Source: Klebsormidium nitens (Eukaryota > Plantae > Klebsormidiophyceae). Taken from it: a DNA stretch of 47,322 nucleotides. This document shows positions 1 to 47,322 of this stretch, in pieces (the first letter of the stretch is position 1; every line of letters starts with the position of its first letter). Where the stretch lies: NCBI GenBank assembly GCA_000708835.1, contig DF237598.1, forward strand, positions 1-47,322, written 5' to 3'. The notes beneath the pieces were generated by a model, which did not search any database, was not told the DNA's origin, and saw nothing but the letters and a program-made list of their open reading frames with translations. Made by a program: the position numbers and the translations under genes.

Positions 1-818
1 TCCATTGTTTCATAAACTATCCTTGCCATTTTCACAAAGCTGGGAAACCCAGCGACCCTAATAATGCATGACTATGAATTCCATACATAACCATACAACG
101 TATTCATGTAGTTTCATCGCTTGTCAATAAACACGAGCGCTCCGAAGTACCGAGCCTATATCGCATGACACAGATCTGAATCTAGGTGTGCTGTAAGGTC
201 ATGGTGGGCCTAAACATACTTCCAAAGACTCCAAGGTGCATCAGTGCTGGCATGCATGCGTTGGATATAGCCATATACACGGAAATTGATAATGTGAGTT
301 GGAACTTGAAACGGCCGGCCTCCTATGTTGCCTTGTTGAAGCCTCAATTCTTGCAGAACAAGTACAAGCTCACTGATCCGCTGAGGAGCGCCGACCGCCC
401 ACTTTGAGGCACCTCCATGGGTGCGCTGCGAAATACACGGCATATGTATTTGGCAACCCTATACAACCCATGCATTTTCTAAATACGGTGTGATCACATC
501 GATCAGCACTAGTGACCAACGTCGCGGACAACCTCCAATCTGCAATTTTGATCAAGGACCGGAATCGGCCATCGTTTTGTATATAATAACCTCATAAGCT
601 GATGCATCAAGCCTGTTTCCACGTATGCAGCGCGTGCATCAGCAGAAACAAAGTCGAACATGATGCCTATATATTGTAAATCATCATATAGGACGTGTCG
701 GTTGCAAGACGTCCATGCAAATGAACTCCTGCGCGTTACTTGGTGCAACACGTTGGCATCAACCAACCCAGGCCCGCCCGTGTTCAGGACATGAGGAATC
801 AAGAATGTGCACGCTTTG

Positions 819-3800
819 TCATATCCAGCCCTGCTTGGGCTTGGTCTGCCGCCGCAGCGCCTCCTGGATCTGCGCCAGGATGGTCTCCTTCTCGATCTCC
901 GCCGCGTGCTGCGCCTTCTGCAGGCTCTCCACGATGGCCTGCCGTTCCCGTCGGAACACGTCTGCGCCACGACGACAAACATGGTCAGCCGTGCAACCAG
1001 AGGGCCGACCCAGAAGCCCTCGTACCAGGATAGAGGATCTTATGCACCACCCCAAAAAGCGAGGAGTCCAGCCAACAAGCAAAACGTTACAAGCGGTCAG
1101 CCACGAGGAAATTTCCCCGCCAGCCGTTTTTCCACCATCGTTCACCATCACGCCTATGCCCGCCCGGGATTCTCTGCCTATCGAAAGGCCACTTTGTCCA
1201 CCCCGAGCTGGCACATAGCGGCCACCTTCGCTCACCGGCCAGGTTGTCGAGCGACTCGAGGGGGTGGGGAGACGCGCGCGGCGCTGGGCTGCTCCGCGCG
1301 CTGCTGGGCAGGCTGCTGCTCGAGGCGCTCCCTCGCTCCGACTCCGCCCCGCTCGCGCCCGGCCACCCCGCGGGGTCGCCCTTCTCGTGCGGCAGCGCTG
1401 CCGGCTCCGCTTCGTCGCTGGCTCCGGGACGGGCGGGGCTTGCGTGCCGGACGGTGGGGCAGGCGCTGTGCATTTTGGACCGGGGCCTGCAAGCAAGCGG
1501 TGGTTGCGCCCATGAAGCGGAGCCAGTGGGATGCAGATCTACAAGTGTTGCTAGAAACGCTGATTCCGAAGCCAGGGGGCGCGAGAGTACCAAGCTTTAG
1601 ATTTGAAAGCTGCCTCGTCGAGTTCAAAAGGGGATGGGCGGCATCAAGGCCCTGCTAGCGCGCCAGGTACCGCTCACCGGTGACGCGTGTGCGGGCCATT
1701 GGCCGCGGCGGCGCCTCGCTCGTCGAACGCGAAGTAGCCGGGGAACTGCTGCCGGACCGCCTGCTCGATCCCTGCACCTCACCACGACACGACAGGAGCT
1801 GAGAGAAGGGATGGATGGAGAACATGGACAATTTTCGCCCTGATCCTTGCGGGCCCCCTGCTTGTACTACAAGCCCAGGGGATCGGCACTTAACTTCATT
1901 GAAAGGACCAATCGAAGCGCCAATTCGACAGGTTTTAGCAGAAGGGGGTTCTTGAAAGCTGGCCGGGTGTCCGCGTTCTCCTTCCAGCCATCCTGAGAAA
2001 AGTACGATCGCTGACAAACGCTCCTTCGCGAACATGCGTAGCCCCACCCGACCACCGGGCAAGCGCAAGCTTAGAAGCTTTCCGTGCTGTCAAAACGACG
2101 GCACCCAGGACGATTTCCGGCAAGAGATGCAGCAACTGGGCCCGCCATCGGTGAGCCAGCCAGCGCATCGCAGCAGTTGGAACAGCGGCGGCACTGGCAG
2201 GGAAAGGATTCGGTAAGTCGTCTCTCAACTCGTGATGGAGCTGGATCTCCGGCTCTGCCGCGCATGCGCACCTGCGTAGTAGTCGTCGGAGGCGGGGTCT
2301 AGCCCGCGCTCGACGAGGTGGTCGTGCGCGGCGTACGCGGCGAGCGTCATGGCGCTGTCACGGCCGAACCACGGGTTGCGCGCCGCGAACTCCTCTGCCT
2401 TGGGCTCCGCTTGCACAGCGCCGCCGCCCTCGTCCAGCACGGCACTCCACGCGGCCGCCCGCGGGCTCCGCCGGCCGTCCGCCAAGAACGGCAGCGGCTC
2501 GGGGGAGGGGGACGACTCCGCATGCCCGCCGGGTCTTGCGGGCTCACCCCGCCGCACATTGCCCCCTCGCGCCCCCCGCAATCTGCTTCCGCCCTCCTGT
2601 TTCTCTCTCCGGTGTTTGACAGGACTTGTATCTCTCCTGCTGCCGGGTGCAGGGCGGGCCGCCTGCGCCGCCCTGGCCTGCCTCTCTTTGTGTTGTGTCT
2701 CCTCCCGGCCCAGGCTGAGCGCGACATCCCCGTGCCCGCCCGCGGTCCCCCCTGCCGCCTGCGCCTGGCGGAGCGTCTCTTGGAAGTCCTTCTCCAGCGC
2801 GGCCAGCTGCGGGAAGCGCGCCAGCGGCAGCTCCTGCTGCGGCCGCCGCCGGGCCGGCTGCCCGTACGTGCTCTCCAGCCACCCGCCGTCCCCGCCCTTC
2901 CGTGAGGACCCGCTTCTGCCAGCCGGCCGCAAAGGCCGCGGCTTGCTGCGGCTAGGCGGGCTGGGCTCTCGGGCGTATCGCCTGCTGCCGTTCTGAGAGG
3001 TTAGCCCTGGCTGGTCTGTCCGCTTCGGTGAGGATCCCCCGGGGGTGCTGGACATGGACGGGGTGCCGGACGTGGAGGCCTGCCTCTCGGACGTCCGCCG
3101 CTCCGCCACGTTCGCCGCAGTCGCTCCAGCCGGAGCGCTGGGCGGCTCTTGCGGATCGCCGTCGGGAGGGGTTGCAAGAGGGCCCGCCGCCTTGAGCAGC
3201 TGCAGCTGCTCGTGCAGGTGCTCGTTTTCCTACAATGTCAAAACAGAATCCCCTTCTTGAACGTTGAGATGCCAGGATGCGGAAAGTCGAACGAGTTTGA
3301 TGCTAGGTATTGGTGGAGTCCATCGGCCATTTTGGGGAACAATTTGGACAAACGGTAGCAGCGTGTAGAGGAGGGTGAATTCAATGGCAGGACAAGCGTT
3401 GCGTCATAAGCCGCCCACTGGTGCAGCGCGCGCTGACCTGCTTGAGGCTGCGGATGGTGGAGCGCAGGTCGGCCAGCATCTGGTCCGCTGGGTCCAGCAC
3501 CACCACGGGGGCCGCGCGCACGTGCAGCGCCATGCTGCACACCGCAAAGAGCACCGTCAGCCGCCCAGTACCAGCGCTTGCGCTCCTATCTTATGGAATC
3601 TGCTGTCGGCCTCAACTGATGACGACCTCTGCTGAGCGCGAGAGTTTTCTGGACCGTGTCGCCCCACCGAAGGCTGGTGCCTGGCTCACCTGGCGTACTG
3701 CAGCGTCTGCAGCGTCTCCTCGGCACTGGCGGCGGTCGGAGAGCAGCACGCCAGCATCAAGGTGCGACCGCGGCCACTCAGGCCGTCCCCAAGAAGCTGC

Positions 3801-6152
3801 TAGGAGGAAAACGTAGCGTCAGGGCCAAGGCCGAAGGAAAGAAGCGTCGAAAGGCAGCAGCACAATCCGTGGGAGTCTTTTGAGAAGGGACGAGAAGCTA
3901 AAGCTTTGTCGTCAATGACTGTCACCACTTATAGTAAGCATGGGTGGGCGGCGCGGCGCACCTGTGTGAGCTTGCTGTCGCGGTAAGGCACAAAGCCCGA
4001 GAAGCTGCTGCGGCGGTGCGGCTGGCCGTCGCGACCCTTGCTGCTCAGTGCCGCCAAGACCTGCAAGAACGACACGCCAACCAGCACGTGAGCCACAGCC
4101 GACAGCCAACGAAGAAAACTCTGAGGAAAGCATCGGAGGCAACCCCTCAGCCATCAATGTTAGTAGGGGCTGACGTAAGCGCTTGGTCATTAGGGACTGG
4201 CGTACCTTGCCGAGCGTGAAGAGGCTGCGGTTGATGTTCCCCGTCTCCTGCAGCGACGGGCCGGCACTGCCGCTGTACTTGAGGCGCTCGCTGCCAGCCA
4301 GGTCCACGAAGCACAGCCGCCCCTGCCTGGGCCGGGGGCCGCAGCAAGTGTCAGCAGCCGGAACGAGGAAACAAGCTCCAAACTTGTGGCAGACCTCTGA
4401 TACAAGTAGTCAATGGAACCCGACGAGGAGTCAGTGGCAGCTGGCAGGAGAACTTACCTTCTAGGGCCAGGGGCGGATCCGTTGAGCTGTCCTGGGGGTG
4501 CGCTTGTGGGGATGTGGAGGGTGACGAGACAGTGGCTCCGGCTGGAGCACGCGTTCATCTGCTGGGCTCGCACACTGCGCCGCGCCAGGCCTGCCGGGTA
4601 AAGCGGGATAGTACTTGTTCAAAGCACGTAAAAAAGAAACATGACACGGTATGAACGTTTCGCAAGTCAGGCCCACAACCCGTCTGCATAGGGGCAGAAC
4701 CTTTTTCTACTCAAGCGAGTCCTCACCTCGGCGCAGTGCCTTGACGGCGTCCTGGATGGTGGGGCAGGGCAGCAGCAGGAGGCCGTCAGCGTAGAAGCCG
4801 CGGCTGGAGGAGTGGCGCACCGGCAGGGGCTCGCTCTTGGCGCTGGCCAGCAGGTCCACCACCTGGGGGGGCAACCGCCGGGGTGCGCTTAGGAGATGGC
4901 ATGTGCAAGAAAGTGCAACAGATCTTGTGGCGACCTGGCAAGATTCATGTGCTCATCTACTCTTTTTCAAAGAAAGTGCAATGGCTGAGGTTGCGCTGGG
5001 TGTAGCCAGGCCTACCTTCTCATTGTAGATCTCCATGATGGACATGGAGGGGTTATACTGCACGCCTCCCTCCGCCTGCCCTGACTTCATCTGCGCATAC
5101 GCCTCATGGAGAGCGCGGGGGAGCAGGCCGTCCTCAGAGCCGGAGACGGCAGCCCCAGAGGTGGCGCCAGGCTCAGGGGTGCCGGCAGGCCAGCTGCCCC
5201 CTTCTGGCATGGTGCGGGAAGTGCCGAGCAGGGAGTGCGTCTTGCCCGCGCCAGTCTGAGGGGCAAGCAGGGAGTGAGGAGGGTAGCAAGGGGGGTTCCA
5301 GGATCAGCGGGACTGCACTGACGTGGTGGCAGCCGAACAAAGCACCCTGACATTCTCGGCCGCCTACAAACGGGAAAGCGCGAGGATCTAGCATTGAGGA
5401 GCGGATGTGGGCAGGTTTGCGGAGCTGCAACCTAGAAGTCATAGGTTGGCAGTCAGCCAACCGTATTATAGTGTTCGGAGGGCACTCTGGTGTGAAGTCA
5501 CCTGGCCAAAGGCGAATGTGGTGACGGCGTATCCGGCAAGCGCCTCCTTGACCAGCGCTGACATCTGGCACGCCGCATAGACTGCCGCCTGCAATTTTGA
5601 GGAGGTGCCCAACGAAGTCAGAGACTTTAGGGAGGAGGAGAAGGGTCTGGTCATACTGCAGTTGATGAAACAGAAGCAGCCCATGCCGTGTGCCCAAGCA
5701 TGGTGGGGCCGTCCACAGTAACATGCCTTGACAGTCTGGCAGCTCTCACCTGGCCTGCATCACCGTCCAGGCAGGCCCCAAAGTCAAAATGCTTTGCTGT
5801 GGTTGTGGGACGGGTGAGCGCGGTGGTGGCGTCCTGGTACAAAGGGTCCTTGAGGCGCTCGCGCTGCCAGCACACCTGCCACACCGCCACCGTCACAGCT
5901 CAGGACCGCAATCTAGCTGGCCAATGCGGCTGCGGATCACCTGAGGCTCGAAGATGGCAGGGCGAGCGAAGCATGCAACATACATGCAGGCAGCAGCCTC
6001 ACCTGGATGCGACCGTCTGTACAGGTGACGGCCAGCTTCTCATCCCTCTCTGCTGGCCCCACAGGTGGCCGTACTCGAACAACCACAGCAATGTGAGCCG
6101 CCGCATGGGGACCTGCGGGGTCCAACTCCGATTCGGCTGGTGCGGCTGCCAT
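819..6152 (-). CDS. Multi-exon kinesin: N-terminal motor, most like KIF12/kinesin-16, then coiled coil and a long low-complexity tail with a phage-like domain
   Basis: ATG at 6152 ([17 protein letters not shown]). GT-AG splicing gives the P-loop FAFGQ|[14 protein letters not shown]|[13 protein letters not shown], switch [10 protein letters not shown], switch [37 protein letters not shown] and [25 protein letters not shown]|ENEHL. The frame continues through ~3229-2272, 1771-1678, ~1488-1228 and ~961-819 (..KPKQGWI*). Subfamily is inferred from the RGFY motif and the VVLDP neck. Confidence 0.9.
1731..2413 (-). other. Compact ~60-aa domain in the kinesin tail, split by a phase-1 intron (1772-2271); resembles a C-terminal domain of hypothetical proteins of uncultured tailed phages
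   Basis: Spliced peptide [47 protein letters not shown]|[14 protein letters not shown]. It is aromatic-rich and ordered inside a disordered tail. It matches a recalled phage pattern PKAExWAxxNxWFGxDxAMTxxAxxxHxxLVxxGxDPxSDEYYxxIDxRxRxxFPxxF. Not verified by a search. Confidence 0.6.
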
Positions 6153-6849
6153 CTTATCCAGCTTTCAGCTGCGTTTGCTCCTTCTTCGCATGGCTCTATC
6201 TCCTGGGCTACGTCCCCTGGTCAAGCGAAATAGGGCCCGGGACAAAACATTGACCAGCTAGTCCAGCGGGTCATTGTATGTTGAGAGTAATGCCAAACTA
6301 GAGCTGAAGAGCTTCAGCCGAAGAGCTGACTCTGTTGCCTTTCCTGTCAACAGTGCAAAGCAATACAGAGCTGAAAGGACGCCATGGCCCATCGTCTTCT
6401 CTTGATTTCGACCGGACACCATTGTCCATCAGCGCATTAGGGTTCACACATGTGCAGATGCAGGGTTCTGCGCACCGAAGAAGTACATGATGACGATGAT
6501 GCTCATGGTAAATGGACGGTCGATTTGTTTCCACTTTATCGATCCTACGGACGTGGACAAAGAGCTTCTGGCTGCGCGCGCGAAAAGGGTAGACACTACC
6601 GGTGGATGGTGCAAGTTGGTGCAAGCCACCCATGTAGCATTCGTGAGTAGGTAAGTTAACAACTAGGTCCTAGGAGCAGCGAAACAGGCCCCTATTTATG
6701 ACAATGTCCTTGCAATCTTTGACAGAACGTTTTCGCTCAGCAGAAGTTTCAGCAAATATTGTGCTCGCGTTCCTTGCATTCTCCTCTTCGATTAAGGGTA
6801 TGGGGTTGAGCTGAGATTAGGTAGGATAGATTGTCAGATCGATATCACC
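6153..6849. promoter_or_regulatory. Probable bidirectional promoter/5' UTR region between the kinesin and the CEP83-like gene; contains telo-box-like TTAGGGTT at 6437-6444
   Basis: Divergent ATGs at 6152 (-) and 6850 (+) lie about 700 bp apart. The motif is read directly from the sequence. Confidence 0.5.
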
Positions 6850-9800
6850 ATGGGCGACTCTGATCAGAGCGACGATGAAGAAGGCTCCCTTAGAAGAGCG
6901 TTTGAGCACGTAAAGTCACTGCGGGACGAGAACGCGGTTCTGCGGCAGAACTTTGAAGACGTGAGCTCGCCTTCACAGAAACCTGAAGAGCTGCTAGCTG
7001 AATAAAGTGGCAGACAGCACGACTTTGCAAAGCCATGCGCATTGGGGCTGCTTGCCACCTCGACCACTTTCAACATGTGGTGGTACCTTCATGGTCAATG
7101 CTTGTGACTATCTTGCATGCACTTAAAACGATGGCAACCAATGTCAGCATTATGGAAGGAGTAGCGGCGCAAACCAGCAGCTCAGAGCTACAATGAGTCA
7201 CCCTCAGGGCATCTCAGTACACGTAAGCTAAAGCACGTCGAGCTGTCACGGCACTCTCTTGAAAGGTTAGCACCGTCGTACCATTCTAAAAATGCAGTCA
7301 ATGCTGAGCCTGTGATTGTTTGCAGTTGAAGGCCTTGTACGCGACATGCCTGAGTGAGAAGGAACAGCTTGGAGCTCAGCATGCTGCAACGCAGGAGGAC
7401 ATGGTAAGGCCTCCCTCCCGCTGTGTGCCACCTCCTTCAAAAATGCTTGAGAATGCTACTTTTGCGATAGACAAAGTTTTGATCGCTCGGGCAGCTTGGC
7501 CCACCGTCTAGGTTAGCAGCCTGTGCGCCCTGGTCTTCCATTCACGCATTTGTTGGGGCTGGTGCAGCGCCACCAGGAGCGCCGCTATGAGGAGCTGTGT
7601 GAGCGGTGGCGCGGCGAACTGGAAAGCAGGCAGCGGGAGCTAGAGGATGCACAAAGACACGTTATGACAGCAGAGTGAGCAGGACGCTGGCCACAGGATA
7701 AGCTTCTTACTTGCTAAGTTGCCCAATAAGTCCTGACAGTCCCTGTTTGGCTCCACCGTCATAAAAGGTGGTGGCGTTCTTGATTCCTTCATTCTTGATG
7801 GCACCTCCGCTGGTGGCCCCTCGCAGTGGCTCCTCTTTGAGAGCTCGTGAATGGGTGCAGGGACGTGGAGGCGCTGCGCCTGCGCATGGTGGAGCAGCTG
7901 GAGGGCCCCCATCGTGCGCGCTGCACGGCGCTCGAGCAGGTGCGGCTTTAAGGAGAGGAGGCGTGCACGCTATGCCGCCTTGCACAACCAGCACCTGAAG
8001 CATGCTCTTGCCTGGAACAGGTGCAAGATGGCTGGCACTGTATATGCATCCCTGGCAGGAGCAGCTGCGCACCGCTGGCAAACCTTACTGATGATCATCT
8101 GACCGGTCATGTAAGACACCATCTAGAACTTGCTGCCAAGAAACACGGATGCTGCTGTGTTGTGTACCAGGAGGCCGAGGTGGCCCATCAGCAGGCGGTG
8201 CAAGCGCGGCGCGAGGCGGAGCGGCTGCAGATGGACATGGAAGCACAGGTACGACCAGACTCCCGCAAGTGGCAGCCTCCGCCAGCACTACCCTGATATC
8301 GATGTCTAGTGCTGGGCATACGCATGCGCTTGCCTTTGCAGTTTGTGCGACCCTCCTGGTGTTTGGCAGTGTGATTCGAAACAGTTGATGGCAACAGGTC
8401 CTGTGATGTCATTCAAGCGGCCTTGCAAGAAAGCCTGCAAGAACCACCTTAAGTCCCATGTTAAGCAGCCAAGGGCCGGCCTGCTATGTACAGGTGGCCC
8501 GCGCCACGCAGGCGCTGCTGGCCAGAGTGCACGAGCTTGAAGCAAGCGAGAGGGCTAAAGACACGCAGGTGCAGCGGCTCACAAGCGAAGCAGGTAGGAG
8601 GTTCGGGCCCTGTCGTGCAGCTTTCGGCTGTGGGTCCTCATGTGCGTGCATAACTGGCCGTTTTGTTTGGGTTCGTGTCCCTCAAGCAGGCCTATCTCAC
8701 ACCCTGCCTGTCAGCAAGGCTCAAAGCTTTGTGCGCTTCGGGCATCGATCTCGGGGCAACACTTCAATCGCCACGTCTCTCACCTGTGCTGTGTCTCTGC
8801 TGCTGCAGCCGTGCACCAGGGCGGCGCTGAGCGGTGCGCTGCGTTGGAGCGGCAGGTGGAGGCGGGCCGGGCGGAGCGGGGAGCGCTGCTGCGCGAGGTG
8901 GAGCAGGTGCGCAGCGACAAGGAACGAGCGGTGGTGGACAAGGAGCGGGCCAGCATTGAAGCGGAGCGGCAGGCGCACACACTGCGGGCGGAGGCGGCGC
9001 AGCAGCGGCGACAGCTGGAGGCCGCGCGGCGGCGCTGCCAGCACCTGGAGAGCGAGGCCCAGCAGGCGGGGGCGGAGCGGGAGGCAGCGCGCCAGCGCGT
9101 GGGGCAGCTGGAGCAGGAGCACCAGCGCGCCTCCGCGGGGGCCGAGAGGACCATCCACACTCTTGAGTGAGCGCTGCCCCCGCCCCTCCGCTGCGGCAAA
9201 AGCCTGGAGCGAACACACATGGTGGAGCGCATTTCCAGTGCCCAGGCCCTTGTGAAGAGCATCGCTGTCTCGTTGGAGCTGCCTGTCAGCCAGACGTCCT
9301 ACGTGAGAGCCGGGTGGACAATAATAGGAACCCTGCCCCGTGCCTCCGTCTCAGGTCCGCGGTGTTCGACTTAGAGGCGCGGCTGGAGGCAGCGATGCAG
9401 GAGGGGGAGGAGCAGCAGCGGGAGCAGCAGGCGGCGCTGGAGGAGAAAGAGGCGCTCATCGCGGGGCTGGAGGAAGCGCACCGCGAGCAAACGGCCACCC
9501 TCTCCCAGGACTGCGCGCGCAAGGTCGGCCGCCGACAGCCACTCATCGGAGGCTTATTGCCTCGCGCCGCGAGTACTTGTGCTGAAGATATGAGGCTGTT
9601 GGCAGTGGTGGCAGTCTGTCCGGGAACCAGGCATTACACTGTGGTTGGACTTGGGGCAATACTAGAGTTCAAAACATGTAGCCAATGCGCATTGACCAGT
9701 TGAATCTCTTGTTGGCGTTGACAAAACCGGAGCAATATCAACATGGCGGGTGCTTCTCGACTCGAGGGACTGTCTTGGCTACCAAAAAGCGGAGGGTGGG

Positions 9801-11893
9801 ATTTCAGCCAAGGTCGAAACGGTTTCCAGTAGAAGTGCCCCTTCCAATTCTTGTCCGGGTGTTTCTAGCTTCCAACGACCAAGTGCAATGAGGGCGAAGC
9901 GAGATTGTAGCTTTCCCTGTGGTGAGCGTGGGGCGTGGCGTGCAGGTGCAGGACGAAGAGGAGCGACAACGCGCTTTGCGGCGCAGCCTGGAGGGGGAGG
10001 CCGCCGACCTGCGCGCCGCAGTGACGGCCCTGGAGGAGGCTGCACGCATAGCGGAAGCGCGCCACGCGGACCAGCGGGAGGCCGCGCAGCGCGAGCTGGA
10101 GGGGGCGCGGCGGCAGGTGCAGGAGGGGGAACTGGAGCGGGCGGCGCTGCGCGGCGCGGCGGCCCAAGCACGGCACGACAAGGAGCAGGCGGACAGCGAG
10201 GCGGCCGCGGCCAGGCAGGACGCGGCGACGGCAGAGGGGGAGAGCGAGGCGGCAAGGGAGCGGCAGCGGGAAACAGAGCAGGCGCTCCGTGAAACGAAGT
10301 GAGCCGAGCGTTTGCATGGCACCACTGTAAACAAGCAGGCAGTCCGTTGCACGGATGGAGCGCTAGGGACTGTCCTTTTGCCCTACGGTAAAGGATGGCT
10401 TTGCCAGTGAACTTCGAGGCACGCGGCACTCTCAATATGATGTCGAGCAACAGCGATCTTGCTTCTTATGCCGAATGTTATTCGACAGGTAGGAGTCGTC
10501 AGGTTCCCTTTGAAGATGCCGATTGGCTGCCACCAGGTTTGAGCCTCGGAGGATGTTGTGTCGGCAGCCCGGCAGGGCGGCCTGCTGCTACTTGTCGTGA
10601 CGCTAAGCGGGCCGCGTGCGCGGTGCAGGCAGGAGTGCGACCGGCTGCAGCAGAGGCTGGAGCGCACGGAGCGACAGCTGGCGGAACTGGCGGCGGTGGC
10701 GGCAACGGAAAGGGAAGAGCTGCAGGCACAGCTCGAGGCGGAGAAGGTAGGCCCGCGGCCCGCTGTGGCCTCTTCTGCAAAGTGCGGGTAGAAGAAGCGC
10801 TGCCCTTCTTGAGTACGCTTGTGGACGCAGTCCAGTCTAGGCAGGAGATCAATTCATGCTTGAACAGCTGCGTCCTGTCATCATGCGTCCCGGCCAAAGC
10901 ACAAAGCAAGGTTTTGTGTATGGAGTGCTACGACCCTGGACGACGAGGGTGAGGCCTTGCTCGAGCTCCGGCGCCGCCCGCTTTGGGCCCCTGGTGACCC
11001 ACTCCGCCTAGCTGTGTTCCGCCGTGCAGCTCATCCAGTACGAGAGGGGACACAGGAGCGGCCGCGAGGAGGCGCAGCGGGCAGCAAGCGCTGCCGCCGA
11101 CCGGGAAGCGGCCAAAGTGGCCGCGTTGAAGAAGGTAGGCGGGAAGCAGCTAATGCCAACGAGGAACCGACCGCTACTTTGGCGAGACTCGTTCTCGAGG
11201 TAGGAGCTGGGAAGCAGTTTACAAAACCTCCGGACCAATAAGGCGCTGAGTCCTACTTGCTTCTTAACGCCTGGGCTTCCTACTCGTGCAACAAAAGAAT
11301 AAAATTGCAACTCGAAACCCTGAGCGTCCTGTTAAGCGCCGGACTGGCCGGGGAGGCCTCACTCGAGATGGCGTGTGCGTGTGCAGAAGCTGCAGCAGCA
11401 CCGGCAGCTGCTGGCCGGCGTCGCGGCGGAGACAGCCGTCGCAGGGGGCCGACCAGCGGGAAACGCCCACTGGCCCGCGGAAAAGCAGGTGAGTCCCACT
11501 GCGTCAGCACGGTACGCACGTCCCTCGCGATGCGGCCAGGATAGAAACTCAGCCAATCGAGGTCCGGGCAAGTTGTCGTGTGCACTTGCTGGCCATTTGC
11601 TTGCCGAAAAGCCCAAAAAGTAATAAGACAAACAATGAATCGAGTCGACCATGAGAGCCGACAATGAGCGCCGAGCAATATGAGGGCCGAGAGTTTCCTT
11701 GGGGTCGCCTAGAGCTTTCCTGGAGAGCGCTTTGTCTGCACTCCTGACTCACCTGTGCGTGTACGTTTTGCAGAGCAGAGGCCGGTCAGGTGTCGCTGCC
11801 GACGCGGGCGGGAAGGCGAGCTGGGAGACGGCGTGGTACCGGAGCCAGATTGACATGCTGCGGGACAGGCAGGCCGCCTTCCTCCATACATGA
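6850..11893 (+). CDS. CEP83: CEP83/CCDC41-like long coiled-coil protein (centriole distal appendage/transition fibre), multi-exon
   Basis: ATG at 6850, exons joined in phase by GT-AG introns, stop at 11893 (..DRQAAFLHT*). Spliced WRGELESRQRELEDAQRHVMTAEDVEALRLRMVEQLEGPHRARCTALEQEAE aligns without gaps to recalled human CEP83 [61 protein letters not shown] resembles CEP83 EKLQRAAIA. Confidence 0.7.
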
Positions 11894-14800
11894 AGAAGGC
11901 TGCGGCAATCCTCAAGGCAGATCAAGCTGATAAGAGTGGGAAAAGAGTAGCTAGGGACATATTGCAGACGCCGAAATGAGTGCGACAACGCGCACAAGAG
12001 GGGAATGTGGAAGTGACTGTAGATGACATTAGCATGGCCTAGTCGCTCTCCAGTAGAGCTGCCATTGCTCGACTGCCTTTGCGCACCACAAACTCCATCA
12101 TGGCTTTATTGCTAAACAGGTCACCCAAAGTGTTGAAGGGCGGAACTTGCCAGAGTGATTCACCTTGTAAATGTAAGCTGGATACCATACTAATGAGCGC
12201 TCGCTTCTCTAGATTTAGCGGGAAAAGGACGAAGTGTCGAAACTGCATGTCTGAAAACATGCGGTGCATAAAAAACCCTGCATAATGGCTACCTTAAGAC
12301 TACCTGGATCAAATGCCAACTAACCAAATGCATTTGTCATAACCAGAACCAAGCAAGTCTTGCCCAAGGCTTTGACTGAGGTTAGGCTCATATGGGCCGG
12401 GTAGAGTGCAACCTAAGCAGATTCTCACTGACTTTGTGTGCAGCATACCATATTGCTGACATGCTTCGAAGTGAAAGCGCCCGCCAGAAGTGACGGTGCG
12501 CGCAAGTTACAAACCATTCTTGCCCATGTCATTTTTGGAAATCTCGCGTCGAAATGGCAACGTGCAATCTTGGCGTTATTGGCGCCGCTTCCATGCAACG
12601 TGACCTAGCGTTGTTCTCCTCATGCGGATATTTTGTGATGCGTAGCTCCATAACGGAGCCCTCGCTGAGGCGCCTAGGAGAGCCCATGCAGCGTTCTCTT
12701 GCGTCCACAAAGTGAAGAAACACACCGATGGGCAACCAAGCTCAAAGCTCTGTCGAATCTTGTTAACAAACGCGCGCGTTCACGAGGAATACGTACTGCC
12801 AGGCCTGTCCACCTTCATGCATGCCTTAGTGGCTGCAAAAGTCGTAAACATTGTACGTCAAGATCGTTGCTACACACAATTGTCCTTCGTTTCGAGAGGC
12901 GCAGATGGAGCCACATGGCCCATCCAGTCCCATGCGCGCGGTCCTGAAATACCTGAAAATGTTCAAACCCGCAAATTACACGCGCCAACAGGTCAAATGG
13001 TTTAACGAAAAGCACTATAACCTCACCAATCCTCTGATTTTTAAGCCGCTCAAGAGCCCACTCCCGGTGTTTTAGAAATACCAAGTCCCTCAAAAGGTCA
13101 GGTAGAGTGTCCGGCAATTCTGGCTAACCAAGGCGTCGAGGTTCAAAACGAAGGTCCAAACGTCAAACGCTCGGAAGCCTGAATCCAGGTCTCGCCATCT
13201 ACAACCCGCCCACGCAGCTTGTGGATCATCCGGAACGTCCAACCTAAGTGCAGCCCAACGGTCCAAAATGGAGATCCAACTTCAAATCTGCACTGACATC
13301 CAATGGACATCCAACAGACCCCGTCTCACGATGGCGCAGAGTGGAAGGAACTCTGCTGAGGTCTGACTGTAGCTGCGCCCGTAGTTGTCGAGCCTGCTTT
13401 GTAGTGTCAATCCCGGGGACCGCAATCTGCGGAGGTGCTGTTTCATTGTTTTGACACCGTATTTCTGGCTACTCGAAGACCTGGGAAATGGTCGATGAGT
13501 CTGGTTGGATTGTAGCAGACCCCGTAGTCTTAAAAAATCAGAAGTCAAAGAAAGACGCTGCGGCGAACGGCCAATGTCAGTTTGAACGGACAAACAAGCC
13601 TGACACGCATTGCAGTGCATGTGAGATGGCTGCCTTATAACAAGTGTAGCTGGGAACTGCAATCGGAGTGTTCATTTCCATCCTTTGAGCCTGCAGGCAG
13701 AAAACAGAGGCGCTTTGCAGGAGCAGCTTCCGAAGTATGGGCTGTGGCTGAAGGAAGGAATTGGCTGGCGTCCTCGTCCTGGGACAAGCCTTCAAGTCAT
13801 CAACCTGGTTCTTCCAAAAGAAGTAATCATTGAGCCTGCATTGAGCTGCTAACCTGGAAACGAAAGAAAGGTGAGAGGAGTACTGCAGGGAGACAAGTTC
13901 TGCAAAAGAACCTTTTTGCTTGCATTGGATGGTCCACTTCTATCGTAACGTTTGAATGCCGGAAAGCAACGTCCCTTGCTTGATTCTGAGGGTGTTCAGG
14001 AGGGTTTTTCTTCAGCTTTTCGGTCTTCAGAAGCTGTGTGGACTATCCTTGAAAATTTGAGGAACCATGCATACAGGGATCAAAAGTCTGGTGCAGGGAT
14101 TGAAATCAAAGTGCCTCGGAAAGCAACACAAGCTCGAAGGTATTTTCAATACCCTATGTCGGGTGATTAATCGTTGAAGTGCCTTTGAAATTGAAATCTT
14201 CATATAGGGCACTTACAGGTCCTATTGATCAACAGTAAGCAATTTCCGAGTCTGAAAGCATCTGGGCAGTCTTCGATCGCTACTCTGGGTTTCTCCCAAC
14301 AGCGTAAGCATTTAAATCACCTTATGGTGCACAGGTCAACGTCATTGTTGTGACACCAAGGCCCAGCTTGATCAATGTATCTCTTCCTGGCTAAAATCAG
14401 TGAGATGGAAAACTTTCAAAAATTGCCAGTCACTTTCAAGTAGTCGCTTACATTGCCCTCGAACAGAATCTAAATATCACCTGTCTTCTCGCAAGATGCA
14501 GATCCTAGTTATTTGCGCCCCGAATGGTTGCAAGGCTTTCGTGTAAGCACGTCGCTACGATAATCAGGATATTGGGCTCAAGGCATTTGCAAGGGGTTTA
14601 ACCCAGATATCTTAATCTGCATGGCGTTCTCTTTGTTGACAGTAATGACTTTAATGTCGGTGGCCAATATAAGGGCTATGAAAAGAGCAGAGTTCCCGTT
14701 CCAATCCACCCTTACTCTTTTGCTACAATCTCAGGAATCTTTCGTAAGTGAAAAAATCATGCTTAGCTGCTCCATGAAGCGCCTCAGGCAACCAAGAAGG

Positions 14801-15013
14801 TCAGATAGGCATTGATTTTCTGAATCGGTCAACTCTCCGTCTCACAAAAGGCCAAAGAATGAGCATTGAAGGCCCCAAAATGTCTCCCTACAACTTTTCC
14901 GGCTTAAATGCTTCCGGTGTGTGATATGTCAGACTTCTTCCACGAAGAGATGGGGATCTCAGCGGACCAGCGCTGCCGTCAGCGGAGACCCTTCCAAGCT
15001 TTTCGACCCGAGT

Positions 15014-16129
15014 ATGAAGGAGTTGGAGCTGGCTCTGGCGAAGATTGAGGACCGCTTGATCGTTTTCGAACAAAAGCTCTTGGACAGCAGGGTCGCCCGG
15101 CAGGAAAGGAGGGCGACAGGGGGGCCGTGCTGGCGGTGCGGGGCGGTCGCCTGCTGCCGCTGGTACTCGAGCCCGGAGCACGGTCCCCGGTCGCTTTGCT
15201 GCCCGTGCCATGAGGTCACCGTGGGCGGCCCGTGCTGCCGCTGCGGTCGGGAGAAGTGCATCAGCTGGTACACCGGGGAGAAGGGCTCCCGGACGCTCTG
15301 CTACAACTGCTACAACCAGACCAGGCGACCGGAGAGGAAGAGGCGACAGCGGGGAAGGACGGTCACGGAACCTGATACTGCCGGATCGAGCGGAACCAAA
15401 CGGAAAAGACCGGTGCGGGTGGGATCGGAGGAGATGGAAGAAGGAGGAGGAGAGCAGCGCTCGCAGGGGGACCCAGTTGCAGGAGAACGGAGACGCGCGT
15501 CCCATGCGGGGAGGAACAAGGGCGGAGTCAGCGGAAGCGGAACTTCGCGTGCGCCCTGCAACAAGGAATCAGCAAACGGGCAAGAATATGTATACGAAGG
15601 AGAAGATCCCCTCTTGGAGCTTGACGTCATGGATGTGATTGGGCTGTTCGAGGCGGAGGAGAACTCCGCGAGGCACCGGAGAGCAGAACGGCAGAAAGCT
15701 GCTGCAGAGCGCAAGACTCAGGCGGAGACGGACTCTGCTGAAGATTCAAGGAGCGACGATCATGGGCGGTCATATCGCACGAGCGGCCCCAACGTCAGGG
15801 GCCGTGGGAGAGAAAATAGACACGAAGAAATTGGCGCGATGGGCGAGGGGAATCTGGCCGCGCGCGCGGGCGTGCCACGCGTGCACCACGCGTTTCCGAG
15901 CGCCGGAGACTCGGAACCGGGAGCTGTATCCGTGGGCGAGCAAGGAGTGGAGTTCGGGGACTGCCTGCTTTTTGAAGAATTTTTAGCCGAAAGACGGCAA
16001 GAGGAGGGCAGCGGAACGGGGATGGAGACGGAAACGGAACCAGAAACGGCGCAGCCCGAAGGGGGGACGGAAATTTTGGTTCTGGCAAAAGCCTGGGATG
16101 TTGCAGACACTTTGTTAGAGCGGAATTGA
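15014..16129 (+). CDS. ORF with a short N-terminal coiled coil, two tandem GATA-like zinc fingers (15128-15310) and an acidic disordered region; possibly the 5' part of the DRD1-like gene
   Basis: First in-frame ATG at 15014. Fingers are CWRC-x19-CCPC and CCRC-x18-CYNC. Each is preceded by GGP and keeps the W..G...LC pattern of GATA fingers. Stop TGA at 16127-16129. Confidence 0.65.
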   Translation: MKELELALAKIEDRLIVFEQKLLDSRVARQERRATGGPCWRCGAVACCRWYSSPEHGPRSLCCPCHEVTVGGPCCRCGREKCISWYTGEKGSRTLCYNCYNQTRRPERKRRQRGRTVTEPDTAGSSGTKRKRPVRVGSEEMEEGGGEQRSQGDPVAGERRRASHAGRNKGGVSGSGTSRAPCNKESANGQEYVYEGEDPLLELDVMDVIGLFEAEENSARHRRAERQKAAAERKTQAETDSAEDSRSDDHGRSYRTSGPNVRGRGRENRHEEIGAMGEGNLAARAGVPRVHHAFPSAGDSEPGAVSVGEQGVEFGDCLLFEEFLAERRQEEGSGTGMETETEPETAQPEGGTEILVLAKAWDVADTLLERN

Positions 16130-16136
16130 TTTTAAG

Positions 16137-19100
16137 GGAAGAGAATAACAGAGGACAGAGAGCCGAGCGGGCACGTTCACACCGAAGCGTGCCTGTCTTT
16201 TGATCGCGAGTACGGCCGGTTCTACCGTGTGACCGGGGACTTCCTGGGGCAAGCAGCGGTTGAACATTTTTCGGCCGGCCCGGGAAGGGCTCCTCAAGAC
16301 GACCGATCAGACTGGCAGGACCGGTGCATGGGCCGGATGTTAGAGCGGCTCTGGGCGCAAAAGGAGCCTGCTTTTGCCGGTTGGGAGGACGAAGCGAGAA
16401 AAGGAAACAAGAAGCGCATAACTTTGGAGGACATTCCGGAGAGTCCGCGATCGCATTCTGCGGCGGTGAGGGCGGCAGAACGGAGGACACCGGAGGAGCT
16501 CGTGGCGGAACACGGAAGCGCCTCGGCCGCGGCATTCTGGGCAGTTCTTGAAGAAAGAAAGAAAGCTATGAAGTCGCAAATAGAAGGGTTCGAGTTTACG
16601 ATTATGAATCTGACGGGTTCGGCTGATGGGCTGAGCGGGCAAGCGGATACATTGGGTGGCGCCTCCGAATCAGGCCCCGCAGAAATCGGAGGGGGTTCGA
16701 GTTGCAGGGCGGCGTTTGAGGGCGCGGGCAAGGGCTGCATTCTGGCGCACGCTCCGGGGTGTGGAAAAACATTGCTGGTAAGCTATCGACGTTTTGCTTG
16801 TAAGCTATCATACTTGCGTATGCGGCTGGAAAGAGAAACAACGCTTTCTTTGTAAGACTTTCGTCCCCTGTGCCAAACGCATAACATGTGGCAGTGGTCG
16901 CAAAGTGACCTACACAGTCACCTGATTCTAGTAAACAAGAGTACAGAAAGCGCTCCTCAGAGGAAGCTTTGAGTAACCGCGGCGATGCAACCGGGATCTT
17001 CAATATATATATTTTTGAAGTCGGATATTCAATCGCACGTTTCCAGGTATCTGCCAAAACGTCGCAAAGCTGGTCAAAAGGTTGATCCAACGTGTGGTCT
17101 TGCTCGACAGGGATGGGCGTTATTTTGGTGGCTGCGACGCCTCTACCCCGGTCTCCGCTGCTTGACACTCGCCCCGGCGTCCGTGCTCGAGGTGTGGGAG
17201 CACCAGCGGCCGGTGTTGATGAACACGTACCACGTGGGCCCTGCACAAGGGCTTCGGACAGGTGACGTCACCGAACAGGAAGCGGGAACAAACTTCGCCC
17301 GCTGTCTGAGGGACTTGCGGGAATGGGCGGAGAAGGGGGACGGGATGCTTCTGCTCAGCAACGAGAGGATGCGGGTTCTCCTGACGGCCGCGGCCGCGAC
17401 CGCGCCCGAGGTGACGCGACTGCTTCTGGAGGCGCCAGATGTCGTCTTCTTTGACGAGGCGCACAACCTGAGGAACGATAAGACGCGGCTACACCAGTAC
17501 ATACAGTATCTAAGAACGCCTCGGCGGGTGCTACTCACCGGTGGAACATCCGTGATTTTTTTGTCATTATAAGATTTTTGGCCATTGCAATGGGCTTTTT
17601 TAGCGGAAAGGGATCAGCTTCGAGCTGTTGATCCTGATGCAATTCTAATGTAGCATGTGAACCGCTGTTGCTGATTTCCCCTTCCGTTCCTAATGGATTA
17701 TCGGGCCCTTTTCTGCGTGCAAGTTGCGATGTTACACACTTGTTTAGAACTTCGAGAATCTCAGCGCCTTTCTTACAGACTGGACGAGTTCAAGGATGGC
17801 CGTTGCTCAAGATGATCGAATTGTCCGCGGGAACTTCAGGAAGAAAGTCAGCACGGACGGGTCTGAAGAAGCTCTGCAGAGAAGCGCTTGACATGCTCTG
17901 ATCAACTATTTCCAGAAAACCGTTGATCTTTTGTCCGCAGGAAACACTGCGAAGGATCCCACTAAGGCGTCCATTTTGGACTTAAAAAGGTCATAAGACT
18001 GCAGGCACAATAAGGTCGTTGCTGATCCGCAGGTACGCCGTTCAACAATTCATTCGAGGAGCTCTGGACGTTGCTCTACTTTGCACAGCCGGACACCATG
18101 CTCCGCTGGGGCGCCCACGAGCTGCGTTCCGCTGGCGGCGCATTAACGGAAGTACAAGCCCGGCGCGCGTTCCTAGAGGTCGCAAAACGGGAGAGAAGAG
18201 CACTCAACGCCATCTTGGCGCAAGTCGTTCATTCGAGCGCAAAGCGCGCGGCCGCGCCCAGCGGGGGCGCGCTCACACACACGGACATGGTCGTCACTCT
18301 GAACATGACGTCAGAGCAGGCGGGGTACTACAAGGCGGTTGGAGCGGGCCAGGCTAAGCGGAGTTCCGGTGGGGCTGAAGTGGGCAGAATGGACGACGGC
18401 AGCGGGGCGGAGGCGGCAACGGGTGGCAATCTATTCAGCATGGAGCATCTTCTTAGTGTGGCATGCGTGCACCCCGCTGCACTTCCGCCATTCAAGTACG
18501 AGGATCTCTGCTCAGAAGAGCCGTGAGCCGTCAAGCCTTCTCTTCCTCCGTCTCTAGCATGTGAATGTTACTACTAGATAACTCTGCTTCAAAGCTCGAG
18601 GCGGCTTCCCCGAATTTTGTTGCATTTTTAGTCTTCGTTTGAAGCTCTTTACGGATCTACTCCATGTGTGATGTTGCAAGGATAGCACCAGTCAGTTCCA
18701 GAAGTAGAGTGCTTATACTTCTACGTTTTGGCTGACAGTTACGCCTATTAAAAGAGGATTATTTTCTGTTGAGTTACAAAAGGGTTACCTCGACGAAGTA
18801 ACCCTTGTTGCATCGCGTGTAGAGAGAACATCACAGCCAGGCCCATATGTTCGAGAAACACTTTTCGTCAATTGCGACTCTGAAATTTAAATAAAGTTAG
18901 CCGCGGACGTGCTATCAACCCCCCCTAACCATTCTGACTCATCTTCCTTGCAGCTCCCTCCCCGCATACTCGGATGACGTCAGCATCTCTCGCAGCTGCA
19001 AGACGCTGGTCCTCAGCTGGCTTGTCGCCCGGGTGAGAGCCACCGGGCGCGTCGTGGTCTTTGGTGTGAACGTAGAGCCGCTTAGGGTGATCGCCCGGGG

Positions 19101-20634
19101 GCTGCTGGCGCACTTTCCTGACTGGGAGATGGGGCAGGAGATCGTGCACATCGACGGGGCAGTCAGCCAGAGCGTGCGGAGGGAAAGGTGGGGCAGACGT
19201 GCTCTGACTCGTTCACTCTCTACCATTCGAAGACGAAAGACTTACGAAGTCTATTCTTTTCAAAAGGTTCGGAAATATCAGTGTGTCAGAGACAACTCCC
19301 TGCGCAGAGCTGCCCGTCAAATCGAGGTTGTGCCACGCTCTGATCGCTCAGCGGGTATGATTTCGTAACACGCTGGCATCAGTCGACTTGGAGAACCACA
19401 GAACCGTTTTCGTATCCACTTCGCTCCCTCTTCGACCTTGCAAAGAGCGCCGTCTCCCTTCGAATCCTCTGCTCTGCAGAACCTACATCTTGTCTCCTGA
19501 ATACCTTAAGGAGATTGCGATTCGAGCACTACTTCTTATACAGACTCGATTGAAGCAAAGTCATCGTCACTCGGTGAAAAAGTCACGAGTGTCTATTTTT
19601 CCTGAACTTGTCTTCTTTGGCCAGGCGGGAGTGGTTCAACGACCCTCGGAGCCGGGCAGTAGTGCTGCTAGCCACTGTGGAGACGTGCGGTGAGGGAGTC
19701 GACCTTTCGGGGGGAACCCACGCTGTGCTGCTGCAGCCTGTGTGGAACCCCACGGTGAATGAGCAGGTGCGCGCGGAGACTGCTTAGAAGAAACCGTAGA
19801 TACACCAAAGGGAGTAGTTGGTAGACGCGCATGGTCGATTTCGGGCTCATCATATCCGCATTGTTCGAAGCTGAATTCTAGACCAAAGAACACACTCGGG
19901 CGGTAAACAGACCTGTGAGAAGCTGCAGGCCCGGTCTTTGAATTTTCAAATGATCAAAGCATGAGGTTTGTTAGCAGCCAGAGCCTTCTTTCATTACGTG
20001 GCTGGATGACCATAGAAGTCGGGTGCTGCTGCATAGGACCGTTGGCTTCTGCCTTTTCGAAGTACTTCAAGACGTTCTGAACCCGCCGGAACAAGGCTTC
20101 CAAACACACCGATTCGGAGAACCTTCCAAGAGAGTCGAATCCCAATCAAAAGCTCTCTTTAAAGAGGGTCGGAACCAAGCTTGGTCTTTCCGAAGTCCCT
20201 CTTACCTCCAACATCAAGTAAGGCTTGGTTCTATCACATAAAGTGCAACCAACTCCTTGCCCTCGTCCTCATCTTTCCAAACATCTTCTTTGCAGCTCAT
20301 TGGCCGCCTGGTCCGCCCCGGTCAGAAGGGCCACGTGTACATCCTCCGCCTCATCTGTTGCCGCTCTCAAGAGAATCATATTCATGAGCGGGCGGTCCAG
20401 AAGGAGCAAACTAGACGCGACCTCTTTTCCCCGAGCGGAGGGATGGGCGACCAGGTCGGGCCGGGCGTTCCGAGCCGCCACATCACCAATGAAGGCCCGC
20501 TCAGTACTGCTGCTGCCCATGCACCATTCGTAGACAGTTTGCGGCAGCTGGTCGATGGAAAGGGACGCCCAATAGTTGCGGATGTGATAGACTACGAGAG
20601 CTTATTCAAGGGCAAGGGAATGGAACTCCAGTAG
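16137..20634 (+). CDS. DRD1: SNF2-family chromatin remodeler of the plant DRD1/CLASSY subfamily; 5' end uncertain (next in-frame ATG 16328)
   Basis: QIEGFEF..NL, GCILAHAPGCGKT (DRD1: GCILAHAPGSGKT), LTLAPASVLEVW, PDVVFFDEAHNLRN..LRTPRRVLLTG|TPFNNSFEELWTLL, LSVACVHP, RVVVF..PL..DWEMGQEIVHIDG, FNDP..TCGEGVDL..WNPTVNEQ|LIGRLVRPGQKGHVYILRL. All are joined by in-phase GT-AG introns. Stop at 20634. Confidence 0.85.
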
Positions 20635-21596
20635 CGGCCCCCCTTGTTTGTTGCCAACCGTTCACGAACTGGCCTCAGAAACGCTTCAGTATGCTCTCAC
20701 CTGGCTGCAAGAAATCAGAATGGATAAGAGATTGGCAAGAGCAAGCCGAGCATCTGTCTCGACCTGAGCCTCGGCTTGTGGCCCCTGGCGCTGATTGCCA
20801 AAATCGCCCTTGGAATTGGCACATCGAAACACACTTCTAGAAGTTCCGCTCGCCACAGCAATCATTTGCGCTTACATGGGACGTTTAGAAGTCATCAAGT
20901 CACCCGACTATTTTTCAATTGCCGCCCTGAAGGCGGTTAGTCCTTACGCGTAAATGATCGAGCAGCTAGTGTACAATTCTATAGGCCATACTTCCTCCAT
21001 ACTTCATGTGGCACGTTACCGCAGTTCGGGGCAAGCTTCCCGATTCTCGATAGATTGGGTCTACCTATTTAGATACTAGATTCTATCTACTTTAGCTCTT
21101 AGCCCCCATTTAGCATTTGCGCCATTGACGTTGTTGAACAGCTTTGAACTGAAGCAGCCGGCGAGGTACACAGGGGATCATGATCATCGAGCGCTAGAGT
21201 CTCTGCACGTCGAGCTCCATCTGACGGACTTCAGGTCTCCAGGCGTAGTCAATTCTTCATTGCTGTGACGTCCATTAACATGGTTAAACGCAACTAGGAC
21301 TATAAACTTCGAAGCCCTATTTGTGTCTGCGACATATTTTAACGTCTGCGCGGCGACTCGCGGCCGCGAGCGCAGGTTTAGCTAGGCTCCCGAGGCGCCG
21401 CGCGGTTCGCTCGCTGGTTTGCAGTTTTAGCGGCTCGAACTACAAAAGGTGTCCCGAAAACCGGGTTCTCGCTTCGATCAAGGTCACGGGTAACTCTGTA
21501 GGGGACGGCCTGTTGCAATCAGGCTGCATGTCGGGTTACGAATACCGTAGTCTGTCGTGTAAGCCCGATTCTAGTTGGCAAGATTTAGTTTTGGCT

Positions 21597-21669
21597 GGGA
21601 CGCGGGGTGGCCGGGGTCAACTCGGGGTTAAGGGAGCGATCCGCTGGGTTAAGGGGGTCTTCTGTGGGG
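21597..21669 (+). other. Candidate G-quadruplex-forming tract with a GGGTTAAGGG direct repeat
   Basis: Eight runs of three or more G in 73 nt, with GGGTTAAGGG twice, about 300 nt upstream of the ATG at 21966. Confidence 0.4.
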
Positions 21670-21965
21670 CGGTCCAAGGTCCCGCAGCTGGCTGAGGACG
21701 GTAAATGCAGCCATTGCCAGCAGCATGCAGGAGCCGAGCTGGGGACGCAGCACATGATGCTTGTCAGTGTTGCAGGACAATCTGCCTGCCACCCTAGTCG
21801 CTCTTGATAGGTTGGTACGGCAGAAAGTTCCAATATAGGTAGTTTAGTGTTGCCCAGGCTTTGCAGCGGAGGATCCACTAAAGGTGGAATCAATCCTTCA
21901 ACAAGCACCAGCTTCTTCCAGAAGACCCGCCAATCTTATATGTCAAGTGTAGACTGTCGATAGAA

Positions 21966-24528
21966 ATGGTGATCTTTGCAAGATCAGCAGGAGTGGTGCT
22001 TCGAAGAACTCAAGATCTGCCTTCGGTGCTGCAGTTGATCAGCGCAGCAACTTCTATTCCCTCCAAGCTTGCATGTTGTCTCGATTCTTCCAAGAAGAGC
22101 ACGCAGCCATGTGAGAGGGACGTGTATCTGGAGGAGGGTGCAGGTTTTTCCAACACAGGCATATACGACAACCTAGTCTTTTCCGGCAGCCAGTTGCCAC
22201 CCAGTAGCGGTGTTCCTTTATGGGCGCAGCGATCTGGTTGGTACTCGTCAAGTAAGCTGCTGTTGAGTATTAACAGGAGCTTCTTCTCATCCAGCTCTGC
22301 AGCCTCTGCGGAGGGAGCAGACCGGGTGCGGAGCGACACGCCGCAACAACCCCAGCCAGTGTCTTGGCGAGATTTTGAGGACATTGGCATCTGGACTGTT
22401 GACGAAGATGCCTCCCCAGCCAAGCACCGAGCCGATGGGCCCTCTGCCCTGCATCACTCATCGCACCCGCCTGACCGACCAGCTGATAGCCGAGGAGCCA
22501 CGGCGCCTGGGGGGCGCAGAGCTGAGACAGTCGCAGACGGGGGGATCAGGTCGTCCAGCGGCGGCTTTCTCCACGTTTCCGAATATGGGGATGAAGAGGA
22601 GGCAACCACCTCAAGTTCTCACTCTGACAACGCTACGAGCATTTGGAGTCGGAACGCGGAGTCGGCCACCACTTCGTGGAGGGACTTTGAGGACATGGGC
22701 GAATGGGTGGTGGACAAAGCGGAGGACGACACGGACGCTGCCATCCACACACAGCAGGGCAGGGCAAAGGGGACCCCCAACGCAGCAGCGGGGCTCGCTC
22801 GGCCCCCCAAGCTTACGCCGAAGGAGCGGAAAAAGAGGAAGAAGCAGATCAAGGCAGGGGAGTTTGTGCTGCCCAGGTTCAAGGGGCCCTATTTCACGGA
22901 GGAAGAGAAGAAGCTGTCGTACTTCGACCTGTGCCAGCTGCCCAGCCTGCGCGGCGTGGCGGAGGTGCCCGACTTCCTGCGGCTGTCCGACGAGGACCTG
23001 CTGGCGCAGTGCGACGTGCAGACGGGGCGCGGCACCGGGGGGCACAAGGGCCACGGGCGGCCCAGCAGTGTGCTGCTGAAGCACCGGCCCACGGGGCTGG
23101 CCACCGGCTGCGACAAGACACGGTCCGTGTACGGCAACAAGATGAAGGCACTCGATAAACTGCAGGAAATGATTGCACTCAAAGGTAGGGAGGCTGGGAA
23201 CCCCTGCCCCCTGAGGCCTGCCTCTTCACTCTTCATTGGTTGATGTGTGCGCCAAGGTCGAAGGACCCCGACATGTGAAGTGCCATCAGGGTGGTGAGCT
23301 GCCTAGTACCAGACTGTCCTGTCCAGACATGAAAGTATCCAGGAAAATGGTTTCTTTGTAAGTGCGTGGCTCTTGGCCAACTGGTCGTAGTGGTTGACCC
23401 CTCCTTGTTGTCTGTCGCCTCCAGTCCGCCGGCGGATCCCCGAGGGGCCGTACGTGCCCCCACGGCGGGTGCGGTACATGATGCCTGCCGAGGACCTGCA
23501 CCCGGACTGGGCGCTCAGCAAGCACGTCAGAATTGGATTCAAGACGTCACCATTTGTCAAAGTAAGACTACGTCACTCGAATGCTACCGTTTGAAGGCCC
23601 TCTGCCACTATGCCAGGTGTCGTCCATTTGAATTTTTGGGCTTTAGCCCTTTCTTCCCCAAGTCCTGAGCTGACTTCTACATCGCGGCTGAGTGTCTGGT
23701 TTTGAAGGCTCCCATCGTGAACCATGCAGGACGATTTTGATCCAGCTTGAGACGAGAGTAGTGTTTGTGCAAGGCTCAGTAATCTCACTTCCTTTGAAGC
23801 ACTACTACAAGCGGAAGGCTGCAAATTTTCAAAAAAAAGCCTAGGCTCTAGTGTCTCAATCTGTTCTATACGACAGAACTGGTCGATTCGATGAACCGTT
23901 GCTGATGTCACTCACTTGAGGATCGTCCTTCGTGGTCCACGGGGAACGCCTCTTTGTCGTTCACGGCTCTGGCCTGGCGCCGCACTCCGTGAGCCCCAGT
24001 CTTGTCCAGAGGTCCGCCCCCCGGCCCCCTGGCCTGGCTGTCCCCTCTGACCGGCCCCTGATGCGCGTGCTGGTGCTGCTGTGGTGGCAGGGGTGCCAGG
24101 TGCTGCTCGACCTGCTCGTGTCCTGCGACGGCGACTTTGGCGTGGCGGCGGAAAAGATGCGCATGACCGAGCAGCGCTTCCGCCGTCTGCTGAACCAGAA
24201 CATCCACGTCAAGCACTACGTCAAGCTGTACAAGGACTTCAAGGTCAGCCCCCAGCGCCCGCCAAGAGACCAGACTGCTATGCCAGCTTTTTCATATTTG
24301 GAGTCGTTTTGTATGTCATCTTGAATCGTTTTGACGAGGGCGTTTTGCTTTGTCGTCTAGTGCGGTTGAAACTGCCTCTTACGATCGCGTCCTGACCTCT
24401 CTTCTTCCACTCTCTCCCAGAGGCAACGGTTTGTGCTGGACTACGAGGCGGGTCTCATAAAACCAGAGCAGTTGCAAGGGCCGGCTGATGGCACTGAAGC
24501 GAAGCACAAGGACGGCGGCCAAGCATGA
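21966..24528 (+). CDS. Plant-type organellar class I peptide-chain-release-factor-like protein with a degenerate GGQ (GGH); probably four exons
   Basis: Long exon 1 with an Arg/Ser-rich, transit-peptide-like N-terminus. Then FLRLSDEDLLAQCDVQTGRGTGGHKGHGRPSSVLLKHRPTG..RSVYGNKMKALDKLQEMIALK|VRRRI..|GCQVLLDLLVSCDGDFGVAAEKMRMTEQRFRRLL. This is colinear with the recalled plant RF-1-like family (LTDEEL..QC..GPGGQHRNKRESAVRLKHLPTG..RSQHKN..AL..GMQALLDL). Last exon ends at TGA 24526-24528. Confidence 0.8.
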
Positions 24529-26382
24529 CAACGGGAAAGCTCGGAGGACACGTGTCGACAGCGATAACGGTGACCCTGAGGACCAGGCGGCGGGCCTGGA
24601 TGTGTCGAGCATTTTGCGCGGACACGAAACCATCCGACAGCAACCACGCTGCCTGTCATGCGCTGTCAAGCAATGCATGCAACAAAAATGAGTTAAAAGC
24701 TTTGAGCCTTCACGGGTGAATTCTTCTTGAGCAGACTAACAACATTGATCTAATATGACGAAGTTATGTCGCTGTCAAATTTAGGTCAGCCCGTCTTTAT
24801 GGTCGTTTCCTGGTCGTCAACGCCCTTGGCCATGTTAGAAGCATGGGGCAATCAGGATTCGGGTGCGACTGGTAGAGCGTATCTTTTGATTGCAAGGTGA
24901 CTCTTTAGCTCGCTGAATATTTCGGTGAATCCTGTACAATACAAAGGTCTATCGATCATCGTGGTTCCCGTCAAAAAATCAACGAAAACTGCCTCCTAAG
25001 AATTAGAATAAACGCAGTTGATGTGAATGCATGATATAGTATTATGCTCTTTCAGGCATACACCGCAAGCTCGGGAGAGCTGCCAATAGCACTGTTGTTC
25101 CTAATGGAATACGCCTTAGAGGGTCGGAGAGCATTACCTGCAATTCAATCGGGGCAATTCGACTTGCAATCAAGTGTTCACCTCTATGCAATCCCGGCCG
25201 CCGCTGCAAAGTATATGATTAAACCACAACTCATGCTGCACTGCATGCCTGGAACAACCGGCCGTACGGGAGGCACTAGGTATATACGAACCTGAGTCTA
25301 ATGTATGTATACTTCTTTTATAAGGCCGTAGCATTGAAGCCATGGACCTGGTAACCAGTACACATTTTGTTACGAGTAATTGGACGTTAGAATCAAGAAG
25401 CTACTCTACTAATGCTAAATTGCCGTATATTACCAGGATCCTAACCGGTTTTGAGCTATGGATCTACATGCATCTATCAACACAAAGCAAGCCTTCAAAA
25501 GTGATGAATGTGCACTCTTATGGGAATGAAAGTGTCTCATTTTAGCCCTAAAAAACTGTTCCTTTCAGATATTTTGGGCTTCGTCTTGGCTTGCTTGCTA
25601 GAGTTGTAGGCTCGTTCGGTCGGAGTGGTATGTACGATGAAGCTGCATGTAGAGCTTCTTGGCGGTCCAATTTTGAGGACTCGCAACAAAATCTGTTGTG
25701 TACTTGTGAAAGCCGGGGAGGAGTTGGCCCTGAGTAAGTCGGTGAGGGCTACCTCTTCCGAAGAATTTTGACGAACAAACTCATGTATTCAGAGGCCGCC
25801 ACCTGCCGGGCGAGACGTTTGGCTGGAACATTCCCTAAGTACCAGCTGTCCATGCAGAAGATAGACCGAGCAAGGCCAAGCTGTTGCTTAGCAGAGGGGA
25901 AAGTGTCGGGCCATTAAAAACCCTCTTCCAGTACGCCCTGTTTTATTGCGTCCGGTTTTTGGGAAGAGGGAAAAGGTACCCCGGGGGTGCCCTCCCGTGC
26001 TTGTAAGGCTTCACTGGCAAATTGGCATCAAGCAGGTCGCATGGACAGGAACCGATATAAAGAATCCACATGGTTGTGAAAGATATGTAGATCGGTATAT
26101 GATCCGTCGATCGATGTTTTGTTGTGAGAGCAGGCTAGAGTCTGCGATAATCATGGGAAACGACCTTGTCGAATGAATGCAATTGCTGCAGGCTGAGTCA
26201 TTACAAAATTGTATCGAGCGATCAAAGGATGCCAATCGATCAGAGCCTTCGATATAGTGAAAAAGGTGGTATCCATGGGAAGAGTTGGGTCAATGAATCC
26301 ACCGTCGTCTGAGTGCGTGAATCGCAGTGCGATCCCAATTACTCAGACCTGACTACCAACTTGCAAAGTTTGAAATTCCGGT

Positions 26383-26993
26383 TCAGAACTTCTTGCCCCA
26401 GGTCCAGTCGGACGCCTCGAGTCTAGCGTCTCTAAGTGGGTGCCTGAATTGCTGGAAGCGGCGCATCATGGCCGTCTTGGCCGCAGCGTTAATTGTAACA
26501 AGGCGCCAGGTCCTGCACTTCGAGCCTGGGTTGATTGCAATGCATTCCAGAAGGAATGCGCCACCGACAGTGGTCATCTTGGCTTCCACGCCCGCAGTGT
26601 CGAGAGCGTCGAGGACGTCCTGCTGCTGAGGAAAGTAGACGTGGGGCTTCGCCGCTTCCATGCAGATCAGGCGTGCGGTGTCGGTGACCTTGTAGCGGCC
26701 GAGCTTGGCTGCGAGAGAAGGACGGAGGTACACATTAATGATGTTGCAACAGCAGTCATGCAAGCACGCGTACTGCAACATCTCATGACCGCCCGCTCAA
26801 AGTAAAGAGCTGGAGCTGCAATTCTTGTTTGAACATGCATGCTAATCATGTAGCTCGATCTAGCTGGTGAAAGCATGCTGTAGCTGCAGCATGAATATAT
26901 GAGCATCCACGGCCGACCCCATTGTCCGTTGGAGTGCGAATCTTACCACGGATTCGATCAGACCCTATACAACATGATACTGCAGCCAGGCGC
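26383..26993 (-). CDS. Two spliced coding exons of unknown function (26947-26993 and 26383-26708): 3' end of an orphan gene or an alternative DNA2 C-terminus
   Basis: Both acceptors are pyrimidine-rich (ccttgtag, ttctctcgcag) and the donor is GTAAGA. The 47-nt exon joins in phase: RLAAVSCCIGSDRIR|AKLGRYKVTDTARLICMEAAKPHVYFPQQ..WTWGKKF*. The terminal exon has strongly G/C-ending codons. Confidence 0.55.
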
Positions 26994-27516
26994 CTACAAG
27001 GCAAAAGGGCGAAGCTTGCAAGCTCAGGAGTCTGTCGTAAAGACCGCAACTTGTCGAGCTCGTGCGTTGATTAGGGCCAGGTAACCCTGCATTATTTTCA
27101 AGAATGTTGACCGGCTGCAATTGATGCACGCACAACCAGCGAACCCGGGACGTCCATCACGGAAAATCGAACAAAGATGAACGTACGTTCAGGCTCATGC
27201 GCACATGTCTGGGCACTCATGCTAATTGCAACATGGAAAAGGGAACGTTTGCATGACTCCACATCATAGGGACTGGACGGACTGCGCGAAAAATCGTGCA
27301 GCAACGAAGCATATTGCGGGGTAGGCCCATCTCGAAGCACACGCAGCACTTTGAACATCAAGAACATCGATTCTTCACCGGTTGATTCTGCCGAATTCCC
27401 CTCAACTCGCTCTACAAGGTAATTGACTGCATCGACATTTGTTATTGTTTGGCTGGATGTCAACCTGATCTCGTTAGCTTTTTGACTCTGCAATGAATCC
27501 TCGCCTAGCAAACGTC

Positions 27517-30500
27517 TTAGGCCAGCTTCCTATTTGCTACAACGTTGTCCGAGATCGGCTTCAGCGGCCTTCGGCCCCCTGCCATGTCCTTGCTCTTCGT
27601 GCCTTTCTGGAATACTTTCCAGATCTTTCCTTTAGGGGAGTACCGTGCCGGCCGTGCTGGCGTGCTCTCTCCCACTCCCTCGCTGCTCTCGTGTCCGTTC
27701 TGTGCGGCATCCGGCTCCGGTGTGCCGTCGACCTCGCGCTGGCTCAGGCTCTGCTGGACGTGCGCCGCAAGGCGCAGCGCGGCCGCGTCGTCGCGCGGGA
27801 CGTGGAGGGGTTGGTGTTGCAGCACGCGCGGGGGCAGGCAGACGAGCCAGCGCTGGTCCAGCACCAGCCGCAGCAGGCCGGCCAGCAGCGGCACGCCGCC
27901 CAGCGTGCTGCCCGACCCCACCAGCACCAGCTTCTTCTGCAGCCAAGCACGCACCGCGCGCCGCAGTCAGGGCCACAGCAGGGGCGGCGCAAAAACCTGG
28001 CAGTCCCTCAAAGCAACCCCACGATCCTTCCTGCCGTGGTTTGAAACAGGGATTCCTCAAGCTTCCGTCTAACTTGACAAGGACTTTCCAAGCAATCTCG
28101 CGTTGACCGTGGAGGGTGCGGCCCGGCTCACCTTGGCGCGGGTGAGGGCGACGTTGATGCGGCGCGCGTCCTGCAGCAGCTGGCCCGCGGCCTTCTCCCG
28201 GTTGGAGCGCACGAACGACACCAGGATGCACTCCTTGTCGCGGCCCTGCACCGCCACCGCCACGCTGTCACGGCCACACCACCGCCAGCGGCGCACCCAG
28301 TCTTACGTCGAAACAAGGCAGGCCACGAGACGGGAAGCGAGCATGCGAATATAGCAGCACCGAGGGCCCCGCACCACCGGGATTAAACTTTCAGAGCGGC
28401 GGCCGGCGGCGGCGGCGTGTGCCAGCGCGGCTCACCTGGTACTTGTCGACGGTGTGCACCTCGAGGCCGGCCGCGCGGAGGTCGGGCGTGAGGCGCGCGA
28501 TGAGCTTCACCTGCGCCTGGTACGGCGAGATGACGCCGATGTCCGCCGGGGACACGCCGCCCGCCTCCAGCGCACTCACCACCTGCCAGCGGACAACGAC
28601 TACGATGATCATACCTCCAAAAAAGGTTGTCGCCAACTCGTCTGGCGGCCTCTTCACATCCGCTCGGCTGGTCAATGCTGCTCCTCCAATCGGACTGCAG
28701 CACAGAGTACAGCAGCACATGGATGGATCACAGGCTTTTCGAAGTTCGCCGTCACGCGGCACGTGTGCGGGGCAAGAGTGCAGGGGCCGTGTGTGTGCGC
28801 GCTTGCCTTGGTGACGAGGCAGGCCTCCGCCATGTTGTGCACGGCGCCCTGCTGGCGCGCCTCCTGGCCGCCGCCGCCGAGCGAGTCCGTGTCCAAAAAC
28901 ACGACGCGGCGCAGCGGGTCCACCGCGGCGCGCAGCCACGCGCTGTCCTGGCTGCCCGCGAAGTCGGGGGTGACGGCCAGGCGCGCGGAGGCCAGGGCGG
29001 GGGACGCGCAGCGCAGCCGGTGGTCGTACACCAGCGTGTTGCTCAGCAGCATGATGTCCGCGCACATGCGGTACTGCACGCACACCAGCCCGGGCAGGGC
29101 CGCGTCAGCAGACCGGCCGCAGGCTCCGGGCGCCAGAGGAGCAGCCGAGGAAGCCACTTTCCGATGGATGTCGTCAACAATGACTCTATGGGCCATCATG
29201 ACTTCTAGCTCGCCGGATCGTTCAACTGAGATATCATTCTGACTGATCCGTACCGTTTCTAGCTGTCAGGCCAGCCACATCAATCCGCCGGGCCTTGTCG
29301 TTGTACATCGTGATAACACAGGCCTTGAACAACCAACCATTGCCGGCATTGCCCTTACTTGCTGGCCCTTCCAGCCACACGGCCGGGGCCGCGGGTGCGC
29401 CGTGTGCGTGCCTCACCTGCGTCTGCAGCGCGGCCACGGCCTCCGGGTGCGCGTCGGAGAGCAGCTTGAAGAGGCTCACGTCCAGGCCGCCCTCGCGCGC
29501 AGCAGCGCTCTGTAAAAGCAGAGGAACGTGGGCCGACTCTCAATAGCTGCCGAGGTGCACCGCCAGACCATGTGAGCATGGAGCCGCTGACGGCACGGCT
29601 GGAAGTGAGGCCGCCAACGAAAAGCAATGTCGCAAGGTGATGTGGGGGGCGGGGGGCTGACCTTGACGAGGGGCGGCAGCTGGTGATGGTCGCCCACCAG
29701 GACGAAGGCGCGCGCGCACAGCAGGGGCCCCAGCACTGCCTGCACACGCACACAACAGCACACAGCGATCACCACACCGCGGCAGGGAACGGGGCGGGCC
29801 ACCCGGGGTGCAAGCAGGCAGAGACGCACGCCACATGCGATAGCCAGGGGGAAAGATGGGGAGTGTTTTGCCTGGCGGGGCGGGCTGACCGGGAGCGTGA
29901 TCTGGGATGCCTCGTCCACGATGCAGACGTCGAAGGTGCGCTTGCGGAACAGAGGGTGCGTCACGCCCAGGCACGTCACGCCCACCACGCGCGCCGCCGC
30001 CACGCGCGCCTCCAGGGCCGCCACGGACGCGGGAGCCGTGCCTGGAGGCAGGGGAGCGAAATGAGAGCCGGGAGGAGCAGGGGACGAGGGGGGCACACAG
30101 GACGTGCAAGGAGGCCGCTCGACAGCACACCTCTTACTCCCGGGGTTCTGCCGCGGGGTGCGCTTACCCGGGTTGTCGAGAGCCGCGTGCTGCACCGCAG
30201 GGTGGATGGAGGCCAGCCGGCCCACGCGCACGAACTCCACGCCCTGCATCACGCGAACGCAGAGTTTTGGCACACACAGCAACCGGGGACCCGAGCATCG
30301 ACAGTGCAGGAGCAGGAGGCGACCAGGGCGGCGGTCCTGGTATGTACGAGAGCGGGAGAGCCGTAGTCAGACTCGGCATAGATACAAGAAGTGTCGGAGA
30401 AGGCCCCGCTGACGATTCAGCATGTTTGTAGCTTTACGGAGGAAAACACGAAGGGAAAACAAGGCAGCAGGGTGCTGTGTGGGCGCGGGGCGGGCGTGCG

Positions 30501-33500
30501 GCGTCACCTGCTGGTGCAGCTTGGTGAGGATGTTGTCCACGGCGGAGTTGGTGTGCGAGGTCACCAGCACGGACGCTCCGCGCGCCAGCAGCGCGCGCAC
30601 AGCGTGGCAGATGGTGGTCGTCTTGCCCGTGCCGGGCATGCCCAGCACCATGCAGTAGTCGCGCGCGCACAGCACCTGCGCGCACCGAACACCGCGCCGC
30701 CGTCAGCCGTAGCCACGACAGCAGGCGCGGGCGAGCACACTGCCCAGCACGATGCAGGCGGACTTGCCTCACACGCGTGCATGGCAGGCCTGTGCGCTCG
30801 GAACGGCTGCGCACCAGGATGTCGCCCTGCCTCGAAACAAAAGGGCCTGAAAGGGGCGCCAGTGAAGCTGTACTCGGCGGCCTCGACCCGTGTAGAACCA
30901 ATTGGCATAAGGCATCCGCTGAAAGTTCGAGTTGCCTCGCTTTCTTGAAAAGGCAGTCATCAGACAGACGAAAGCGCAGGCGGAGTTCCACCGAATGCTC
31001 CAGACAATGCAGAATGCGTCAAGCGAAGACGCAAACAGGGGATACTGTAGCTGAGGTGAAAGCTTTTTGAAAAAGGAACAAAAGGAGCGGTAAGTGCAAC
31101 GATTTGAACGGCCTTTTCTGCGGGTGGAAGAGAAACAAAGATGCGCGTATCGGGATGAGGTGAGGGTCGCGGCGCGCCTGCGTGAGCGCTGCGCGCTGGT
31201 CGTCGTTGATGTGGTGCAGCTGGCGGCAGTAGGCGAGCGCGGGGTCCTGGCTGCCCAGCAGCGAGCCGTCGAACACGGGGGCCTGCACAGCAGCAGCAGC
31301 CACGACGCTGGTCACGACGCAGGCACGGCGGCGAGGCAGGGCGGGTCGATCCGGGGACACACGCAATGCTCATCGTCAAGCACCCCCTGGCGCCGACGCG
31401 GGTGGGCAGCCGAGAGGAGGGCGGAGGGGGGTGGCGGCGCACCTGCTTGTCCACGATGAGAGCTCTCCGGCGGTCGTCCCCGCTGGCGGCCAGCAGCGCC
31501 ACCAGGTTGCTCCTGCACACAGAGGGGCCGAGTAAGTCACACGGGGGACAGTCCGGCCTGACCCTGCCTTGCCTCTCGGAACGGCACAACCAACTTTCAG
31601 AGCAGCGGCGGCGCAGGCCGATGATCTGCGTGAGACGGGTATGAGCAGGGCGTCGGTGATTCACCTTGCCAGGTTGGAGTGGTACGCCGTCTCGTTCCGG
31701 TCCAGGCGCCAGGTGGTGCTCGCCAGTCGCTCGGCGCCCGATAGGCCGCCCCGCGCAGGCAGCCGCAGCGCCGCCGGCACTGACACCTGAGACACCCACA
31801 AGGAGAAGGCGCTCAGCACTGCCGTGCAAGGCCGGAGGACGGCACTCGGACCGGGTCGGACACGTCTCCAGAATGGCCTCGTATCGCAGTCCGCTGTGCC
31901 CGCGCTCTCTGCCTTCCTCGCCTTGCTGAGCCGGGTCCAGGAGAATGCGTAGTCAACTGACAGGGAGCAGGAAGGCTACTTGCTCCTTGAGATGACGAGG
32001 CTTCCGGCGCAGGTCCACACAGGAACCGTGAAGCATCGTCTTAAGAACTGTCGCTGACGGGGAAGCGAGTCCAGCCCCGGCATCGAGTCCAGCCCCGCGG
32101 CCTCACCTTGATTCCGTCGGGGTCCTTGCTGACAATGACCCCGGTGGCGATCGCCACGGCCGCATGGTCGCCCTCCGTACTCAACAACTGCAGCGCAAAG
32201 GACAGCCCCACCATCATCAGCCATGCATCGCCAGTTGCAGATTCTGGTCGCCACCATACCTTCTCCGCTGCTGTGCAGAAGGTCGAAACATTGAGTGGTG
32301 CGCGGTGTCCTCACCACGTAGTCGCCCTCGTGCAGCGGCCCGTCCTGCGCCGCATAGCCGCACGGCCGGAAGTGGTACACCAGCGTGTGCGCTCGCCCGC
32401 CCGCCGTGGCCGTGCCGCCCGCCAGCCGCTCCGGCTCGCCCGCCAGCCGCAGCGCCGCCAGGCACTGGCCCGCCGCCTGCTGCTGCTGCCCACTCGCGCC
32501 CCACACCCCGCGCAGGTCGCCCTGCCAGCCCGCACAAACACGGCAGCAGTCAGCCACGAGCGCGGCGCCGCGAGCCAGGCCGGGGAGGCGGCCAAGAAGG
32601 CGTGCAGGGGAACAAGCAGGTTCGTCATTGAGGGAAGACAGTGTGCCAAGACAGGCGGTCGCAGCTAAAGAGCGGGGCGGAGCGTCCTCCTGCGGGGGGC
32701 ACCTGCGTCTCCTCCTCCTCCTTGCTGAGCAGGTACTCCCAGTGGCGGAAGAAGGCGGCGTGGCCCGCGCTCAAGTGGCTGCCCTTGCCGGCGACCGCCT
32801 CGTTCTCGGAGCAGTCCCACGAGCCGCCCTGCAGCAGCCGGAACAAGTGTGTCAGCAACGTGGCAAGCGGGCTGACGCCACAAGGCACATCCGCGGTAAG
32901 AGGGACATAGGCTTTCCTTGTTTGTGATCACCAAATCTGAAGAACTTTTCTTCAGACGCGGCTGTCTCTGCTCGTGTTGGCTTCACCAAGTTCTTGGCTG
33001 CCCGGGCCAGCGCCGGGCCGCAGTGTGCTCACCTGCGCGGGGTTTGCCTCGTGGGTGGCTGCCTGGTACACGGCGCACGCCTCCAGCTGGGAGCACTTCT
33101 GGCACTGCCGGTCCTCCTGCAGCCACGCATAAATCATGCTGACGGCGCACGAGAAGACTATGGCCGCCAGGAGACAGAAGCGTTTACAGAGGCTGCGGGC
33201 AAACTTCCAGCTTGAAACTATGTTATGGTACCACCAGGCCAGGCTGGCCCCCGGGTCGTGTGCGGGGCGGCGCTTTGTGGGGCTCACCTGCAGGACGGCG
33301 GGCAGCGCGGGGCCGGCGGGGTGGCTGCGCGCGGCGGCTGCGAGGGCGTGCGCCAGCTGGTTGCGGCGCTGGAGCAGGCTCACCAGCTCGCTGCGCTGCA
33401 CCGGGATGCCCTGCATCGGCCACGGCGCACCGCCGTCAGCGCAGCAGGCAGAGAGGGGAAGGCCGAAGTAGCAGGCAGAGACGGAGGGGTAGGCGGCGGC

Positions 33501-36500
33501 GAGGTGGCCATGGCGCTGCGGGAGCGACGCGATCCTGCCCGTATCCCGAACCAGTTGGAGCATGCCTGGGGGGCTTACCAGCGAGCGGCCCGTATGGCTG
33601 TGGAAGAGCAGGCCCCCGGGGATGGCCTCCTGATACCTGCACGGACCGGGGACACACGCGATAAGTTGCCGCGCAAAAGCAGAAGCGAGCGAGCCGTAGC
33701 GCGAAGCGAGCAGAGGGCACGAAACAGTCATCGAAGACCCGAGAAGCGTGGCCAGGGTGCGCACAAGGGCCGGCGGCGCTGCTGACCTGTCGCCCATGAG
33801 CAGCGTGTACATGATGACCTGCGCGCGGTGGTCCAGCAACGCCTGCACCGCACGACGCCGAGGGGGCAGTCAGGCGGAGGAGGGGCAGGGCATCTGGCGA
33901 GGGCCAGCCAGCAGGCGTGGCAGCTGGCACTAAAACAAGATTCTGCAATTCATCTAATGTTGGATTTCACGATGCCTCTTCTTTGCCGAGTGTGTTTTTC
34001 CCGGAAGGCGCTCTCTCGACCTTGCAGGACAGAGCGCAGCCGGCAGTGCGTCACCCGCCTAGCCAGGCGATGTGGCGGGGCAGTGCGGGAGCGCTCACGA
34101 ATCCCGTGGTGCTCTTGCCCGTCTTGAGCTCGAAGGGCATGACTGTGGTGCGGGGGGGGCCGCGGCCGCGGGTGGCGACGCGCAGGGAGGCGTCGATCTT
34201 GCCCTTGAGGCCGTACAGCGGCGACCACACGCTCTCCTCAATGTCCACCACCTGCACCACCCCCACCGGGGAGACGGTCGGCGCGGGCCAGCAGGGAAGC
34301 AGCATACAAGGGGAGCATACAAAGGACGTCCCGCAAAGACAGGGGCGCACCCGAGCTGACACCCCTCCGGCGTTGGTCCTTTGCAGTGGGGCCCTGATGC
34401 GGCGCGGTGGAGACCTCACCTGCGTGACGGCGGTCGCCAGCTGCCCCTCCACCCCAAAGTCGACCATCGTCTCCGGTACCTGCAAAGTAGAGAGGTCAGA
34501 CTGCCGTTCATCTTTTGAAAGCCCAACAGAAAGCGACAAGGAGCATCAGGGGAAGCAGATTCAGGTCACGTGGACAGTAAAACCAGAGTTCAACGAAGTT
34601 CAAGGCCTGGCCCGAAGGAGGCAGGAAGAGTGCTCATCCCCGGCTATTCAGTTTACTAGGATGCATCTTCTCGAAATTGGAACAATTTGTTTCGTGAACG
34701 ACCGGTGTGACGTTCCTCGGTGGGGCTCTCACCTGCGCGTGCGCTGGCCGCAGGAAGTCGTGCGCCCAGTGCTGGATGGCGGGGATGCTGCCGCACAGGT
34801 GCTCCAGCGCGCTCTGCTCGCTCTCTGCACACACCACACCCAGCGCGCCGCTCAGCCCCGGCCCGGGCCCACAGACGTGCGTGCAGCCGACGTCTGGGCG
34901 GCACACTGGTGGCGGCGCCAGCTGGTGGGGGGCTGCGAGGGGGGGGTCACTCACCCCCTGCGGCGTACAGCTTCTCCTGCGCCTGCTGCACGAGCAGCCA
35001 CGCCTCCTCCTCCAGGCTCTCGCTGCTTACGTCCCCGCTCAACAGAGCCGCCTGCACCCGCAACCATCTCCCCGCGTCAGCGCCAACCACACCGCCGCCC
35101 GCACTGCGTCATCGTCCACGACGAGGTGGTGACCACATGCGCAGCCGCACCTTCATCCAGGAAACGTTGGCGGCCAGAAGCGCCGACGTTCCTGGGCAGA
35201 GGCTTTGCATGCAAGTTCGACGGCTGCAAAGATGCTGTTCTGCTCTGGTGAATAGAGCAGCTGTGCAGAGTCCGCCCCTCTCCCTGCGGGGCGCTGGGTG
35301 TGTGCTGCCCCGGCCCGTGCTGACCTGGAAGAGCATGTGCAGCAGCGTGCCCAGCAGCGCGGCCTGGCTCATGTCGTCCCCGTGCAGCCGCTCCTCCAGC
35401 ACCACGCGCCGCAGACACGCCGACGCACTGCCCACCTGCACGCACCAGCCGCCCCCACACCCGCCTCAACGCCAGCACACTCACGTCCTCGCGAAGACGC
35501 AAGCTACCAGGAAAAGGTATGGGCAACTTAACAACCCGGGCCGGCAATTGTCTAACTTTCGGGGCTCGTGAAGGTCGTATTGGTCCACGGGGGGGTGAGG
35601 CGGGGCCTGACCTTGGAGCCCTTGACGAGGACGTCGGGGTGGTGCACCAGCAGGCCCCCGCGCCGCGACAGCACGCACTGCCGGTCGCGCGTCGCAGGGT
35701 CCACCGCCCACTCCCCGAGCACGCTCATACGGTCGCCGGCTGCCACCGGGGTGTCCGCCCTGCAGGCCAGGACGAGGCACAGTCAGCGGTAGGGACGGCC
35801 AAGCGAGGCAGCCCATCAACTCCCAATTTAGTCGAACACGAGAGGTGGCTCTTGACAAAGGTGGGGCCACATTCGGGCGGTGTTCCTCATTTTGCCAATC
35901 AGTATTGTATCACCCGCCACATCCCTTGACGCCACCTCCCCTGGCGGAGTGCGCTCTCCTGTGGCTCACCACTCGTCCTGCAGCAGCAGCCGCGCCTCAT
36001 CGCCGTGAAGGTCGCCCACAACCCGCAGCACCTGGCACACCGACAAAGAGCGCTCCGTCAACAGAGCGGCCAGGGAGGCCAGGGACGCCAGTGCGGAGGG
36101 CGTTTGTCCCTGCGAATGGCTCCTCCTGTGCAACCTTGTATCAGCAAAAATCGGAGGGGGACAGGCGATGACGGGAGTGGGCGAAGCTCACCTTTTGGGG
36201 GACATTTTCGAGGCCGCTCTCAGTGCCAGCGCAGTCCGCCACCTGCAGCACCCCAAGGCACAAAGCGTTACGCCGCTGGGCACAAGCAAGGAGGCAGCCG
36301 CAGAGCTGCCCTGAAAGTGCGGATCACTGCGGATTGCACAGCCCAGCTCATCTACCAGGCTGAGTACGTTCTTGGAGCGTGCCAGCCCACCGGCCCACTG
36401 TTTCTCCTGGGTTCCGCCAGTTGCAGGCTATGCCGTAGGGCGGGGCAACCTACCTCCGTCACCACGAACTGGTGCTGCAGCAGCGCTGTGTCCAGTCCCC

Positions 36501-39360
36501 CCGCCTCTGCCGCATCCCCCTCGCCTCGAGGCTGCCCCTCCCAGCCCTCTGCTGCCACTCCCCCCTTTGCGGCCACCTTCTCTGCTCCTTCCGGTGTGCC
36601 TGCGACCTGGGCCTCCGCTGCTGCTCGCTCTTCGTTTGTGTGCGCTTCCATGTCCCGTGCCAAGCTCTGCCCTGCCCCGTCTTTCTCTAGAGGCGTGGCT
36701 GTTGCCTGCTGCGGCTGCCCCGTCTGCGGTGCTTGTGGCTGTGGCGCGTGCCCCTCTGCGGCCAGGCACGCTGCGCGCACCTCCTGCAGCAGGGCCTCGT
36801 CCTGCCACTCCTCCTCGTCCAGCCCAAACGCCGCTTGCAGCGCGGCCAGCTCAGCCGCACTCACGCCCAGTGCAAGGGGCCCGGCGTCTCCTCCTGGGGC
36901 CCCGTCTTTCTCGCCAGGGTGCAGACACCCCTCCGGAACAACAGCCAGCCCCTTTTCCTGACACTCAAGCGTGGCAGGGGACTCGCCTTCGCCTTCTGTC
37001 CTCTCTGATATCGCTTCAAGGCTGGCGGCCAATCTTTGGATTGCATCGCTGTCCCCTGGCAGGGCTAAGCTGGGCCGTCTCCGGGAGATGAGAGGGCTCC
37101 TGCTGTGCAGCGCATCCTGGGGGCTGCCGGACTGGCGCCGCTGCCGCACTGCGCTCTCCACACGGTCCAGCAACTCGAGCAGCACCTGCCAGCCACGCAC
37201 AGGGGCCGCTCAGCATGGGGCAGCGCCAGTAAGGCAGGCCAGGGGTGGAGTGGACAACAGACACAGGGGAAGGCACGGGATGGCAGTGAGAAGCTGCATA
37301 CCGACCCGTGCTTCTCCTCTTTCTTCTTACAACAGAAGTTTCTTGCTTGGGCCTGCCCAGCGTGCATTGCCTGCAAGACAGGACTTGCGTACCTTCTTCC
37401 CCGGCTGGCCAGGGGCAGTGAAGCGCGGCGTGGCAAGTCCTGGAGCAGCATCGCTGGCAGCCTCTCCCCACAGCTGCGACATGGGGGACCGGCGTGTCAG
37501 AGACAACGGGCCAGCCGCCACGACACATTGCGGGAACCCATGCAGACTTGTTTCTTCGATCAGTGCTGTTCGATTCAACCTGGGCAGCCAAATCATGTTA
37601 TGAAAGCATCTTGCGTTCTTGTGCACAGGTTGTCTGCCGGAACCCGGTGCTGGCCCACCCTGTTTGCATGCAGGGCAGCATCCAGCATTCCAGGGTCCGA
37701 GCCATGATCCCCACCTGTTCTGCCGGTGACTGTATTGCGAGCGACAGCCTGCCCGTCGGGGGTGTCTCCTTTGTTGAATCTTCCCGAGGTTCACGTGAGC
37801 CTGGTGAGATGGCGGCTGAGGGAGCGGCATCCACCAGCACGAGAGCTCTCTCAGAAACAGAGGCCCCCAGTGCAGCCGCTGCCACAGTATATTCCGGCGA
37901 TGAGATGAGGGCTTTCTGGCGGTTGGCGTCTTGGGGCGTCAGCACCCCGGGCGCAGGGCCCACCGCTGGGCTCGCCCTTGGTTGCAGCCACTGCTCCAGG
38001 ATGCTGCTCATGGGCTGCACAGGCAGAGGCCAGTCAGCCCCACAGGGGTGCGAGCACCAGCCGGGCAGCACAAGCATGCATGCCAGCCTTTCTACAGGCC
38101 AGCACCAAAGTGGTCCCCAAATCACAGTGTCCGAACGAGCCGTGGCTCTTTTGGCGCGGCTCACCTTGGTGTCTGGGGGGCTGGTGGTCTTGCCGCACTG
38201 CTTGAGCATGGACGCGGTGCTGAGCATGCTCTTCACCGCCGGCACGGGGCTGCTGCGCCCACTGAACCCAGCAGGGCCCCCGCGAGCATACCCGCTGCCA
38301 TCGCGCGGCCCGGGGCCGTCCTCCAGGGCGGGCAGTGCTGGGCGCACGGGCAGCGGCGAGGCGTGCCACACCACCTCGTCTCCATCGTTCTGGCTCAGAA
38401 GAAAGCCCTGCAGCACACAGCGCAAGTTTCAGTAGTACGCTCGAGCCTGTACACAATGCGTGCAGCAGCAACCTTGAGGGAGTGATAGCTGCCAAACTCG
38501 TTTTCAGCACTGATCAGATATGCTCAGCCTAGACTGTGTGCCCCTTACCAGGCCACCTGAGATGCGTGGACGCTTGGCTGGCTGGGGAGAGCGCTCCTCC
38601 GTGTGGGGCGGCATGGGCGAGGCCAGCGCAGGGGCCGGCTCCACCACCGGCAACACGAGCACCGGAAGCTCAAGCTGCCGCACAGAACCCATAGCAGGGC
38701 GTGGGGAGGGGTTCACAGGCCGGGCGTCGCTGTACCTGCCAGCTGGGGAAAATAAAGACGGGTCAGTCATGGGATGACCACAGGCTTGCGCCAGCTGTGA
38801 CATCAGGTGGCCCTCTGGACCAGTCGCCTTTCCATGTTCTGAACCCTGGGCCTCCAAAGCCCCCAGTCTACAACTTCATAGTGCAGCATCCAAAACACGA
38901 CCCCCAATTTATGCTGTTGGTCCACCACCCGAACTGCCTCGCCATTTCGGCTCACCTGCCTCCTCATCGTCACCAAGGCGCTGCGCTGGTGGCCCGTCGT
39001 CCTGGTCTAGTTTGGGCTGCGAAGCTTGCATGGGCACAGCTGTTGCTGGAGATGCTCTTGCCTCTCCACCAGGTCTGGCGGCGGGTGTGCTCCGCACGAG
39101 GAAGCGGGCAATGCCATACTTACTGGGCTGGCTGGCCGCAGCCTTGGGGGCCTGGCTGGCCTTCTTGCCAGCAGGGCGGCCCCGCTGCTCGGCAACCAAC
39201 AAATAGAGCACCAGGTGTCAGAATCTTCAATGATCACATGCGGACAAAGCAAGTTCATACGCTCATCTAACTTCGGAGAAAATCAATCAGTCAATCAGTG
39301 CCCTCAGGTAGCTATGATGAAACAACGTTGCATTGAAAGTAGTAGCCATACCTTGCCCAT
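27517..39360 (-). CDS. DNA2: DNA replication ATP-dependent helicase/nuclease DNA2 (plant JHS1-like), many exons
   Basis: Likely start MGK| at 39360, then [12 protein letters not shown] (JHS1-like) and LLELLDRVE. Nuclease region: [62 protein letters not shown], Fe-S cysteines [12 protein letters not shown]1 helicase: [50 protein letters not shown]. Start and last exon are less certain. Confidence 0.95.
28583..28806 (-). other. GC-AG intron in DNA2
   Basis: Donor AAG|GCAAGC, acceptor GGCAG|GTG. Removal gives [10 protein letters not shown]|[21 protein letters not shown], colinear with DNA2 homologues. Confidence 0.75.
30676..31177 (-). other. Second probable GC-AG intron in DNA2
   Basis: Donor CAG|GCGCGC, the GC version of the GTGCGC donor common in this window. 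Removal gives [11 protein letters not shown]|[19 protein letters not shown], matching recalled [30 protein letters not shown] without gaps. Confidence 0.6.
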
Positions 39361-40235
39361 GGCACTCGAGCTACAAACTGTGCAGTGGGTGCTGCGACTG
39401 CGGTGTGGGCATCTGTAATGTATCCATGTCACCTAGGGTGGGGCTGACAGCAAGGCGCTGCTCCAAAGAGCTGGCGCTACAGCGCTGTACATCTGACTTC
39501 TTTGTGAACCTCTTCTCTATCAATGTATCATTGTCAATCGCCTGAGGCTGCAGAGTGAGGCCTGATCATGTCGTGGCTCTGAGTCTGACTCCACGACCTC
39601 TCCGATATCGAGTCCCGCCATTTTTGAAATGCGTCGACGAACGTGAATGCCCTCTCAAAGCTGGCGACTCAACTGGTACCGGCGCCCCGTTTTTCGTCGC
39701 CGTCTCCACTTGAGCACTGGCCGTCGATCCATGATTCTGGTGCGATCGACTATTTGTTGAAACCCTAAATTGGCTGCGCCGTCCCAAGTAAAATCTGGGC
39801 ATACGTAGTACTACACAAAGTAGGTTGGCACCTCTGCGAAGTCATGTAGGATAGGTACTGTAGGCCTAGCACACATCTCGTCTGGGTAAAGCCTCTTTCA
39901 AGACGACTTCATGGGAGCTTATATGGAGACAAGGAATGCAATCTCTTTGCTGGGAATAGTTGGGGGAGTAGTCCTCTCGATGCAATGCCGGAGGCTTGAA
40001 GACGACCCGCAGAGCTGGCAATCTGGTCCTGGCACTGACTGTGTCCCTTTTCAACACTGACAGATACTGAGATGAGGATTGGAGAGTGTAAGCCAGCATG
40101 GGCGACCAACATTTGAGGCACCTGTAACCCAGATGGTCTACCCCCACTTCTGAGTTGCGTCGGTTCGCCACCAGTCAGCCATCGTGTGTGTTTTCCCAGC
40201 CGTCCGGTTGGGGAGCAGTGTGCCAGCTCAGCGTC
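39361..40235. promoter_or_regulatory. Probable bidirectional promoter/5' UTR region between DNA2 and the MORN gene; telo-box AAACCCTAA at 39760-39768
   Basis: Divergent starts at 39360 (-) and 40236 (+). The motif is read directly from the sequence. Confidence 0.5.
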
Positions 40236-43200
40236 ATGGAGGTTGCTCCTCTTCCCGAGGCCCCTGAGCCAGCACCGGTCCCCGCCGCTCTCCCAACAGA
40301 CGAAGGTGCCGGCCCTCCGTCCGCCGGGGAGGAGCCCGCAGCTGACCCTGCCTGGGCCGAGTATGCCTCCCTGGGCTCTGCCGCGGAGCTGCTGCTGCGC
40401 AGCCTGCTGGCAGACCGCGCGGGAGCGCCAGGGCTGGGGAGCAGGGAAAGTGTGGAGCTGGCCTTCAGCGAGGGCCAGCGCTACGCAGGGGCAATGCAGG
40501 ACGGACGACTGCAGGGGCCGGGCCGCTACACGTGGCCCGATGGGCTGCAGTTTGAGGGGAGCTTTGAGGGAAGTTGTGTGGGCGCACAGGGCACCATCAC
40601 ATGGCCGGACGGGGCACGCTACCAGGGGCAGGTGAGCTCCCTCCCATGCCCCCCCCCACAGCTCCTGCCCCGCCGCGCCCTGAGGGGCCAGAGGGTTACG
40701 CTGCCCCGCCTGGCAGCTTCCTGCCTGAGCAGCCCTGGTATGATGTTGTCGTGCGACGATCTGGCTGGCCTGGGGTGGGGCCTGGCTGACTGACGAAGTG
40801 CGTGCTTGTGCTTGCCAGGTGGAGGCGGGGCGGCCGCATGGGGTGGGCAGCCTGAGCCTGGGGCCGGCCCAGGCGGGGGTGCAGTACAGCGGGGAGTGGT
40901 GCCACGGGCAGCGCCACGGCAAGGTAGGCAGCGCAGCGGCCCCCTTCTGCTCCAAAGCAGGCGCAGGGGCAGTAGACATGCCGATAGAAACAGCCGTGGG
41001 GGTGCGCCTGAGAGCTTTTTCAGGCTCAGCTGTCTTCCTGCACACCTGAGCAGACCCCCGGGGAAGCGGGCTGCTGGCCCACGCTGACGACGGTGCTTGC
41101 TGCGGTAGCTGGACCACAGGAGCTGAGCAACACGACACAGCCACAGTTGCTTTGATGAGCTTCCTGGACGACCAATGCCTCCCCGACATGGCATCCGCTT
41201 CACTCTAATCTCGTGTTGCTGCTTCACCCGTTCCGTTCTCCAGGTTACAGACTCATTAATCGCAATCCACAGACCGGCTGCGGGTGCAGTGTCCAGGGGA
41301 CAAAGGATCAACGATCAGTAGCCTATGAGCATTGTGACGGATTCGTAAAATTCAGAAATGTCCATTTGAGAGGTGGCTGTCATGATTACCTGCTGTGTGA
41401 CGCATGCATCTTGGACTCCAAATCTTGTGTTGCACTTTGACACAAGGCGTTGCCCTGTTGCTCCACACACTGCTACTTCTGGAAAGTCTGTCGTAAACCC
41501 TCAGCTCCTCCTGACACGCCTGTGATGGGCATCTTCTCGTTCACTTGCCTCCCTGACTGCTCCCCTCCTCGCCCCTCTCCCTGTCCCGCAGGGCCGCCTG
41601 GTGCTGCGCACGGCTGCGTCTGGCGCGCCCAGCAGCTGGTACTCGGGGGACTGGGTGGCGGACCGCCGGCACGGCTGCGGCACGCACGTGTTCCCCTCAG
41701 GCAGCGTGTACCGCGGGGAATGGCACGCCGACCGCCGCCACGGCCGGGGCACCATGGTCTGGCAGGCCAACGCTCACAAGGGGCCGCCCGCGCTCGCGCT
41801 GGGGACGACGGCCACAGTATCGCCCCCGGCCATCGTGATCTACCGTGGCGACTGGCAGGACGGGCTGCCGCATGGCAGGTGCGCCGTCAAACGATTGGGG
41901 CTGCGTGCTGGCAAACCAGGGTTCGGCCAGACTGCGGCAACTTGGCTAGCGGTTCTGTCACCCCGGCAGTCGCCTCGAACGACAGCACTTCTCCGCTGCC
42001 GATCAACTCGTCCTGGTTCATCTCCGTCCATGTCTTGTCCGTGCTGACGTGTTGTGGCCCGGCGGGGTGGGTGCAGCGGGGAGCAGGTGTGGCTCCCGGC
42101 GGGGGAGCGCGTGGACGCGGCGTGGCTGCGGGGCGAGGGGCCCCTCGAGCTGGCGCTGCCGCCGCTGCTGGCCAACCGCTACACGGGGCGCATGGAGCGG
42201 GGCCGCAGGATGGGGGAGGGCGCCTTCGCCTACGCGTCGGGAGCACAGTACAAGGTAATTCCATGGCCATCCCAAAGAACAGCCCAACGGCACCCTCGTA
42301 CTCTGCTGATCTCCATCTGTCAAATCATCGGCGGGAAGCCCAGCGGGGATTGCTAGCTCGCCTGTCGAGAATCTGGTTCGAGTTTCGGCGGCGCTGTGCT
42401 GCGCCTAACATGTGACTGTCGGTGCAGGGTGTGTGGGCCGACAACCTGAAGGCCGGCCCTGGCGTGCTTGTCTCGGAGAGCGGGGTGGCCCAGCCAGTGG
42501 CGTTTGACGGCGACCGCCTGGTGGCTGCGGCGGGCGAGGCAGGCCGGGCGGGCGCCGCGGAGCCGGAGCCCGTGGTGGTGCACGTGGACGACCTGCTCGA
42601 GAGCGACGTGGACGGCGAGCGTGGCGCGCGCGCCCTGGCGCACGTGCTGCTGCGCACCACCAGCGAGCTGCGCGCCGTGTACGCCCGCTACGCGCGAGCG
42701 GGCTCCTCTGCCGCCACCGACGCGGCCGTCATGACGGCCTCGCAGCTAGGGGCGCTGCTCAAAGACGCCAAGGTGGGGTCTCGATGGGGTGCCCGCACCC
42801 AGGGGCACTCGAGGGGAGCTCTTTGCCTCCCACGAACTCGCCTCGTCCAGATGTTGTGCTTCGGGGCTACCGTCTGAATCAGTACGTGGTTTGAGAGCCC
42901 GTCTCAATACCTGCTGTGGGCTGTTTGTTTGCTGTCCGCTTGCCTCCCTTCTACATTATGTCCCTCTCTTCGCGTGCCTGCAGTTACTCTCGCCGGAGCT
43001 GCCCCTGGCGCGCGTGCAGCGCATGCTGGCGGCCCGCTTTGGCTGTGGCGCTGCGGGCGGCCCGCTGCTCTTCTGGCAGTTCGTGGAGGCCGTCGTCCGC
43101 GTGGCGCACCTCCAGCAGCACGACCCCGCGCCGCTCGCAGCCAAGGTGACCCACCCCGCCCCGCCCCCCCGCTGCGGGCCGTATGTCTGTCCCAAGGCCG

Positions 43201-44186
43201 CAGCTGCCGGGAGCCCTGGCTTCTCCTGGGCGCCTTCTTGACCCGCGGCCCTGTGGTTGCTGTCGTGTGCCAGGTGCAGCGCGCCATCATGACCCAGCTG
43301 CTGCCCCTCGCCTCACTGCGTGCATCGCCCGCGTCGGAGCGCGTTGCTAGCTTCCTGGCGTCGTCGGCGGGGGCCCAGTTCACGGCGGCGCGAGCGGAGC
43401 TGCTGCTTGGCGTGCTTGCCGCGGGGAGTGCGGCCATCACTGCAGGACACGTGTTGGCGCTGGTGCAGGTGCACGACAGGGCCAGCCTAGGCACACAATC
43501 GGCGTTGCACCACACGTGTCCTACATCAGGCTTCTTTGATGCTCAATGGAGATCTTTGAAGTATTTGTTTGGGAGCCGTTCTATTTATTCCTCTTTTCTT
43601 TCCATCATCTAATCTCCCTGCCATGTGGCCCCTGCTAAGAAGTCTCTGGTGTGTGAGTGCAGACATGCTGGGGGGCGGCCCCGGGCGCATTGCCTGCGCG
43701 GGAGGCGGCATTTGCGGTGCTGGAGGGGATGGGTGTTCTAGACGACAGCGCTGGCGACGATCCATACGCCGCGTTTTTGTTGAACACCCCGCTCACGCCG
43801 GCCGACGTCTGGACCGCTGTGTTTGGGCATGTTGATAAGGTAGAGTGCTCTACAACGGGTTCTTTTGGGGGAAAATTGCAACCAAGGCCTTTGCCTCCAA
43901 AAATGATGTGGAGTGCCTCGCTTCCGCAGTTAGAATTTAGGTCATTAGTCGACGCCATGCTTCCGGTCACGACCACGTGAGTCCACTTATTGATTACCTC
44001 CGTGCTTGCTTGCAGCTCGGGGGCGGGACGGGTCCACTGAGCTTGGTGGCGGACAAGGTAGACGCTGGCCTGCGCGAGGCTACACTAGCAGGGGCGAGCA
44101 AGCTACAGCAGGAGCCCCACGATATCAAGACGAGGCCCTGCATTCATGAGTGCAAGCCGGATTGGGGGCTTGGTCAAGTAACCTAA
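40236..44186 (+). CDS. RSPH10B: MORN-repeat axonemal protein, RSPH10B-like; multi-exon, 3' end uncertain
   Basis: Repeated YxGxWxxGxxHGxG units (YAGAMQDGRLQGPG, YSGEWCHGQRHGKG, YRGEWHADRRHGRG, YRGDWQDGLPHG). Downstream LLRTTSELRAVYARY..MTASQLGALLKDAK and LLFWQFVEAVVRVAH match recalled RSPH10B post-MORN motifs. Introns are in phase and GT-AG. Confidence 0.75.
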
Positions 44187-47100
44187 GTTGGAAACCTAGT
44201 CACGGGCTTAGCCTTAAAAAGAGAACGTGTCGGAAGATGCGGAGCACACATTCGGGCGGGTAACATGGGCAGCCGTCGGCGCGATGGCTATGACCAGCCT
44301 CTTCCAAGAGGGGAAAAATACCAAGGGCATATACGAAAGGTGATGTAGCCAGGCACCGGCCCAAGTATATCGAGGAGGTAGGAAACGTAACGACGTCACT
44401 GAGTGCGCAATGAACATGCATGGGCCGAAGATTGACATACAATACACGCGCAGCAAAGGTCATTGGGCGGAACGTTGGCATGTGGCTGGCATGCCTTGCA
44501 ACCGTCAATCAAATCTCAGCAGCAAGCTCATAGTCAGCCGTCGATCCGACTCGGTAGGAAAGAGATCCACCAGAATCTCAATGCGTGAACTGTCATCTGC
44601 ATCGGATTGAGAGCCAGTCCAACACATGCAAACCTCGCCTCATTATTTGCCGAATCTTTTGGCAACGCTCGTTGTTTTAATGCCGGATCCCGGCCCCGAT
44701 CCGGGAGTTACACATAGCGGGTCGAAAAGCTGGGCCGCGCCGCGGCGTCGTTCAGTGCCAAATCTGGTCACTTCCTAGAACCCCGCTCGGGCCTATTGAA
44801 AAAGATTGGCCAATATTTGTTGCGCAAGAATCTTTCCTTGAGCAGCATGATGCCGCTCGCCTCGGATGAATCATTTCGGCTATGGGTACGAGATTCCCAT
44901 AGGCATAATCTTCTCGACTGAAAGTGTAAAAGTGAAGCGTAGAAATTGTTGAGGACTTCGAATATGTTGAAAAAGGCCTTGCAAATGTTGTTTGCCAAGC
45001 TGCTTGACCTATTATACAAGATATGGTCCTTGACCCTCAAGATGCTAGCCGCCTTGAAAGCTTACTTTAGTGGCCGCGCACCGGTTAGGAGAGTCGGTAT
45101 GTCGCAAGATTGCTCGACCTTATTGCCACAACTTTTTCGATGTTGAAGAAAAACGGTTCATGACACGCAAGACCAATAGGATGTACGTGGATCGATATCT
45201 TCTTACATAGTTTCGACTCGGAAGCTTGCAAACTCGCCCCTACTAAGTTTACGTAATCCAGCTTGAAAATGTTGAAAATCCGTCTAGGACATATAATCTG
45301 CCCACTTCTTTGTAGCATCACCGATAGTACTTAAGCAACCCTTTGCCAAAGTCAATTAGCTGTAAAACCATGTTGATGGGAGCACAAGCGCACCAAAAAG
45401 AAAATTGCCGTGCAAGTTACGCATGAATGGCCGCACACTTATTGATACACATTGACCTACAAGTCAAAGTATGCCGATGTGAACACAGTGTCTGGTACTA
45501 GAATGGTTGATTACATTATCTCAATATTAGAAGTTTTTAACGGCGGGCCTCTATGAAATTTGGAATTTGCGCCGGGCCAACGATTGCATCTAATTCAAAG
45601 GAATTTTTCGGCTAGCTAACCTGAAGAGGACGCCGTTGAATCGGCTCAGCAGATAAATGGATAAATCGAAGTTTTGTTGGAAGTGGATCTCGAGATATTG
45701 CACACAGGCTACTCAGTATGCATACCCTAAGCATTGCAACGCCGTTGCGACAGTCGGCGATGCTTTGCCAATAGTAACTATGCAAGAGCGTTGCGACGCT
45801 CTTGCGGAGCTCGAAACCTCGGTTTCGACGACCCGATTCATGTACGACCGTATCGAACGCCGAGCGCGAATTAGATTAGACCACAATTTTAGGTCGAGCG
45901 ACTCAAGATTTGAGTCATGCGGCAGTCTCGCGGGGCAGCCTGTTCGAGCTTTCATTTTACTTATCTTCAAAAGCTTCTGTCGAAAAATCTTAGTGCCGGT
46001 GCCAACTTCGAATCGGCTCAATTTGAAAACACCTAGCACTAAGTTACATCATACTACACATGCGTTCGGCTGCTAATATCCAAGAGTAGAAGTTAAGTTC
46101 AAACTTCGATGGTGAAGTGCCATGTAATCTGTTTTTTTGCCCCCTATTTGAAACGTACTTACTCCTTAAGTGAAATTTGGCTGAGAGGCGCAAAGGCGCC
46201 TGGTGATAAACCTCTAATAGAGAAGGTGGAGTAAAGGTCACACTTTTGATGGAATTCATGGACTACATGTCTCATTCCTGCTCCCTCTAGGGAGTTGCAT
46301 GCACAGTCTCATGTGTATGATACTGTGAGTCACAAACTTGCGGTTAGTGCACATGCATGAACTCAGACGGCATGTCCGTTATCAATCCGGCCATCCGACA
46401 GTAGATATTGGCTCGGTGTTTAGTACGCGGCCGCACTGCGCTTAATTGACACAAGTCTACGCGGCGCGCGAGCGCATAGCCAGCGAGGAATCCCCGCGAT
46501 GGGCTGAGAGGCTAGCACCGTTACAATCCTTCCCCCTATAGAGCGAAATTCCGGAGAGCTGCAAAAGGTACACGTCCATTAGAGGCGGGGCCCGGCTAGA
46601 GTGAGGGAAGCAGCAGTACGCCATTCCCATGACTTTGCCCTGGGCTTGCTTTTGGTTACCTTGTACTATGGAAAAACTGAGGTAGTACACTGACAACAGT
46701 AATCAAGTTTACCGCGGACCTTAAAGACATCATCGACGGCAGAAACTTCACGCGAAATCGAATTTTTCGACATTGATTCTGTTCGATTTTCCGCTGTAGA
46801 TTTTTGCAACTTCAGCCAACCGAGTGTTTGGTCATAAACAACTCGATTAGTTGGATTTGTTGCGGAATAAATCATTTGAAATATCCTGCATGTCACCAAA
46901 AGGAAATGGGCTTCCTGGAGAAGTGTGCCATTCTTGGCACGCAACCCCCCAAACTCTAGTTCGTTCCGTTAGTCTGGGGTGTTTTTGTTGAAACACAGCG
47001 TTGTTAGAAGTGATATTCTATAAATCAGGTTTACACCATGTATATGGAGTGTTCCGAGTCACGGCCTATCTCTAGGTCTACACTCTAGCCTAGTAGGCTC

Positions 47101-47322
47101 AGTGGACCGTCACCTAGTAAGTCCGAAAATTTCACTCTATGCCGTACATCGACGGCTATTATCGAACCTTGTGACGGTTGGACGGGTTTCAACGCTGCCC
47201 GTCTGCTAGACATGTGCGGAATCCATGCCCAGCTTTTCAGCCCAACTTAGGTTCACCTTCAGCAAGAGCGCCTCTCAGAAAGATTGTTGCTCTCTTGCCT
47301 TCTTCCCAAAGACTGATTAGTT

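Follow-up and report, generated by a model that had tools for sequence, protein, structure and literature searches.

A Klebsormidium nitens CLSY/DRD1-like remodeler paralog interrupted by two stop codons downstream of weakly GATA-like zinc fingers

We describe a locus in the charophyte Klebsormidium nitens that we judge, with modest confidence, to have arisen by duplication of a Klebsormidium CLSY/DRD1-like SNF2 remodeler gene and to have diverged since, with a long first exon that is cut by stop codons. Its mRNA would encode only a 371-residue protein with two zinc fingers, and the SNF2 part, no longer translated together with the finger protein, would either be decaying as a remnant or have no more than weak expression of its own. 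Given that the mRNA would encode the finger protein only, the fused 1088-residue public model of this gene (GAQ90503.1) would be a gene-prediction artefact. DRD1 and CLASSY1-4 are SNF2 remodelers that recruit Pol V and Pol IV in RNA-directed DNA methylation.

The ancestral gene is proposed to have carried, within a single frame of its first exon, a C4 finger (GATA-like, with a basic tail), an acidic/basic linker, a short segment of His and Cys residues and the start of the ATPase, an architecture that the sister gene KFL_005460070 retains. In the copy described here, the finger would have been duplicated in tandem, and TGA-TTT-TAA, which places two stops within three codons, would have cut the exon within its least conserved linker. 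In the intact paralog, the finger could plausibly tether the remodeler to DNA in cis, and the remodeler could plausibly serve a Pol IV/V-like polymerase encoded beside it.

One reading frame, two stop codons and an intact paralog

The window analysed is the whole K. nitens scaffold DF237598.1 (47,322 nucleotides), and all features described below are located on its forward strand. A frame-2 ORF extends from 14870 to 16126, wherein the first ATG, at 15014, begins 371 codons (15014-16126) that are ended by TGA at 16127-16129. This finger ORF is colinear and homologous with the N-terminal half of exon 1 of KFL_005460070. The 5' leader (14898-15013) is covered by a transcript-like contig (run X4, 14898-15073) and carries a 40-codon upstream ORF, which starts at ATG 14926, stops at 15046-15048 and overlaps the main ATG.

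The two in-frame stops of TGA-TTT-TAA (16127-16135) fall within a linker of the ancestral exon that is poorly conserved, and the sequence at the break is TGATTTTAA. The same frame reopens at 16136, from which point onward the composition is coding-like, and it stays open to 16852, with the true exon end at 16777. An earlier reading made from the sequence alone (hereafter the sequence-only reading) had described a zinc-finger ORF and an SNF2 ORF in one frame, parted by these nine nucleotides and reopening at once, and this layout is confirmed. The first ATG downstream of both stops is at 16328, which is 199 nt from the first stop and aligns with an internal Met that is conserved in the paralog. 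This interval offers little room for a second promoter.

The remainder of the ancestral first exon (16136-16777) reads ...GHVHTEACLSFDREYGRFYRVTG... from 16169 and includes the pre-ATPase segment (16169-16237), the EDIPESPRSHSAAVRAAERRTPEELVAEHGSA block, GFEF and motif I (GCGKT). It exhibits 53% identity to residues 671-855 of the paralog protein (E 2e-61), in an alignment that begins at 16169, and two cysteines of the paralog in the pre-ATPase segment are Tyr and Ala in the window copy. Upstream of the stops, alignments to the paralog reveal a conserved linker block at 15944-15985, which is GVEFGDCLLFEEFL in the window and GVGFGDCPLFDEFL in the paralog. A single tblastn alignment joins residues 421-697 of the paralog to 15497-16249 of the window (E 1.3e-11) and, because it runs straight across the stop-Phe-stop sequence, the shared frame is not due to chance. 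Apart from the two stops, the frame is open over all of its approximately 1,100 codons, with intact helicase motifs, and thus either the break would be recent or the SNF2 part would still be used.

KFL_005460070 (P0004, 1473 aa) encodes its residues 1-855 in one open 2565-nt exon, within which a single homologous finger, the linker and motif I of the SNF2 domain are encoded without interruption. When the finger ORF is compared with this protein by BLASTP, its two fingers are matched with E values of 7e-10 and 5e-9, and linker residues 162-330 align with residues 421-597 (E 7e-6). The two genes have in common the finger (51-52% identity), a colinear linker that includes the GFGDCxLFxEFL block, the pre-ATPase block (53%), the SNF2 domain (43%) and five later introns at identical positions. 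They differ in that the paralog has one finger rather than two, approximately 230 additional N-terminal residues and no stops in its first exon. The paralog is also arranged head-to-head with a gene for a Pol IV/V-like largest subunit, which the window locus lacks, and neither the window nor the relative L001 described below has counterparts of the sequences that flank the paralog.

Because the paralog exon is intact and homology runs through the stops, we conclude from these alignments that the fusion of finger and remodeler is genuine and was ancestral to this pair of genes, and that the window copy is broken. The fusion suggested by the sequence-only reading does exist in the gene family, since the paralog encodes both parts in one exon, and what had been offered there as an alternative, a recently broken fusion, fits the window locus best.

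The SNF2 ATPase and the zinc fingers

SNF2 motifs are distributed over six exon blocks that follow the stops and end at the stop codon at 20632-20634. After the remainder of the first exon come exon 2 (17111-17540; motif II, DEAH), with an intron position common to the paralog, exon 3 (18033-18522; motif III, TGTPFNN), exon 4 (18954-19187; start of the C-terminal lobe), exon 5 (19625-19766; Helicase_C, 93% DNA identity to L001) and exon 6 (20296-20634; motif VI, QLIGRLVRPGQ). Exons 2-6 were placed by walking the exons of GAQ90503.1 along the DNA, and the multi-exon queries used in searches were this public protein and that of the paralog. Motifs I (GCGKT), II (DEAH), III (TGTP) and VI are all present, and in Pfam the public model gives 79.7 bits for SNF2-rel_dom and 37.6 bits for Helicase_C, both of which exceed the family thresholds.

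The best named relative of this ATPase is CLASSY 2 of Cryptomeria japonica (P0005), at 139 bits versus no more than 64 bits for SWI/SNF-type matches in the same search. Comparisons with PDB structures gave 82 bits for ISWI, 76 for DDM1, 68 for RAD54 and 55 for ATRX, and in the ESM Atlas the CHR35-like and CLASSY 3 clusters rank first (0.97-0.98), CHR35 being the DRD1 protein of Arabidopsis. The ATPase is nearest to CLASSY/DRD1, as the sequence-only reading had proposed, in an assignment drawn from similarity scores and clusters. The alignment with land-plant CLASSY1-4 and DRD1 (CHR35), its nearest named relatives, takes in the AHAxGxGK context of motif I, the FEF motif and the two lobes, with identities of 29-35%. 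These land-plant proteins differ in that no finger is reported for them and in that the window copy is interrupted by stops.

In the pre-ATPase segment, which the BLASTP alignment with Cryptomeria CLASSY 2 does not reach, a three-sequence alignment reveals the pattern D..Y..F(C).....F in common with Cryptomeria CLASSY 2, with Tyr in place of the Cys in the window copy. PDB searches conducted exon by exon gave no significant match. A whole-library HMMER search with SNF2 exon 3 yielded nothing beyond the self model, a 142-aa fragment from Logan and a spurious repeat protein, and this exon alone is too divergent to reach CLSY/DRD1. A transposon-borne helicase was also considered, but the conserved positions of five introns and the affinity to CLSY/DRD1 make this reading unlikely.

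The sole relative found elsewhere (L001) retains the SNF2 core only. The SNF2 exons are 78-93% identical to this relative and the introns 53-63%, with a dN/dS of approximately 0.41-0.47, a pattern which indicates that the exons are under some constraint. L001 also has 1-nt gaps in exons 2 and 3, a hint that this paralog lineage may be decaying. No relatives were found in two scans of metagenomes, for which the queries were the conserved pre-ATPase block and a finger profile, respectively.

Finger 1 (15119-15211; GGPCWRC...WY...G...LCCPCH) has the form CX2C-X19-CX2C, with cysteines C39-C42 and C62-C65, and is 51% identical to residues 231-266 of the paralog. Finger 2 (15224-15358; GGPCCRC...WY...G...LCYNCY) has the form CX2C-X18-CX2C, with cysteines C74-C77 and C96-C99 followed by the basic tail RRPERKRRQRGR, and is 52% identical to residues 234-266. 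Both tandem fingers keep every conserved residue and have an extra invariant Cys in the loop, and GC3 over 15014-15343 is 0.89.

The label 'GATA-like' given to these fingers in the sequence-only reading is weakly supported: it agrees with the spacing and with the leading, sub-significant PDB profile and fold matches, but not with the Pfam family profile. Spacings of 19 and 18 residues with a basic tail fall within the GATA form of CX2C-X17-20-CX2C plus a basic region, and plant GATA fingers (CX2CX18CX2C; Arabidopsis GATA18, PDB 8j48) have matching Cys spacing. In a gap-free alignment with GATA18, the Trp, Gly and Leu-Cys residues are in register and a basic tail follows the finger; GATA18 is also the best PDB profile match, at an E of 0.2 that is below significance. 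An AF2 model of the finger (mean pLDDT 69) predicts a strands-then-helix fold, which is nearest to the AreA, GATA1 and GATA2 fingers with sub-significant scores. GATA fingers account for 8 of the 19 Foldseek matches, each with an E above 3, and for the top four VIA-align matches, where Z scores of 3.1-3.9 (rmsd 1.9-2.9 Å) are likewise below significance.

However, these fingers differ from GATA fingers in having WY in place of TPxWR and C[YC][PN]C[YH] in place of LCNACG, and the window and paralog fingers carry the extra invariant loop Cys. With the E limit set at 10, Pfam GATA (PF00320) matched neither the two-finger segment nor the single fingers, and with a limit of 1 it matched neither the complete finger ORF nor the paralog finger (residues 215-290). 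The only sub-threshold Pfam matches of the finger regions are DUF7685 and C6_DPF. On the basis of sequence and modelled fold, we consider the finger to be weakly GATA-like. A word search of the finger ORF alone against candidates of 204-649 aa returned nothing, which shows only that the database holds no stand-alone model. The corresponding search in long proteins returned the query alone, and it is without power because even GAQ90503.1 fell below the E 10 cut-off.

Transcript-like contigs and competing explanations

The public model GAQ90503.1 (P0001; 'RAD54-like', 1088 aa) already joins the finger and SNF2 parts by bridging the stops via a predicted 132-nt intron (16079-16210, from the same exon walk) that is probably not real. 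Four contigs from four runs all fall within 14898-16202; these are Logan contigs with a depth of approximately 3, the runs are guessed to be RNA, and such contigs cannot reveal transcript ends or rare spliced forms. In the same data, 16203-20720 is empty and no contig lies on the SNF2 exons. One contig from a separate 2024 study (X1) matches 15954-16202 with 0 differences and reproduces exactly both stops that had been read at 16127-16135. This contig, which is the sole one over the predicted intron, remains unspliced across that donor and both stops, continuing for 123 nt past the donor to 16202. With the two stops and this unspliced contig, the intact self-targeting fusion that the sequence-only reading had envisaged for this locus is not upheld.

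The most serious competitor to a broken duplicate is a functional gene fission, which we nevertheless regard as rather unlikely. Here, the locus would produce a two-finger protein and, from ATG 16328, a CLSY/DRD1-like ATPase on its own or a shared transcript, and the two products may act in trans. Two stops within nine bases resemble a clean, fail-safe terminator, and this arrangement fits orderly fission better than decay. Constraint on the SNF2 exons relative to L001 also speaks against a broken copy: these exons are conserved well above the introns (dN/dS approximately 0.45), and every one of them is open with its motifs intact. Furthermore, the paralog has a conserved internal Met at the position of the proposed start codon, the duplicated finger retains its conserved residues with the high GC3 noted above, and land-plant CLSY3/4 are targeted via separate transcription factors, according to a recent report (10.64898/2026.09.10.746872). 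However, none of the contigs lies on any SNF2 exon, and of the 199 nt that lead from the first stop to the ATG, 73 are already covered by a transcript-like contig. Moreover, the conserved pre-ATPase segment (16169-16237) would drop out of the protein, and the single-nucleotide gaps in L001 hint at lineage decay. A broken duplicate that encodes only the two-finger protein remains our preferred explanation.

We consider it improbable that the public model is correct, wherein 16079-16210 would have become an intron and at least some transcripts would yield the fused 1088-residue protein. The GT...AG boundaries do exist, a 132-nt intron preserves the frame, all downstream sequence is intact, and the GC content of this stretch (0.51) lies closer to the range of introns (0.44-0.50) than to the range of exons (0.59-0.65). 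Yet the donor (TTG/GTTCTG) and acceptor (GCGAG/TA, where the slash marks the splice site) are atypical when compared with the conserved introns of both paralogs, 10 of 10 of which have a GT[AG] donor, a CAG acceptor and a length of 333-529 nt. In the paralog, the corresponding place lacks an intron, and splicing would excise 16169-16210, a stretch with homology to coding sequence of the paralog (residues 671-684). The weak GT near 16079 that the sequence-only reading had listed is the donor used by the public model, and its remark that no strong donor is available agrees with our scan: no in-frame GT/GC...AG intron able to take out the stops combines a donor score of at least 6/8 with a pyrimidine-rich acceptor. 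Neither a continuous frame nor a spliced junction in RNA was found at this locus, where the one contig over the predicted intron is unspliced. Because two adjacent stop codons cut this copy, the fused model is probably wrong here.

It is extremely doubtful that the ORF is truly continuous, with stops that either stem from faulty assembly or sequencing or are passed over through readthrough or recoding: the two parts do share a frame with homology across the break, but the exact match of 15954-16202 to a contig from a different 2024 study rules out assembly error as the source of the stops, and readthrough of two different stops (TGA, TAA) in a row is very unlikely.

Relation to known targeting systems

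Charophytes, including K. nitens, have been reported to carry a CLSY/DRD1 homolog, of which one was counted (PMC11194755). That paper mentions no finger for the algal homolog, and the words 'zinc' and 'N-terminal' are absent from it. In contrast to this single published homolog, the sequence comparisons presented herein indicate that K. nitens has at least two CLSY/DRD1-like paralogs. A literature search found the gene identifiers of the locus and its paralog in no paper.

Cryptomeria CLASSY 2 carries a chromatin-reading or targeting module, SAWADEE (Pfam E 7.8e-10), within a CLSY-type polypeptide. It differs in that this N-terminal module is a histone-mark reader and not a zinc finger, and the N-termini have no shared homology. 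In Arabidopsis, a transcription factor-GDE1-CLSY3/4 system targets Pol IV to DNA motifs, as described in the recent report cited above (10.64898/2026.09.10.746872). Sequence-directed recruitment of CLSY, putative in Klebsormidium, would be common to both systems. The DNA reader of Arabidopsis is a separate protein, whereas the Klebsormidium paralog would carry its putative reader itself. It is conceivable, although we hold this to be a long shot, that the finger might be a working DNA-reading module of an ancestral charophyte CLSY/DRD1-type remodeler, and that the window catches its fission from the motor, an intermediate on the way to the land-plant arrangement with separate transcription factors as guides of CLSY proteins.

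A more fitting description of GAQ90503.1 than that of a RAD54-like fusion is a CLSY/DRD1-like paralog with two interrupting stops, and the model is unfit as evidence for an intact fusion protein. If our interpretation of the gene family is true, a charophyte CLSY/DRD1-like remodeler with a GATA-like finger in the same exon would represent a simple ancestral solution to targeting, compared with the reading of DNA motifs by separate transcription factors in recent land-plant work.

The interrupted locus and its intact paralog

The finger ORF occupies 14870-16126 (+ strand, frame 2) and has 371 codons counted from the first ATG, at 15014. TGA (16127-16129) closes it, TTT and TAA (16133-16135) follow, and the same frame is open again from 16136. 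The SNF2 part downstream, also on the + strand, consists of six blocks carrying motifs I to VI, with introns between them and a terminal stop at 20632-20634. ORF reading thus confirmed the coordinates and the single shared frame described in the sequence-only reading. After a short helical stretch, the finger ORF encodes two near-identical modules, both of the pattern GGPC-x-RC-x4-C-x2-WY-x4/5-G-x4-C-x2-C, with 19 (module 1) and 18 (module 2) residues between the Cys pairs and a basic tail after the second. The segment 16136-16327 is exon-like in composition (GC by codon position 0.67/0.52/0.66 versus 0.50/0.45/0.42 in the next intron), and the first ATG downstream of the stops directly follows it, at 16328. 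Two sets of neighbouring ORFs were also noted: coiled-coil-rich + strand ORFs upstream (8458-10302) with a weak Rootletin-like match, and a downstream ORF of 425 codons (21966-23243) in which, close to the C-terminus, Pfam sees a weak, sub-cutoff match to the RF-1 (peptidyl-tRNA hydrolase) domain (E 4.8e-05).

When the SNF2 part of GAQ90503.1, the public protein model of this locus, served as query in a word search, it picked out a K. nitens paralog, KFL_005460070 (1473 aa; 43% identity, 436 bits), in which the finger occurs once (GGPCWRCARAVCTVWYGSAFGPKTECYPCYEETRRRGRKRR). Each of the two fingers in the window is 51-52% identical to this one (E 7e-10 and 5e-9), and the linker is colinear (E 7e-6), with a shared block GV(E/G)FGDCxLF(E/D)EFL. 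The sequence after the stops (16169-16777) aligns with paralog residues 671-855 at 53% identity (E 2e-61), and tblastn yields a single one-frame alignment of residues 421-697 to 15497-16249 that crosses both stops ("*F*"; E 1.3e-11). In the paralog, one unbroken 2565-nt exon within an 895-codon open frame codes for residues 1-855, a stretch that starts before the finger and extends to motif I, and therefore the architecture is independent of any predicted splice. Judged from these alignments, the finger-plus-remodeler architecture is ancestral to both paralogs; in the window copy, sequence that once was coding now holds two nonsense codons, at the place where the linker is least conserved. The fusion suggested earlier is thus found in the family, but at this locus two stops and an atypical intron argue against an intact one.

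Affinities of the ATPase and the finger

Pfam assigns SNF2-rel_dom and Helicase_C to the ATPase. After the paralog, the next word-search match is Cryptomeria japonica CLASSY 2 at 139 bits, and the generic remodelers that come after it reach 64 bits at most; the best scores against solved structures (ISWI 82 bits, DDM1 76, RAD54 68 and ATRX 55) are likewise well below the CLASSY 2 value. BLASTP aligns both lobes of the paralog with CLASSY 2 from the FEF motif onward (29-35% identity), and the closest ESM Atlas clusters are "CHROMATIN REMODELING 35-like" and "CLASSY 3" (0.97-0.98). In Arabidopsis, CHR35 is DRD1. The proposed DRD1/CLASSY-type assignment is supported by these comparisons.

At least two CLSY/DRD1-like paralogs are present in K. 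nitens (15014-20634 and, for KFL_005460070, L002:4001-10511), 43% identical over the ATPase, whereas a single homolog was reported for charophytes including this species (Chakraborty et al. 2024, PMC11194755). The text of that paper contains neither "zinc" nor "N-terminal".

KFL_005460070 and a divergent Rpb1-like gene of 1692 aa form a head-to-head pair with about 1.9 kb between them (L003:1-8075, - strand, and L003:10001-16511, + strand, of record DF237495.1). The active-site exon of the Rpb1-like gene reads GADFDGDTIGWF; Arabidopsis NRPD1 gives it the highest score of any polymerase (43.3 bits), and yeast Pol III RPC1 comes close behind (43.1). Because all polymerase scores are low, we classify this neighbour by its sequence as a divergent Pol IV/V-like subunit.

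The description of the finger as GATA-like holds in part. Its spacing is GATA-like as read from the sequence, and its fold is probably so, judging from models. Membership in the GATA family is not demonstrable: Pfam GATA gives no match to the fingers at E up to 10 (just sub-threshold DUF7685 and C6_DPF), and the Klebsormidium finger departs from the GATA signature at several residues. Among 177,635 PDB sequences, a profile built from the three fingers (two here, one in the paralog) best matches Arabidopsis GATA18 (8j48) at an E of just 0.2; the alignment needs no gap to bring all four Cys, the Trp, a Gly and a Leu-Cys into register. The AlphaFold model of the finger (mean pLDDT 69) has strands and then a helix beginning at the second Cys pair. 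Foldseek returns GATA fingers in 8 of 19 rows, all with E above 3, and the best four VIA-align matches are AreA, GATA-1 (twice) and GATA-2 (Z 3.1-3.9, rmsd 1.9-2.9 Å, 36-44 residues). GATA clusters in the ESM feature search score 0.77-0.82, under the trustworthy level. DNA binding by the finger is something we infer.

Interpretations of the break

Four runs of one 2024 study, which we guess to be RNA and which each hold about 40 Mb of contigs in about 100,000 pieces, contributed one contig each over the 5,961 bases compared: 14898-15073, 15007-15228, 15729-15957 and 15954-16202. All four fall inside 14898-16202, for which our own arithmetic gives a chance of about 0.002 under an even spread, and none lies on SNF2 exons in these low-depth runs over those bases. 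The last contig passes the predicted donor by 123 nt and reads across both stops unbroken and identical to the window. It falls where an RNA check had been proposed (15900-16330) and is unspliced, although contigs of such low depth do not make transcript ends visible and are compatible with a minor spliced form.

The reading we lean towards, by a little over even chances, is that this family member arose by duplication and has had its first exon cut, since the two stops interrupt homologous coding sequence, the bypassing intron is atypical and the one contig there is unspliced over the part shown. Its product would be a 371-residue two-finger protein, and the SNF2 half would be a remnant or weakly expressed by itself. 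An upstream ORF of 40 codons (14926-15048, other frame) starts within the transcribed leader and extends past the finger ATG at 15014; it may damp translation of the finger protein.

An orderly fission leaving both halves functional is less probable, at about one chance in four. It gains from the SNF2 core of the window and of L001, a 16-kb locus in the Logan assembly of SRR23617307, which has been under some constraint as estimated from sequence (dN/dS about 0.41-0.47 over 597 codons, dS about 0.3). This locus encodes a 142-aa fragment, the sole other relative recovered by a whole-library search with SNF2 exon 3; block-based and metagenome searches found no more, and a finger-only search in long proteins, likewise empty, lacked power. 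It matches the window just from 16585 to 20627 (exons 78-93% identical, introns 53-63%). The match sets in suddenly, in both sequences at an AG/GGTTCGAG site, and upstream of this point L001 shows neither a finger ORF nor a pre-ATPase block and shares no neighbours with the window. The copy (L001:8282-12698) is thus SNF2 core only, with unrelated flanks, and the one related genome fragment available holds no fused orthologue and may itself be decaying. Exons 2 and 3 of L001 have 1-nt gaps; the copy may be a 5'-truncated pseudogene, or else these gaps could stem from misassembly.

That the break is bypassed by splicing is improbable. The same exon 3 search recovered GAQ90503.1 (A0A1Y1IIH2; 1088 residues, 99% identity), the public protein of the window's scaffold, which begins at the finger ORF ATG and, walked along the + strand, has exons at 15014-16078, 16211-16777, 17111-17540, 18033-18522, 18954-19187, 19625-19766 and 20296-20631. 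The proposed fusion is therefore already a public gene model, obtained through a predicted 132-nt intron (16079-16210) that takes out both stops, with the junction ...GGTEIL/YGRFYRVTG... This intron is probably not real. Its boundaries (donor TTG/GTTCTG, acceptor GCGAG/TA) are unlike those of all 10 introns at conserved positions (five in this gene, five in the paralog), which have GT[AG] donors, CAG acceptors and lengths of 333-529 nt. The paralog has no intron at the matching place, and the prediction deletes 16169-16210, which is homologous to paralog coding sequence (GHVHTEACLSFDRE in the window, GHTHDESCVKIDPE in the paralog); the unspliced contig also counts against it. A scan of the window for other in-frame introns spanning the stops found none better, in agreement with the original remark that no strong donor removes them. 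Sequence error or readthrough is very improbable, and the contig 15954-16202, identical through both stops, speaks against error.

Known and proposed reader modules on CLSY-type remodelers

The original observation stands and its interpretation does so in part, excluding an intact fusion at this locus, which is not where the novelty lies; the corrected reading of GAQ90503.1 is new. CLASSY 2 of the gymnosperm Cryptomeria has an N-terminal SAWADEE domain (residues 4-120, Pfam E 7.8e-10), which in Arabidopsis SHH1 supplies in trans, and thus built-in reader modules on CLSY proteins also occur in land plants. The finger on Klebsormidium CLSY/DRD1-like remodelers is previously undescribed, and in our working model the finger and basic tail of the intact paralog would tether a CLSY/DRD1-like motor to DNA.
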